A stretch of 64,000 bases of DNA from an uncultured Nitrososphaerota archaeon (GTDB taxonomy: Archaea > Thermoproteota > Nitrososphaeria > Nitrososphaerales > Nitrosopumilaceae). Of the stretch, positions 1 to 64,000 are shown in pieces; the first letter of the stretch is position 1, and each line of letters begins with the position of its first letter. Both the position numbers and the translations under genes were made by a program. A model generated the notes under the pieces. The model had not been told where the DNA came from. It ran no database searches and worked only from the letters and a program-made list of their open reading frames with translations. Location: the NCBI GenBank assembly GCA_963824385.1, contig CAWGPD010000001.1:242136-306135 (forward strand). Direction: 5' to 3'.

Positions 1-2
1 AT

Positions 3-947
3 ACAGAGCACAAAATTAATGGAACCAATATCATCACTGGAACTGCAATGGACTTTGAGAACAACGTATGGTATATTGATCCCATAACAAAGATTGTTGG
101 ACAATACATGCCAGATGACAAGACGGATAAGAAATATCACATTCCAGGAAATGGTACAGTATCAGGAATTGTTGTAGACAACTCAGATAATATCTGGTTA
201 ACGGTATCAAGTACTAGCGAGGTTCTAAAACTAGATACAAAAACAAAGACATTCCAGTCGATAAAGTTGCCAGATAATTCTGTGCCACTTGGTATCTCAA
301 TTGACCAGTCAACAGGTCAGGCATGGGTAGCAGAGAGTGGCTCTGGAAAGATTGCAAACATAGATCCTGCACAAAACTACAAGATTACAGAGTACACTCC
401 ATTTAACAGCACACTTGCAAGTCCTACTACAATATTATTTGATTCAGTAACTAACCAGGTCTTTGTTTCAGAACATGACGGCAAGGCAGTATCATCTTTT
501 GATCCGTTGCTCAAGAGTTTTAAAAAATACAACACAGACCCTCAAGGCTTACCGTTTGGCATGGCATTTGATCCAAATCATGATCTATGGTTGGCACAGC
601 ACACTCTAAACAAAGTAGCAGTTATAGATACAAGAACTGGCAAGTATGCCGAATTTAACATACCAACTCCATCATCATTTACGCAATGGATAACAGCTGA
701 CTCGCAAGGTGACATGATAATAGCAGAGCAACGTGCAAATGCACTTGGAATAATCACCACTAGTCTAAAGCCAGGATTTGTTGAAAATACCGAAACAAGT
801 ACAACGTTAGGGTTGCAATTAGGAGTAGGATATGCAGACGTGGCAGGTCCTGCAATTGTAGCAGGGCTAGTAGGTGTGGCCTTTTTCTATACCAAGAGTG
901 TGATGGATCTCAGGGGCAGTATAAAACAGGTAAAGAAAAACTATTAG
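3..947 (+). CDS. 5'-partial beta-propeller (Vgb/NHL-like repeat) protein with C-terminal membrane anchor
   Basis: Frame is open from base 3. Repeated blades (GIVVDNSDNIW, GISIDQSTGQAWV, GMAFDPNHDLWL) and a C-terminal TM segment followed by basic residues. Confidence 0.75.
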   Translation, partial: TEHKINGTNIITGTAMDFENNVWYIDPITKIVGQYMPDDKTDKKYHIPGNGTVSGIVVDNSDNIWLTVSSTSEVLKLDTKTKTFQSIKLPDNSVPLGISIDQSTGQAWVAESGSGKIANIDPAQNYKITEYTPFNSTLASPTTILFDSVTNQVFVSEHDGKAVSSFDPLLKSFKKYNTDPQGLPFGMAFDPNHDLWLAQHTLNKVAVIDTRTGKYAEFNIPTPSSFTQWITADSQGDMIIAEQRANALGIITTSLKPGFVENTETSTTLGLQLGVGYADVAGPAIVAGLVGVAFFYTKSVMDLRGSIKQVKKNY

Positions 948-1036
948 AATAAATTTTTAATTAAAGAATTTGTCAAGTATAATTTTTTGTACAAAGTTCT
1001 TTAAACAATTTTTTAAAAATTAATCTAAAGACTCTG

Positions 1037-2023
1037 CTATCTGAACTTGGGCAGAGATCTTGCAATAACAATTACAGAAACAAATGAAAGTATCACAAGC
1101 AGGAGAGGCATTGGAAACTCTGGTACTGCAGACGTATTTGATATTAATGGAATATTTAATCCAGATATAAAATTAGGATGTATCTGCTCATGCACTATCA
1201 TCATTACATCATCTCCGGATTGTTTTGTGTTGATATCTTGCTGTAATTGGCCAAAAGCAGTTTCAATCTTGACAAGATAAGGAGATGCACTTGGCGGAGC
1301 CATCGATTTTACGTTTTCAAACATGGATTGAGCTGCAATTTCGAGTTGTTGAGAACTTTGATATGCTGGAGCATCAACAATCGTCATCTGAGTTCCTGTC
1401 ATACTACCAGAACTTCCCATGTTCATTCCTGACATACCTTTCATTCCTGACATACCACTCATTCCAGACATGCTACCAGAACTTCCCATACTCATGTTAT
1501 TCATATTCATATTTGCCATATTAGTGAGATCTTCTTTTGAGCCAATTGCATCAGCATAATCTATTAGTACTTGATTTAGGACATCAAGTGTTGCAAGAGA
1601 TTGTATAGTTGCATTATTTTGCACAGAACTTGAAATTTCTGAAGCTTCGACTTGATCCAAAAGTTGATTCAGTACAACTGAATTTTGTGATGCAATAGTG
1701 AGGTCAGGGTTAGCACTGCCAGACATGGAATACAAATTATTAATTGCCGATGAAAGACTATTAGCCAAAGTTGCGTTTTGTTGAGTAAGTGTATTCATTT
1801 CATTTATCCCCCAATATTCTTGACTTTTTGAAATATGCCAGTTGGCAGTTTTACTGTCAGAAATACTATTAGCAATAAGAGTTGATTCTACCTTGAATTC
1901 TTGGATTTTTGCAATAAGATCTGCATCGGAATTTTTTACAAAATTATGAGCAAATACAGGATGAACAAACATCATTCCCACAAGTCCAATTACCATTAAC
2001 GATACAACAATTTTCTTTGCCAA
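1037..2023 (-). CDS. Secreted Met-rich PEF-CTERM surface protein, putative copper-binding
   Basis: Signal peptide ending VFA-HNF, central NMNMNNMSMGSSGSMSGMSGMSGMKGMSGMNMG tract, C-terminal VPEFP + TM + basic tail. Confidence 0.8.
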   Translation of the reverse strand: MAKKIVVSLMVIGLVGMMFVHPVFAHNFVKNSDADLIAKIQEFKVESTLIANSISDSKTANWHISKSQEYWGINEMNTLTQQNATLANSLSSAINNLYSMSGSANPDLTIASQNSVVLNQLLDQVEASEISSSVQNNATIQSLATLDVLNQVLIDYADAIGSKEDLTNMANMNMNNMSMGSSGSMSGMSGMSGMKGMSGMNMGSSGSMTGTQMTIVDAPAYQSSQQLEIAAQSMFENVKSMAPPSASPYLVKIETAFGQLQQDINTKQSGDDVMMIVHEQIHPNFISGLNIPLISNTSAVPEFPMPLLLVILSFVSVIVIARSLPKFR

Positions 2024-2214
2024 ACTATGACAGTATATTCAAAATAATATTAAAATGTAATGGTACAATCTTCGAATATTACAAATTTTAGCCTCAATCT
2101 TGGTACAGCATTTACACCCATATCCACAATCCTTGGATTAATCCCAATCCACTTGTCTTGATTGTGGCATATTTTTTGTACATCATACATAATAATAAGG
2201 AAAAAAATAATGTG

Positions 2215-2358
2215 ATGGTAATGAAAAATCTTGTATGTGGAATGGAAGTAACCGAAAAGAAACACATGACAAAATACAATGGAAAAGACTTTCTCTTTTG
2301 TTGTGCCCATTGCAAAACAACTTTTGAAAAAAATCCAAAGCAATTTGTTAAAGAATAA
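2215..2358 (+). CDS. YHS/TRASH-domain small metal chaperone
   Basis: NLVCGMEV...YNGKDFLFCCAHCKTTFEKNP fits the TRASH/YHS pattern; lies near copA. Start moved to ATG 2215. Confidence 0.85.
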   Translation: MVMKNLVCGMEVTEKKHMTKYNGKDFLFCCAHCKTTFEKNPKQFVKE

Positions 2359-2548
2359 CATTGAGGGTCATCATCCATCACGATGTTGTTTCTTATTTGA
2401 CTAGAGAGAGACATCTCAATCATATGCTGCAATAACATTTGCAATAAATACACATTTGTTGTACAATGAAGATTTACTTCATAGTTCAAATTCAAATACG
2501 ATATCCTCCTATGATATTTTTATACAAGTTATGCGAAGAAGAGGTGAG

Positions 2549-2800
2549 ATGGGTCACCACAGCCTTGCTGATAACATAATGATGCTTGTGATGTCAGTTG
2601 CAATGCTTACAATGGTAATGTCAATGTTAATCATGGGAGTCAATTGGTCCATAGTACTCCTAATTCTATCAGGAGTATTGACAGCTGTAACAACTGTCTT
2701 TTATTCATTCCAGTCTGCCAGATGTATGTGTGGAACCAATCAATACAATAAGCAATCAAACAAAGCGATATCTGACGCTACATGTGATTGTCCTAAGTGA
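2549..2800 (+). CDS. Small Met-rich membrane protein with Cys-x-Cys motifs
   Basis: ATG preceded by GAGGTGA; MGHH N-terminus, Met-rich hydrophobic helix, second TM, C-terminal CMC and CDC. Confidence 0.65.
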   Translation: MGHHSLADNIMMLVMSVAMLTMVMSMLIMGVNWSIVLLILSGVLTAVTTVFYSFQSARCMCGTNQYNKQSNKAISDATCDCPK

Positions 2801-3068
2801 AAAATGATGAATAAATATAGCACATGCGATTCAACGATATAACATTTGTAAGTCAAGAAAAAACTACATGATGTAGATATTCCAGTTTTAAAAAATGGTA
2901 CCATCCCAGGAATTTTACTAAATGAGGAGTAATATCAAACATCAATGTCATTGTACTTTTGTGTCAAAGTTAGTATCTCCAGAATATTTTGCAGAAAGTG
3001 TATGAGTTCCAATCAATAATGACGAGGAGGACATTGTAGTCATATGAGTACTAGTTCGAATCGGAGTG

Positions 3069-3464
3069 TTATTTTCTCCTTTGACTAATTATAACCCATG
3101 CAAATGGAATTCCTACCAGACATGCTGTGAGCATAGTCATCCATTCCAAAAAAATGGGTATTTTTTCATTTGAAGATATTCCCAACCTGTCAGACATTTC
3201 GCGCATACCAGACATGTTGGACATACCAGCCATTCCATGCATACCAGACATGTTGGACATACCAGCCATTCCATGCATACCAGACATGTTGGACATACCA
3301 GCCATTGTCTCACTTGATATCATTTTAATCGAGTATGCAGAATAGTATTGTTCAGCATTTACTGTATGAAGTTGAGAAACTAATACAAATACAATACCTA
3401 CGAAAATGATCGAAAAAAGACCAAACCAAACACAGGCCAAGTTTTTCTTTAACATAGAGGCCAT
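3069..3464 (-). CDS. Membrane protein with tandem Met-rich repeats
   Basis: N- and C-terminal hydrophobic helices flank (MAGMSNMSGMHG) repeats. Start moved to ATG 3464. Confidence 0.7.
   Translation of the reverse strand: MASMLKKNLACVWFGLFSIIFVGIVFVLVSQLHTVNAEQYYSAYSIKMISSETMAGMSNMSGMHGMAGMSNMSGMHGMAGMSNMSGMREMSDRLGISSNEKIPIFLEWMTMLTACLVGIPFAWVIISQRRK
3203..3306. repeat. 36-bp tandem repeat, about 2.9 copies, encoding MAGMSNMSGMHG on the minus strand
   Basis: Unit gcataccagacatgttggacataccagccattccat starts at 3203, 3239 and 3275 (last copy 32 bp). Confidence 0.95.
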
Positions 3465-3579
3465 TCGTAACACTCGTTTATTTCTTTTAGAAATTAAAAT
3501 CAGTGGTACAATCCACGAATGAATTACCAAAATTGAGAATCAAGGACATGCATATCTATGGATTTAAACAATAAACAAT

Positions 3580-3687
3580 ATGACACATTGTAATTGTGGA
3601 GCTAAACATGAAACTACTTGTAGTTGTCAAAAAACTGGCAAATGCGACTGCGGCAGTAGTTGCACCTGCAAAGATTGCAGATGTTAA
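3580..3687 (+). CDS. Metallothionein-like Cys-rich microprotein (35 aa, 10 Cys)
   Basis: Manual translation: MTHCNCGAKHETTCSCQKTGKCDCGSSCTCKDCRC*. Five CxC motifs, no aromatic residues; 71 bp upstream of copA on the same strand. Confidence 0.8.
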   Translation: MTHCNCGAKHETTCSCQKTGKCDCGSSCTCKDCRC

Positions 3688-3758
3688 TCAAGCAACACGT
3701 GTTCACAGCAAGCCAAGTAATGAGGTTAAAATATTCTTCTTTTTTAGAGTGAGCTAGA

Positions 3759-5864
3759 ATGGCGCGAGACCCCATATGTGGAATGTTTGTAGAGGAAAAA
3801 AATGAGTCATTAAATTTTGAAACAGATGGAAGAAGGTATTATTTTTGCTGCAAAAGCTGCCTAGACGAATTCGCCATGCCAGAAAAAGAACTCAAAAAAC
3901 TAAAGAGTCATGTCGTACTGGCTATCATTTTAACAATTCCCACAGTTTTGCTAACATATATCGCAATTATACCTCACCAATTAAACCCCTACGTACTTTT
4001 TGCATTAGCAACACCAGTCCAGTTCTGGCTCGGTTGGAGATTCTATCAGGGTACATATGATGCATTCAAGCACAAGATGACTAACATGGATGTCCTAATC
4101 GCATTAGGAACATCCACCGCGTGGGGATACAGCACTGTCATAACTTTTGTGCACAATGTAGTACCAATGGCAGATGTATACTTTGAAACATCTTCAGTCA
4201 TAATCACGCTTTTGTTAATTGGAAGATTACTTGAGAGTAAGACCAAGACAAGAGCATCAAAGGCTGTAAAAAAACTACTGGATCTTAAACCAAGATTTGC
4301 TCATGCCATAAAAAATAATCAAGAGGTAGAGGTACCAGTTGAGCAAGTACAACCAGACGATATAATCATAGTTCGTCCAGGGGAAAGAATACCTGTAGAT
4401 GGAACAATAATTGAAGGAAGATCGTCAATAGATCAATCTGCGATAACAGGTGAGAGTATCCCAGTAGAAAAAGAAGTTGGAGATGATGTCATTGGAAGCA
4501 CCATCAACAAAGAAGGCGCATTCAAATTCAAAGCAACCAAGGTAGGAGACGAATCTGTCTTATCGCAAATAGTAAAGCTTGTCGAGGATGCAAAATCAAG
4601 CAGGGTTCCGATACAAAAGCTTGCTGATAAAATATCATCATATTTTGTACCACTTATAATTACAATAGCAATAATTTCTGCACTGGGGTGGTTCTTTGTA
4701 GGTGGAATTGGCCTTACTTTCTCAATTCTTGCATTTGTTTCAGTAATAATAATTTCTTGTCCATGTGCGCTTGGAATTGCAACACCTGCAGCTCTAATGG
4801 TAGGAGCAGGCAAGGCTGCAGAAAACGGCATCCTGATAAAGGGTGGTGAAAATCTTGAAAATGCAAGAAAGGTTCAGATTATAATATTCGACAAAACCGG
4901 GACTTTAACCAAGGGAATTCCTTCTGTTACTGATGTTGTGACTATAAACGAGATGAACAGCGATGAGATATTACGCCTTGCCGCAATTTCAGAGAAAAAT
5001 TCAGAGCATCCCCTTGCAAGAGCTATAGTAAGACATGCAAAAAAAACAAATCTCGTAGTTTCAGATCCAGATTCGTTTAAATCCATCACAGGTAGTGGAG
5101 TTGAAGCCCAGTACGGAGATCATCAGATATTGATAGGAAATAGAAAATTCATAACAAATAACGGCATTACAATTGATGAAAAAATGGAGAAGAAGATTCA
5201 GGAATTTGAAGAAGGCGGAAAGACTACAATCATCATATGTATTGACAAAAAATTATCAGGAATAATTGCAATGATGGATACGATCAGTGACAACGCACTA
5301 GAAGCCATACAGAGGCTCAAAAAGAATGGAATTCAAGTAGCAATGCTTACAGGAGACAACACAAAGATTGCCAATGCAATAGCAAGTAAACTTGGAATAG
5401 ACCGAGTTTTCGCAGAAGTATCACCTCAAGAAAAAGAGAACGTCATAGCAAAAATAAAGCAAGAAGGAAAGACTGTAGCAATGGTGGGAGATGGAATCAA
5501 TGACGCCCCCGCACTTGCAGCAGCTGATTTAGGAATAGCATTTGGAAGTGGAACAGATATTGCAAAGGAGACTGGAGGGATTATACTTGTCAAAGATGAT
5601 TTAAGAGATGTTGTAACAGCAATAGAGCTAAGCAAGAAAACTGTTGCCAAGATTAAACAAAATCTTGTACTGTCATTTGTTTACAACTCGGCATTAATTC
5701 CAGTTGCAGCTGGCGCACTTGTTCCAATATTTGGCCCTCATGTGTACATGATCTTGCCGTTTCTTGCAGCTGGCGCAATGGCAACAAGCTCCATAACGGT
5801 AATTAGTAATTCCCTATTATTGAACAGGTACAAACCAATGAGACAGAGGTTAGAAATAAAATGA
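3759..5864 (+). CDS. copA: Copper-translocating P1B-type ATPase with N-terminal YHS/TRASH domain
   Basis: DPICGM...YFCCKSC N-domain; TGES, CPC, DKTGT, SEHP, GDGIND, YN and MATSS motifs of Cu(I) P1B-1 ATPases. Confidence 0.95.
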
Positions 5865-6148
5865 TCCCAAAATCCATTTTATTGATACGTGAAACTTCAT
5901 ATCATAATTTTAGGAGAAATATGTCAACTCAGATCTTTACTGCATGGGCGCACTCTCCATACAGCAAAGAGCAGAGCAGAATGAAGTCAAATCATTATGC
6001 AGTATCAATACCACGTCATTTTACAAGATAAAGAAATTGGTACATTAGTCGAATATACCATGTATGAAGATACTTTGCTTCATACCATGAATGAGCCATT
6101 CTATAGTTGTACCAGTTCGTTTAAATTTCTAAAAAGCGTAAATTTACT

Positions 6149-6541
6149 ATGCAGAAAGAAAGCCATCTATTGGAAAATAGGCCAAAGCTTTTTACCATAA
6201 TCATTTTTTCTGTAATCGCAATTTTTGCAGTACCAGTAATACTTCCTCATGTATTTCACGAATTTCAAGTCTTCCACATACTACTCCACTTAAGCGGAGT
6301 TGCAATAGCCAGTTTTCTTACCATAGTTTCTTCAGTAGCATATGCAAGAATTAAAACAAAAAGGCTAATGTTTACAATGATAGCATTTGGCTTATTTGCA
6401 GTTGCAGAGGTATTCTCAGTCATCGATGCAGCATGGCAGTATACTTATTATTTCGGGTCCGTCTCAGCAGATGAGGTAGGACATATTCTTGAATTATGCA
6501 CATTGGGGATGTTTGCATTGAGTGTGTTTAGGAGAGATTAG
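6149..6541 (+). CDS. Four-TM membrane protein with His residues, coupled to downstream regulator
   Basis: Four hydrophobic helices; stop lies 1 bp before the wHTH start codon. Confidence 0.7.
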   Translation: MQKESHLLENRPKLFTIIIFSVIAIFAVPVILPHVFHEFQVFHILLHLSGVAIASFLTIVSSVAYARIKTKRLMFTMIAFGLFAVAEVFSVIDAAWQYTYYFGSVSADEVGHILELCTLGMFALSVFRRD

Positions 6542-6542
6542 A

Positions 6543-7040
6543 ATGGATAGAAGTATAGAGATCATAAACATTGTAGAGAAAAATCCAGGGATAAAGTTTC
6601 GAGAGATTATGAGAGAGTCCGGACTGAAAAATGGAGTTCTAAGTTATCACGTAAGAAAATTAGAAGAGAGTGGTAGTGTAAAGATAGATAGAAAGTCAGG
6701 AGAGACCCGATTTTATCCCCTTTGCGTTACAGATGAAGAATCAAATCTTATAACAAGTCTTAGGCGAGACACTCAAAGATATATTTTATTATCTTTGCTT
6801 GATGGTAAATCACTTGCATTTAATGAGATAGTTTCGAAAGTCAGAAAATCACCTTCGACTGTTTCTACATTCCTTGGAAGACTTGTTGATGATAACATAG
6901 TGGAAATTAAGATCGTGGGATTAAAGAAAGTCTACTTTTTAAAAAATACAGACATGGTTCGTGAGATAATTGAAAAATACAATCCAATTCTTCTTGAAAG
7001 AACTGCATACAACTTTGCAGACACGTTTGCAAACCTTTAG
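6543..7040 (+). CDS. Double winged-helix transcriptional regulator
   Basis: NPGIKFREIMRESGLKNGVLSYHVRKLE and a second HTH, AFNEIVSKVRKSPSTVSTFLGRL. Confidence 0.85.
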   Translation: MDRSIEIINIVEKNPGIKFREIMRESGLKNGVLSYHVRKLEESGSVKIDRKSGETRFYPLCVTDEESNLITSLRRDTQRYILLSLLDGKSLAFNEIVSKVRKSPSTVSTFLGRLVDDNIVEIKIVGLKKVYFLKNTDMVREIIEKYNPILLERTAYNFADTFANL

Positions 7041-7166
7041 GAATTACAACTCACAATTTACCATGCAGTCACGTATTATGCAATAATTGTACCATAATAC
7101 TAGATACGAGTAAATGAGAAACTACTCACTATTTATTTAGAGTCAAAGGATAAAACTCAATCAAAT

Positions 7167-8534
7167 ATGAACAAGATTCTAGTCCTGTTTACTATTGCAT
7201 TAATTCTATTTCCTAGCGTCATGTTCTTGTCAGCCCATGGAGACGGATTAGCAAGTGAAACATTACCGCCGTCCATGATTGGTAACAAAAATGTCACATT
7301 ATCAATCAACACATCGCCATTTTTGATAAACGACTATCAGTCTGGAACACAGATAAATTTTGTATTGATGGATGTCACTGATCAGCAGCCAATTCCAGAT
7401 GCAACAATCGCAGTTTCAGTCTTCAAGGACAATAAAGCTGTAGTTGGTCATGTGTTTATGAGCGATAGTGGAAATTTCCTACTTGATTTGATTCCAGACA
7501 CAACAACAAACAGCACTTCAATTGATGAACAAGGTGGAATATTTCCAGGTCTGTTGGGGCATAGTGGAGAATATAACATCAAAGGACCTGCATTTTCCAC
7601 CGCAGGATTGTACAAATTCAAAATCGAAGTTCTCACAATGGGATCATATGATTACCAAGTAAGCAAGTCATTTGATGCCGGAGTATCACTTCCAGAAACA
7701 GACAATTATCAAGTCTATGATAAAGACTATGGAAATCAGAACGTTACACTAATTGCTTATTATGATAAAATCAGTGATTTTCAATACAATACAGATACCA
7801 AGACTATAAGTTTTGTAATGCCGTTTAACTGGGATCCTGATAATGTAAAACAAGTATCAGTTGTGCACCAGGAATTAAAGATACCAAGAACATTTAGTGA
7901 TTTTATAGTTACAAAATATGATGTATCCATTAATGGAGTAAAGATACCTGACAAAGAAATCAGCATAGATGATTATTCATCAGATGAGCGAATAGTACAC
8001 CTAATTTTATACAAAACTGATGTGGCAAACATTGTAAAAGAGCAGAACAGTACAAAGCAAGAGATGGATTACTCTATTTCTCCCAGCAACACTATCAGTT
8101 TTCCAATCATACAATATACAAGAAATGCACAATACAAGGTGAGTCTTAGCTGGGACCCCCCAAAAATTCTCCCAGGTTCAACAACCAGATTTAGTTTCCA
8201 AGTTCTAGATCCTTATTTGGTAAATAAAACAGTCGACCCCTTAGACTATGATTTTTCCATAATTGCTGGAAAGAATGGAGTGATATTTCACAAGAGTGAT
8301 ACTACTAATAGCAATGGCACCATGAATATAATCAATGTTCCATTCCCGTCTAATTATACGGGTCCAATTACAATTGCATTTGAGAATTTAAACGATAATA
8401 GTTTTGCAGATTCAGAATTCTCAGGAATTGTTTCAGTCCCCACAATAGTTCCAGAATTTCCCGCAGGGCTATTGTTAATAACTGCAATCACATTTTCAAT
8501 CATCCTAGTACTTCCAAGACTAGGGAAAAAATGA
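7167..8534 (+). CDS. PEF-CTERM surface protein
   Basis: Signal peptide, beta-rich body, C-terminal VPEFP + TM + KK. Confidence 0.85.
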   Translation: MNKILVLFTIALILFPSVMFLSAHGDGLASETLPPSMIGNKNVTLSINTSPFLINDYQSGTQINFVLMDVTDQQPIPDATIAVSVFKDNKAVVGHVFMSDSGNFLLDLIPDTTTNSTSIDEQGGIFPGLLGHSGEYNIKGPAFSTAGLYKFKIEVLTMGSYDYQVSKSFDAGVSLPETDNYQVYDKDYGNQNVTLIAYYDKISDFQYNTDTKTISFVMPFNWDPDNVKQVSVVHQELKIPRTFSDFIVTKYDVSINGVKIPDKEISIDDYSSDERIVHLILYKTDVANIVKEQNSTKQEMDYSISPSNTISFPIIQYTRNAQYKVSLSWDPPKILPGSTTRFSFQVLDPYLVNKTVDPLDYDFSIIAGKNGVIFHKSDTTNSNGTMNIINVPFPSNYTGPITIAFENLNDNSFADSEFSGIVSVPTIVPEFPAGLLLITAITFSIILVLPRLGKK

Positions 8535-8800
8535 AACGCGGAATCCTAATTGTAATTTCAGGAGCATGCATGCTCATAGGTGGTCATTTTCTTTCACAAA
8601 TGGTAATTGATGCAATTCCAACAATCAATCCTGCCAATTCAAGTACAATAAAAGATACAAATTATCACATGGTTACTCTAAGTAACCAGTTATCATTTGC
8701 CAGCCAACTTGGAATCATAGTTTTGTTTATTGGGGCAATCATATTTTTCACAGATAGAAGAAAATCTAGTAACTCGGATCAGAATATTACTAAAATTTAA
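8531..8800 (+). CDS. Small two-TM membrane protein
   Basis: ATGA overlap with the upstream gene; two hydrophobic segments. Confidence 0.6.
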   Translation: MKRGILIVISGACMLIGGHFLSQMVIDAIPTINPANSSTIKDTNYHMVTLSNQLSFASQLGIIVLFIGAIIFFTDRRKSSNSDQNITKI

Positions 8801-8872
8801 CATGTCAATTTTTTCCAAATCATACAGGATGGAAATTTCATTCAAGTACAATGCCAAAGAATTGTCGATTAC

Positions 8873-9829
8873 CTAGCCCTTCATGCCATATCCTACAAGT
8901 ACGGAATAACATCCAAGGCCACATTGCTCACATATTGGCTTCATAGACGAGTTGTCCGCACTTCCAATACAGCAGGGTCGTTTCTCCCTACCCATGTGAT
9001 CAACTGATATTATTGCCCATGTGGGGCAGTCAACAGGAACAGTTCCCTTTCCGCCCCAATTCTTTTTCATCAACTCTAGCTGACTATCAGGATTTATGAT
9101 ATAATCATCATCAAACTGGTCTCTCATTGCAATAATATCATCAACTACTTGTGTTCTTTGAGGACCAAATGGGAGCCAGAGAGGGTCATCTTTCATAAAA
9201 GGAGTATGAAACTGAAATCCAATCTTGTTGGAATATTCATGCCATTCGTTCATGACATCTTTTACTGTCTTGTAGTTTTGAGAATTAATTGTCATTGTAA
9301 TCCATATGTCTTTCCATGCCTTTTCTCCATTATTGTTTACATAATCTAGAACATTCTTTCTTGTCTTATCCCAAGATCCGGCTCCACGAATTTTGTCATG
9401 AGTCTCGTTTGTACCATCTATTGATATCCAGTAAAAGTATAGATTTTCAATTTTTTTCAGCGGTATAGTCCCGTTAGATACGATACAGATTCTTTTTGGA
9501 AACTGCTTTACAAACAAATCAATAACATCAGGCCTTAGAGCGGGTTCACCCCCTACTAGAGTAATGATAAAGACATGATTTTTCTTAAATTTCTCATCAA
9601 TTACTTTTTGCCATTGTTGAAGTGTTAGATCCTCATTTTCTTTTCTGTTTAGCCACCAATAACAGTGAGTACAGTGCAAGTTACATACATTGATTATATC
9701 AGCAGACCCATACAGCGGGCTTTTTCGGTGAAATAATTTGTATCCTGCAAATGTTCCAAATATGTGAAAATAGCATGGCATCTCTTGAATTATTTGTCTA
9801 ACTCCCCTGCCCATTATTTCCATGATCAT
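8873..9829 (-). CDS. Radical SAM protein with Cys-rich C-terminal (SPASM/twitch-like) region
   Basis: CNLHCTHC, GGEP, SNG, SIDG..HDKIRG; C-terminal CPTW..PCC..CEQCGLGC. Start codon uncertain. Confidence 0.9.
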   Translation of the reverse strand: MIMEIMGRGVRQIIQEMPCYFHIFGTFAGYKLFHRKSPLYGSADIINVCNLHCTHCYWWLNRKENEDLTLQQWQKVIDEKFKKNHVFIITLVGGEPALRPDVIDLFVKQFPKRICIVSNGTIPLKKIENLYFYWISIDGTNETHDKIRGAGSWDKTRKNVLDYVNNNGEKAWKDIWITMTINSQNYKTVKDVMNEWHEYSNKIGFQFHTPFMKDDPLWLPFGPQRTQVVDDIIAMRDQFDDDYIINPDSQLELMKKNWGGKGTVPVDCPTWAIISVDHMGREKRPCCIGSADNSSMKPICEQCGLGCYSVLVGYGMKG

Positions 9830-9922
9830 AAAGATACAGCATTGCAAGTTAAATGCGTTTAGTGTAATCACAAATTTTAAAAATTCCAAATTTTCCCTGT
9901 TTTAATATAATATCTGACTGAT

Positions 9923-10153
9923 CTAGTTAGCACACATTAATGTCGTAGTGCAATAGACTTTTTCCAATTGCCTGATTTTTTTTGCTATTGTTTCACTTAT
10001 CTCATTAACATTAGGGCATTCTATTTTTACTACAATGTCATAGTTGCCAAATACCCCTGAAACTTCCTTAACAGAAGCAATTTCTTTTACTCCTTCAACA
10101 ATTGCTCCCTCTGCTCCCATCTCACAGTTTATCATGACATAGGCAGTTTCCAA
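9923..10153 (-). CDS. Lrp/AsnC ligand-binding-domain protein
   Basis: AYVMINC..G...VFGNYDIVVKIE pattern of stand-alone AsnC C-terminal domains. Confidence 0.85.
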   Translation of the reverse strand: METAYVMINCEMGAEGAIVEGVKEIASVKEVSGVFGNYDIVVKIECPNVNEISETIAKKIRQLEKVYCTTTLMCAN

Positions 10154-10351
10154 CTATACCATATCGTCTTGATAATATATGAAATTTTTGGTATTATAAC
10201 ATTATAAAACATTATAATTTTTTTATTTTACCAGCATATTATGAATTAATTATTTAAAATAAGATATTTTTTGAAATATTTTAGACTTATTAGCATATAA
10301 TCACAAATGACGATTTTACTTTTAGATCACATCATATTAAAAAATATGAAA

Positions 10352-11138
10352 CTACTGATCTCCAATTAAGAAGATTACATTTACAGTAGTTGTTACTTGC
10401 TGGTTTGATGAAAATATTGGCGTAGACCTGTCAGCCATAGCAGACATTGCACCTGGGTATATCGGCGTAGGCGGTGTATTAAAATCCGATAGATTTACAG
10501 TTTTTACGCCAATTATTTTCTGACCTAGAGGATCAATTGCGGTCTCTGCTCGAGATTTTGCATCCAAGACAGCCTTGTTTATCAAATCATCTTGCATGCT
10601 CTGTTCTTTTTCAGGAGAGAGTGAGAAAAATATGCTATCCACTCTGTTAGCCCCTGCACTAACGGCAGTATCAGTAATATTTCCAGCCATAGATAATTTG
10701 GTGGTTTTTACATACAAAGTGTTTGAAGTTTGGTAACCTATCAGTTCTGACTGGCGTATGCCAGTAGTTTGATCAGGAATAGAGTCGTTGTATACTGGTG
10801 GAAATAGAAAAGTCAGATGTACTAATCTCGTCTTTACTGATTCCAATGTTTTCAAGCGCATTTACTATTGCGTTTGTCATTTGAGAATTTTCGTTGATCG
10901 AGTCTTGGGCAGTCTTTGCCTGAGTATCAACACCAAACTGTACAGTGACCAGATCTGGTAATACGGATGCAGTTGCTGAACCTGTAGAAGACACAGTTCT
11001 CTCTTGGGATACGGGTATTGCAGGTACTTGTTGTCCATCGGCCTCTTTCTGAGACATCTCAAAATTAGCAAACACTATAGTTGAAACAATTAGAATCACA
11101 GCAAGTGTTACAAATATAGTTTTTTTGGGCAGTGCCAT
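10352..11138 (-). CDS. SIMPL (DUF541) domain protein, split by a frameshift near 10800
   Basis: 5' ORF has VSSTGSATASVLPDLVTV; 3' ORF has AGANRVDSIFFSLS and AVLDAKSRAE. Together they form one SIMPL domain. Confidence 0.85.
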
Positions 11139-11286
11139 TAACTCGTATAATCAAAGTTGAGTTTATAGACTTTGAGTATATTTTATTCTAATTTGATTTT
11201 TTATCAAAAAAGTATTATTTCACAATCTCGTTAATTGATACTCATAGACAATGTAAAAATAAGCGTGAATTGTCTTTTGATGTATC

Positions 11287-11622
11287 ATGTTGCCTTTTGT
11301 ACTAGACTTGTGGGGATGCATGCCAGAACTTTCCAAGAACTGTGTAGACATGACAAACGCCTCTTCTACCTATCTTGGAATTGTAGGAGGTGCAATCGTG
11401 GGAGGTATAGTCAGCTGGTGGATTTATAACAGACAAAAATACACATCAGAAAAACAAGATCATATCCTAGGCAGAATAAAAGATCTTGAAGAAAGTCATA
11501 CCAACATTTTAAAAAAACTTGAAGACTTTGATGATAAACATGAGAATTCATTTGACTCACTACAAGATATCAGTAGGAAGGTAGATGTTCTTTTGAAAAA
11601 ATTTGAAGATTCCTCAAAATAA
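11287..11622 (+). CDS. Single-TM coiled-coil hypothetical protein
   Basis: TM segment YLGIVGGAIVGGIVSWWIY followed by a coiled-coil-like tail. Confidence 0.65.
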   Translation: MLPFVLDLWGCMPELSKNCVDMTNASSTYLGIVGGAIVGGIVSWWIYNRQKYTSEKQDHILGRIKDLEESHTNILKKLEDFDDKHENSFDSLQDISRKVDVLLKKFEDSSK

Positions 11623-11627
11623 TATTT

Positions 11628-11783
11628 TTACTTGTCTGAAAGGGTCCATTTTTGTTCTGTATTCATTTTCAATATTTGCTCAGGCGGTATGTCTTTATGG
11701 TCAATACCAATATGATGTGTGTACTCTAGTAGGCTAGTAAATTTTTTCTTGCATACAGGGCAGTCCTTTTCAAAGCCAGTCAT
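11628..11783 (-). CDS. C2H2-type zinc-finger microprotein (51 aa)
   Basis: Manual translation: MTGFEKDCPVCKKKFTSLLEYTHHIGIDHKDIPPEQILKMNTEQKWTLSDK*. Confidence 0.7.
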   Translation of the reverse strand: MTGFEKDCPVCKKKFTSLLEYTHHIGIDHKDIPPEQILKMNTEQKWTLSDK

Positions 11784-11845
11784 TATCATTTAAGATGTCA
11801 ATTTTGTATTTTAAGATATTTCAGATTATCACTGACTAAAGATCA

Positions 11846-12259
11846 CTAGGAACGAGGTGGCATATGAAATATTTTTTGAGGTAAAATTTTTAGGAGGATT
11901 CTCTTTTCACTTGGCATTGCAAACGGGTACTTGTCAACTCCCAGATATTTTTTTGCCATTTTATCTATGTGTTTGTCAGCATCATGAGTTGTCTGTTCTA
12001 TGACTTTACCCCGTATTGTAACCATGTTGTAAGGATTCTTTTGATCAACTATAGAAATTGCAACTCTTGGATCTCTTGAGACGTTTCGCTGTTTTACCCT
12101 CCCCTCTGCCGTATTTACAATGATTACGCCATCAACCAAGTCAATCCAAGTCGGAGTTATCTGCGGTGAATTATCTCTCATCAAGGTGGCAACAAATGCC
12201 AAATTTTTGTCTTCAAGTAATTTTGCCACTTCAGGAGATATTACGCCAGTTTCAGTCAT
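11846..12259 (-). CDS. PPOX-class, probably F420-dependent oxidoreductase
   Basis: AFVATLMRDNSPQITPTW, GRVKQRNVSRDPRVAISI, LGVDKYP. Confidence 0.9.
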   Translation of the reverse strand: MTETGVISPEVAKLLEDKNLAFVATLMRDNSPQITPTWIDLVDGVIIVNTAEGRVKQRNVSRDPRVAISIVDQKNPYNMVTIRGKVIEQTTHDADKHIDKMAKKYLGVDKYPFAMPSEKRILLKILPQKIFHMPPRS

Positions 12260-12864
12260 GGTAGTTCTGCCTTGCGTCCAAATTTGCCTTCCATCACTAT
12301 TTCTGATAATGGCTTTCTTGTATTTGGTATTTCACGCACCTGTAGTTCTGGCGATAGTTTTTCCTTGGGTCCTCTTTTTCCAATTGCAACCATTGCAACT
12401 ACATCATAATCATCAGGCACTGCCAAATCCTTTCTTGCTTTTTCATAATCAAATCCTGCCATTGCATGAGTGATCAGTCCTTGTGAAACTGCCTGTAATG
12501 CAAGATTTTCACATGCAGCGCCTGTATCAAATTGGTGCGTTATAGACGGCTTTTCATTATTCTCAAAGTTTTTCCTAGAAACTATAACAACTAGAGCAAA
12601 AGCATCAGCACACCACTGTTTATTAAAATCTACAAGAAGATTGAAAAAAACGTTCCAGTTTTTTGAGTTTCTCTTTGCATAGATAAATCTCCATGGCTGA
12701 CTGTTAGAAGATGATGGTGCCCATCGTGCAGCTTCAAAAAGAGAAAATAGTTCTTTATCACTAATTTCTTCACTTACAAATGATCTTGGAGACCACCTGT
12801 TTACTATTAGTGGATTAATTTCATATGTTGTACTTCGTGTTTTCCCAACCTCGAGGTCTATCAT
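12256..12864 (-). CDS. Nitroreductase family protein
   Basis: RWSPRSF, AARWAPSSSNSQPWRF, FDTGAA, MAGFD. Confidence 0.92.
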   Translation of the reverse strand: MIDLEVGKTRSTTYEINPLIVNRWSPRSFVSEEISDKELFSLFEAARWAPSSSNSQPWRFIYAKRNSKNWNVFFNLLVDFNKQWCADAFALVVIVSRKNFENNEKPSITHQFDTGAACENLALQAVSQGLITHAMAGFDYEKARKDLAVPDDYDVVAMVAIGKRGPKEKLSPELQVREIPNTRKPLSEIVMEGKFGRKAELP

Positions 12865-12996
12865 AAATAGTGCACATGGTCTTTGATACTTAAGGTTAAC
12901 AGTACGTTTCTAACAATCTATCAAATCAGAGTTTTATAGGTTAAAGATTTTTTTATAATTACACCAGATCAGAGATAGAAAAAATAGATTATTGTA

Positions 12997-13623
12997 TTAT
13001 TTTTTCATGTTATCAATATAAGAAAACACAGGTCTAAGATATCTACTTGAAGCAATTACAGCACATGCAATACCAGTTCCAAGAAGTATGCCGCCTACTA
13101 CATCTAGTGGATAATGAACCCCCACGTATATTCTAGAATATGATACCAGTAATGCCTCAATTCCAAGAATTATTGAAAATACAATCTGTTTTCCTTTATT
13201 AAATCTCAAGAGAAGTATAGCAGCTCCTGCTGAAACAATTACAGCATGACCCGAAGGAAAAGATGGGTCAGATTCACTGCGTACCAGTAAATTCTCACTA
13301 GATGGCCTGGTTCTGTCTATTTCATTTTTAAGCACAGTGCCTAGTGGAATTAATATCAGAAAGGCTATTGTAAGCAATACTGCTGTTTTTCGACCGTCTT
13401 TTTTACCCAGTACTGCAAGTAAAATAATTACAGATATCCATACTACTTCTCTGCCATATTTTGTAAAATCAACCATTATTTTACTGAAAGTTTTGCCATG
13501 AGGATTGTTTATAGATTGAAATGAAGAAGCGTCCCATTTTGTAATCTCACTATTACTAGAGATCAGAAAAGATAGAATTACAAAACCTGCAAGCAATATT
13601 GCAGACACTACAACATACTTCAT
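12997..13623 (-). CDS. PAP2-family membrane phosphatase
   Basis: K..IDRTRP, SFPSGH, SRIYVGVHYPLDV. Confidence 0.93.
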   Translation of the reverse strand: MKYVVVSAILLAGFVILSFLISSNSEITKWDASSFQSINNPHGKTFSKIMVDFTKYGREVVWISVIILLAVLGKKDGRKTAVLLTIAFLILIPLGTVLKNEIDRTRPSSENLLVRSESDPSFPSGHAVIVSAGAAILLLRFNKGKQIVFSIILGIEALLVSYSRIYVGVHYPLDVVGGILLGTGIACAVIASSRYLRPVFSYIDNMKK

Positions 13624-13668
13624 ACATTATAATGAAAATGGCGGGTGGTATAAAATAGATTACATCAC

Positions 13669-13815
13669 TCATTTGCCAAGACAAAGATCATGTACTTGAT
13701 CGTCACTTTCCCTGCGACAAGACTTGCAGTAAAACTTGTATGGCTTGTTACATACAAGACAAGTCTTCAGGGATTGAAGTTCATACCCACAGTAACGACA
13801 TGCATCAATTCTCAT
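13669..13815 (-). CDS. Small multi-CxxC zinc-binding protein
   Basis: MRIDACRYCG...CLVC...CKSC...HDLC; 48 aa from ATG 13815. Confidence 0.65.
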   Translation of the reverse strand: MRIDACRYCGYELQSLKTCLVCNKPYKFYCKSCRRESDDQVHDLCLGK

Positions 13816-14008
13816 TTTCGGACAAACTTGGAAATTAAAATATTTAACAATTCTACAAGATTTCATAAGGGGAATATGCAGTAGTGTAAGCTAATTTATC
13901 ATCCTACATTCATAGAACAAGAAACAATTCCATAATGATGCGGCGTGACAAATTAGATTAATAATTGCAAGAAGAGGTTGGAGATTAGGTACATGTGATA
14001 ATTAAAAT

Positions 14009-15397
14009 TTATTCTACTCTATGATGTATAACAAGTTGATCATAATACCTTACTGATTTTACATTTACAAATTCCATCATTCCATATCTTGAAAGTTCAC
14101 GTCCAAAACCACTTTGTTTTACTCCACCAAATGGAATTCTAGGATCAGATATGACTACATTATTTACAGTAACAATGCCTGATTCTATTTGTCTAGATAA
14201 TTTTTCTGCTTTTTCCAGATTTAGTGTCCAAATACTGGCTCCAAGGCCATATTGTGAGGAGTTGGCTAGTTTTATTGCCTCATTTTCGTCTTCTACTACA
14301 GTTACTGGGGCTACCGGCCCAAATGCCTCCTCATGTGCTACCAGCATGTCTGGAGTAATTTTATCAAGAACAGTCGGGGCATAGAAATAACCCTTACTTT
14401 TGAGCCTCTTGCCTCCTGTAAGAATTTGGGCACCCTTGTCTACTGCGTCTTTTACAATTTCCTCTATTCGGTGTAAACCATCAGCATTTACAAGTGGTCC
14501 CATGTCAGTTGTATCAGACATTGGATCTCCCACAACAAGTTTTTCTGTTTTTTGGACAAATTTTTCAATGAATTCTTTTGCATGATTTTTTACTACAAAG
14601 AATCTCTTTGATGCGATACAACTTTGTCCACAATTGATGAATCTTCCTTTAACTGCACCAGTAGAAGCTTTTTCCACATCAGCATCAGTACACACTATAA
14701 ACGGATCACTTCCGCCCAATTCCAAAACACATTTTTTGATTTGTCCAGAAGCTCTTTGTGCAACTTTTGCCCCAACAACATTACTGCCAGTAAAAGTTAC
14801 TGCGTTAATATCAGAATCAATTAATTTTTCTGCCATTTTAGAATCGCTTACCAACGTTTGGAAAATCCCTTCTGGAAATCCAGCATTTCTAAACATGTTT
14901 TCCATTTCTATACCACATTGCATAGTAACACTTGCAGGCTTTAGAACAATTGTATTTCCAGCCATAAGCGATGGAGCTGCAAATCTTAATGCCTGCCAAT
15001 ATGGAAAGTTCCACGGCATTATACTGGCAATAATTCCAACTGGTTCAAAAGCGATAAAACTTTTTCTTGCATCAGTATTGACAACTTCAGTATTTAGAAA
15101 CGTTTCACCATTGTCGCCATAAAATTCCATTGCCCATGCACATTTTTCAACTTCGGCAAGTGATTCTTTTAGCGGCTTGCCCATTTCTTGAGTAGCAGTT
15201 TTTGCAAGAGCATCCTTGTTTTTTCGAAGTTCGGCCGAGAGAATATGCAAAAACATTGATCTTTTCTTTGGATCAACTTTCCACTTTGAAAATGCCTCTC
15301 GGGATTTGGCAACTTTATTTTTAAGCTCGGCCTCTGTTATTACTTGATATTCTGCAATCACCTCTTCAGTGGCAGGATTAATTGTAGTAATTGTCAT
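14009..15397 (-). CDS. NAD(P)-dependent succinate-semialdehyde dehydrogenase-like aldehyde dehydrogenase
   Basis: MPWNFPYWQ, FTGS, LELGGSDP, NCGQSCIA, EEAFGP, PFGGVKQSGFGRE. Confidence 0.9.
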   Translation of the reverse strand: MTITTINPATEEVIAEYQVITEAELKNKVAKSREAFSKWKVDPKKRSMFLHILSAELRKNKDALAKTATQEMGKPLKESLAEVEKCAWAMEFYGDNGETFLNTEVVNTDARKSFIAFEPVGIIASIMPWNFPYWQALRFAAPSLMAGNTIVLKPASVTMQCGIEMENMFRNAGFPEGIFQTLVSDSKMAEKLIDSDINAVTFTGSNVVGAKVAQRASGQIKKCVLELGGSDPFIVCTDADVEKASTGAVKGRFINCGQSCIASKRFFVVKNHAKEFIEKFVQKTEKLVVGDPMSDTTDMGPLVNADGLHRIEEIVKDAVDKGAQILTGGKRLKSKGYFYAPTVLDKITPDMLVAHEEAFGPVAPVTVVEDENEAIKLANSSQYGLGASIWTLNLEKAEKLSRQIESGIVTVNNVVISDPRIPFGGVKQSGFGRELSRYGMMEFVNVKSVRYYDQLVIHHRVE

Positions 15398-15417
15398 CTA
15401 AAACGAGATTAATAACA

Positions 15418-15434
15418 AAAGGTTATATACCTTT
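15418..15434. promoter_or_regulatory. Palindromic AAAGGT-TATAT-ACCTTT element: putative shared bidirectional TATA/BRE promoter or operator
   Basis: Perfect 6-bp arms around a TATA core, about 25-30 nt from both divergent start codons (15397 and 15453). Confidence 0.65.
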
Positions 15435-15452
15435 GGTTGGTTACAATATCCT

Positions 15453-15872
15453 ATGAATGGTAACTATAACCAACCAGACCCAACAACAATGTTTAGAGAT
15501 TGGATTCAACAAAGCGGTAAAGCCCAGATGGACTTTATGAGAACCTTTGGCGATATGATGTACCGTAATCATCAATCTAATCCACTTGACACATTAAAAG
15601 AAATGGCAGACACTACAACCAAAGCACAATCAGAATTTGTGCAAACAGTTGCCGAATCAGGATCAAAATCCATGTTCAATTGGTTTAATCTTGCACAGGG
15701 TTTGCCACAATTTTCAGCATGGGGAGCCTTTAAGACAACAGTTGGAAGTAACGGACGCATTTCCATACCAGAAGCAGAAAGAGAAGCAATCGGAATCAGA
15801 GAAAATGATCTGGTTCAGGTAATAGTAGTTCCAATCTACAAAAACAAATCACAACCGGAGGTGAAAAAATGA
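15453..15872 (+). CDS. AbrB/SpoVT-domain regulator, PhaR-like
   Basis: C-terminal TTVGSNGRISIPEAEREAIGIRENDLVQV AbrB motif; amphipathic N-terminus; ATGA overlap with a phasin-like gene next to phaC. Confidence 0.85.
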   Translation: MNGNYNQPDPTTMFRDWIQQSGKAQMDFMRTFGDMMYRNHQSNPLDTLKEMADTTTKAQSEFVQTVAESGSKSMFNWFNLAQGLPQFSAWGAFKTTVGSNGRISIPEAEREAIGIRENDLVQVIVVPIYKNKSQPEVKK

Positions 15873-16285
15873 GCAAAGCAGATACAACAAAAGAAGCATA
15901 TGGAGTATACAAGCAAAACGTGAATCGTTATTTTGAAGAAGTAGAAAAAAGTGTTGCACAATACATTCAAGCAGTGTCTAACCTTCAACAGGAATTCGCT
16001 ACATCATACAAAAATGCAGTAGAAACAGCAATTGAATTCCAACATGAAGCAGCAACAAAAAGCGGTCTTAATGCAAACCTTCCACCAAGTTATCTCAAAG
16101 CAATCAATGATGCAACTGAGGAGATAGTAAAAACAAGTTCCATACAGAACAAGGCAGTAATTACAGCAATGGAAGCAGCAAGACAAAACATCAAGACATT
16201 CAATGATAACTTGAAAGCATTCACAACTATGGATGCAAATATACTACAATCGTGGTTCTCAGCATGGACTCCCAGCAAGAACTAG
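15869..16285 (+). CDS. Phasin-like helical protein (putative PhaP)
   Basis: All-alpha, A/Q/E/K-rich, no TM; lies between the AbrB gene and phaC. Confidence 0.6.
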   Translation: MSKADTTKEAYGVYKQNVNRYFEEVEKSVAQYIQAVSNLQQEFATSYKNAVETAIEFQHEAATKSGLNANLPPSYLKAINDATEEIVKTSSIQNKAVITAMEAARQNIKTFNDNLKAFTTMDANILQSWFSAWTPSKN

Positions 16286-16302
16286 ATTAAATCTTTAATT
16301 TT

Positions 16303-17376
16303 TTATTTTTTTTCAGATCTTTCAGATAACCATTGGACAAACTCGGGAAGAACTTTTTTCTGAGAAAATGAGCTTGCTATCATACCGACATGCCCAGTAG
16401 GGTAAATTTTTAGAGTTTTATCTTCACTAGATACAGCATAATGAATGGGCATGCTACATTCAGGGGATACAAGATGATCTCCCACAGCAACTTGAGTTAG
16501 AAGCGGTACTGCAATGTTCTTCAAAGAGACTTGTTTTCCTCCCACGTACATGTTGTTATTGATAAGAAGATTATCTTGATAGACATCCTTTATCCACTGT
16601 CTGTAGAGTTCGCCTGGGATTGGAGGCGTATCGTTAACCCACTTTTCTACTCGGATAAAATTCTCAACGTATTCCTTATTGTGAATATTTTTAAAGAAAT
16701 TCAAATATTTTTCCATGCCCTGCTCAAACGGTTTGAGAATAGAGAAGACATAGTACATAAGCTCAGGAGGCATATTGCCCACGGTATCAACCAACTTGTC
16801 AACATCCATGTGTTTTGCAAGATTTGATACAACTGTACTATCTCGTCTTCCATCTATTATCGGGGCTGTGAGAATTAGATTTTCAATTTTCTTTGGATGA
16901 AGTGAAGTATATACAGTAGAAAGTGTTCCTCCAGTACAATATCCCTGAAGCGAGATTTTATCAGATGAAGATTCTTTTCTTACAAAATCAATGCAGTTGT
17001 CCATGTAACCATTGACATAATCATCAAAGCCTTCATGTTGATTAATTTGAGTAGGCGTTCCCCAATCAATAAGATAAACATCTACTCCATTAGTTAGTAA
17101 ATTTCTTATCCAACTCTTTTTTGGATGAATATCAAAAATATGAAATCTGTTAACTAGAGCATAAGCTATAACAAGTGGAGTCTTCATTTGTTTGGCAGCA
17201 AGCGGGCTGAAGTGAAGTAGGCGAACTTTATCTTCAGTGTGAACCACTTCATACGGAGTCACTTCAAGATTTATCTCTTCAAGAGACTGGGCAAGATTTG
17301 GCGCATCAAGAATATTCTTGTTTAGCGTGATAAATTCTGCCAATAGCTTTGGGTCTATCCTAATCTCGTTAGCCAT
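16303..17376 (-). CDS. phaC: Class III polyhydroxyalkanoate synthase subunit
   Basis: TP..VV..EDKVRLLH, YALVNR..IFD, DVYLIDWG, lipase box GYCTGG, Asp in GDHLV, His in TGHVG; 357 aa. Confidence 0.93.
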   Translation of the reverse strand: MANEIRIDPKLLAEFITLNKNILDAPNLAQSLEEINLEVTPYEVVHTEDKVRLLHFSPLAAKQMKTPLVIAYALVNRFHIFDIHPKKSWIRNLLTNGVDVYLIDWGTPTQINQHEGFDDYVNGYMDNCIDFVRKESSSDKISLQGYCTGGTLSTVYTSLHPKKIENLILTAPIIDGRRDSTVVSNLAKHMDVDKLVDTVGNMPPELMYYVFSILKPFEQGMEKYLNFFKNIHNKEYVENFIRVEKWVNDTPPIPGELYRQWIKDVYQDNLLINNNMYVGGKQVSLKNIAVPLLTQVAVGDHLVSPECSMPIHYAVSSEDKTLKIYPTGHVGMIASSFSQKKVLPEFVQWLSERSEKK

Positions 17377-17379
17377 TCT

Positions 17380-17946
17380 TTATGTTACTTCCGTGTTGGT
17401 TATTTTTTCAAGTTTGGCAACTCTTTTTCGCAAAGAGTGTAATTCTTGGTACACTTCATCCATGTCCTTTTTGGTAGGCATGTTTGCACTTTCAAGTAAT
17501 GCCGAAGTCATATTATTCCAGTGTTTTGCAATCTCAAGCTCACTTGTTACAAGTTTACCGAAATTTTCGGCAAATTCAGACGAGTCAAAGAGTTTTGTAA
17601 AATAATTTTCAAACATGTCAATCCAGATACGCTTTGATGCCTCCATATTTTCTATATCGTTTGGAAGTTCTGGTACCTTTCTAGAGTATTCCTTTTGAGC
17701 CTCGTTCCAGGTATCAGCAAGCTGTTTGTAGTAAGCCGCAAGTCTTGAATTAAATTCTGTCATATCTTCATTCATCTCAATTGTCTCAGTGCTCAGTTTT
17801 TTGGCAGTAACGGCAAATTTTCGAAATGGACCCGTAGCTGTGATAGTCTGTTGCTTGTTTGACATCAAAAACAACAGATCTGTCCAGAATAGTGAGGTAT
17901 GCTTGTAATCAGCAAGTGATTTTTTCAAATCTGGTGGAATGGACAT
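17380..17946 (-). CDS. phaE: Class III PHA synthase subunit PhaE
   Basis: RIWIDMFE..F..LF.S.EFA and NMPTKKDMDEVYQELHSLRKRV; 3 bp upstream of phaC. Confidence 0.88.
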   Translation of the reverse strand: MSIPPDLKKSLADYKHTSLFWTDLLFLMSNKQQTITATGPFRKFAVTAKKLSTETIEMNEDMTEFNSRLAAYYKQLADTWNEAQKEYSRKVPELPNDIENMEASKRIWIDMFENYFTKLFDSSEFAENFGKLVTSELEIAKHWNNMTSALLESANMPTKKDMDEVYQELHSLRKRVAKLEKITNTEVT

Positions 17947-18051
17947 GGTTAGGTAGAATGTAATGGTTTTCACTACATATAGAGATTACTTCATTTATCA
18001 GTCAAAAAAGAAATAGCTAATTGTTAAAAATAAGCTCGGACAAGTAACTGT

Positions 18052-18498
18052 ATGACAATGAGTAAAACAACACCTCAAGAAAACAAGGCAGAAGATACAC
18101 CCGTATTATCAGTATGTGATGTAATGAGAGACAATACAAATCAGGTTATAATGAAAGTTGAGAGTCTACTTCCTACATACATTGAAAGTATTGCCAACCT
18201 CCAGGAGGAATACTTGCACATTGCAAGAGACTTTTTTGGAACCTGTTATATTGCAGAAAAAGAACTACTGGACAAGTTGGGTGTAGATCACAAGGCTATC
18301 GAGGGTTTTGACAAATATCTCAAGGTTTTAACAAAATATACCATATTAGATATAGACATGGCAACCAATTTTCAGAAAACATTTGTTACCAATACCTTAT
18401 CGGCCATGAAGACATATGATAATTATGTAAAACTCATGTTGTCAGAATATGCCAAGATGTTAGAATATACATCTGCCATGTTACCCAAGAAAAACTGA
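18052..18498 (+). CDS. Second phasin-like helical protein
   Basis: PTYIESIANLQEEY resembles AQYIQAVSNLQQEF of 15869-16285; divergent from phaE. Confidence 0.6.
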   Translation: MTMSKTTPQENKAEDTPVLSVCDVMRDNTNQVIMKVESLLPTYIESIANLQEEYLHIARDFFGTCYIAEKELLDKLGVDHKAIEGFDKYLKVLTKYTILDIDMATNFQKTFVTNTLSAMKTYDNYVKLMLSEYAKMLEYTSAMLPKKN

Positions 18499-18590
18499 TC
18501 GCTATATAATTATTATAAATAGTTCTTATCAACTAGTCATAACTAGTACCAACAAAACCTTATTTTGCGTATAAAACTCAAAAAAAAGGA

Positions 18591-19376
18591 ATGGAGGAAA
18601 AATTTGTTACGATAAATAGAAATAAAATAAGATATTTGGAAGACGGTAAATCAGATCGGAACGTACTGTTACTACATGGGCTTGGAGGATATGCTGAAAG
18701 ATGGAGTAATGCAATGCCATTTTTGGCTAAAAAATTTCACCTATATGTTCCAGATATGATAGGATACGGACAAAGTGACAAGCCTACTGCAGATTATACC
18801 CCTGAATATTTTGCAAAATTTGTTTTTGAGTTCATGGATGCAGTAGGAATTAAAAAAACATTCATGATTGGAACTTCACTTGGAGGTCAGGTAGTAGTAG
18901 AATGTGCAGCAACCCAACTTCCAACAATAAAGAAGATTATTTTAATTTCTCCTGCAGGAATAATGAGAAAATCCACTCCCGTACTTGATGCATATACCAT
19001 GGCTGCACTATATCCTACCAAGGAAGCTGTAAAGAACGCATATCAGATGATGGTAGGTCCAGGCAAGGAGGTATCAGAAATATCAATTGAGAGGTTTGTC
19101 AATAACATGTCAAGGCCAAATGCAAAGATGGTATTTCTATCAACACTTTTGGGACTCAAAAATGCTCCTGATATTTTTGAAAAGCTAGGAAAGATCACAT
19201 CACCTACTCTTGTGATCTGGGGAAAAGAGGATAAACTCATACCGTTTGAATATGCGCAACAATTTGTTTCAGCTATTAATGACTGTAAATTTATCCCAAT
19301 GGAAGGATGCGGACATTCCCCATATGTTGAAGACCCAGAAAAACTCTCAGAGCTAGTGATCAAGTTTCTTTCATAA
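18591..19376 (+). CDS. Alpha/beta-fold hydrolase
   Basis: LLHGLGG, PDMIGYGQS, GTSLGG nucleophile elbow, WGKED, GHSP. Confidence 0.92.
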   Translation: MEEKFVTINRNKIRYLEDGKSDRNVLLLHGLGGYAERWSNAMPFLAKKFHLYVPDMIGYGQSDKPTADYTPEYFAKFVFEFMDAVGIKKTFMIGTSLGGQVVVECAATQLPTIKKIILISPAGIMRKSTPVLDAYTMAALYPTKEAVKNAYQMMVGPGKEVSEISIERFVNNMSRPNAKMVFLSTLLGLKNAPDIFEKLGKITSPTLVIWGKEDKLIPFEYAQQFVSAINDCKFIPMEGCGHSPYVEDPEKLSELVIKFLS

Positions 19377-19493
19377 TAAATTGTTCCACATAACAAAATC
19401 AATCATGAGAATCATAATCAATGTAAATAAGCATAATCTTAGAAGTGTCTATATGAATAACATAATCGTACAAGAGAAAGGACATTATACGTT

Positions 19494-20303
19494 ATGAATT
19501 TATTTTTAAAAGATAAATCATTAGAAGAAGTATTACCAGAATCAATATTTTCTACGCCTGCAGTAAGTATTAGAGTAGAGGATACATTGGGAGAAGCAGC
19601 AACGCTTCTTCCACATCATCTTGAAACATTAACTGATTCGCTAGTTGTTACAAGTAATGACAGGCCAGTTGGCGTAATAGGAGGAATTGAAGTTTTAGAA
19701 GGAATTCTAAAAAATCAAAGTAGAGAATTTCTTGACAAGACAAAGATTGGAGATGTAATGGCCAAGAATCTTGTAATCATGAATTCAAAGAGTAAATTTT
19801 CAGAATTGGTGGATAGATGGTTGGAAACCAGAAGGGCATTTTCCATAATACCAAATCAGTACAAGGGATATTCAGTAATATCTGCAAGAAAGATTCTCGA
19901 AGTTGGCACTTTTTTTAAAATTAATACTACAATCTCTTCAATTCCTACAAAAAAAATAATCACATTCCACAAAAGTGATACAGTAAGGCAGATTATACAA
20001 CGAATGTTCGATAATGAGACTCGAAAGCTAGTGTTAGAAGGCACTTCATTCTACATCAATGACAGAATAATCATACAAAAATTAGTCAGAGAGTTTAACT
20101 GCCTCAGAGAGGGACAAGACTTCTTGGGAATGAATTCAGACACTTTTAACCTAGAAGAGGCAAATAATGTATCGGGCGACCTTACAATCACCAAAGCATG
20201 TAAAATTATGCAAGATATGAAATCACCCTATCTGAGAGTGAATGATAAAGTCATCAGTCCATGGGATATGGTTTTAATTCTAAATTCTGAAAACTTGTCA
20301 TAA
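19494..20303 (+). CDS. CBS-domain protein
   Basis: Degenerate CBS pairs (DTLGEAA...RPVGVI; DTVRQIIQRM). Confidence 0.7.
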   Translation: MNLFLKDKSLEEVLPESIFSTPAVSIRVEDTLGEAATLLPHHLETLTDSLVVTSNDRPVGVIGGIEVLEGILKNQSREFLDKTKIGDVMAKNLVIMNSKSKFSELVDRWLETRRAFSIIPNQYKGYSVISARKILEVGTFFKINTTISSIPTKKIITFHKSDTVRQIIQRMFDNETRKLVLEGTSFYINDRIIIQKLVREFNCLREGQDFLGMNSDTFNLEEANNVSGDLTITKACKIMQDMKSPYLRVNDKVISPWDMVLILNSENLS

Positions 20304-20407
20304 TTTACAAGAAATCATAACACTTGATTATTTCTTCAAGAGACTTGCAAATGAGAAAAATAGAAAACATCATAATCCAATGTCAAGATAGAGATGACAG
20401 ATAAAAA

Positions 20408-21490
20408 TTGTCTACAGTAAAAAATGCAAAAAACTGCGAGGAAAATGTCCTAGTTTTACAAGGAGGGGGCTCTCTTGGAGCATACGAGTGCGGAGTCTAC
20501 AAATCTATCCATAAACTCAAAATAAAATTAGACGTAGTTGCAGGTACTTCAATTGGAGGGATAAATTCAGCCATTATTGCCGCAAGTAAAAGTGATGACC
20601 CAGCAAGAGATCTTGAAGAATTTTGGCTAACATTAGCAGAGACTGTAATACCACATTTTCTTCCAGAGTGGTTAAGAGAGATGTCATCTTCATTGTATTC
20701 CGCCATGTGGGGAAATTCAAACGCATTTCTTCCACTTTGGTTAAGACCATCTCTTGATTTTACATATAATTTCCCATATCTGTATGATATTACACCCCTG
20801 AAGAAGACCTTAGAAAAATTTGTAGATTATTCCAAGCTTAAAGAAAAGTCAAGACCTAGACTGATTGTAACATCTACTGATGTTCAGAATGGAAAACCAT
20901 CTACATTTGATAGTAAATACGACAACTTTACGTCAGACCATGTTCTTGCAAGTGCCGGATATCCATTTTACGGGATTTCTTGGACTAAAGTAGGTAACAG
21001 ATACCTATGGGACGGGACACTTTTGAGCAATACACCGCTCAGAGAAGTTATAGACGCATCTCCAATTTGCGACAAAAAAGTAATTATAGTAAATCTATTT
21101 CCCCGCAACCAAGAGGAACTTCCTCGTAACATGTCAGAATCATGGCACAGAGCAAGAGATATCATGCATACAGACAAGACAGACCAATCAGTACGAATGT
21201 CCAAAATAATCTCAAGATATCTACTAATGATAAAAAAGATGTATGATATCTTGGAATCTACACCGCTTGATGAGAAAAATAAGAAAAAATTCAACGAGTT
21301 AGAGTCAGAGTATCATAGACTTGCATGCGAAAGGGGCACTGTAATCAAAGAGATAGTCCGAGTTGAAAGAAAAGAAGAATCTCACTATCTATTTGAAGAT
21401 GCTGATTTTTCAGTGGATACAGTAAAGAAGCTTATACAAAATGGGGAAAGAGATGCAGAAAAAATCCTGGCAGATTTTGGAAAAAACTGA
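20408..21490 (+). CDS. Patatin-like hydrolase, candidate PHA depolymerase
   Basis: LQGGGSLGAY, GTSIG, WDG..SNTP, C-terminal DADFS..V..LI..G. Confidence 0.9.
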   Translation: MSTVKNAKNCEENVLVLQGGGSLGAYECGVYKSIHKLKIKLDVVAGTSIGGINSAIIAASKSDDPARDLEEFWLTLAETVIPHFLPEWLREMSSSLYSAMWGNSNAFLPLWLRPSLDFTYNFPYLYDITPLKKTLEKFVDYSKLKEKSRPRLIVTSTDVQNGKPSTFDSKYDNFTSDHVLASAGYPFYGISWTKVGNRYLWDGTLLSNTPLREVIDASPICDKKVIIVNLFPRNQEELPRNMSESWHRARDIMHTDKTDQSVRMSKIISRYLLMIKKMYDILESTPLDEKNKKKFNELESEYHRLACERGTVIKEIVRVERKEESHYLFEDADFSVDTVKKLIQNGERDAEKILADFGKN

Positions 21491-21603
21491 TATTTCAGAA
21501 TTATAAAAATAGAAAATATTTGTGGTTATCATATAGCAAGTTGGTAATACTGGCATCTTCAAAAGTTATAAGTAAAGAGTTTTAGCAAATATTGAACAAA
21601 AAA

Positions 21604-21732
21604 TTGAGCGATAAAAAGAAACCCAATGATAACGAAGAATTTCTTGATGAATCTTCCGAAGATAGCGAGGATGAACTCGATGAATTTCTGGATGATGAGT
21701 TTGAGGAAGACAACTCTTCAGAAAAATCTTGA
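21604..21732 (+). CDS. Highly acidic microprotein (42 aa)
   Basis: TTG start; MSDKKKPNDNEEFLDESSEDSEDELDEFLDDEFEEDNSSEKS*, 20 of 42 residues D/E. Confidence 0.55.
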   Translation: MSDKKKPNDNEEFLDESSEDSEDELDEFLDDEFEEDNSSEKS

Positions 21733-21784
21733 TTTTAAAAATATATAACAATCACTTAAAAGTGAGAGTTGGTTTTAATACATA

Positions 21785-22036
21785 ATGACTGATTCTCAAT
21801 ATGACTCTGAAATTGAGGAAGTATCAGCTATGATCCTTGCAGATAAAATATCCTTGGATGAGCAGGACAATTCAAAGTTAAAAAAATATCAAGATTTTGC
21901 AAAAAAACAATTCCGTTTAGACGAAGAACAAGCAATCCAACTTGTAAACGAAGCATTTTTGTATCTAAAGTTAAAAGGTGCAGATTCTGCGGATCTTCTA
22001 CAACAGGGAGATCAATTCGGTGCAGGTTTTAGCTAA
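21785..22036 (+). CDS. Hypothetical protein
   Basis: 83-aa ORF with ATG start and normal composition, ending GDQFGAGFS. Confidence 0.7.
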   Translation: MTDSQYDSEIEEVSAMILADKISLDEQDNSKLKKYQDFAKKQFRLDEEQAIQLVNEAFLYLKLKGADSADLLQQGDQFGAGFS

Positions 22037-22077
22037 TAAAATCAAAATAAAATAACAACATAATGAAGAAGCGTATC

Positions 22078-22581
22078 TTACAAACTAAACTTTAGTCTAG
22101 TCTTTGCAGATATTGCAACTATTGAAATTATTGCAGCTACAAGAACTATAAAGGACAGTTCGCCAAATTCTGGAACTACCTGCGTTCCAATGATCTCTAT
22201 TTGCTGAGTGCCTTGTTGAAATGACACAGTCACAGTTCTATCAGTACTAGTTTTGCTTTCAGTAAAATCAGTATCTGCCCCATCAACTAGTACAAAGAAT
22301 TGATCATCACCAGTAGATGTTTTGGCATCAATTAGTGCCCTTGGCATAGTAATTGTCATGTTTCCATCACTTGCAGACTTGATGAAGACAATAAGAGAGG
22401 TGTCCTGTTGACTAATCGATATAGTGTCTAATGTTGCTCCAGTCATGCTATAATTTACAATGTATGATTTACCACTTTGTGAGTCTTTGACAGTAAACGG
22501 TTGTGATGTTTGTGCAAATACAGGAGCCATGCCTATTGAAAATATGATAACAGTCATGATTGCATATGAGCCCCATTGCAT
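22078..22581 (-). CDS. PEFG-CTERM surface protein
   Basis: Signal peptide, ITMPRALIDAK, FFVLVDG, IEIIGTQVVPEFG + TM. Start moved to ATG 22581. Confidence 0.88.
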   Translation of the reverse strand: MQWGSYAIMTVIIFSIGMAPVFAQTSQPFTVKDSQSGKSYIVNYSMTGATLDTISISQQDTSLIVFIKSASDGNMTITMPRALIDAKTSTGDDQFFVLVDGADTDFTESKTSTDRTVTVSFQQGTQQIEIIGTQVVPEFGELSFIVLVAAIISIVAISAKTRLKFSL

Positions 22582-22679
22582 GTGTTCTTTTTTTTTATGT
22601 CGTATTTGACTTTTGCTAGTAAGTGCCACATTCTACAGACTAGAAAATTGGAAATAGGGCCACTCTAGCAAAATATCAG

Positions 22680-23637
22680 GTGGAATTGCTTTTGACAAGA
22701 CATCACATGATTCTCTCAGTAATGCTGTTGGGCATAGTAATGTTATCTTTTGTTGCATATCATGAAAGTTATGCAGTGACAGATTATCAAAACAGTCAGC
22801 CAAAGATTACTATCACTATTAGTTATACCAACAATACATCAATGACTCATACAATTCTTGTAAATAGCAACCAGAAATATACAGTTTCACAGGAATATTC
22901 TTGGACAAGCGATAATTTTACTAGATTCAACTTGCAAGGATATCATATTGACAATGGACCTTTTATTCCCATTCAAAGAGAATCGGATGGAAATTTCACA
23001 TTAGATATTTTAACAGATTCTAATCACTCAATAGTTTTTTTAGCAAAACCTCAATTTGAAATTATTACATCAGATACAGACAAGATAAGTTTCTCGCCTC
23101 CATCTCCCACAAATGATACATGGTTTGATGCAGATTCAGATGTACAAATCATTGCACCATATGTGCTACAATCAGATCAAGAAAACACACGACGACAGAC
23201 TTACCGGATGGTCGTTGGATAGTCCAGATATCAATGTAATTTCAAGACAAGAATCAGGGACTTTCAAATCTCATTTTGTTCACATGTCAAGTATGCATAA
23301 AATTGATCTAGAGTATATGACACAGTATTATATCAAAGTAATTTCCAATTTTGGGCGAGCTCTTGGAACAGGGTGGTATGATTCGGAGACCATTGCAGAT
23401 ATATCCATAATGCCCAGTGATGATGTTCTTGTCAAACATGTCTTTACAGGATGGCAGGGCCAAGTCATAGGAAGTGGAAATCAGGAATCTGTACAAGTAT
23501 TTGTAGATTCGCCAAAGACCATTGTGGCCAATTGGTTTGTCGATTATACCAATGTAAGCATCATTTCAATATCTGTCATAGCAGTTGTAGTTGGATTAGT
23601 AATTTACCAGAAAAGAAGAGTCCCTTCAAAGGCATAA
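22680..23637 (+). CDS. Membrane-anchored surface protein with beta-repeat modules, frameshifted near 23200
   Basis: Signal peptide in the 5' ORF; TQYYIKVIS.FG...GTGWYD..FTGW.G and a C-terminal TM in the 3' ORF. Confidence 0.7.
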
Positions 23638-23687
23638 GCATAGAAAATGGGAGCGAGAATTTAAAACCATCATGTTCAATTACATAC

Positions 23688-25019
23688 GTGTTGCTACAAA
23701 GCCAAGATCCCGTAGCCATACGTGAAGAAATTCAAAACATCCTAGTTACTAATGGTTTTAAAAGAGAATGCTTTTCCAAGATTTTAGATTATACAATAGA
23801 TCTTTTCGAGTCAAAGGGCTTGGGTGTCGATTATTATGGATATCACAATATTGTTCACGAGTTAGAAGTGACCTATGTTACTTTACTTGCGGCCCAATGG
23901 GAAAGCACGCATGGAATTTTAAAGCCTGAAGATTTTCCCTATCTTTTTGTCGCTGCACTTTTTCATGATTATGATCCTCAGAAAAAAGTAGACAAGCCAC
24001 ACGAAGAAGACGCGGTCAAATTTGTTATGACAGATGAAAAACTCGATGCGTTATTAAAAGATGCAAATATTGATAAAAATTTGATTGCCGCATTAATTCA
24101 TCGAACTACATATCCTTGGAATGGAGAGATTAAAGAAAATACAGAAAAGAAAATAGATGATTGTCTTAGTAAGATACAAGCTGCAAATGAAGATGAGGTC
24201 AAGAAAGAACATTTCAAGAATATGGGATGGTTTCTTTCAGTTACAGATAGAATTGCAGGATATACTCTCGGTGATTTTACAAAAGCATTGGAGATGGCAC
24301 AGAAAAACGCTCATGCATTAGCGTGGCATCCATATTATATCGTTAGAAGATCAGTGGCATATTTTGAAGATCTTCTCAATAATGATGCAGAGATGTATCA
24401 AAGAGTGTTACGTGCACTTCCAAGAGACATGAGAAAAAATTTCACAGACAATGTTTTAGCTTTTATGAGATTAAGAGAACAGGAAATTCAGATAGAAGGA
24501 TCACTTGTTTATGATAACGCAAAATTTTTTGCAGTGATCGAACCAATGTCAAGACGTCAGGACTCTGAATTTGTAAACACGTTATCTGAAATTTATCATC
24601 AATTGCCAAAACCACTCCGATTCAAAAACAATGAATTTATTGAATCAGTCATGGCCAAAGATACCATACTTAACACATTAAGATTGGGAAGTGACAATGG
24701 TCCAGTCATAGGTTTTGCAAAAGGTGGACCTCTTGAGACATACAAATTACGACCTGAAATCACCGATGTAAACTATGGATTAAACAATACTGCTTTCATG
24801 GAACCACTTGCAATAAGAATGGGATATTGGGGGCAAAGTGGTGGACGGGAAATGAGGCTACTATTCAATATGCAAGCTCAGGCAAAAGGATACAAATACC
24901 TCACAGGTTTTGCGTTACGCGATGTAATATCAAGTAGAATTAAGAGAAACGAGCCGATGGAATTTGTAAAACAATTCGATCCAGAACGTTGGGATTACTA
25001 CCGTGCAGCATTACAATAA
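23688..25019 (+). CDS. HD-domain phosphohydrolase fused to a GNAT-like domain
   Basis: YHNIVHELEV, AALFHDY, SVTDR; C-terminal EPLAIRMGYWGQSGG..AQAKGYKYL. GTG start with TTTAAA about 25 nt upstream. Confidence 0.8.
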   Translation: MLLQSQDPVAIREEIQNILVTNGFKRECFSKILDYTIDLFESKGLGVDYYGYHNIVHELEVTYVTLLAAQWESTHGILKPEDFPYLFVAALFHDYDPQKKVDKPHEEDAVKFVMTDEKLDALLKDANIDKNLIAALIHRTTYPWNGEIKENTEKKIDDCLSKIQAANEDEVKKEHFKNMGWFLSVTDRIAGYTLGDFTKALEMAQKNAHALAWHPYYIVRRSVAYFEDLLNNDAEMYQRVLRALPRDMRKNFTDNVLAFMRLREQEIQIEGSLVYDNAKFFAVIEPMSRRQDSEFVNTLSEIYHQLPKPLRFKNNEFIESVMAKDTILNTLRLGSDNGPVIGFAKGGPLETYKLRPEITDVNYGLNNTAFMEPLAIRMGYWGQSGGREMRLLFNMQAQAKGYKYLTGFALRDVISSRIKRNEPMEFVKQFDPERWDYYRAALQ

Positions 25020-25031
25020 ACAGTGTGTATG

Positions 25032-25580
25032 CTATTGAGATTTACTTGAAATTTTTCTAGAACTGATGAATTTTACCAAATGTATCAGACCAATAAATGG
25101 CCAAGATATGACAATTATCAAAAACACAGACCAAACGGCTTGTCCATAATTAAGATAATTTGCTAACAAGTTCAGTGGAAATACGTATTGTATCACACTA
25201 TATGGTATAAAATTAGACAAGATTGGTAAAACATAAGATTGCAAGGCATTCCATCCTACAAAAACTGTAATAAAAAATAAAATTGTTTTTCGTCCAACAT
25301 ATTTTTCAAATCCTTTTCTTTTAATTTCAGTCGTTTTTTCACCAAGTTCTCTTATTTCATCATGTAATTTCGTTATTGCAAATTCTACATTTTTCTGATA
25401 AGATTCAGGGTCTTGTGGGCCTAGACATAGCGGAACCATGATTTGTAAGTATTTTTTATCGGAATCTGGAAGCGGTCTTCCTTCTTGTAAAAGTTCAAGA
25501 AGATATTCCAGTCTTCCTTTATCACCTTTGCCAAGAATCAGAATTTGTTGGATTGCGCCTATTAGATCTTCTGACAACAT
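25032..25580 (-). CDS. Membrane protein with N-terminal G-D-x-x-R-L helical domain
   Basis: N-terminus resembles that of 50350-51201; C-terminal TM helices. Confidence 0.7.
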   Translation of the reverse strand: MLSEDLIGAIQQILILGKGDKGRLEYLLELLQEGRPLPDSDKKYLQIMVPLCLGPQDPESYQKNVEFAITKLHDEIRELGEKTTEIKRKGFEKYVGRKTILFFITVFVGWNALQSYVLPILSNFIPYSVIQYVFPLNLLANYLNYGQAVWSVFLIIVISWPFIGLIHLVKFISSRKISSKSQ

Positions 25581-25743
25581 ATAATTCAGAATTTACCCAG
25601 ATAAAAGCGATTAACTATACGGTGAAAGTAATCAGATTTTTAGTCACTCCAGCCTCTCAAAATAGATTGATATAATTTTAGAAGATAATTCCAATTACAC
25701 AAGAATCAGACATAAACAAAGTTGAAGAAGAAATTCTGTTAAT

Positions 25744-27006
25744 TTACTTTAGAATGATTACTGCGGTTGGTGGCAAGGCTGGATGTGTCACTGTGATAGT
25801 CACGGTAGCCCCATCCTTTCCAAATTCATTCTTGACAATATTTGAGAACACTAGGTCCTCAGATCCGCCAAGAGGAACATTTGGTGCAGTAAATGAAGGG
25901 TTTGCAGTATTTGCATTCATCAATTGTACTGGTTCACCAGAAACTTGTGTCCAAGAGAATGTCAAGTATGAGCCTGTACTCTTTGTACCATCAAGTGTAA
26001 CTGTATCACCACCATGAACTACTTGATCTTGACCTGCATCAGCTTGTGGTGGTGGACCTGGTTCAGGCCATGCTGCAAAAACATATTGTTCACAAGAACC
26101 TACTGGGGCACCGGATTGACTAATTGTCAACTGGAAATCAAATACGTTACCTCCAGAAGTGGATGGAATAGATACTGTTGGAGCTAAATCAGTTGTAGAT
26201 GAGATTCCAATTGGCATGCCAGAGATTTGAGCCCATTGATATGAAAGTGGAGAATCAGAAGGATTGTTGACTGCCTCTGTTAGTACTGCTGAACCACCTG
26301 CATAGGATCTAATTATAGGTCCACAACTTAATGTTGCAATTTTGTAAGCAGAAGAGCTGATAACATTTACAGTTACAGAGTCTGAACCAATACCACCATT
26401 ACCGTCATTTGCAGAGATGGTAAAGTGTAAAGTCGCATTACCGCCAGGAGCAACAGATGGTGCGGTAAAAGTTGTAATTAGATTAGTTGGATCAGTCAAA
26501 GTAACTGGTGAACCTGAATCTTGGGTCCATGCATAAGTCATAGTATCACCATCTGGTGAAGTAGCACTGGCCATAAGAGTAAGTGGATTTCCTTCCATCA
26601 CTGTAAGTTCATGAGTGGTTGTTACTACTGGAGGATGATTAACATGAATAACATTAAGGGTAAAAGTTGTAACACTTGAAAGTCCTTGAGGATTAACTAC
26701 GGTTAGTGCAAATTCCAAGTCTACTGTTTGACCAGATGCAACAGCTGGAGTTGTAAAACTAACATCGGCACTGGAAGTAGAGGATAATGATACTGCAGGA
26801 CCAGATAATTGTTCCCAAGAGTAGGAAATATTTTGGTTCTGAGGATCAGTTGATTGATCACCAGATAGAGTGACAAGAGTTTGCTCGTTTACAGTTTCAC
26901 TATTTGGAGTTGATACAGCTCCAGTTTGAGCATATGCAGAAACTGAAGATAGTCCGAGTGAGAATAATGTAACTGCCAAAACTGCAAAAATTGCTCTTGA
27001 ATTCAA
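25744..27006 (-). CDS. Secreted PKD/Ig-like repeat protein (four repeats)
   Basis: Repeats YSWEQLSGP, YAWTQDSGS, YQWAQISGM, FSWTQVSGE; ADAGQDQ. Signal peptide follows TTG 27006. Confidence 0.85.
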   Translation of the reverse strand: MNSRAIFAVLAVTLFSLGLSSVSAYAQTGAVSTPNSETVNEQTLVTLSGDQSTDPQNQNISYSWEQLSGPAVSLSSTSSADVSFTTPAVASGQTVDLEFALTVVNPQGLSSVTTFTLNVIHVNHPPVVTTTHELTVMEGNPLTLMASATSPDGDTMTYAWTQDSGSPVTLTDPTNLITTFTAPSVAPGGNATLHFTISANDGNGGIGSDSVTVNVISSSAYKIATLSCGPIIRSYAGGSAVLTEAVNNPSDSPLSYQWAQISGMPIGISSTTDLAPTVSIPSTSGGNVFDFQLTISQSGAPVGSCEQYVFAAWPEPGPPPQADAGQDQVVHGGDTVTLDGTKSTGSYLTFSWTQVSGEPVQLMNANTANPSFTAPNVPLGGSEDLVFSNIVKNEFGKDGATVTITVTHPALPPTAVIILK

Positions 27007-27437
27007 CTTGTGTGTTCTATTTTTCCGAATATTAAAAACCTTTCTCTTAAATGATTTGTTAGTCAGGATCGCTAAAAAAGTTGGCAAGAGATTTTATTTT
27101 AAAACGGATTTGGGAGCTCAAAATGATCCATTTTTAGACAAAAAATCAAGTAATTAATTTTTCAGATCTGTACTAGTAGAGGACTTTGATGAAACATCGT
27201 GGAAATTTCGTGTTTTTGATCAAAAGTCATTGCCTTTCTTGATACTACTCGTTTTTCCAGACTAGGACGTCCTCTTTAATCAAGGATGGAATACAATACC
27301 AACTAGAGAAGGCGATCACTGAGAAATTCATTTCAAGAGGTCAATCTGATTCAAAGGACGCGGTCACCTTGAGCGAGCATGTTTTGGAAGAATCACATGT
27401 AATGCCGCCAATGTCTTATCTACTGAAGAAATTCCAA

Positions 27438-27560
27438 TCAATTGCAACCAGTTTTTGATGTTTCAACTCCACCATAAATGACATGACATAACAATGGGGC
27501 TTCACACAAACCATGATTTCCAGAAGCACATCTCTTGCACTTGAAGTTACAATTCATCAT
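27438..27560 (-). CDS. Possible Cys-rich microprotein
   Basis: MMNCNFKCKRCASGNHGLCEAPLLCHVIYGGVETSKTGCN*. Confidence 0.4.
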   Translation of the reverse strand: MMNCNFKCKRCASGNHGLCEAPLLCHVIYGGVETSKTGCN

Positions 27561-27715
27561 TTGGATTGATTTTCAAATACATATGATTTAATTCAATAGT
27601 CAAAAACCCATAGTTTCCAATCTAGTCTGTAATTTTCCATGCTACTAGAATCATATTTGACAAAGTCATCATAGAAACGACTTGAACATAAAATAAAAAA
27701 AATGGCAATAGGAGT

Positions 27716-28072
27716 TTACTTGTTCCACATCTTTTGCCAAGTTTCAGCAAATTTATTCATCATGTCTCCATAGGTTTTTACTTGATCCATACCAGACTGA
27801 TTGAATACTTTCTGCCAGTTATCACCAAATTGTTTGAATGTTTTAATTCCCGCCTCGCTCATAGATTTTTGCCAATTTTCAGTAAATTGATGCATGGTTT
27901 TATCACTTGAATCTTTCACTGCCTTTGCCATGACATCGTTATACTTTGATTGAACATTTTTAGTTGCCTCTTGAAGAGATTCAAAGGCATCCATCCAAGC
28001 CTTGAGCGATTTATTATATTCAATCCACAATTTGTCCCAATCTTTAGGTGGAGATTCTTTTGACATAGACAT
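27716..28072 (-). CDS. Amphipathic W/M/Q/K-rich helical protein, possibly PHA-granule associated
   Basis: Repeated F.E.WQK motifs (FTENWQKSM, FGDNWQKVF, FAETWQKMW). Confidence 0.6.
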   Translation of the reverse strand: MSMSKESPPKDWDKLWIEYNKSLKAWMDAFESLQEATKNVQSKYNDVMAKAVKDSSDKTMHQFTENWQKSMSEAGIKTFKQFGDNWQKVFNQSGMDQVKTYGDMMNKFAETWQKMWNK

Positions 28073-28187
28073 GTAATGACGTATTACTTGATAAAACTAT
28101 TGATCATTGTCACAGTGTATTTTCCAATTCAAACCAGAGTAAAGATTCACCACAATAGATAAAATCAATTCAAACATAGAACAAACA

Positions 28188-28625
28188 TTGAATGTATCAA
28201 GTTCCGCCTTTGAGAATGAAGGAATTATTCCATCAGAGTTTACCTGTGATGGCCAGGATCTTTCACCACCTCTCAGTATAACAAATGTTCCAAAAAATAC
28301 AAAGACTATATCAATTATAATGGATGACCCTGATGCCCCGATGGGAACTTTTACACATTGGGTGGTGTGGAACATTCCTTCTCACAAGATACATTTCACA
28401 AGAGGTGAAAAGTTTGATTTTACTCAAGGACGTACTAGTTTTGGTACAACGGAATATGGTGGACCGTGTCCTCCATCTGGCACTCACAGATATTTTTTTA
28501 AAATTTATGCATTAGATACAAGTCTAGATCTAAAGCACGGTTCGGGTGTAAAGGAATTACAAAGTGCAATGTCAGGACATGTTATAGCAGAAGCAGTCCT
28601 AATGGGAAAATATTCTAGAATCTAA
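28188..28625 (+). CDS. YbhB/YbcL (PEBP-family) protein
   Basis: DDPDAP, FTHWVVWNIP, YGGPCPPSGTHRYFF. Confidence 0.93.
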   Translation: MNVSSSAFENEGIIPSEFTCDGQDLSPPLSITNVPKNTKTISIIMDDPDAPMGTFTHWVVWNIPSHKIHFTRGEKFDFTQGRTSFGTTEYGGPCPPSGTHRYFFKIYALDTSLDLKHGSGVKELQSAMSGHVIAEAVLMGKYSRI

Positions 28626-28637
28626 GTAATAAAAATA

Positions 28638-29249
28638 TTATTTTTTCTGAAGTTTTTTTTCTTTTTTAAAGTCAGATATTCCAAGTAATATTCCAACAAT
28701 AAATGCTATAATACCAATTGCCACCATGCCCATAGACACCTGAATCATATTACACTGTATTCCATATGACGCGTTACAGTTTTTACTCAAGAATGGGTCT
28801 TCGCCCATAATTACATTAATTATTACAGGTTGACTTCCAATATCAGAGATCTTAATTGCGTATAATCCGCCTTGATCGTTTCGCTGTATGATATGATACA
28901 AAAATCCATCCTTGCTTTCTTTTTCAAATATCATCCCATTTGGTTCCATTCCCTCCAGATTGACAGAACCAGATGAGGGAATGGTGTGAACTATAATGAC
29001 ATTATGTTCCTCAAGTTGAGCTGAGCGAATTGTAAAATTAATAAATTGATTTGGCAAGATTTCTTTATTTGTTATCAAAGCGGACTTTGTTTTAAGTATA
29101 GACTCGACAGATTGATATGGTAAATCAAAAAGATTTGCACCAATAATTACTGCAATAATACCAATTGATGCAACTATTGGACCACGTGCTAGGGACGATT
29201 TTATCAAGTACGTATAATTTTTAAGGTGCCTAATAAGAAACTTCAGCAA
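28638..29249 (-). CDS. Hypothetical membrane protein
   Basis: N- and C-terminal TM helices; start uncertain. Confidence 0.6.
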   Translation of the reverse strand: MLKFLIRHLKNYTYLIKSSLARGPIVASIGIIAVIIGANLFDLPYQSVESILKTKSALITNKEILPNQFINFTIRSAQLEEHNVIIVHTIPSSGSVNLEGMEPNGMIFEKESKDGFLYHIIQRNDQGGLYAIKISDIGSQPVIINVIMGEDPFLSKNCNASYGIQCNMIQVSMGMVAIGIIAFIVGILLGISDFKKEKKLQKK

Positions 29250-29292
29250 TTTTGTGCTTAGAACATTTTCAATACACTTAGGGTAAACAAGA

Positions 29293-29586
29293 TTAATTCA
29301 TCATTATACAAAGAGGTTTCCTCATACAAAGCAATGTAATAACAGACATGATTTTTTCATTATGATAAAGTATCTTCCATTTGATGATCCTTTTCAGAGA
29401 TTCAGAAGAGGCAGCCTCGATTTTAGCTAAAATATCATACTCACCAATTACTTCCAATACCTCTACAATACCCTCAATTGAATGAAGTTGTTCTAGTACA
29501 TCTTTTAGATGATCAGACTTGCATTTTATCATAACATGTGCAGTTGCCATATCATGAGAAGACTGGGTATCAGATTCTTCATGCAT
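29293..29586 (-). CDS. Lrp/AsnC ligand-binding-domain protein
   Basis: AHVMIKC...VIGEYDILAKIE. Confidence 0.85.
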   Translation of the reverse strand: MHEESDTQSSHDMATAHVMIKCKSDHLKDVLEQLHSIEGIVEVLEVIGEYDILAKIEAASSESLKRIIKWKILYHNEKIMSVITLLCMRKPLCIMMN

Positions 29587-29767
29587 AAAATCACTTGAGA
29601 ATTTTTGTATCTAAGAATTGTCCATATGTTGTATATACAATCTGTAATTTCTAAAGAACTCTAGTACGCACATGTAAAATCATAGAGACTATGCAAAACT
29701 ACAAATTAATTCATAGTGATACACAGATTAATGTTTATGATGACCCGTTTACATTATAGGATGTAAT

Positions 29768-31003
29768 TTGAAAAAAAGTCTCACAATTTCAACGATTATC
29801 ATTTGCATTATGATTTCTCAAAATATAGTTCCAACAGCAATGTCTCAGATATCATCCATCCCCTCTGGAAGTTATTCTTCATCACTAATTCAGTTTAACA
29901 AAAAAGTATTTAGCTGGACTGACCGTGTGTACATTACAATTTTTGCGCCAGATTTCAACTCAGATCCTAACATTATTGATGAACTTGGAGTTACAGCAGA
30001 TGACAAAATCACCATCTCTACAAGTGGTCACAGTATACCATATCGTTTAGTTGAAACAGGTCCAAATACAGGAATATTTAGTGGCTATGTGACACTTACT
30101 GGGGATCCGACACTAAAAGGTTCAGCAGGTGTGGACGGTCAGGGAACAAATCCTACAGGGATTCAATCAACATGTAATCCAATATGTGGTCCAACAGATG
30201 GATTTCTTCCAAGTGAGCAAAATGATGGAATTACAGTCTCATTTGAATACAACCGTGATCAGGTTGTTACTGGTTCGGCCCCAATTCGTTGGAATGTAGG
30301 TAGCGTAGAATGGCTCCAATCAAGTTATCCCGTAAACGGTCAAGGAATAGTGCAGATAATAGATCCAGACATGAGCCTTAATCCAGACGCAGTAAACAAG
30401 TTTGATACAAAGGTTTGGTCGGATTCGGATTCTGGTGGCATAAAGTTAACAATGATTGAAACCAATCCTGGTACTGGAATCTTTCAGGGAACAGTATACT
30501 TTACTACAGATCTAACTTCATCAGGAAGCAGATTACGTGTTGCATCAGGAGATACTGTGACTGCAGAATACATAGATACGACTCTTCCACTCCCATATTC
30601 AACATCTGACCAACTGCACCTTACTGCAACAGCAATTGTAGGGACGTCCCTTCCACCACTTGAACGGGCATCTGCTGATAATGCAAGGATTTTAGACTCT
30701 GCAGGAAAACCAGTAAGCAAAGTGAGTGCAGGTCAACAAATACAGATTGTTTCAGATGTAACAAATCAAGAAAATAGAGATCAGTCAATTACATATTTGG
30801 TACAAATACAAGACAGTAATGGAATAACTGTATCCCTATCATGGATAACAGGTGCAATGGTTCCAAACCAGACTCTAAATTTAGGTCAGTCATGGATACC
30901 TCGTGCTCCTGGAACATATACCGCCCAAGTCTTTGTGTGGGAAAGCACTAACAATCCAAATGCATTATCTCCGCCACTGTCATTGCAAATCCAAGTTACA
31001 TAG
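29768..31003 (+). CDS. Secreted S-layer-like Ig-domain protein
   Basis: Signal peptide; repeated ETGPNTGIF / ETNPGTGIF; C-terminal SWI...QSW.P..PGTY..QVFVW. Confidence 0.75.
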   Translation: MKKSLTISTIIICIMISQNIVPTAMSQISSIPSGSYSSSLIQFNKKVFSWTDRVYITIFAPDFNSDPNIIDELGVTADDKITISTSGHSIPYRLVETGPNTGIFSGYVTLTGDPTLKGSAGVDGQGTNPTGIQSTCNPICGPTDGFLPSEQNDGITVSFEYNRDQVVTGSAPIRWNVGSVEWLQSSYPVNGQGIVQIIDPDMSLNPDAVNKFDTKVWSDSDSGGIKLTMIETNPGTGIFQGTVYFTTDLTSSGSRLRVASGDTVTAEYIDTTLPLPYSTSDQLHLTATAIVGTSLPPLERASADNARILDSAGKPVSKVSAGQQIQIVSDVTNQENRDQSITYLVQIQDSNGITVSLSWITGAMVPNQTLNLGQSWIPRAPGTYTAQVFVWESTNNPNALSPPLSLQIQVT

Positions 31004-31057
31004 GTACAACTCAGAATATTCCATAACAAATTTGAACTTAGAAATATAATTAAATAA

Positions 31058-31564
31058 TTGTCTCACATATTTTGTTACAGGTTGCACAAGGAAGTACTAA
31101 AAAGAGTATATTCTCATAAAAAATATGTAGTTTTATCCATTTCAATATTTGTCGTATTATTGATTTCTTTTTCCATGGTTTCAGAATTCATTTTCTTCTC
31201 ACCTGTCTTTGTTTTTTATGTTCCGACATATGCAATTTTTGACTTCATGCTAATTGTGATAATTGCTGCATTGTCTGGAATTGTCATTAGTTTAGGAATT
31301 TATCGTGTTCATATATTGAGTAACAGCGTAAAAAAATCTGGAACAGGATTGTTTGGCTCTATCATCGGAGCAAGTGCGGGAGCATGTAGTTGTGGACCAT
31401 TGGGGTTTGCGGCAGTATCAACATTTGGAACTGTTGGAGGAATTGCCACCTCGTTTTTTACAAATTATGAAACCCCATTGAGATTAATATCAGTTGCAAT
31501 ATTGTGTTATACGTATTATGCGTCAGTCAAGAGCATAACAACCCAGTGTAATATTATCAAATAG
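31058..31564 (+). CDS. Membrane protein with intramembrane CSC motif
   Basis: Several TM helices; GASAGACSCGP. Confidence 0.7.
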   Translation: MSHIFCYRLHKEVLKRVYSHKKYVVLSISIFVVLLISFSMVSEFIFFSPVFVFYVPTYAIFDFMLIVIIAALSGIVISLGIYRVHILSNSVKKSGTGLFGSIIGASAGACSCGPLGFAAVSTFGTVGGIATSFFTNYETPLRLISVAILCYTYYASVKSITTQCNIIK

Positions 31565-31754
31565 AGTCAGTCATTACAAGATTAGACCACACAAGGGATC
31601 TAAGATTGTTTTACGGTTGGAAATCAATACAAGTAGGCCATTTTAGAGCAGGCGTAATTGTCAGGATTATCATCAATCTCACCAATTCAAAAAATTTCAA
31701 TTGCACAAAATATTTTAATTTATTTGAACATTTATCAGTGAGAATCACCTAACA

Positions 31755-32375
31755 ATGGCATTGAACAGAACCTCGGTTCCCATATCTAAAAATGATGTCA
31801 ACAATTTGCATAAAAAAGCGCTCAGATTACAAAAAGATGGAAATCATGGAGAAGCAATAAAGAATTTTGACAAGGCGTTGGAATTTGAACCAAATAATTC
31901 TGAATTACTATATGACAAGGCAATATCATTTCAGATACTGTTAAGATTTGATGATGCTGTAGAGTATTACAACAAGTCATTAAAAATAGATCCTAGTAAC
32001 TTTGCAACATTTATCAATAAAGGACTATGTCTTTCAAGCCCAAACATGAATAGACAAGAAGACGCCCTTTTTTGTTTTGACCAAGCTCTCATACTAGTAC
32101 CAAATGATCTTGGCGCCTTATCACTCAGAGGATATGCGCTAGATAGTTTAGGAAGATATCGTGAAGCAATAGATTGCTTCGATAAAGTTCTTGAAGCTCA
32201 ACCAAAAGAAATCAACATTCTAACAAACAAAGGTTTAGCCCTATCACATCTTGGGAAATATGATGAGGCAATAGCGTATTTTGATACGGTACTGGATTAC
32301 GAACCAAATAATTTTTTTGTGATGCAATTAAAACAAGAAGCCTCTAAAAGCATGAAAAGAGATTTTTTGCGTTAG
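31755..32375 (+). CDS. Tetratricopeptide repeat protein
   Basis: Repeated EAI..FDKAL...P units. Confidence 0.92.
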   Translation: MALNRTSVPISKNDVNNLHKKALRLQKDGNHGEAIKNFDKALEFEPNNSELLYDKAISFQILLRFDDAVEYYNKSLKIDPSNFATFINKGLCLSSPNMNRQEDALFCFDQALILVPNDLGALSLRGYALDSLGRYREAIDCFDKVLEAQPKEINILTNKGLALSHLGKYDEAIAYFDTVLDYEPNNFFVMQLKQEASKSMKRDFLR

Positions 32376-32527
32376 TTATCATAATACTGTTGATCAAATA
32401 CATAATCATATCAGATTGACTTTTTTCATACAACAATCATAGGAATTAGTCACTAAACTTTAGTAAATTAACTAATAAAAAAATCCAACTACATCAATGG
32501 TTAAATAGCAAAAAACTAGAACTTGTT

Positions 32528-32905
32528 TTGTTGAATAAAAAAGATGCTCAAGAGATAGTGAAAGAAATTCTGGCAATTAGTCAGTATGTCAGATTTGCAG
32601 GTGTGATAGATAGTAAAGGCAAAGTTGTGGCGTATGCCAGGAGATTAGGACATGAGCCTCTACTAAATATAAAAAATACATCAGACCAGTTTTCTCATCT
32701 AGCAATTAAGACTCGTATGGCATCACAATTTAACAAACAACTAGGAGATGTGCAATTCATGTGGGAGGAGAGAGAAAAAGTTCAGACTATTTCTTTTGCA
32801 CTAGGCAAGAATACAGTGTGGGCATCAATTGATAAAAAAGTAATTCGATCTGAGGTACTTAGAATAATAGACAATTGTCTTCCCATTGTAAAGCATTTTT
32901 CATAG
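32528..32905 (+). CDS. Roadblock/profilin-fold (DUF6659-like) protein
   Basis: ILAISQYVRFAGVIDSKGKV...R; F..QLG.V.F...EREKV..ISF. Confidence 0.75.
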   Translation: MLNKKDAQEIVKEILAISQYVRFAGVIDSKGKVVAYARRLGHEPLLNIKNTSDQFSHLAIKTRMASQFNKQLGDVQFMWEEREKVQTISFALGKNTVWASIDKKVIRSEVLRIIDNCLPIVKHFS

Positions 32906-32959
32906 AAATATTCGTGAAATAATCTTGAACAATAAATACAGGTGTATATCAAGTGCATC

Positions 32960-33661
32960 GTGGATAAGAAAATTCTGATTGGTGTAGTTGTGATTTCTTT
33001 AATTCTCGGTTCTACCAATTCTGCATATGCCACAAAACATGATACTTCAATATTTTCAGGAGCACGGCAATATGCAGATTCAAACGCTTACAAAAATGAT
33101 AATTATAGTTTTTCAATTCAGCCTCCTCCCAACTGGGAAATTTTGACCAACTTCCCACAAAACCTAACAAATCAGGCAATAGTAATATTTTCAAATAATA
33201 ATAATAGCCAGTTGGCCACATTTGGAATTTATCATAGATACATTGGTCAATACGTAATAGATGCATTAAACAATCATACCGACAATGACATTCTTGCCAC
33301 GATAAATCAAGAGATAACAATACCAAGTGCAGATTCCAAGACAGTCATGTATAACGGAATAGTTGACAGATATAATGATGGTATACGCGTTGTCATTAGT
33401 TCTGCTACTCAGTATACTGCAGACAATTCTACATCGTTCAGTGAAAATATATTTTATTATCTTAATAATGGAAACCAGTATACATTAGATCTGACAAGTA
33501 ATCCTAATAGCATTGATAAAAATTCACAATTATTTGAAGATTCAGCAAACACATTTCTAGTGAGTCAGACCAGTCCAGTACCAGAATTCCCCATCGCTCT
33601 TGTTATGCTGATAGTTGGAATGTTCTTAATCATCTTTATTTCTAAAATAAAAAACCAATAA
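32960..33661 (+). CDS. PEF-CTERM surface protein with PsbP-like domain
   Basis: YKNDNYSFSIQPPPNW; C-terminal VPEFP + TM. Confidence 0.8.
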   Translation: MDKKILIGVVVISLILGSTNSAYATKHDTSIFSGARQYADSNAYKNDNYSFSIQPPPNWEILTNFPQNLTNQAIVIFSNNNNSQLATFGIYHRYIGQYVIDALNNHTDNDILATINQEITIPSADSKTVMYNGIVDRYNDGIRVVISSATQYTADNSTSFSENIFYYLNNGNQYTLDLTSNPNSIDKNSQLFEDSANTFLVSQTSPVPEFPIALVMLIVGMFLIIFISKIKNQ

Positions 33662-33838
33662 ACAAAATGTACGCTATACGACGGATTTATGAACGAGTGA
33701 CAATATCAGAATGTCAAGCAGGACAGGTATAACGTGGGCATAGATTGCATCCGGAATACGGAATATATAGGAAAACATGAACATGAGTCTAAAAACTATG
33801 AGTGAACAGTTATTATGTAGCATTTAGCAACGAAAACC

Positions 33839-33982
33839 ATGTCAACAGAAGACAGACAAATGTTTCCTGCCACATGCGCAGATTGTAAAAAAGAAACACA
33901 GGTTCCCTTCAAACCAGCAGAAGGAAGACCAGTATATTGCAAAGAATGTTTACCAAAACATCGTCCAGCACGAAGATTTTAG
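33839..33982 (+). CDS. CxxC-x17-CxxC domain microprotein (47 aa)
   Basis: MSTEDRQMFPATCADCKKETQVPFKPAEGRPVYCKECLPKHRPARRF*; exactly 17 residues between the CxxC pairs; VPFKP..GRPVYC signature. Confidence 0.9.
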   Translation: MSTEDRQMFPATCADCKKETQVPFKPAEGRPVYCKECLPKHRPARRF

Positions 33983-34072
33983 GCTGAAAAACGCTTAAAA
34001 AAAATTTTTTTGAACTCAAACAATATTGTCAAATCAGAAAGATTAAGTCATTTTCAGAACACAGTATAGTAG

Positions 34073-34628
34073 TTGTCCAAGTCACATTCAGCAGAAAACT
34101 TTGCTAAAGAGAGACATTCTGGAATGACTAAAAAGGATGGGGTGACACCATATTACGAACATTTAGCCGCGGTGGTAGCCAGACTCAAGAATCTTGGAAT
34201 ATCAGATGAAGATGCAATATCATCTTCATGGTTACACGATATAATCGATTATACTGAAACAAGTTTTGATGAACTAAATCAAAGATTTGGTTCCAAAGTA
34301 GCAGTTCTAGTCTTGTCAGTATCAAGAGACAAGAGTTTGCCTAGAATCAGACAAGAAGAGCAATATGTAAAACAGCTGAAAAGGAACATCTTTTGAAGCA
34401 AAACTAATCAAACTATGTGACATATCAGCAAGTCTCAGAGATTTGAAGAATTCGTCACTTTCAAAGACAAAGAAAACAAAAGAAGTAAAAAAAATGGTAT
34501 TCTATCTAAATATAATAAAATCAGATCTAATCAAAAATAAATCCCAATTTCCAGGAATCTTCAGTTTGATCAGCGGAATTAATGATATGATTTCCGCATA
34601 TGGGCAAAGGCCCATTATCATTCAGTGA
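34073..34628 (+). CDS. HD-domain (SpoT/Mesh1-like) hydrolase, frameshifted near 34385
   Basis: FAKERHSG..KKDGVTPYYEH, WLHDII, FGSKVA; continues as AKLIKLCD in another frame. Confidence 0.8.
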
Positions 34629-34699
34629 TGTTTACTAAGAATACAATTATTTTTAAAAATTCAATAGCCTTTTTAGAGTTGAATTAGAAAAGAGATTCA

Positions 34700-35002
34700 A
34701 TGGTACTAGAACCATACATTCAAAAAGATATTGACAGTGCTATTAAAAATTGGTGTCCAAATGTGACACTTCTAAAGAAAGAGGAATCTCGTTCGCAGAA
34801 AGTTTGGAAATTTAAAAGTGGTTCAGATTTCATATACGGGTATTTAGTTGGTCAGATGGAAGGATACATTGCAGGTATGATTGTTGGAAGATATGGTAAG
34901 ATACCAGATGCGAATGAAACCAAAGAGATTAGAAAAATGGTTGAAATACGCGCAAAAGAAATTAGACAAGTAATGTCTGACTACGATAGCAAAGAAAGAT
35001 AG
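34700..35002 (+). CDS. Hypothetical protein (paralog A)
   Basis: SDFIYGYLVGQM motif resembles the next gene. Confidence 0.7.
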   Translation: MVLEPYIQKDIDSAIKNWCPNVTLLKKEESRSQKVWKFKSGSDFIYGYLVGQMEGYIAGMIVGRYGKIPDANETKEIRKMVEIRAKEIRQVMSDYDSKER

Positions 35003-35059
35003 AACTAAAATTCTTTACAAGGTAATCATATTTTTATTAGACAGCATTATTTCACAAAT

Positions 35060-35362
35060 ATGGCATTAGAAAAAAAGGACAAAAAAATGCTTGATACAAT
35101 GATCGAAGAGGAGATAATCAAGATTCCAGGACTTGTAAGAAACCTCAGGTTGCCTCAATTCCAAGACGCATTTCAAATTAAAAATGAGTCAGAGTACGTA
35201 TACGGATATACCCATGGTTCTATAATTGGAAAGTTTGAAACCTATTATTTCGTGGTCCACTCTGGGAAAAAACCAAATGGTATAGAAGTTGACGAAATTG
35301 GAAAAACAATATTTGAAAAATCTGGCGAAATAAGAAATGCTATTTCTAAAAGTAGTGAATAG
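35060..35362 (+). CDS. Hypothetical protein (paralog B)
   Basis: SEYVYGYTHGSI motif; same length (100 aa) as paralog A. Confidence 0.7.
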   Translation: MALEKKDKKMLDTMIEEEIIKIPGLVRNLRLPQFQDAFQIKNESEYVYGYTHGSIIGKFETYYFVVHSGKKPNGIEVDEIGKTIFEKSGEIRNAISKSSE

Positions 35363-35391
35363 TTAGACAGTAAAATAAGAAGATCAGAGAA

Positions 35392-36145
35392 TCAGGATAA
35401 CATTAATGGAATAGTGAATTTAAAAGACGCCCCATTTTTCCGATCAGAGTTAACCCAAATTCTACCACCGTGTTCTTCTACAATACCTCTACAGATAGTC
35501 AGCCCAAGACCTGAACCTCCATATTTTCTAAATTGCCTAGAATTACCCTTGTAAAACTTGTCAAATATTTTGTCCAAATCCTCAGAATCTTATGCCCTCT
35601 CCATTATCTTCAACAACAAACAACAAATCAGAAGTTCGGTCTTTTTCAATTTTTATTGTAATTTTACCATCAATTTTAGGAACAAAATCTACTGAGTTTT
35701 TTACAAGGTTTACAATTACCTGTTTAATCATATTTTCATCAGCATAAATTTGTCCAGACATATCGACTACTATTTTTAATTCAATTTGTTTTTCAGCAAT
35801 AATTGGTTTTAAGAGATTCATACAATCATCCATAAGAGTCTGTACGTTAACTTTAGTTTTTGAAAACTCTAATGATTTTAATTCTAGTTTATGCACATAA
35901 GAAATATCTTTTACCAATTCTTCTAATTTATCGGCGCACCTATGAATTGTAGTAACCATTCTTTCCTGTTTTTCATTCAATGGACCAGGAATATGAGATT
36001 CTAGCATTTCTACACATATTTTAATTGGAGAAAGTGCAGACTTTAAATCATGATTGATTATAGACACATCTAAGGCATTTAGTGCAGTTACTCGTTCTTG
36101 TTCATTTGGTTGCAAATTTGATTCAGATAGACGGTCTTTTGCCAT
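35392..36145 (-). CDS. Sensor-less histidine kinase, frameshifted near 35585
   Basis: H-box NHDLKSAL, N-box QVIVNLVKNS, DNGEGI; then IFDKFY and GGSGLGL in the second ORF. Confidence 0.85.
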
Positions 36146-36318
36146 GACTATAACAAAATAATCATCTAAAACATGATATAAGAAACAGTCAGGATACTTC
36201 GAACAAACAAAAACAGATTAGAAAATATTAAAATAAATATTAAAAATTGTTATAAATGAAAATATTAGATAAAAATTGAGAAAAATGAGGAATCAGATAT
36301 CATTCTGAATGCCTTATC

Positions 36319-36624
36319 TTATTGGGAACCTTCTACTAGTTCAGCAGAAGCAAATCTTTGGCCTACTTGGGTAATTCTTACCTTTGCATTCTGGCCAGCC
36401 TTGCCGTCTTTAACAAATATCACAAAGCCTTCTACTCTTGCAATACCGTCGCCTTTTCTACTGATTTCAGTAATAGAAACGTCGTATTCTTTTCCGGTTT
36501 CTACTGGTTTTGGACCGTTATCAAAACTTCTACCGCCGCCACCGCCGCCGAATCTTCGACCGCCGCCGCCGTATCCGCCGTTTGAACGTCCGCCATAGGA
36601 ACTTCCTCTATCGTTGTAACTCAT
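36319..36624 (-). CDS. TRAM-domain RNA-binding protein with Gly/Arg-rich N-terminus
   Basis: PKPVETGKEYDVSITEISRKGDGIARVEGFVIFV; GGAGGTG upstream of the start. Confidence 0.92.
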   Translation of the reverse strand: MSYNDRGSSYGGRSNGGYGGGGRRFGGGGGGRSFDNGPKPVETGKEYDVSITEISRKGDGIARVEGFVIFVKDGKAGQNAKVRITQVGQRFASAELVEGSQ

Positions 36625-36765
36625 CGTCGCACCTCCTTCTAATTACAAAATAGATGACACTCAATAAAAATGCTCGAAATTAGTTTTTGATGTCAAAATT
36701 TTGACTCTTTTTCGATCATTGACTCATTTCATTATGCTTAATACGGATAGAGAGCGTCAATATTT

Positions 36766-36819
36766 ATGGCAAAAGCCAAAGCAAAACCAAAAGCAAAAGC
36801 AAAAGCAAAGAAGAAATAA
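36766..36819 (+). CDS. 17-aa Lys/Ala/Pro basic micropeptide
   Basis: MAKAKAKPKAKAKAKKK*; TTAATA about 25 nt upstream, T-rich tract downstream. Confidence 0.55.
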   Translation: MAKAKAKPKAKAKAKKK

Positions 36820-37043
36820 AAAATCTGACCTGTAAAAGGTCTTATCCTTTTTCTAAGATTCTTAGATTTTGTTATCTCTAACAATTTCTCACACCATGCG
36901 ATGAGAGTTTCATGGTTGAGATTCCCAATTTACGTTCAAAATATCCCATAGTCATAGTATGAAATTTTATAAAAATTAGCACTAGAAATAAAATCTTTTA
37001 AATTGATCAATGGTTTTTACGATCTTACTAGGAGTAATACGAT

Positions 37044-37418
37044 ATGAGTATAACAAAGACTGTAGATTTAGATCAGTTTTGTAAGTCTATCATGATTGCA
37101 GATAGAAATGTACGTTCTGTTTCAGTAATAGACAAAAAAGGAAAAGTAGTTCACAACATATCTAATCGAAGATTTGTGCAACCGAGTATAGAGAAATGGA
37201 ATGATATCCATTACATGGAATGTATGTTTGACATTTCCATGGGAGTAAAGTTTGACAATCTATACGGACCTATTAGATATCATCATTCAGACAAAGATAA
37301 TTTTATGATGTTTAGTTTTCCGTACAATAAATACATCACAATCATTACAAGCACAAAAAAGATTAGCCCTATTGCATTTGCAACAAAGATATCCAAAATT
37401 ATAATCAATTTCAAATAA
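37044..37418 (+). CDS. Roadblock/profilin-fold (DUF6659-like) protein
   Basis: FCKSIM.AD.NVRSVSVIDKKGKV; FDNLYGPIRY. Confidence 0.7.
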   Translation: MSITKTVDLDQFCKSIMIADRNVRSVSVIDKKGKVVHNISNRRFVQPSIEKWNDIHYMECMFDISMGVKFDNLYGPIRYHHSDKDNFMMFSFPYNKYITIITSTKKISPIAFATKISKIIINFK

Positions 37419-37450
37419 GTGTAATCAAAGTCAACATGATTTTTTCCATG

Positions 37451-37756
37451 TCATAAAGTTTTCAATCTATCCACAGCCTTCTTGAAATCATTCATTGGAA
37501 CAATTTTCACAGTACTTATTGAAGATATTCCCACAGTTATGCATAACTGCTCAATATCATGTGCACTTGATGCATCCATAATTATTGTCCATTCATGCTC
37601 AAGAACAGACATATAAAAGCCCAATATTTTTTGGATATGAAATTTTCTTTTATTTGCTTTTAGTTTATCTTGTATTTCTAGAAATATTTTTTTGCTGTTT
37701 TTATTGTTTAGTGGACATAATTCCGGACTATGTACAGCGAAAACTCCAAAGAGCAT
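37451..37756 (-). CDS. Small ferredoxin-like-fold protein (DUF3303/GYD-like)
   Basis: HSPELCP, LEHEW..IMDA, VKIVP motifs. Confidence 0.6.
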   Translation of the reverse strand: MLFGVFAVHSPELCPLNNKNSKKIFLEIQDKLKANKRKFHIQKILGFYMSVLEHEWTIIMDASSAHDIEQLCITVGISSISTVKIVPMNDFKKAVDRLKTL

Positions 37757-37938
37757 AATCTCAATCCAAAGTTATTTCTAATAAAGATTAAGGCGTGTAA
37801 TAAGACAGATGGAATGGTGATATAATAGTTGATTCTCAATTTTGGATTCCAAAATTGCATTTATATGAAAATATGATTTAGGCATCAATAGATGAACTTA
37901 TTATTTATCATGATTTTGAATATTAGGAGTACAAATAA

Positions 37939-38365
37939 TTGAAACAAAAAATTAGTAAAATTCTTGTTCCTATGGATGGTTCTGACAAATCATTCAAGGC
38001 CCTCAATGAAGCAATTTACTTGGCAAGACAGTGCCACAGTACAATTACAGGTTTGTGTATCATTCCCATCTATACCATAAATTTGGGGAAATTACTGACT
38101 TCATTAAGGAATCAATCTCAGAAAGAGGCAAAAAAGTTCTTGGCAGAAGCAAAAAAGAAATGTGCACAAAATGGCATTGTATTTAGTGAAAAAATAATTT
38201 ATGGAAACCAATCTTGGGAGATAACAGAATTTGCGGCATACAAAAAATTCGATCTGATTGTAATAGGTTCACGTGGAATGAGTCGAGCAAAAGAAGACTT
38301 TCCTTGGCAGTGTGGCAAGTAACATAGTTCACAAATCCAAAGTTCCAGTACTTGTTGTAAAATAA
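37939..38365 (+). CDS. Universal stress protein, frameshifted near 38300
   Basis: KILVPMDGS, DLIVIGSRG; LGSVASNIVHKSKVPVLVVK in the shifted frame. Confidence 0.88.
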
Positions 38366-38426
38366 TCACAATGTCAGAATTGAAACTGAAAAAATCGTTT
38401 AAATTAATGATTACTCGAATAACCAC

Positions 38427-38855
38427 ATGATAGAGCATATCATGATAGCATATGATAAATCAGAGCCGGCCAATCGTGCTTTTGAATATGCAGTAGATCT
38501 CGCAAAAAAATACAATTCCACTATCAGCATAGTATCATGTATAGTAATTCAGGTTCCTACAGATCCTTATTTTGGAACAGCATATATGGAAACTACAAAG
38601 TTATTGAGAGAGGATGCACTTGGTTCAATATCAAAACTAGAACCAAGGTTGAAAGAATCAAACATGCCATTTAAGACAGAGGTGTTAGAAGTAATATCAA
38701 TTACAGAATCTTTGATTTCATATTCAGAGTCACATAACGTCGATTTAATAGTAATTGGCTCTCGCGGATTGGGAGGTTTTAAGAAATTATTGCTCGGAAG
38801 TGTAGCAAGCGGAGTATCCCAACATTCAAAGTGTCCAGTGCTGATTGTAAAATAA
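38427..38855 (+). CDS. Universal stress protein
   Basis: DLIVIGSRGLGGFKKLLLGSVA...CPVLIVK. Confidence 0.95.
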   Translation: MIEHIMIAYDKSEPANRAFEYAVDLAKKYNSTISIVSCIVIQVPTDPYFGTAYMETTKLLREDALGSISKLEPRLKESNMPFKTEVLEVISITESLISYSESHNVDLIVIGSRGLGGFKKLLLGSVASGVSQHSKCPVLIVK

Positions 38856-38882
38856 TACGAATGCAAGCAATGTATTTTTAGA

Positions 38883-39473
38883 TTATTTTCTATATCGTGA
38901 TACAAATGTGTTAGAAGAATCACCATTCAAGTCCAGTACAAATTGTTGTCGTATAAGTTTACCATAGACAATTAGATCCCTTGCCAGCATATCTAATCGC
39001 GATTCTAGTTTTGATGTAATTTTTCCATTTATGAAATCATCGCTATCACTTACAGACACTCCATATGGAATACTCCATCCATAGCACTGTCTAACTGCGG
39101 TTCTCATCTGGTCCATTGCTGTGAGGCCCTTCTCATGAGATGCACAAATATATCCAAATGTTTTTCCTGCAAATTCCGCCCAAAAATAATCAAGAAAATT
39201 CTTCATAGCTCCAGACATAGAACCGTGATAATCAGGAGTAGAAAGAATTAGTGCGTCAGACCAGTTAACATCATCTTGGACTTTTGTTATCTCAGCAATG
39301 GATTGATTTTCAGTTGGATCATATAATGGCAATTTGGTTTGTTTCAGGTCAAGTAGTCGTACTTCTGCACCCTGTTTTTTTGCAAAATCCAATGCAATTG
39401 ACAAGGCAGTTGTACTTGATGCACTTTCACGAAGACTAGATCCCACTCCTAGAACTTTGAACGTCAATACCAA
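38883..39473 (-). CDS. NADPH-dependent FMN reductase
   Basis: GSSLR..ASS, STPDYHGSMSGAMKNFLD. Confidence 0.9.
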   Translation of the reverse strand: MVLTFKVLGVGSSLRESASSTTALSIALDFAKKQGAEVRLLDLKQTKLPLYDPTENQSIAEITKVQDDVNWSDALILSTPDYHGSMSGAMKNFLDYFWAEFAGKTFGYICASHEKGLTAMDQMRTAVRQCYGWSIPYGVSVSDSDDFINGKITSKLESRLDMLARDLIVYGKLIRQQFVLDLNGDSSNTFVSRYRK

Positions 39474-39613
39474 CTAATTATTTAATGGGAATAAATAATC
39501 TCGTTTTCTTAGGTTTTTCAAATTTTGAAATATAAAATTAGTGTGACCGAGTTTTACAATCCATAGTCAACTAATATAAGAAATTTCAATATTTCTTAGG
39601 AGTATAGCATAAT

Positions 39614-39820
39614 TTGAAATTCTATATAGAATTTAATCCATGTAAGGAATGTAAGAACATAATTAAAGAATTAAAAGATGATGATATTCACGTACAAACT
39701 GACGAGGGATCTAAGAAATTTTTACGGCATATAACTTATAATCATACTGAAGTAGTTCAAGCAATTATCGAGGAATTTCCAAAAGAGTCTGATAAGGATA
39801 ACTTTCCGTGGTTTAGATAA
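39614..39820 (+). CDS. Small C2H2-like protein
   Basis: CKEC ... FLRHITYNH. Confidence 0.55.
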   Translation: MKFYIEFNPCKECKNIIKELKDDDIHVQTDEGSKKFLRHITYNHTEVVQAIIEEFPKESDKDNFPWFR

Positions 39821-39841
39821 GTCGTATTTTCACATCGCGTC

Positions 39842-40462
39842 TCATTTTCTGAACCATTCCTGGGTAATTTTTTTAATTTCATCTATTGATTTTTTCATAT
39901 TTTCAGTTTTGATTACATCATCTGCATTCATACCCTCAGCCAGAATTCCACGTACATCTGAAAATCCCATAAACTGAAACTCTATTTTAGTAAGCGACAT
40001 TGCATGCTCCCAATGTATCATGGGTTCTTTTGTATAAAATCCCCCAGATGATACAATTATCAAAGCTTTTTTCCCTTCCATCAAACCAAAATATTTTCCA
40101 TCTGCATTATTCCATGTCTGACCCTTTAACATGACAGAATCAAACCAAGCCTTTACAGCAGCAGGCATTGAAAAGTTATGCATTGGAAAAGCCACTACAA
40201 CAATATCAGCAGATTTGATTTGTTGTGTCATACGATCCATTTTTGCCAGTGTTATTTTTTGTTCAGGTAAAAGTTCTTCTTTTAGATAATTTCTTCTAAT
40301 GTAAGCGTTTATGCTTTCAACATTGAACATATCTGGAACATCTACACAAAGATCTAAAACTTCAACCTCAGAATTTTTTATTTCGTTCCTAAATACATTC
40401 AATAATTTCTTACTACTAGACCTTTCTTCTCTCGGAGTATATTTTACAAGCAGTGTCTTCAA
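39842..40462 (-). CDS. FMN-dependent NADH-azoreductase
   Basis: PR..RSSS, AFPMHNFSMPAAVKAWFD, SSGGFY. Confidence 0.9.
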   Translation of the reverse strand: MKTLLVKYTPREERSSSKKLLNVFRNEIKNSEVEVLDLCVDVPDMFNVESINAYIRRNYLKEELLPEQKITLAKMDRMTQQIKSADIVVVAFPMHNFSMPAAVKAWFDSVMLKGQTWNNADGKYFGLMEGKKALIIVSSGGFYTKEPMIHWEHAMSLTKIEFQFMGFSDVRGILAEGMNADDVIKTENMKKSIDEIKKITQEWFRK

Positions 40463-40520
40463 GATCTATTTTTTAGAATTCAATGTATATAATACATACT
40501 AACAAAAAATTGATTTAATT

Positions 40521-41915
40521 TTACAGATATGATGATACATTTGGAGTTTGATTTATGCTTCGCTCTATTGCAGAATAAATTGGAGTCTCCAATCTACTAA
40601 GAGTCTTTTTCCTAATGAACCCTACAGTCATTATATCTGCAGGAAAGATCAGACTAAGTAACCAATCAAATCCAACTTTAATTTTCTTTTCACGTGTTGG
40701 CAAGTGTGACCAATAGAATGATCTCCACAAAACCCATGCTGAGAATCCACGAATTTTTCTCCCATTCAATAATGCAACACCTGTTCGCTTTCCAATTGTA
40801 GCCATTACTCCTTTGTTATGATAATCAAATGTCTTCATTGAACTTGCGTTGCCAGTAATTTCTGCAACCAGGTTCTCTGAGACCAACTTGGCCTGTCTTA
40901 TTGCTATCTGTGCAGTTGGAGGATATGCAACTTTGGTTTTGTCGTCAATCAGATTAGCGCAGTCCCCTAATGCAAAGATACTAGGATAATCTTTTAGTCT
41001 CAGATACGAGTCAACGACTAATCGACCCGACTGACCATGTTCACACTTGAGTGAAGCTATCAGTGGATCTACTGTTACCCCTCCTGCCCAGATCAAAGTA
41101 GCACATGGAACTATAGTATTATCACTTAAAAGCACATGATCTTCCCCTGCATCCACTGCCTTGGTATTTGAGATTACTTCAATTCCTGATTTTCGGACAT
41201 AATCAAGTGCAAATTTACCAAGTTCATCCCCTACTTCTGGTAATATACCATCTCTTGCAGATATGATAATGACAGAGATTTTTTTAAAATCTATATTTTT
41301 GTAATATTTTTTTGCTGCATTTTGTAGGAAATGATGAATTTCTGTTGCAATTTCTACTCCTGCAAATCCTCCACCAACTACAACAAATCTAAGAAGTTGT
41401 TCTTGGAGAATTGGATCTCTTTCCTGATCAGCACATTCCAGTACGCTTATGATATGATTTCTAATAGCTATTGCATCCTCCAGAGTCTTTATAGTAAATG
41501 CAAATTCTTCGATGTTATTATTTCCAAAGAAATTATCCTTACTACCAAGAGCAAGAACAAGATAATCATATTCCAATACAGTTTCTTTTTGATCAAATAT
41601 TCTAACTACAGAAACACTTTTGTTTTCTACATCAATTGACAGAATCTTTGCATGACAAAAATTTGCCATCTTACAAAAAGTTCTGACAGGTGTTGTAATA
41701 TCACTTGCATGAAGCATTCCTGATGAGATTTCTGGAAGCATGGGCGTAAAAAGGAAAAAGTTGTCTTGACTAACCAAAGTAATTTCAGTATCACTGCCTT
41801 TGAATTTATGTTGGATTTCTCGTAGAACATTGCTTCCAGCAAAGCCACCTCCAAGTATGAGAATCCTAGTCTTGGCGGGATTTTTTGTACTAAATTTTCG
41901 TATCATATCAGGCAT
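40521..41915 (-). CDS. ndh: Type II NADH dehydrogenase-like flavoprotein
   Basis: ILGGGFAG, FTPMLPE, VVGGGFAGVE, WAGG, FALGDCA, PPTAQ.A.RQ, KGVMATIG. Confidence 0.88.
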   Translation of the reverse strand: MPDMIRKFSTKNPAKTRILILGGGFAGSNVLREIQHKFKGSDTEITLVSQDNFFLFTPMLPEISSGMLHASDITTPVRTFCKMANFCHAKILSIDVENKSVSVVRIFDQKETVLEYDYLVLALGSKDNFFGNNNIEEFAFTIKTLEDAIAIRNHIISVLECADQERDPILQEQLLRFVVVGGGFAGVEIATEIHHFLQNAAKKYYKNIDFKKISVIIISARDGILPEVGDELGKFALDYVRKSGIEVISNTKAVDAGEDHVLLSDNTIVPCATLIWAGGVTVDPLIASLKCEHGQSGRLVVDSYLRLKDYPSIFALGDCANLIDDKTKVAYPPTAQIAIRQAKLVSENLVAEITGNASSMKTFDYHNKGVMATIGKRTGVALLNGRKIRGFSAWVLWRSFYWSHLPTREKKIKVGFDWLLSLIFPADIMTVGFIRKKTLSRLETPIYSAIERSINQTPNVSSYL

Positions 41916-42286
41916 CTACCATGATATCCATCAAGAAGATAAAAAGAATGCGTATTACACATGCATAATCAACTGGTAATACATCAATAAACTAGTAGCT
42001 TATGTGAGATGAACAAACCCGTAGAAATTATTTGTGTATCACATATTAGTAGAAAAGTATCAGTTTGTTCTATTTCAATAAGGATTGCCTCAATACTAAA
42101 TCTATGTCCATATAGAGACAACTGTGATTTTCATAGAGAGAGTAAAAGAATATACTGGAATAGATTTGTTAAAACCAAATTCGCTCAAGTATATAACTTT
42201 GTCAGATTTCCGAAATTAATTTTAACCATTAATGAAATTCTTTAGACATAGAGGGTAATTGAAGGTAAAATAAAGTACTATACAAG

Positions 42287-42370
42287 ATGATTACATGTCC
42301 AAACTGTGAAACTGTGCATATCTCAGAATCTGCACTGGTATGTTCAGACTGTGGAATTGCATTTAATTAG
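42287..42370 (+). CDS. 27-aa zinc-ribbon microprotein
   Basis: MITCPNCETVHISESALVCSDCGIAFN*. Confidence 0.55.
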   Translation: MITCPNCETVHISESALVCSDCGIAFN

Positions 42371-42482
42371 CCAACATATCCAGACATAAGAAAAAATCTA
42401 ACCTATTAGAAAATAACAGCCTATGTACTTTTGAAGAATAAGTAATGCATGGAAATTTATTCTGCCATAGTAGGAATCAATC

Positions 42483-42788
42483 ATGCATAAAGACAAGGGC
42501 ATTTGCAAAGGCGCATGTAAAGAATACAAAGTTAGAAAACCAAGAGATGGAACTAGTAGATATTCATCAGGCCAAGTGCGCTGTCAGATCTGCGGCGTAT
42601 TCATGTCAAGAGAGGCATGCCATGATAGAGAAGACAAACCTGCAACTGATGAAACTGTAGATTTGTATTGCAATTGTTGCAATTGCATGGTAAGATCAAG
42701 ACCTAGAAACAAACCTGGAACTAAGCATAGTAAAAAAACACCTCAAGAAGAATACGATGAACTAAAAGAATTAAGAAAAAAATATTGA
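42483..42788 (+). CDS. Cys-rich zinc-binding protein
   Basis: CKGAC, RY..GQVRCQIC, CNCCNC.VR.RPR. Confidence 0.75.
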   Translation: MHKDKGICKGACKEYKVRKPRDGTSRYSSGQVRCQICGVFMSREACHDREDKPATDETVDLYCNCCNCMVRSRPRNKPGTKHSKKTPQEEYDELKELRKKY

Positions 42789-42795
42789 AAAGAAT

Positions 42796-43611
42796 TTACA
42801 TATTACAAGGATGTATTTTTCCACTCTGATTCAGACTTTCCAGATTTAAAATGGCATCATGATAACTTGCTCTATTTGCAACTTCATGTTCTAGTTTATT
42901 GATACCTTTTTGTCCATTAACAAAATCATGCATTCTAGATGGATGAATAGCGTGTAGTAATTGATGAACCAATACAACAGTTACCATCCTCCTATTATCC
43001 CTGGTATCTTCACGTAGTATATCATGAATACAAATTTTGTATGAGGGTTGACTTCGCAATCCTCTAATCAGATTGATATCTCCTGACGCATTTCCATTAT
43101 TTTGTATCTTCGCATCAAAGGTCTTATGGGCAAAGAAATTTGCACAGTCTACAAAGTTTTTATCATCAGGTTTTTCATCATGATATTCCACAATCAAATT
43201 TTTTGCATCTTCCAGACAATCAGATAGCCAATACGGATTATCCATTGAGGGGATCACCGAAGTTACTTTTTCCACACTAGGTTCCACATGGATGCTTGTA
43301 TTATCAGTTGAAGAAGGCATATGCAATTCATTTGGAGCTTGAGATCCAATAGAATTTGAAAAAGCATCTGCTTTTACATATTCTACATTCTCAAGCATCA
43401 CACATTTGTGTCTCTGAGGTGAGAGATGGTCTTTACAATAGACATATCCACATAATTTACAAGGCATACTCAAAGTCCCTTCGACTTTTGCCCCATCAAA
43501 TGTACAATATTTTTCCGTAATTTTGGAGCATAATCCATTGAAATAAAGTTGATTGTTTACGGATTTGACTAAAAGGTATAGGACATCTAAGTATTTTATG
43601 AAATTACGCAA
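42796..43611 (-). CDS. AN1-type zinc finger fused to a degenerate zincin-like domain
   Basis: C...CKLCG..YC.DH..P..HKC (AN1); VLVHQLLHAIHP. The real start is probably downstream of 43611. Confidence 0.7.
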   Translation of the reverse strand: MRNFIKYLDVLYLLVKSVNNQLYFNGLCSKITEKYCTFDGAKVEGTLSMPCKLCGYVYCKDHLSPQRHKCVMLENVEYVKADAFSNSIGSQAPNELHMPSSTDNTSIHVEPSVEKVTSVIPSMDNPYWLSDCLEDAKNLIVEYHDEKPDDKNFVDCANFFAHKTFDAKIQNNGNASGDINLIRGLRSQPSYKICIHDILREDTRDNRRMVTVVLVHQLLHAIHPSRMHDFVNGQKGINKLEHEVANRASYHDAILNLESLNQSGKIHPCNM

Positions 43612-43846
43612 TATGAAAAATACTCATTTTTAGGATGTAACATATCAAACGATTCATAATTTTCCCCATCAGTATACCTTTCATCGAAATTCTAGCCCTC
43701 CAAGCAATAAGTAAATTATCAATTTGTGGAACTAGTGTGATACCTAAAATTTTCAACAATAGAGAGTTTTCACAATTACGTTTAGTACAATAATTGTCTT
43801 TTCAGCAAGAATTATCAAGTGAAGTTTTTAGTTGCTACCAATCAGA

Positions 43847-44492
43847 TTAGAAAGACGTCCAATACTTTTTAGGATTTTTGTGCCATTTGAGTAATTCTTC
43901 TTTTTCTTCTTCACTTACATAATTTCTTGTAACTGCAACTTCAATTAGATCTGAAAATATGAGCAGTGGATGCATTTTGCATTTGGTTCTCTCAAAGTTC
44001 TTCTTTGCAACATCTAGATCATAAGTAAAGATGAAGATACAGTCGCTTACCATTCCCCCATTTCTTCTCACAGCTTTTATTGCAGATATTGCACTTCTTC
44101 CTGTACTAACAAGATCTTCAATTACTAAAATTCTATTACCCTTTTCCATATCACCTTCTATCTGTCTCTTTTTACCGTAGCCTTTAAGCTTCGGGTCTTA
44201 TGTATATCATAGGCTTGTTGAGTCTCTCAGCAATTAGTGCAGCCCATGGAATTCCGGCTGTGGACACACCTCCAACAATATCAAAATCCAATCTTTTGGT
44301 AATTTTGACTACTTCATCTACAACCGCTCTTCTCTTATTGGGATAACTTATCAATCGCCTATTATCACAATACATGGGGCCTTTGATACCAGAAACAAAA
44401 GTGTACAAGTATGGTTTTGTAAAACTAAAAGTTACCGCTTTGATATCAAGTAGCATTTCAGCAACTCGCTTTGAAGCCTTAATCATCAACAA
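43847..44492 (-). CDS. pyrE: Orotate phosphoribosyltransferase, frameshifted near 44185
   Basis: SGIKGPMYCDNR, STAGIPWAA, YIR; then YGKKRQIEG and VIEDLVSTGRS in the next frame. Confidence 0.9.
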
Positions 44493-44635
44493 TACCCATC
44501 AAATATACAACAAACACGGTATATTTCTGAATAACGATTAGTCTAGAGAGAACTAACAAACATAAAAAAAAATCGATTGCCAATACGGTAGATGTAATTT
44601 TCGGTTTCAACGTTTAAGAACAGTTTTAATTTTAA

Positions 44636-45225
44636 CTAATGCCCTTCAGCAGCAAGACCCATATTTTCTGTGAGATTTATTGAGAGATGTCTTCCGCTAG
44701 TTTGAGTTGTCGTAGAGTTTGTACTAGTGAGTTTACGGGATTAGTTGTTGGAGGTGTTGGAGTTACGGGGGTGGTAGGTACTACATTATTGCCCCATATT
44801 TCTGACAGATTCACAGTTATATCAAATCCAGCTAAGGTGCCACTAAGTATTGATACAGTTTCTTGCTTGGAGTTCACATCTATTGCAAGTCTTGCAGTAT
44901 CACCAGTTTTAATAAAACCAATTTGTCCCGGGTCTGTTACTGTAGACAACAAACAAGTGGCAGTTGAAGAAGAACAATTAGTACTTGGAGATACAGAGAC
45001 GTGTGCCAGTCCCCTTCCAGCAGGAGATTGAATTATAATTATACCATTATTTCCATCAATAGCAATCCACATGATTGCACCGTGGAAATTACTACTTTCT
45101 GCAATGGGTCCTTTCGTAGCCAATTTCATAGTTACCGATTGGGCATATACATTATGAGTAAGAGGTAAAGATGCAACACCTAGTACTAAAATTATCATGA
45201 AACTTGCTATCAATTTGGACTTCAT
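44636..45225 (-). CDS. Secreted protein with Thr/Pro-rich linker, probable frameshift near 44730
   Basis: Signal peptide and PT tract; an alternative frame continues TSTNSTTTQTSGRHLSINLTENMGLAAEGH*. Confidence 0.65.
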
Positions 45226-45282
45226 TGCTATACTTGAATTAGATAGCATAGAAATTCACAATGGTGAAAAAATATGAAGAAA

Positions 45283-46353
45283 TTAGCTAGGTTTCATCAA
45301 GATTTTCCCAAACAGATTTCCTTTGAGCATCTTACAATGAGCTTCTACAGCAGTTTCAAATGTATAGACCGAGTCTACAATAGGCTTCAATTTACCTTTA
45401 GATATCCAAAACATCCCAGATTCAAGTTCGGCACGAGTACCTTGAGTAGAGCCCAAGATGCTAATACCTTTGAAAAAAACATGTCTCAGATCAGTATTTA
45501 CATCATATCCAGTAGTTGCTCCAGTTGTAACCAGAGTCGAGCCGTATTTTAATAAGCTAAGTTCCTTGTTCCAATGTGATCCTCCAATATGTTCAAAGAT
45601 TACATCTATGCCAGGACCAGTTTGTTTCTTTTTTGCAATTTCTTTTGATATGGTATAGACTTGTTTGTGCCAGTCCTCTAGTCTATGATCTATTGCAAAG
45701 TCTGCTCCAAGTTTTAAACAATCTTCTAACTTGTTTTTACTTGCAGTCGTAATCACATCACAATCATATAGTTTAGCTATTTGAATACCAAATGTCCCCA
45801 TTCCTGATCCACCGCCCATTATCAAAACAGTTTGTCCCGGTCTTATCTTTGCGCGACCAACCAACATGTGCCAAGAAGTAGTCATTGTCATTGATGAAGC
45901 TGCGGCATTTTCATAACTAACATTATCAGGAATTTTCAAAACATTTACCGCTGGAAGGTGAGCATATTCACAAAAACCTCCCCACAGCGGACCCGTTTGA
46001 AATCCCCAGATTTTTCTATTACGACAATCATATTCACGGCCCTCCACGCATGCAATACAAACTCTACATGAAAGATTTCCATGGGAGACTACTCTATCTC
46101 CAATTTTTATTGTAGTAACGTCATCACCTATTGCAACTACTTCTCCTGCTGCATCAGTTCCTGAAACATGCGGCATTGGAATTTGAATTGGTTTTCCTCG
46201 CATGCCCCAAATGTCGTCATGATTTAGTCCAGTCATCATTACTTTGAAGACCACTTCATTGGATTTAGGTTCAGGAACAGGAATATCTTTAATTTTCAAG
46301 ATCTTTAGAAAATCATCATCGGGGGCATATTCTTCATACACTAATGCTTTCAT
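45283..46353 (-). CDS. Zinc-binding medium-chain dehydrogenase/reductase
   Basis: CRVCIAC...C structural Zn site, GGGSGMG, GATTG, GKILM. Confidence 0.9.
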   Translation of the reverse strand: MKALVYEEYAPDDDFLKILKIKDIPVPEPKSNEVVFKVMMTGLNHDDIWGMRGKPIQIPMPHVSGTDAAGEVVAIGDDVTTIKIGDRVVSHGNLSCRVCIACVEGREYDCRNRKIWGFQTGPLWGGFCEYAHLPAVNVLKIPDNVSYENAAASSMTMTTSWHMLVGRAKIRPGQTVLIMGGGSGMGTFGIQIAKLYDCDVITTASKNKLEDCLKLGADFAIDHRLEDWHKQVYTISKEIAKKKQTGPGIDVIFEHIGGSHWNKELSLLKYGSTLVTTGATTGYDVNTDLRHVFFKGISILGSTQGTRAELESGMFWISKGKLKPIVDSVYTFETAVEAHCKMLKGNLFGKILMKPS

Positions 46354-46457
46354 AACATCTTTGAAATAATTCTGTCAATATTAAGAAATGGCTCCAGTTT
46401 AAGGAATGTACGATAAAATTAGAACTATGCTTTGATACATAGGATCAAAAACAGATA

Positions 46458-46883
46458 TTATTTTACAAGTAGATAATCGCTATTATCTCTCAATGCATCT
46501 ATGGTCATAATACTTTTCAGATTATTTTGCATAGTTGGAGTAGGCATCACTTTTGGATTCTCCTCTATTATTACATACATGTTATTTCCTTCATGTTTAA
46601 TTTTTATACTGGATAGTTTACTACGGAACATTTTACTTTTCTTTCCGTCAGATGCCACCATAAATTTTTCTACAACTAACAGACCATTTTTCATCATAGA
46701 GTTAATTTTTCTGTGAACAGTTGTACGTGAAATTTGAGTTTCTTTTATTATATCATTCATGGATTTTGCTGTATCGTGTGTACAATTAATTATACTCATG
46801 GATTGTTTGTCTGATAAAGAATTCAGCATTGCGTTATAGAAAGTCACACTATCAAGTGTTACAGAATCACCTTTTTCTACCAT
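46458..46883 (-). CDS. Winged-helix transcriptional regulator
   Basis: AKSMNDIIKETQISRTTVHRKI..M...GLL; DGKKSKMFRS. Confidence 0.85.
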   Translation of the reverse strand: MVEKGDSVTLDSVTFYNAMLNSLSDKQSMSIINCTHDTAKSMNDIIKETQISRTTVHRKINSMMKNGLLVVEKFMVASDGKKSKMFRSKLSSIKIKHEGNNMYVIIEENPKVMPTPTMQNNLKSIMTIDALRDNSDYLLVK

Positions 46884-46954
46884 AAAAAGGTAAAGAATTA
46901 TTTTGATTTAAGATGTCATTTTCGCATTATGAACAAACAGAATAGAAAGTATTA

Positions 46955-47539
46955 TCAGATAGTGATTTTTTTGCTAAAACTGAAAATTACAACATTTTCA
47001 TGCATAGTTTTAGAGTCAATACGAATATGGAGTGATTCTAAAATATTTGTTACATATAATACGATAAATTGCATCCATTTAGAACCCAACTGAGTCTCAA
47101 AAATTAATCGGTATTGATCGTTTTTTACAGTATTGGTAAAACTAAACCATCCACAGTATTTACTCATCACAACAAAGTGGTTCTCAGTTATTTCATCTAA
47201 TTTGTATTCTATACCCTGAATCGCAAAAAGCTTTTTCACTGCATCAGGACCTTCTCTTGCAATCTCTTCAAGATCTGCATCAGATATTTTACTAATCATT
47301 CTGGAGAAAAGAAAATCAAACATTGTTACTGCCGGTAATGCATTAATTTGCATATCAAAAGAGACATTTTTGAAAAGGATTTTTGTAATAAGTGCATTCA
47401 ATGGAAGATCTCGTTTGTCCGCTTCTTTTTTCAATATGGATGAAACAGAATTTGGCAGTCTGAGTGTAACTCTATGAGAGCCAACTCTGTTTTCCAAATT
47501 TTCGTGCATCATCTTTTTGTGATATAGGCAATTTGTCAT
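46955..47539 (-). CDS. Ribbon-helix-helix domain regulator with C-terminal ligand-binding-like domain
   Basis: RVTLRLP..V...LKKEA...LPLNALITKIL; C-terminal LGSKW..F. Confidence 0.7.
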   Translation of the reverse strand: MTNCLYHKKMMHENLENRVGSHRVTLRLPNSVSSILKKEADKRDLPLNALITKILFKNVSFDMQINALPAVTMFDFLFSRMISKISDADLEEIAREGPDAVKKLFAIQGIEYKLDEITENHFVVMSKYCGWFSFTNTVKNDQYRLIFETQLGSKWMQFIVLYVTNILESLHIRIDSKTMHENVVIFSFSKKITI

Positions 47540-47734
47540 ATAAACAAGCCCATAAATTCCAAAGATTGGAATTAATCATTACGTACAAAAGTCAAAGAAC
47601 CAGAAATTATTTGAAAAAATATCAGTAAAATTTTAATTAATATAATTTTAGATTTCACAAATCTAATTTCCTAGTGCTAAATCCATTTTTATCATATCTA
47701 GTTTTTTAATGATTAAACGTAGATACAATTTAAG

Positions 47735-48279
47735 ATGAGTTTGAATTCAATAAATATAGAAAATGCAGTATGAAGAGGGGACTACATAGTAAAATATGTA
47801 TTATGTCGGTTTGAAAATTTAAAAAAAGAACTAACAAGATATAATTTGATTCTTTTTCACACTAATAATAAATTTCTAGTGATGTCTCATAATCAAGAGA
47901 AATTACAAGTATTAGGAAATATTGTTGTAAATCACCAAAAAAAATCTAGTGATGAATTAATCAAGTATTATGAAGTCAGTTTATGACAAGCTTTGTCGAC
48001 TACTCCAACAATTAAACAACATATCAATGTCATAATACACATCTATGGTTATTTTTCTAATGACTTTGATCACATACAAAAAAGAACATTCCTTAATTTA
48101 TTAGAGCAATTCAGGAAGGAAAAAACTTCTTTAGGAGACATATTATAGAAAATAGGCCATTAGTGTATCAATATAATAAAACCTACCTCATAGGTAAGAC
48201 ATACTTTTCACTATATGCTAAAAAGAAACCCTGGAAAATAACATCCAATTTAGATGATGATTTTTTAAGTAACAAATAA
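47735..48279 (+). pseudogene. YbgA/DUF1722-family pseudogene
   Basis: Translates LILFHTNNKFLVMSHNQ..LG..V...YEVSL*QALSTTPTIKQHINVIIHIYGYF...DIL*...YL..KTYF. Two in-frame stops plus frameshifts. Confidence 0.75.
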
Positions 48280-48407
48280 TTCAGATGTGCTTTAATTGAA
48301 AAAAGTTGGCCAAATTAGTTTTTCTAGTCAAGACATACATTGTGTCATTAACAGATAGAGATATCAATCTAACACAAAAAATAATCAAAAGACATGGAGA
48401 ATAATTA

Positions 48408-49943
48408 ATGAGTTTTACATATTTAGTATCTACAAAGTCAAATTACATCATACCACTAGCCTTGTTCTTGGGGGCTCTTTTGATTTATGGATATAATTTA
48501 GAAGGACAGCCAAGACATGGAGATGAAATCAATTATCTTGGATGGGCTGGAAATTATATGCATCTGATAAATATCGGAGATCTTGCAAATTCATGCTTGA
48601 TATCAATTGATAATTGTAATTCTTTGTATCACATACCTGCACATGGAGCAACATATAGCCCACTACGAATGATTTTGATTGGACTTCCGCTAAGTTTTGA
48701 GCATCAAGATACTGGAAATTTTTATGATTGGTCTTGTTATTGGTTTACTTGCTATAATTTTCACTATGCACCCACGGTTGAACAGATGGCAGCCGGGCGC
48801 TTACTCTCGCCAGTCTTTGGAGCATTAACCATAGTTGTTGCATTTCTAGTTGGTAAGATTCTCTTTAATAGATATGTAGGATTGGTCTTCTCACTCCTTT
48901 TCCTGTTTTACAATCTTTGGATATGGTATAGTAGAACAATAATGACCGAAGTACATTACATTTTCTTTAGCATGCTTGCATTATTGCTTTTACTTTATTC
49001 TTTTAGAACGGGGCATCTTAGAATAAAATATTTCATTTTTAGCACAATTTCATTTGGTTGTGCAATAACTTCAAAACTATTAGCGATAGAATTTTTTCCT
49101 TTGTTTGCTACAATCATAACTGTAAATTATTTTTTTAATTCAGCTAAACCCTATAGGAATACAAAAAAACTTGTAAAAATAATATTGATTGTTTCTGTAT
49201 TTTTCTTGCTATCAGTATTTTCATTTTTACTAACCCAGCCAGGATTTTATAAAGATCCACTTGTTCAAATTAAAACAACAAAGTCGGATATGGATAATTA
49301 TAATAGAGATGTTTGGTTCATTGCATATCCCACCATTCAAGGAATACAGCCCATTAGAATGATCACACTTTTTCATTATACTTTATTTCCTAGTCCCATA
49401 GAACATCAAATCCCAGGAGCCTATCCAAATTCCACGTTTAATTTAGGATGGAATAATCCTTCTACTAATTCAAGCATACCAATTACGATTTTTTTCTTCA
49501 TAGGATTTGCATATTTGATTCAGAAGATAAGAAAGTCTAGAGACTGTAAATCAGAAATACTAATCCTCTCATGGTTTGTTAGCACTTTCATTTTAACACT
49601 CATGATTGCAAGAGATTTTTCATTAGAAAGATATCTTTTGCCATTTTTACTATCCATTATTTTCATTGCGTCATATGGATTATGGAATTTTATAAAAAAT
49701 ATACAGTACAGAAAAATAAAAATTGCTTTTGTCATATATTTTCTATTTGCTCATGCCATAACATCCATGTCATATTGGCAAAAAATATACCAATCACCAG
49801 GCACATTCTGGACTAATCCTTTGCCGTTTGGAACATTGCAAGAATCGCTAATCAATCCATTTACTTTAGTTGTAAATTTGACATTTATTGTTTTTTTCAC
49901 ATACCTAACTACAATTAGATTTCGTGTTAAAGCAATAGTCTGA
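48408..49943 (+). CDS. GT-C fold (PMT/ArnT-like) membrane glycosyltransferase
   Basis: HGDE in the first loop, GRLLSPVFG, SR.IMTE, ERYLLP; many TM helices. Confidence 0.85.
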   Translation: MSFTYLVSTKSNYIIPLALFLGALLIYGYNLEGQPRHGDEINYLGWAGNYMHLINIGDLANSCLISIDNCNSLYHIPAHGATYSPLRMILIGLPLSFEHQDTGNFYDWSCYWFTCYNFHYAPTVEQMAAGRLLSPVFGALTIVVAFLVGKILFNRYVGLVFSLLFLFYNLWIWYSRTIMTEVHYIFFSMLALLLLLYSFRTGHLRIKYFIFSTISFGCAITSKLLAIEFFPLFATIITVNYFFNSAKPYRNTKKLVKIILIVSVFFLLSVFSFLLTQPGFYKDPLVQIKTTKSDMDNYNRDVWFIAYPTIQGIQPIRMITLFHYTLFPSPIEHQIPGAYPNSTFNLGWNNPSTNSSIPITIFFFIGFAYLIQKIRKSRDCKSEILILSWFVSTFILTLMIARDFSLERYLLPFLLSIIFIASYGLWNFIKNIQYRKIKIAFVIYFLFAHAITSMSYWQKIYQSPGTFWTNPLPFGTLQESLINPFTLVVNLTFIVFFTYLTTIRFRVKAIV

Positions 49944-49960
49944 TTTTAAATATTAGAACA

Positions 49961-50224
49961 CTAGTCTTTTGAATCACAATCTTCAAGTCTGTTTTTATCA
50001 TAGAGCAACTTGTTATCTTCTATTTTTATAACAGAACCAATAATGAAACATAACTCGCTTCTTTTTCCACTAGAATCTATTATTACAACTGATGAGACAT
50101 CATCACATGGTACAGATACTAAAATAATAGAATCCTTTTGATTGTTTTGAACTTCAACCCAGCAGGCATTTGGCAAAATAATTTTACATTCCACGAGATT
50201 AGGCAATGAGATATCTACAGACAC
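49961..50224 (-). CDS. Hypothetical protein
   Basis: 87-aa ORF filling an intergenic gap, GTG start. Confidence 0.5.
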   Translation of the reverse strand: MSVDISLPNLVECKIILPNACWVEVQNNQKDSIILVSVPCDDVSSVVIIDSSGKRSELCFIIGSVIKIEDNKLLYDKNRLEDCDSKD

Positions 50225-50349
50225 GACTCATCTGATTTTTCACCATCTATTATACATTATTTTGATTAGCATCATTGTTAATCATAGAATCAAAATGGAT
50301 TGATGAGTGGCAATATACCCCATAAAACTTGATTGGTTTTTGATGAAAA

Positions 50350-51201
50350 ATGTCTGATGAGTTATTAGAAGTTATTCAACAGTTAATGAATTCTGGCAAA
50401 GAGGATTCTCTGAGGTTAGATCATATCTTAAGTTCCATCAAGGCAGGAAAAAAGATCTATTCATCTGATCAGAGATATCTCGAGGCAATGATTTCTAAAA
50501 ATATAACAAATGAATCTGCTCCAACACTAATTGAAGAAGTAAGAGGAATAAACAAGTCTGTTGAAAAGGAACTTGAAAAAACATTACAAATTAAAACGAG
50601 TCCATTGTGGTATTACTTACCTCTTTTTTTCAACATAGTTGGCGGTATGATCTCTTATTTCATATTAAGAAAAACAGATTTGGAAAAAGCAAAAAAGTGC
50701 TTTATTTTTGGTCTAGTACTATTTCTCATTCCCATAACAGTATTTGTAGTACTAAATTTTGTTCCCGGTATGCAGTATTCAGCATACATGGTAAAAAAAA
50801 CACCTGGTGAGCAAAATCTAAAAATCTACGATGTTGTCATAATAGACTCGAACATACCAATTGAGGACATAAAAGTTGGCGATGTCATAATTTCCTATGA
50901 TCCTGGAACACATCAGGAAGTACTAATTCATAGAGTTGTACAAATACTTTCAAAAGATCCATTTACTATCAAAACAAAAGGAGACAAAAGCTTAGACCCC
51001 ATAGAAGGATTAGATTATCCCATAACAAAGCAGGAATATGTTGGTAAGATATTATACATAATACCGCAAGTTGGACATATTACAAAACTTGTTACTGCAA
51101 AATCAATTCTGATAACCATTTCTGCCATTATTGGGATGGGAGTTATTCAACATACGCAATACCGTAAGAAAAAATTTCGTCAACATACCAACACGATATA
51201 G
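50350..51201 (+). CDS. Signal peptidase I (S26)-like membrane protein with extra N-terminal domain
   Basis: IKVGDVII, LIHRV, TKGD, YVGK..Y.IP.VG; no recognisable SGSM catalytic motif. Confidence 0.8.
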   Translation: MSDELLEVIQQLMNSGKEDSLRLDHILSSIKAGKKIYSSDQRYLEAMISKNITNESAPTLIEEVRGINKSVEKELEKTLQIKTSPLWYYLPLFFNIVGGMISYFILRKTDLEKAKKCFIFGLVLFLIPITVFVVLNFVPGMQYSAYMVKKTPGEQNLKIYDVVIIDSNIPIEDIKVGDVIISYDPGTHQEVLIHRVVQILSKDPFTIKTKGDKSLDPIEGLDYPITKQEYVGKILYIIPQVGHITKLVTAKSILITISAIIGMGVIQHTQYRKKKFRQHTNTI

Positions 51202-51342
51202 AATAAGATATTTACATATCATAGATTATTTTCAATTATAAGACTAGTAACAAATAACAGAAAATCCTTTCAAACCCTTAGAAGGTATGAAATATATTCA
51301 AAGACAGTATCATTGAAATATTTAGAACCCAAACTATACTAG

Positions 51343-51741
51343 TTGAAAAGATCACTTTTTACACTAATCATAGTAGGAGGCTTTTCAGTTATAATCATAT
51401 ACCTAGTAACAAGTTTTCTTCCCTTTGCTACCACGTCGGAGAAATATAGTATTTTGGTCGATCCAATCATCATTCAAGATGAGATGGGAACAGAGACACA
51501 TGTCACCATAAAAAATACTGGTACAGATACATTAACTAACATTATTGTAAATTATGGTGGAACTGCAAAACCTGATATAATTCCCAAATTAGATTCTGGA
51601 GAAAAGATTTCACTCTCACCACCAGAAGGAAGTGACTTAAAGTTCGTAATAGTAACTACAGCTGAAGGAATTGACATAACAAAAACATATCGAACTCCTG
51701 CTAGCGTAAGCTTTGTTGGAAATTCTGGGTACGGCGGATAA
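51343..51741 (+). CDS. Membrane-anchored Ig-like protein
   Basis: N-terminal TM; VTIKNTG..LTNI.V, L.SGE. Confidence 0.65.
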   Translation: MKRSLFTLIIVGGFSVIIIYLVTSFLPFATTSEKYSILVDPIIIQDEMGTETHVTIKNTGTDTLTNIIVNYGGTAKPDIIPKLDSGEKISLSPPEGSDLKFVIVTTAEGIDITKTYRTPASVSFVGNSGYGG

Positions 51742-51817
51742 CATATTATATTTTCATATCAATGCCACATCTAAAATAATTCTGAGAATTATTTTTACAA
51801 CAAAACAAATTCAAGAT

Positions 51818-52171
51818 TTATTTAGAATACTTTTTTGCGATTTTTATTAATTTTGAAGCTATTTTTTCAGCATCGGAATCTGGCATAACAGCACATAAAA
51901 TAATACCATACTGTCCAAGCGGGATGGTAATTCGTTTTGCTTTTTCATATTTTGCCATAGCATAAAGCGGTTCACCAAGAGTTCTATGAGACCTTCTAGT
52001 TACCCATCTAAGTGCAGCATCTGCAAGGGATTTTTCCACATCATTTTTGGTGTGCAGACTTTTAGATTTTTCTCGTTCCACATAATGAGAGTCTGCTCTA
52101 TAAGATACGGCAACCAGAAGAATTTCTGCGTCGGATTTCATAATTTCTTCACATATCGTTTCTAGATTCAT
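51818..52171 (-). CDS. Roadblock/profilin-fold (DUF6659-like) protein
   Basis: LETICEEIMKSDAEI; LGEPLYAMAKYEKAKRITIPL; ATGA overlap with the TPR gene. Confidence 0.75.
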   Translation of the reverse strand: MNLETICEEIMKSDAEILLVAVSYRADSHYVEREKSKSLHTKNDVEKSLADAALRWVTRRSHRTLGEPLYAMAKYEKAKRITIPLGQYGIILCAVMPDSDAEKIASKLIKIAKKYSK

Positions 52172-52572
52172 TGTTTCTTTCCCGAGAGAGCATCTCCTCT
52201 ATCATAGCATTTTTCTGCAGAATCAAATAATGTAATTGACCTGTTAATCATTTTTGGAGCATTAGTACGGTCATCATTTGCTTTGTCAACCAGAGACTGT
52301 GCAAAGTTTCTCAGAGCATTGGCTTTGTTAAACCAAGCATTAGCATATTCAGGTGAAATCTCAATTGCCTTATCATAACACGTAATGGCTTCTTCAAATC
52401 TTTTTAGTCGTGATAAGACAATCCCTTTGTTATTCCATGTACTGACATGATTTGGATCTAGTTCAAGTGCCTTGTCATATGCAATTAATGCATCATCATT
52501 ATTTCCATCTTTTGCTTGCTCATTACCTACATTATACCAAGAATTATGATTGTTACTTGTCATATGTGACAA
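52168..52572 (-). CDS. Tetratricopeptide repeat protein
   Basis: AYDKALELDP..WNNKG..EAITCYDKAIEISP. Confidence 0.92.
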   Translation of the reverse strand: MSHMTSNNHNSWYNVGNEQAKDGNNDDALIAYDKALELDPNHVSTWNNKGIVLSRLKRFEEAITCYDKAIEISPEYANAWFNKANALRNFAQSLVDKANDDRTNAPKMINRSITLFDSAEKCYDRGDALSGKKQ

Positions 52573-52659
52573 TATTTCATAGGGTTATTTTAAGAACAAG
52601 ATATCTACATCAATGAAAGAGAGGAGATTTTAATCACCAGTCTTTTTTGTGCCATTATA

Positions 52660-52938
52660 TCAACAATTTATCGTTTCTATAAACTCCATAACTTTATCAT
52701 CATAATTAAATGCCGCCAACTCTTTTACAATTGATTTTGTTATTTCGCGGTGATCTTCGCCAAAAACTTCTTGTAATATTTCCTTCAGATATCCAGGGTG
52801 TTTATGACATTCTATAATAGACGAGTTAAATTTCTTGGAGAGCTCATAGTTTACTTCATCTAAAAGTGGAATTCCACCTTTTTTAAGCAAAGTACTCTCT
52901 ATTGCTACTGAAACCAGAGATTCTTTTGTCAGATTCAT
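52660..52938 (-). CDS. Small helical protein resembling thaumarchaeal stand-alone output (NitrOD-like) domains
   Basis: AIESTL...EV..EL..KFN..I.EC..HP.YLKEIL.EVFG pattern; downstream of a PAS kinase. Confidence 0.6.
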   Translation of the reverse strand: MNLTKESLVSVAIESTLLKKGGIPLLDEVNYELSKKFNSSIIECHKHPGYLKEILQEVFGEDHREITKSIVKELAAFNYDDKVMEFIETINC

Positions 52939-53053
52939 CTATAGAAACATGATTCAATGAATTGATAAAAATCCAACCGTCATTTCATTTCAAATAGTTT
53001 ACAAAAATGGAATATTCTAACAAAGATCGGTTCCAATTTGGAAATCAAAAAAA

Positions 53054-54248
53054 TTATTTAGATAATCTTATTGGCATGGATATATCTTCAATTGGAAGCA
53101 AAATGTGAACCGATGTGCCCTTTCCCATCCCTTCAGAGTCGGCCCATATCTTTCCCCCATGATTATCAATAATTCCCTTACAGACGGACAATCCAAGACC
53201 AGTTCCCCCATGTTCTCGAGTTGCTTTGGTATCTACTTGATAGAATTTTACAAAGATTTGCTCAAGATCACTTTTAGCAATTCCTATACCATTATCTTTT
53301 ACTAGGATTTTTGCCATACCATCTTCTCTATATGATTTAATCAGTATGGTTCCGGTTTGTTTTGGAATAAAGTCTAAAGCATTTGTAATCAGGTTTGTCA
53401 ATACTTGCTGTATTCTTATTTTATCACAATAGCAAAAGAGTGCAGACATGAGATCAGTTGAAATTGTGATTTCTTTTTTCTCTGCACTTGGCTTCATCCT
53501 ATCTATGGATTCAGTAATAATTTGAGATAGACTTTGGATTTCCTTGTGCAGTACCAGCTGTCCAAGTTCAATTTTTTGTGAATCTAATATATCAGAGATT
53601 AATTTTAAAAGCGAATTGGAGTGTAGAACGAATAATTTCTAATCTCTCTTTTTGAGTAGAATTTAGAGGACCCAAAGCTTCTGAAAGCAGTATGTCAGCA
53701 TATCCCTTGATCGGAGCAAGAGGAGTTTTAAGTTCGTGTGTTATCATAGCCATAAATTCATCTTTAATCAGATTCAGTTTTTTAAGTTCATCTAGTTGTT
53801 TTGATACCAGTTCTTCCTTTGCTTGTATTTTATCTCTTACAAGATAAATCTCAGTAAGATCTATCAAAGATATAGTTCTTCCAATCAGATTACCTTTTAC
53901 ATCATAAACGCTTACTCCACTAAGTAACGTTGGAAATATTTTCCCATTTTTTCTTTTTACCCAGATTTCTTTGTGCGATATTTCATGAGTTTTTTTCCAT
54001 TTTTTTAATTCAGATTTTAACACAGTAATACTTTTTTCTGCAGTATGATCAAATATGGATTTTCCAATAATTTGTTTTTTTGCATAACCCAGTTTTTTCG
54101 CATATGCCGCATTACAAGACAATATGAAACCATTTTTGTCTATAGTTCTTTGTAGAACTGGTGAGTTTTCATAAATTTGTCTATAATCAATTTTATCTTC
54201 CAACTTCTTTTCTTTAGACTTGATTTTGTTCAGGGTTCTCATCTGCAA
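53054..54248 (-). CDS. PAS-domain sensor histidine kinase, frameshifted near 53620
   Basis: PAS domain (N.AY...LGY...IIGKS, RKNGK.FP), H-box THELKTPL; QVLTNLITNA, DNGIGI, GGTGLGL in the second ORF. Confidence 0.9.
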
Positions 54249-54382
54249 ATAATTAAGATCTCTAGAATATTAGGTATCAACGTAGTCAAATTAAACAAAA
54301 TAATAGTATAAAAATTCGTTAACGGATTGATTTTAAAACATTTACTTGTGTTCAGAGCACAATAACTAGAAAAATAAAGATG

Positions 54383-54752
54383 TCATGGGATGGATTTCAT
54401 ACACATTCCATAGATTTCAATTGGTGGAGCAGTACTCGTATATTTACCAGCAAAATATCGTGCAGAGACAAGCCATTGTTTTCCATCTTCAGAAGGTCCA
54501 TTTTGATAAACAGACAATCCATCTTTGAAATTAGTCTGATATCCACCACCGGTTAGAATTTCATCGTCATTACATGATATTTGTGCGTAGACTATCATAT
54601 CCTATTGCAAGTGATGAATTTGTTCTTACAACTACAAGTCCCTTACTTTCTTTCAAGTTTAATGTCGAATTTGTTGAAAATGCATTTGCATATAATATAA
54701 CTACACATGTTAGCCCTACACAAAAAATTAAGAGAACTAATCTTGTATGCAC
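54383..54752 (-). CDS. Small secreted protein, frameshifted near 54595
   Basis: Signal peptide in the 5' ORF; SC..DE..TGGG...W...Y.MC in the 3' ORF. Confidence 0.6.
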
Positions 54753-54813
54753 ATAATCATGATCAGCAAACTTACTAATAAGGACGTGATTATTTCACTA
54801 GGCAAGAGATCAT

Positions 54814-55044
54814 TTACTTGCCACAGTATTTTAGCCATACATTATTTGAGACGTCACCATAATATTTGATACAAGCCTCACAAAAAGAATCCCATTCATC
54901 AATTTTTAACATATCAAAGAATTCTTTTGTCCAATCATATGAAGGAGATTGTCTATACTGAAATTGTTGAATTGTGTAGATCTCTTTTTCTTGGAATTTA
55001 TTTAGGCACCTTTTGCATTGAGCATTCTTCTTCATTATTTTCAA
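54814..55044 (-). CDS. Small CxxC...CxxC protein
   Basis: CKRC ... FCEAC. Confidence 0.6.
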   Translation of the reverse strand: MKIMKKNAQCKRCLNKFQEKEIYTIQQFQYRQSPSYDWTKEFFDMLKIDEWDSFCEACIKYYGDVSNNVWLKYCGK

Positions 55045-55115
55045 ATTATCCGGTGTTTAGTAATAAATCATGTAATGAATAAAGATATCAAGTAACTCTA
55101 TAGAATAAACTTGGA

Positions 55116-55958
55116 TTGAAACAGAATATCATAACAATAATTTGTGACTGTGATGAAACACTTGCTCCAGACACCACTGGGTTTTTGCTTGATTACAATG
55201 GATTATCCCAGAAATTATTCTGGGAGAACATATCCAAAATGGTCTCTCAGGGATGGGATCCGCCTTTAGCATACATGAATGAGATTGTAGAGTTGATGAG
55301 GTCTGGCCATATTGAACAAGATACCAATGAAAAATTAGCTGCACTTGGAGAACATATTACTCCATACAAAGGAGTTCCAGAATTCATACCAGAATTAAAA
55401 TCAATGATAAAACAAAACAAGGATTTTGTCAGGGCTGGCATTACCCTTGAGTGCTACATCATATCATCTGGAATTGAAGATCTAATCAAAGGTAGTATTC
55501 TTACAAAATATTTTGATGACATATTTGCTGGAAGGTTTACAATAGATATGAACGGTACAATCATAGGAATAAAATCAAGTGTTACGTTTACAGAGAAAAC
55601 CAAATTCCTGTATGCGATTAACAAGGGAATATCTGGAAGTGACCTACGAAAAAAACCATATCTTGTAAACAATGCAGTCAAGCGTACAGATAGGAGAATT
55701 CCTTTTGAGCATATGATATACTTGGGAGATGGACCAAGTGACATCCCATGTTTTTCTGCAATTCGAGGATATGGAGGAAATCGTGTTGGCATAGTTGGAA
55801 AAGATTCAGCCATCAAAGGATATGAACTTGCCAGAGGTAAAAGAACAACAGTAGGTCCGTATTCTCGAGATTATCGAAAAGGAAGTGACTTGCGAATGAT
55901 GTTGGAGACAATAATTTACAAAGTTGGATATCAGATCGTGGCAAAACATAAAGAATAG
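55116..55958 (+). CDS. HAD-superfamily hydrolase
   Basis: DCDETL, IISSG, EKT, YLGDGPSDIPCF. Confidence 0.9.
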   Translation: MKQNIITIICDCDETLAPDTTGFLLDYNGLSQKLFWENISKMVSQGWDPPLAYMNEIVELMRSGHIEQDTNEKLAALGEHITPYKGVPEFIPELKSMIKQNKDFVRAGITLECYIISSGIEDLIKGSILTKYFDDIFAGRFTIDMNGTIIGIKSSVTFTEKTKFLYAINKGISGSDLRKKPYLVNNAVKRTDRRIPFEHMIYLGDGPSDIPCFSAIRGYGGNRVGIVGKDSAIKGYELARGKRTTVGPYSRDYRKGSDLRMMLETIIYKVGYQIVAKHKE

Positions 55959-56034
55959 TTTTATAAAAAATAATAAAAAAAATATCTCCACTTAACATGA
56001 TGATAAATGTTTAAAATTGTCAAGAAAGAACAAT

Positions 56035-56673
56035 TTATTTTAATGATGATATTTTTAGTTTAGAAAAGAAGATCAGTGATATCATACTTATAATTAATAC
56101 AATAGGTACAAATGGAAATTCGGGTATCATTTTATGATTCATTCCCGTAGAACTAAACGAAGTGGAGGACATAGTAGTACCATCAGGATAAACAAGTGAG
56201 ACAGTTATTGCATCATCACCGCTTGCAGCAATATATCCATCTGTCGGACCGCAAATTGGAGAACATGTAGAAGTAGTTGAAGACAATATCACATATCCTA
56301 CAAAATCTCCTGTGTTAAACCCAGTCTCAACAAGTCGGTACTGAATACTACTTTCTCTAGTTGAGACAATCACTTTACTTCCATCCTCTCCTATTGTATC
56401 TATTGCATAAGGATTTGAATTGAAATCAGGGGCATGAATCAGAATATTAACCTTGGAACCAGGGGAAAGAATATCTGGAGATATTATAATCGAGGGAGAA
56501 TTATTTGAAGAGACATACTGTGTTCTGCAGTCTACATTTGTAGTGCAAGATGCATAAACATCCACAATTGAAATGATTGAATAAGAAATTCCAATCAGTA
56601 TTACTAGAATTGAGAAACGTAAAAGTTTTAGTTTATTAATTTTATACCTCAAAGTAAATCCAGTCAACTGCAA
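56035..56673 (-). CDS. PEF-CTERM protein with S-layer-like Ig domain, paralogous to 29768-31003
   Basis: APDFNS.P..ID, YRLVETG.NTG.F.GYV, C.PICGPTDG; C-terminal IPEFP + TM. Confidence 0.8.
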   Translation of the reverse strand: MQLTGFTLRYKINKLKLLRFSILVILIGISYSIISIVDVYASCTTNVDCRTQYVSSNNSPSIIISPDILSPGSKVNILIHAPDFNSNPYAIDTIGEDGSKVIVSTRESSIQYRLVETGFNTGDFVGYVILSSTTSTCSPICGPTDGYIAASGDDAITVSLVYPDGTTMSSTSFSSTGMNHKMIPEFPFVPIVLIISMISLIFFSKLKISSLK

Positions 56674-56676
56674 TGC

Positions 56677-56799
56677 TTAGAAATTGTTGCCAAATTTTTT
56701 CATATGTTCATTTACCTCATCTAGGACAGAAGGAGATTTGTCCTCTGCATTATGCGCACTTTTATGAATATGGTCTTCGATTCTTTCGAAGGTGATCAT
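56677..56799 (-). CDS. Possible 40-aa microprotein
   Basis: MITFERIEDHIHKSAHNAEDKSPSVLDEVNEHMKKFGNNF*. Confidence 0.4.
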   Translation of the reverse strand: MITFERIEDHIHKSAHNAEDKSPSVLDEVNEHMKKFGNNF

Positions 56800-56875
56800 G
56801 ATATTTGAATTATATTATGCATGTAGATAAGACTGTCGAATAATTTCATCAAAAATGTATTAAAAAATTTTATTA

Positions 56876-57256
56876 TCAATTTTTGATTTGCGTCTTGTTT
56901 TGATTTAATTTTTCTACAACTTTCATGTAAGAGTCAATAAAGTCTTGGGCATACATGTTCGCGCGTTTTTCTGATCCTCTATGAGTTCCCTGCTTTGAGC
57001 GAATATGGTGATAATATTCATGTAAAACAACAAAAGGGTTATAGAAAATCTCAGAATTTAATGCATAAATTTTTTTTTCTTGTACAACATATACAGCATA
57101 AACAGTTCTTCGTTTCTTTTTGATTGTACCCACTACAATTTCAGGAGTATCAATTTTATACAATTCACTTAGATTCTCCAATGCGATCTCTGTCTTTTTA
57201 TCTAAAATCAAAGCTACTATCTTTGCTTTTGCCAAATCATCAAGTTCATTCATCAT
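56876..57256 (-). CDS. Minimal zincin-like (HExxH) protein
   Basis: VVLHEYYHH followed by E..AN.YA. Confidence 0.75.
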   Translation of the reverse strand: MMNELDDLAKAKIVALILDKKTEIALENLSELYKIDTPEIVVGTIKKKRRTVYAVYVVQEKKIYALNSEIFYNPFVVLHEYYHHIRSKQGTHRGSEKRANMYAQDFIDSYMKVVEKLNQNKTQIKN

Positions 57257-57390
57257 AGGGAAATAACATATGTATGATATAACAGGATCTTGCTAAACAT
57301 CAATTCAATGTCATGGTTTCATATGAAAAAATTTATCGGCACTTTAGGAATGCATTAATAATGGATTTTAAAAATATTAAACGGGATAGT

Positions 57391-57952
57391 GTGACAGAAA
57401 CAAAAAAAGATAAGAGTCATTCAAAGGAGAATAAAATAAAACCAGTCTGGCAAAAACAAGTTTATTGCACTTGGAGTTATTGCGGCCATAATAGCTACAG
57501 CGTCATATTTCATTTATAATAGTGATAATACGGTTGATAGTAGATTTCCTTCAATTGATGGCATACCATGTGAGACTCAGGAATACTTTACATTTCATGT
57601 TCATGCACATATGGATATTTTTGTTAATGATCAACACGTTGGGATTCCAGCTCAAGTAGGAATAACAAACACATGCCTGTATTGGCTACATACTCATACT
57701 CCTGATGGAATAATACACATAGAATCACCAAAAGAGAGAGAATTCACAGTAGGGGAGTTTTTGGATATTTTGAAATCAACTAGTAAAATATCATCAATTC
57801 CAGATAATGAACCAATAATTTTCATAAATGGAAATTTGGTATCTACAAAATTAAATGACACTGCCATGAATGCTCACGATGAGATTGTTCTAGTATACGG
57901 AAATGTTCCACAAAACATGCCAACATTTTATCAATTCCCAGAAGGATTGTAA
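57391..57952 (+). CDS. Membrane-anchored His-motif metal-binding protein, frameshifted near 57445
   Basis: TM FIALGVIAAIIATA, then FHVHAH, LHTH..DG.IHIE. Confidence 0.75.
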
Positions 57953-58064
57953 AGATTTGTCCTTCATTCTAACTAGAACTTAACATTTTATGTACAATAC
58001 GATTTTAGCTTTGTGCTAAAATATACTTTTTACAAATTTTTTGCAAATAAACAATTTACTTTAT

Positions 58065-58634
58065 TCAGCTGCAACCAAGTTCATTCATTATTTTTGCAAC
58101 TACACTAGATGATATTGTTGAATTGGTAAGAGTTGCATTTACTGTTTGGCAAACAGAATATGGTACAGTGGGAGGTGTTGGAATCGGAGTAGGAATTGGC
58201 GGGGTGGATGGAGGCGTTGGAGTTGGCGTAGGAATTGGCTGGGGGGATGATGGAGGAGATGGCATAGTGTATGTAGGATTATAATTTTGAGTAGGAATTT
58301 GTGGCGTTGATGGAGTAGCTGGCATAGTGTATGTAGGATTATAATTTGGGAGATAGCTCGATGCAGCATTTTGGAAATTTTTTCCATGCCCATAACTAAA
58401 CTGAGCCTTACTGAGACTTTCTGAAAGCCGGGTCCATTCTCCAGGTAGACACATGTGATCTCCACAGATTAGGGTATTGCCAGTTCTCGCAGTAAGATGT
58501 TGATCATGCAAGATGGAAAAGTCACGTTTTACTAATTCGTATGCGGATGCAGGAGTTATTTGTCCCAATACAGATGTTATTAAAATTGCCATAATAGATA
58601 TGGCAAATATTATCTTCCTGACAGCATATGGCAT
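58065..58634 (-). CDS. Secreted Pro/Thr-rich protein
   Basis: Signal peptide, ICGDHMC motif, PT-rich linker. Confidence 0.7.
   Translation of the reverse strand: MPYAVRKIIFAISIMAILITSVLGQITPASAYELVKRDFSILHDQHLTARTGNTLICGDHMCLPGEWTRLSESLSKAQFSYGHGKNFQNAASSYLPNYNPTYTMPATPSTPQIPTQNYNPTYTMPSPPSSPQPIPTPTPTPPSTPPIPTPIPTPPTVPYSVCQTVNATLTNSTISSSVVAKIMNELGCS
58261..58347. repeat. 27-bp direct repeat, two copies with 60-bp period, within a CDS
   Basis: ggcatagtgtatgtaggattataattt at 58261 and 58321; encodes NYNPTYTMP. Confidence 0.9.
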
Positions 58635-58730
58635 TAGAATCCACCTAGCATTTCTCACATTTAAAAATACCTCAAGATTTCACCCATGATTATCACATTC
58701 AAAACATGCCTAAACTACAAAAGAAACGAT

Positions 58731-59036
58731 TTACAGAGTCTTTGCCTTGAACTGGAAAAAAACTTCTTTTCGTATTCCTTCTTGGTCCCATGCGGCAACT
58801 TTGTATCTACCTGAAATTTTCCATTGTTTAGTATCAAATCGTAATACGTTAGAGTAAGAACCTTTTTGTGAGTTAATGTACTGGTCTTCACTAAACATCT
58901 CTTTTTCAGACGGATCCAATACAACCAGATGCATTGCAAGTTTTGGAGTAAGCGATTCATAATCTAATTTTATTTTGACATATTCTCCTTCAGTATAAAT
59001 CGCCTTGTCAATGTTTAGAGTGATTTTATTTGGCAC
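58731..59036 (-). CDS. Small Ig-like hypothetical protein
   Basis: DKAIY.EGE.V.I, V.DP, W..SG.Y.V. Confidence 0.6.
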   Translation of the reverse strand: MPNKITLNIDKAIYTEGEYVKIKLDYESLTPKLAMHLVVLDPSEKEMFSEDQYINSQKGSYSNVLRFDTKQWKISGRYKVAAWDQEGIRKEVFFQFKAKTL

Positions 59037-59123
59037 TGTTTTGATTCATTTGTCTATAATTTAAAAATATAGTCACATCATACCAAGTTCAAATTTCATC
59101 TATTATACACATTGAATTTAATG

Positions 59124-59753
59124 TTATTTTTTCCTAGACTTTTCTCTAGTAATGACGTGAAGTATGGATTCAGTCAAACCTGGTCTTCTAGTAGGCGAGA
59201 GAAACATTGCAAGATCTGTAGCAGTTACAATTCCAACTGCTTTTCCTTGTTGTAACACAGGAAGTTTACGAATTTTATTTTTTATTATCAGATCTGCTAC
59301 TTCTTCTACAGTTTGTCTAGAAGATGCGTAAATCAGAGGTCTTGTGGCAAACTCTCCTAGATTTCTATTCTTAAATGAAATATCAGATTTGGACACTCCT
59401 TTTACAATATCTCCTTTAGTAACAATACCAAGAGGTTTCCCTTTTGAAGTAACAACTATACAGCCTACTCTTTTTTTTGCCATAATTTTTGATGCATCGT
59501 AGACGGTCTTATTAGATTCAAGTGCAACAACCGTTCTAGTCATTATTTTTTCTATAAGCGTTTGGCTATGCGCAACAAGAACTTCCAATGCTTCGTTCTT
59601 TCGTATCTTGTCTATCATGGTCTGAACTTGTGTCATACTCATGTCTGCTTGATAAGATATTGATTCTACCGACAGGTCTGAATGATGATACAGTGTATCA
59701 ATGAGATTCTTTTTTCTATCTAGTTCGGATTGAGTACCTTTAATGACCATCAT
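59124..59753 (-). CDS. CBS-domain protein with N-terminal HTH-like region
   Basis: TVYDASKIM...GIVT..D; TVEEVADL...IRKLPV...GIVT.TD. Confidence 0.9.
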   Translation of the reverse strand: MMVIKGTQSELDRKKNLIDTLYHHSDLSVESISYQADMSMTQVQTMIDKIRKNEALEVLVAHSQTLIEKIMTRTVVALESNKTVYDASKIMAKKRVGCIVVTSKGKPLGIVTKGDIVKGVSKSDISFKNRNLGEFATRPLIYASSRQTVEEVADLIIKNKIRKLPVLQQGKAVGIVTATDLAMFLSPTRRPGLTESILHVITREKSRKK

Positions 59754-59912
59754 ATTCTTGATGATATTTTCTTGTCAGATTATTAAAGAACTAGCTGACA
59801 ATCAAGAGAGCTAGAATATCCTTTTCCTTGAATTATGTCTTATATCATACTCCCATTTTATATAATAAAAAATCAGAGTTTCTTTTTATTCCATAAGACC
59901 TCAGTAGATTCT

Positions 59913-60164
59913 ATGTTTAGAGAATTTCCTGAGCTCAAACCACCAAAAGGAAAATTTCGAATAATTGGAATAGAAAAGTTTGAGATTCCAGGAGAAGGGC
60001 ATTGGGTAGTAGAAGATCTTGACAACCGGGAAGAGGCAATTAAGAAAGCGACAGAGATGACCAAAAATGCTTCAAAGGATGCGGCTCATCCAAGTGTAGC
60101 TACTGTGTTTTATGTTTATGATGAGAATGGGGAATATCTAGGTGGCGATATTCATTCCAAATAG
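59913..60164 (+). CDS. Hypothetical protein
   Basis: 83 aa from ATG 59913; PPKGKFRIIG, FYVYDENG.YLGGD. Confidence 0.7.
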   Translation: MFREFPELKPPKGKFRIIGIEKFEIPGEGHWVVEDLDNREEAIKKATEMTKNASKDAAHPSVATVFYVYDENGEYLGGDIHSK

Positions 60165-60299
60165 TCAGATCTTAAGATCATCCGATTTATTGATGGAGAC
60201 GTTTTGCTCTCTTCTTCTTTTAAGGTACAAGCTAATTGCACAAAAAGTCATTGCTCCAAGTAAAATTATTCCAGGCATTACCCAGCCTATGTTCATCAT
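60165..60299 (-). CDS. Possible single-TM microprotein (44 aa)
   Basis: MMNIGWVMPGIILLGAMTFCAISLYLKRRREQ...; ATGA overlap with the upstream small ORF. Confidence 0.45.
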   Translation of the reverse strand: MMNIGWVMPGIILLGAMTFCAISLYLKRRREQNVSINKSDDLKI

Positions 60300-60436
60300 A
60301 GTGATTTGAATTTCTTTATTGCTTCTCTTGTCAAGCGCTCTTTTTCTTCCTCGGTAATTATTGTAGGATCATCGGAGGCCAAAGCCTTGTTATAATCATC
60401 TTCGGTATTTGATTTCATCTTTCTTTTTTCGTCCAT
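60296..60436 (-). CDS. Possible 46-aa charged microprotein
   Basis: MDEKRKMKSNTEDDYNKALASDDPTIITEEEKERLTREAIKKFKSL*. Confidence 0.45.
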   Translation of the reverse strand: MDEKRKMKSNTEDDYNKALASDDPTIITEEEKERLTREAIKKFKSL

Positions 60437-60475
60437 GTAATATTATGAATCTCTACTCTATTATATTTATCAGAA

Positions 60476-60793
60476 TCATTCCATTTTAGTTTCATCTACA
60501 ACAAAGTGCTTCATTAATGAAATAATATACGAAGATGTCCTGATATTTTCATGAGAATAATTTGGATGAATAAATCGCATCTTTTCGTGCATAGACATGG
60601 ATTTTGTCCAAATCTGTCTCATTTGAGATCTATCAATAGGCCACAAAGTATCACTAGTGGAAACCATTATTCTCCCTCCAGAATATTTGGCAGAAAAAGG
60701 CTTGCTCTGGGTTGTAAATTGTTTAGAGGTTGCAAGTTCTGCTACCATTAAATTCCAAAAATCATCAAATTTCATCATTACAGTAATGAACAA
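60476..60793 (-). CDS. Hypothetical protein
   Basis: 105-aa ORF with AT-rich codon usage. Confidence 0.6.
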   Translation of the reverse strand: MFITVMMKFDDFWNLMVAELATSKQFTTQSKPFSAKYSGGRIMVSTSDTLWPIDRSQMRQIWTKSMSMHEKMRFIHPNYSHENIRTSSYIISLMKHFVVDETKME

Positions 60794-60845
60794 TCTTTGA
60801 TTTAACTAGTTTCACCCTGATTCAGTTTTCTGTTATGTTTTTGTT

Positions 60846-60871
60846 AATTTTACTTGATTCAGTTTCTTGCT
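60846..60871 (+). other. Degraded nanopore-adapter-like sequence at the chimeric junction
   Basis: AATTTTACTTGATTCAGTTTCTTGCT resembles the ONT adapter AATGTACTTCGTTCAGTTACGTATTGCT; GC content jumps immediately after it. Confidence 0.7.
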
Positions 60872-61267
60872 AGGAAAGGGGCAACGTGCTTGTTGCGGGC
60901 CACCTCTTCCGCCAACGGTTCATCGAGCGCCGATAGCACTAAACCTCGTGGGTCGCGAGCGAGGCGCAGCCGGCCGTAGCGCGAGGCATAATCACGGATC
61001 CCCACCATCACGTGCTCGGGGACCGGATACTTGGAGAATTCCTCCAGAGTTTCGACGATTTCCCGGGCAGTGACGCCCGCCGCACAAGCGTTCCAAATCG
61101 AGAGCGGCGTCACGCGGTAGGTGTGCACGTGCTCGGGCGCTTTGACCAACTCGGCGAAGCCGACCAAGCCGGTCGCGTGCCTCGAGGTAGCGCGGGCTCG
61201 CCACCTCGACCAGAATGGTGTGGTCACCCTGAACAATCAGCGGATTTTCAGCTTGGGAACTGGCCAT
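60872..61267 (-). CDS. Bacterial XPB/Ssl2-family helicase, N-terminal fragment (truncated, frameshifted)
   Basis: NPLIVQGDHTILVEV, FAELVKAPEHVHTYRVTPLSIWNA, RYGRL; cut off at the junction. Confidence 0.88.
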
Positions 61268-63051
61268 CGGGAATAATGAACCCCAGTTTCTTTATGGCGC
61301 TTCGAAAGGCACGGCTATTCCGCCTGGGCACCGCGAGCCGCCGGTCGCCGGCCAGCCAGCAATGCTTTCCGGCCTGGGAGTCATGCGCAATCAGAGCGGC
61401 AGTCGCCTCGTCCGCCACTTCGATGAGCAGCGCCTCCTCGACTGACTGCACGACGGTCCCCCGGCGGGCAAGGTCCGCGAGCATCGTCTGCACCGTTTCA
61501 GGGATGGGAGGGGCGCAGTTGCTTTCCAGAAACTGGAGCGCGTCTTCCACTTTGCCGCCGGATTCCAGGTGATTGAGGATGCGGACCGGATCCAGCTCCC
61601 AAAGATGGTCGCTCTTTTCCGTGGCAAACAAGCGCCAGCAAGTGGCGGTCCGCCGGCGACAGTTGCTGGCCGTCCACGAGCGCGATTTCCCGGTTGGGCA
61701 GGACCCGCCAACTTCGCGGCTCGGACGGAACGGCAGGCTGGTAGACGTCACTCGCGCCCAGGCAATAGGCCCCGAGCGCGTTGAGGCTTCATGTAAAGCA
61801 GCCCGTCGTAACGGCTACAGAAACAAATCTCGTCGATACCCCAGGAGTCATCCCAACTCCGGCCACAGATCGTGGGGGTACACGTAGGCGACGTCGATCA
61901 GGCCGAGCGTGGCCAAGGATTCGAACAGGAACGCGCGCAGGTACTGCCGGTTGATCTGGCCGCCTTGGCCGTCCAGCGACCCATACTGAAGCTCTCCGAA
62001 GTACAGCGTATCGTCGGCGTTGGACACCCGAAAATGGTGGCCCGTGGCGAGCAGGAAGCGGTCCGCTTCATCGAAGGCGATCCACTGGTTGACCGGCCAT
62101 CGAGCGATGGATTTCGAGATCGCGTGCCGCCGATCTGCGGGAGGCGTGAGGTAACGTTTGCCGCCGCCCGACTGCCCCCGAATATGGTTGATGCGGTTAA
62201 GTTCATCGAACGCATCGTCGCGCAGGAAGGCTTGAACACCCGCCGAGAATTTCGACTCGTCCATGGAAGACAGCAGGGCTTGCCCTTCTGGGGTCAAGGC
62301 CAGCCGGCCGCCTTTGGCTTTTGCCCATTTGCACTGCTGCACCAGCACACCCCAGGCGTGAGCGCGGATGGCGCCTCCTGGGTCAGTGTATTCGCCGTCG
62401 GCTTCCGGCGGCTCGTCCACCTGGAAGTCCGAAACCACCAGTACCTCGGAAATCAACTGGACTGCATTCTCCGTGGGGCGGCCCCCCTTGTCCGTTACCC
62501 TCAGCTTGCCCGCTTGCACGAACTTCAGCACGGATCGCAACTCCGGCGAAGACAATCCGCTCGCCTTCGTGGATGTGAATCGGGCGTGGGGCTGGATTGC
62601 GCCAGCCGTCTATCTGAGGCGTGTATTCTTTCGGAAGGGTCTCCACGGTTTGGGTGGTCACGGGCGCCGGTTTCTCTAACAACACACGGAGCCGTTCCAC
62701 TATCGAGTGGGGCATCTCCCACGTGCCATCCTGATATTCGAGCAACAGAAACAACGGGGTTCTGGTGGATGCCCAATGGGGATTTTCGGGAAGCGGACAA
62801 GCTACTCCGTACTTAGCCCGAAAGGCCGTCGGATCTACCCAACCCTTGTTGTGGGCGGCTTCCGCCAGCAACCGCTTTTCCGCCACGGAGCAATGGGCCA
62901 CTAAGTCGTTCAGGCGCTCGCGCACGTAGCGGCCGAGTTCAGCGATCAGCTCCGGCTTACGGGTGATCGTCTTCGCCAGCCCCAGTTGGCGGGCGAGCGC
63001 CTTGAGCACGTCGGCATTCAACGTCGGCAGCAATTCGGTTGTCATCGGCAT
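61248..63051 (-). CDS. Bacterial helicase-associated (XPB N-terminal-like) protein, multiple frameshifts
   Basis: IRAHAWGVLVQ, DELNRI..IRGQ, FESLATLGLIDVAY, SRYDGL..LNALGAYCLG; C-terminal FRSAIKKLGF overlapping the XPB start. Confidence 0.75.
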
Positions 63052-63345
63052 CTCCGCTATACTCGCATAGGATGAACTTGTTGCCAAGGATTCAGCCGGG
63101 GCGGGAGCTTCAATGACCACCGATTGGTGTGTATTTAGCGCCTGTTTCCATGGGACTGCGTTGCCCAACCCATCACCGGGCCCTGCACTGGTGTGATGTT
63201 CGCCGCCAGTTTCTCTCGTGCGATGGGTATAATGCAGTGGCCTCCGAGGATACTTGTGGCCAGGTCAACCGAGCCCAATCGCCGCGGCAGGCTTGGCCCA
63301 TCCTTCCAGGGCTGGATATTCAAATTCGCGAATCAGGACGGCCCC

Positions 63346-64000
63346 ATGAATAGGAGAACCTTCAACCGGATTCTCGCGTTGAGCGGAACCGGCAGCGCCC
63401 TCAAAGCAAAATCCATGCTTGCCTCGTTCCGCGGGTATTCGCAGGCTCCCCGGCTGCCGGATTCCATTCCTCCGTTTGCCCCGTTGCGGTTCGACACGGT
63501 CAGCTATTGCGTCAACGGAAAGCCAATGTATTTGTATTCCGGCGAATTTCACTATTTCCGCGTCCCCAGGGCGGATTGGCGGCGGCGCATGGAACTCTTT
63601 CGGGAAGCTGGCGGGAACTGCGTTTGTACTTATGTCCCGTGGTACTTGCATGAGCCCGAGGAAGGCAAGATCGTCTTTAGCAGTAAGAGCGGAGCGCTGA
63701 ATTTCGAAGAATTCCTCCGGACGGCGCAGGATGTAGGTCTTTATGTGATCGCCCGGCCCGGTCCCTATGTGTATAGCGAAATGAAGTACGACGGCCTGCC
63801 GGGTTGGCTCTGCGAGAACTACCCGGAATTGCGCGCGCACAACCTCGACGGCCAACCGTTTCGGGTTGCATCCGTTTCCTACGTTCATCCGCTCTTCTTG
63901 GAGAAAGCGCGGAAATGGTTTGACCACGTTGCGCCGATTATCGCCGCACACTCGACTTCCCGCGGCGGCCCCGTGGCTCTTACACAATTTGACGATGAAA
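63346..64000 (+). CDS. Tat-exported glycoside hydrolase family 35 (beta-galactosidase-like), 3'-partial
   Basis: Manual translation: MNRRTF.. Tat motif, then SGEFHYFRVP..W, TYVPW.LHEPEEG, VIARPGPY..SE...GLPGWL, GGPV; open to the window end. Confidence 0.9.
   Translation, partial: MNRRTFNRILALSGTGSALKAKSMLASFRGYSQAPRLPDSIPPFAPLRFDTVSYCVNGKPMYLYSGEFHYFRVPRADWRRRMELFREAGGNCVCTYVPWYLHEPEEGKIVFSSKSGALNFEEFLRTAQDVGLYVIARPGPYVYSEMKYDGLPGWLCENYPELRAHNLDGQPFRVASVSYVHPLFLEKARKWFDHVAPIIAAHSTSRGGPVALTQFDDE

Follow-up and report, generated by a model that had tools for sequence, protein, structure and literature searches.

A metallothionein-like CxC micro-gene ahead of copA in a Nitrosopumilaceae archaeon and the wider family to which it belongs

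Does a reading frame of only 35 codons, lying just upstream of a copper ATPase gene, encode a functional peptide, and can that peptide be regarded as an archaeal metallothionein? Ammonia-oxidising archaea (AOA), which are dependent on copper enzymes, account for much of the nitrification in the sea and in soil. A family-wide CxC peptide with a copA-linked branch could fill a gap in the intracellular copper storage or buffering of the Nitrosopumilaceae, could account for the unequal copper tolerance of AOA lineages, and could extend the metallothioneins (MTs) to the third domain of life. “MTs are absent in archaea” is the wording in the accessible text of a 2013 review (PMC3600143), which accords with the remark in a preliminary description of this locus that no well-characterised archaeal metallothionein is known, and the accessible text of a second paper reports that one archaeon encodes no MT orthologs (PMC3407056). 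Likewise, in the literature on metallothioneins, archaea, and AOA and copper, subscription reviews aside, we found no paper on an archaeal metallothionein. For the purposes of discussion here, “the window” is the whole 64-kb stretch of DNA that was analysed, G000 is the genome from which it comes, other G numbers denote other genomes, and L numbers denote the loci or contigs examined. The coordinates of all features are collected in Table 1.

The frame translates into MTHCNCGAKHETTCSCQKTGKCDCGSSCTCKDCRC, a peptide of 35 aa. Its ten Cys (28.6% of the residues) all fall within five CxC pairs, it carries His3 and His10, and it is devoid of Phe, Trp, Tyr, Leu, Ile and Val; both the coordinates and the translation agree with the preliminary description, which had claimed precisely this make-up (ten Cys as five CxC pairs, two His, no aromatic or large aliphatic residues). 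The gene had also been called unannotated, and this is consistent with the exact 35-aa peptide having no match among ~15 billion predicted proteins. Within the 64-kb window it is the sole open frame with at least four CxC per 35-aa stretch, and in first-order Markov simulations of the window none of 100 reached four CxC (the maximum was three, in 2 of the 100).

Table 1. Positions of the peptide gene, its neighbours, the associated sequence motifs and the related genes at other loci. Positions without a prefix are those of the window.
Feature	Position	Strand	Basis or remark
CxC peptide gene (metallothionein-like, “family A”); ATG at 3580, TAA ending 3687	3580..3687	+	sequence, purifying selection, copA synteny, Cys spacing
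Peptide-copA spacer	3688..3758	+	T6 run (3740-3745), SD-like GAGTGAG (3747-3753)
copA, P1B-1 type copper ATPase with N-terminal YHS/TRASH domain	3759..5864	+	Pfam domains, TIGR01511
Operator-like motif TGGTACAATCCACGAAT in the 115-bp divergent intergenic region	3504..3520	+	motif scan
Operator-like motif copies in the island	2061-2077, 3504-3520, 6038-6054, 6098-6114	+, +, +, -	
Operator-like copy before membrane protein gene 6149-6541	6098..6114	-	further copy 6038-6054 (+)
TATA-like box ~21-28 nt ahead of the ATG	3552..3559	+	aligns with conserved TAATTAA box in other loci
Divergent Met-rich membrane protein, three MAGMSNMSGMHG repeats; likely start ATG 3464	3069..3464	-	homologs align from residue 24-28
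Stand-alone YHS/TRASH mini-protein, 47 aa	2215..2358	+	68% identical to YHS domain of L031 DsbD_TM-YHS protein
Secreted or anchored Met-rich protein (MSGMSGMSGMKGMSGM)	1037..2023	-	operator-like copy 2061-2077 upstream
Double winged-helix ArsR/MarR-like regulator	6522..7040	+	Pfam HTH_24, HTH_5
Tandem peptide-gene duplication with intervening copA 5′ remnant	L055:1747-2215; L056 and L057:4001-4469		
Family-B copy of the window’s own genome, on another contig	G000:C4:502963-503100 = L037:1501-1638	-	
Family C, ~455-aa protein with the CxC module as C-terminal tail	L049:1492-2859	-	
Family-D genes	L070:2473-2580, L071:2384-2500, L073:2444-2557, L074:2494-2607, L054:1539-1652	+, +, +, -, -	

Homologs were sought by a six-frame search of 201 same-family genomes, by a scan of species-representative genomes and by a metagenome scan. 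Those that we refer to as family A come from the same-genus genomes G121 (twice), G188 and G697, from the metagenome-assembled genome (MAG) L051 and from nine metagenome contigs (L054-L062), some of which are near-duplicates of one another; they are 60-69% identical to the window peptide and 35-46 aa long. Across 14 family-A genes, the variable columns at codon positions 1, 2 and 3 are 14, 10 and 33 of 34, respectively, and each of the nine invariant Cys columns uses both TGT and TGC. Furthermore, a Nei-Gojobori comparison of the two G121 copies gives 14 synonymous versus 2 non-synonymous differences, and the six pairs formed by four family-A genes have pS values of 0.60-1.05 and pN values of 0.02-0.22. 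Judged by these comparisons, the frame is a real gene under strong purifying selection, and we regard it as a clear case of a functional micro-gene overlooked by gene callers. The invariant or near-invariant residues are nine Cys, Gly7, His10, Gly20-Lys21 and Gly25-Ser26. The retention of these nine Cys across the family-A homologs bears out the conserved Cys spacing that the preliminary description had named as a check. A tenth, terminal Cys (in CRC or CKCK) is present in G000, L054 and the second L051 copy; the remaining copies end in a His-rich tail (PxHGKH, for example PRHGKH).

Two other accounts of the frame were considered. A chance ORF is ruled out by the Markov simulations together with the pattern of codon-position variation, and the overlapping and antisense frames at 3596-3757 (+) and 3614-3775 (-) are ruled out as well, the codon-position variation fitting the CxC frame.

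The product of the gene that follows contains YHS, E1-E2_ATPase and Hydrolase domains (Pfam). It scores 608.6 bits against the NCBIfam model for copper-translocating ATPases (TIGR01511, cut-off 397) and 427.7 bits against the Cd/Zn subfamily model TIGR01512, which is above that model’s cut-off of 313.5 and below the product’s own copper-model score. The motifs CPC, N-x6-YN-x4-P and M-x2-SS-x5-N are readable in the sequence, and we take these to be Cu(I) signatures. With a 71-bp spacer and an ATPase that passes TIGR01511, the earlier claim of a co-oriented Cu(I) ATPase gene 71 bp downstream is confirmed.

The pairing of the two genes extends to other loci. Specifically, at 12 of 15 family-A loci the peptide gene is followed directly, and in the same orientation, by copA sequence. 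Long copA matches occur at ten of the loci (L001, L050, L052, L053, L051 and L055-L059), with a small ABM-domain gene between the peptide gene and copA in L053; L061 and L062 have only an 81-aa N-terminal copA remnant, and these loci look decayed. The contigs of L054 and L060 end 410 and 200 nt past the peptide gene, with no copA within those stretches, and the family-A copy at L072 (G697) lies 23 kb away from copA on its contig. At L055-L057 there are two peptide genes in tandem ahead of copA, with a copA 5′ remnant between them, an arrangement which suggests that the whole peptide-copA unit was duplicated and then decayed. The conserved homologs near copA that had been proposed as a check, and whose absence the preliminary description would have taken to refute its claim, are thus found: homologs 65-69% identical to the window peptide precede copA in sister genomes and metagenome contigs.

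Not every related copA gene has such a partner. Four other YHS-type copA orthologs of the same genus (in G690, G694, G077 and G697) have no CxC ORF within ~1 kb upstream; these orthologs, together with the L072 copy 23 kb from copA, indicate that the peptide is not an obligatory partner of CopA. When these four loci are viewed by eye, two of them have an HTH protein with a Cys-rich C-terminus in the place of the peptide. The distribution bears on the idea that the peptide serves CopA as a dedicated Cu(I) chaperone, not as a Cu(I) store, taking the place of a missing CopZ/HMA protein and delivering one or two Cu(I) either to the YHS domain or to the entry site in the membrane. Such a role would suit a copA whose product has YHS rather than HMA domains and a peptide gene that is, in most loci, the cistron just before copA with a spacer of ~28-36 nt. 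We nonetheless consider it distinctly unlikely: nine to ten Cys in CxC pairs far exceed what a chaperone site needs, there is no MxCxxC motif, paralogs lie away from copA, and the YHS-type copA genes just described do without the peptide gene.

The DNA around the peptide gene offers hints as to how it might be expressed. Between its stop codon and the ATG of copA, most homologous loci have ~28-36 nt that include a conserved CTTTTTTAGTTGAT, and G000 has 71 nt. As the short spacer leaves no room for a separate copA promoter in most loci, we infer an operon, and the peptide gene and copA are likely co-transcribed. The GTTGAT of the spacer may be a Shine-Dalgarno-like site, and the T-run could be an archaeal terminator of partial effect. 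On the upstream side, the TATA-like box points to a leaderless or short-leader transcript. A scan with bacterial promoter and terminator models, which are not applicable to archaea, gave no matches. The operator-like TGGTACAA is kept in 9 of 11 family-A upstream regions. Within the window, TGGTACAWTNNNMGAAT matches five times versus 0.18 expected, and four of these matches fall in 2061-6114, where the copies precede the Met-rich genes and the membrane protein gene at a distance of ~35-56 nt from the gene starts. To judge from this clustering, the motifs look like a small copper regulon.

A very short frame that immediately precedes copA and is separated from it by a spacer with a T-run could also be read as a cis-acting leader peptide that controls copA, or as encoding a precursor from which a copper-binding peptide is modified and secreted (a RiPP or chalkophore). 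We judge either version extremely improbable, given that nearly all residues, beyond the Cys, are under selection at the amino-acid level, that paralogs stand alone at unrelated loci or form the tail of a 455-aa protein (discussed below), and that no genes for a modifying enzyme, protease or exporter are adjacent in the loci scanned.

It is informative to examine the neighbouring genes as well. The divergent Met-rich membrane protein is related to the Met-rich/TM segment of DsbD_TM-YHS proteins that hold the same position elsewhere; in most loci the divergent neighbour is such a DsbD_TM-YHS fusion, and in G000 and L054 it is the Met-rich membrane protein. Neither this protein nor the Met-rich protein at 1037-2023 belongs to a Pfam family, and both probably bind Cu(I) through their Met motifs. 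The stand-alone YHS/TRASH mini-protein is possibly a small copper chaperone, and its gene is probably uncalled as well. Downstream of copA, the winged-helix protein scores 40.6 bits against HTH_metalloreg, below the cut-off of 55, and is a candidate regulator of the island. The copper reading of the locus is favoured because the copper-type P1B ATPase shares one island with Met-rich and YHS proteins and with an operator-like motif in several copies.

The DsbD-like neighbour invites a different reading, in which the peptide has a thiol/disulfide redox or Fe-S function and partners this neighbour, for instance by donating electrons or by absorbing oxidative damage due to copper. In line with that proposal, the divergent protein has a DsbD_TM domain in most loci, there is a weak DsbD model match, and the universal copies of the wider family introduced below (family B) are not beside metal genes. 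Thiol-disulfide exchange proteins, however, typically use CxxC in a folded domain. The peptide instead has a CxC array within 35 aa, for which AF2 predicts no fold, and G000 and L054 keep the peptide without a DsbD_TM part; the redox or Fe-S role is therefore very improbable in our view. The AF2 model itself (alignment A5) has a pLDDT of 51.2 and a pTM of 0.20, with no confident fold and with metal absent from the model. This is the result expected of a metal-dependent folder, and it does not discriminate between the readings.

The reach of these peptides turns out to be much wider than the copA-linked loci. The preliminary description had presented a single copA-linked gene; the gene stands, and its scope has to be widened to a family present in all sampled Nitrosopumilaceae. 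We define this CxC family by the profile A3, CxC-x7-9-CxC-x5-CxC-x3-CxC-x2-4-C, with nine conserved Cys; the window ORF, itself a row of A3, scores 35.3 bits against it (E 2.7e-8). In the phylum sample, all 56 Nitrosopumilaceae genomes match A3 and none of the 344 others do; in the order sample the counts are 23 of 23 and 0 of 127, the latter from 19 families. Taken together, the profile comparisons and gene neighbourhoods indicate that family A is a rare, copA-linked, diverged branch of a Nitrosopumilaceae CxC micro-protein family.

Family B comprises acidic peptides of 44-48 aa, for example MTDAACGCESSAENKVECDCQLQGECYCDANCTCKQSTCKTQVATFR, which have nine invariant Cys and which were first met as weak six-frame matches. 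They include Tyr and Phe, departing from the aromatic-free make-up of metallothioneins. When families A and B are aligned profile to profile with hhalign, the match has a probability of 92% and an E-value of 6.6e-7, and the core common to both is CxC-x5-CxC-x3-CxC. The family-B copy of G000 is flanked by genes without a known family, and its public protein cluster has 10 members and no name. More generally, family-B copies lie between genes annotated without a function, not metal genes, and neither Pfam nor NCBIfam has a family for the neighbouring 293-aa and 416-493-aa proteins; with family B placed away from metal genes, the ancestral role of the module could be different.

Two further forms carry the same kind of array. 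In family C, the module is the tail of a protein whose other parts are a signal peptide, one TM helix and an ectodomain that matches no Pfam family; the nine-Cys CxC tail is predicted to be cytoplasmic because basic residues follow the helix. Family C is present in many Nitrosopumilaceae genomes, and no such fusion was found in the four genomes of the window’s genus in the phylum sample. Family D, with peptides of 35-38 aa and the spacing CxC-x4-C-x4-CxC-x5-CxC-x3-CxC, occurs in 11 further genomes of a 41-genome genus sample and as a second match in G188. Its gene in L070 is divergent from an ortholog of the window’s Met-rich protein and shares the same operator-like motif, that in L071 lies directly 3′ of a gene for a 750-aa protein with CopD and beta-propeller parts, and one family-D gene adjoins an HxlR-type regulator. 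Also adjoining a family-D peptide and the HxlR regulator, at L073:3079-3417 (+), is a gene for a 112-aa protein with seven Cys in its first 30 residues and no Pfam family. The core C-x-C-x5-C-x-C-x3-C-x-C-x2-C is invariant across families A, B and D. When 1.84 billion representative proteins were searched exhaustively with HMMER, only 26 matched at E ≤1e-3; the 23 that were examined are all B- or C-like, with no known metallothionein among them. A word-index protein search, weak for such peptides, found one protein with a natural 42-aa homolog as the query and two with the G000 family-B copy.

Should such a peptide be called a metallothionein? Under the operational definition of the Kagi nomenclature, MTs combine low mass with high Cys content in CxC, CxxC or CC and form metal-thiolate clusters. 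At 35 aa the window peptide is well within the size limit of <10 kDa, and it is rich in Cys and free of aromatic residues, as that definition would have it. It has no Pfam family at E up to 10, including the MT families PF00131, PF12749, PF02067, PF02068 and PF02069, and no NCBIfam family; for PF12749 (Metallothio_Euk), 12 of the 15 family-A members match below threshold (best E 0.063, cut-off 22 bits). A search of 177,635 PDB sequences (E up to 10) gave five matches, of which three, 1dft, 2mrt and 1m0j, are vertebrate MT beta-domains, matched without gaps over residues 12-35 with non-significant E-values of 0.08-0.15. The others are the Neurospora Cu-MT 1t2y (residues 13-33, E 8.6) and an unrelated archaeal zinc protein. 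The beta-domain match has a score of 16.4 against a compositional bias of 16.9, so that the similarity is driven by composition. The family-A profile first retrieves short CCCH zinc-finger stretches from the PDB (E 0.07), ahead of MTs (E 1.2-7.9), and the family-B profile has no PDB match. In the ESM Atlas the nearest neighbours, which are leads only, are unnamed clusters of 33-47 aa and three MT clusters, at 0.77-0.85. The claim that the peptide is metallothionein-like nevertheless holds up, its composition and Cys spacing matching those of MT beta-domains and of the Neurospora Cu-MT. Hence the window peptide is metallothionein-like by composition, spacing and context, while its membership of a curated MT family cannot be demonstrated.

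It is also worth considering which metal such a peptide would hold. His ligands are typical of Zn-binding bacterial MTs, and the near-invariant His10 and the His-rich PxHGKH tails of most homologs suit Zn(II) as well as Cu(I). The nine-Cys beta-domain pattern also binds three Zn or Cd, and according to the accessible text of the 2013 review an MT beta-domain usually binds three metal ions (PMC3600143). Furthermore, the ATPase exceeds the Cd/Zn cut-off of TIGR01512, and the top PDB matches of the family-A profile are CCCH zinc fingers. These points would fit a Zn(II)/Cd(II)-type or unspecific MT, or a small structural zinc-cluster protein, in which case the peptide would act as a buffer for zinc or some other thiophilic metal and its adjacency to copA would reflect a general heavy-metal island. 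We think this unlikely, as the ATPase scores higher on the copper model and has the CPC, YN and MxxSS motifs, the Met-rich and YHS neighbours point to Cu(I), and family D adjoins a CopD-domain protein.

The reading that we favour, with reasonable though far from complete confidence, is that the gene is real and translated, that the peptide would fold around several Cu(I) as an MT-type thiolate cluster, and that its gene is likely co-transcribed with copA. The peptide would then be the first cistron of a copper-induced peptide-copA operon, with the TGGTACAWT-N3-MGAAT site of the 115-bp divergent promoter region as the target of a copper-responsive regulator. Transcription would begin ~25 nt past the TATA-like box and give a leaderless or short-leader mRNA, and the T6 run past the stop codon may end part of the transcripts, yielding more peptide message than pump message. 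The apo-peptide would be unstructured, and by analogy with the nine-Cys beta-domain, the seven-Cys Neurospora Cu-MT and MymT, its nine or ten thiolates, perhaps together with His10, might bind roughly 4-7 Cu(I). Once loaded, it would buffer cytosolic Cu(I) while CopA exports Cu(I), and it may hand Cu(I) to the YHS domain or entry site of CopA. A broader proposal, which we offer tentatively and with the balance of probability slightly against it, is that the Nitrosopumilaceae possess the first archaeal metallothionein system, with a lineage-specific CxC module in four forms. The universal acidic peptides of 44-48 aa would be a housekeeping Cu(I) store for copper-heavy ammonia oxidation, replacing Csp; the tail of the 455-aa surface protein would be a membrane-tethered form; and families A and D would be inducible stress forms in copper islands, family A opening the copA operon at the present locus. 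A peptide of 35 residues is a concrete, cheap and synthesisable object with which to test these ideas.

Comparison with known systems places the peptide in context. One close likeness is to the vertebrate MT beta-domain, whose Cys spacing equals that of residues 14-35: both have C-x-C-x5-C-x-C-x3-C-x-C-x2-C-x-C, ~30% Cys, spacers of Lys, Ser, Thr and Gly, and no aromatic residues, and the nine conserved Cys of the archaeal family are matched by the nine-Cys beta cluster. In contrast to the beta-domain, the archaeal peptide adds an N-terminal CxC and the conserved His10, lacks an alpha-domain and stands alone at 35-46 aa. On sequence evidence, homology and convergence cannot be told apart as the source of this MT likeness. 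The copper metallothionein of Neurospora crassa (1t2y), a Cu(I)-thionein, is likewise a single domain with the same C-x-C-x5-C-x-C-x3-C-x-C-x2-C core, although with 7 Cys in 25 residues, and we know of no genomic link between it and a P1B ATPase. Chaperones of the CopZ/HMA type have a ferredoxin-like HMA fold of ~70 aa with MxCxxC, unlike the window peptide, which has no HMA match and no CxxC.

Among prokaryotic proteins, SmtA/BmtA (PF02069, the bacterial family to which the window peptide has no Pfam match) resembles the present case as an MT paired with a P1B ATPase; Liu et al. are said to have described, in 2004, a cyanobacterial MT and a CPx-ATPase under one repressor. SmtA has a zinc-finger-like fold and binds Zn and Cd in vivo, according to the accessible text of one review (PMC7558416), section 4.3 of which gives SmtA-type proteins and MymT as the only bacterial MTs. 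The Csp proteins (PF03860) are similar in being a cytosolic Cys-thiolate store for Cu(I) and different in being Cys-lined, ~120-aa four-helix bundles with DUF326 repeats that fold before Cu binding, for which the window peptide is too short and to which it has no Pfam match. A Csp has been reported, in the accessible text of one paper, from the soil AOA Nitrososphaera viennensis (PMC7785015). In our sample, PF03860 is found in 9 of 23 genomes of the sister family f3 and neither in any of the 23 sampled Nitrosopumilaceae nor in G000. The CxC family has the reverse distribution in the order sample, being present in 23 of 23 Nitrosopumilaceae and 0 of 23 f3 genomes, and this complementary pattern of Csp and CxC is suggestive only.

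By its description, MymT provides a further precedent, as it too is a prokaryotic, copper-linked micro-protein that was overlooked by gene callers; unlike the peptide described here it is bacterial, and to our knowledge it is not known as a cistron of a copA operon. In the accessible text of the review cited above, MymT is a 4.9-kDa Cys-rich protein that is encoded by a small, originally non-annotated ORF, is needed for copper resistance, and has a predicted capacity of up to six Cu(I) (PMC7558416).
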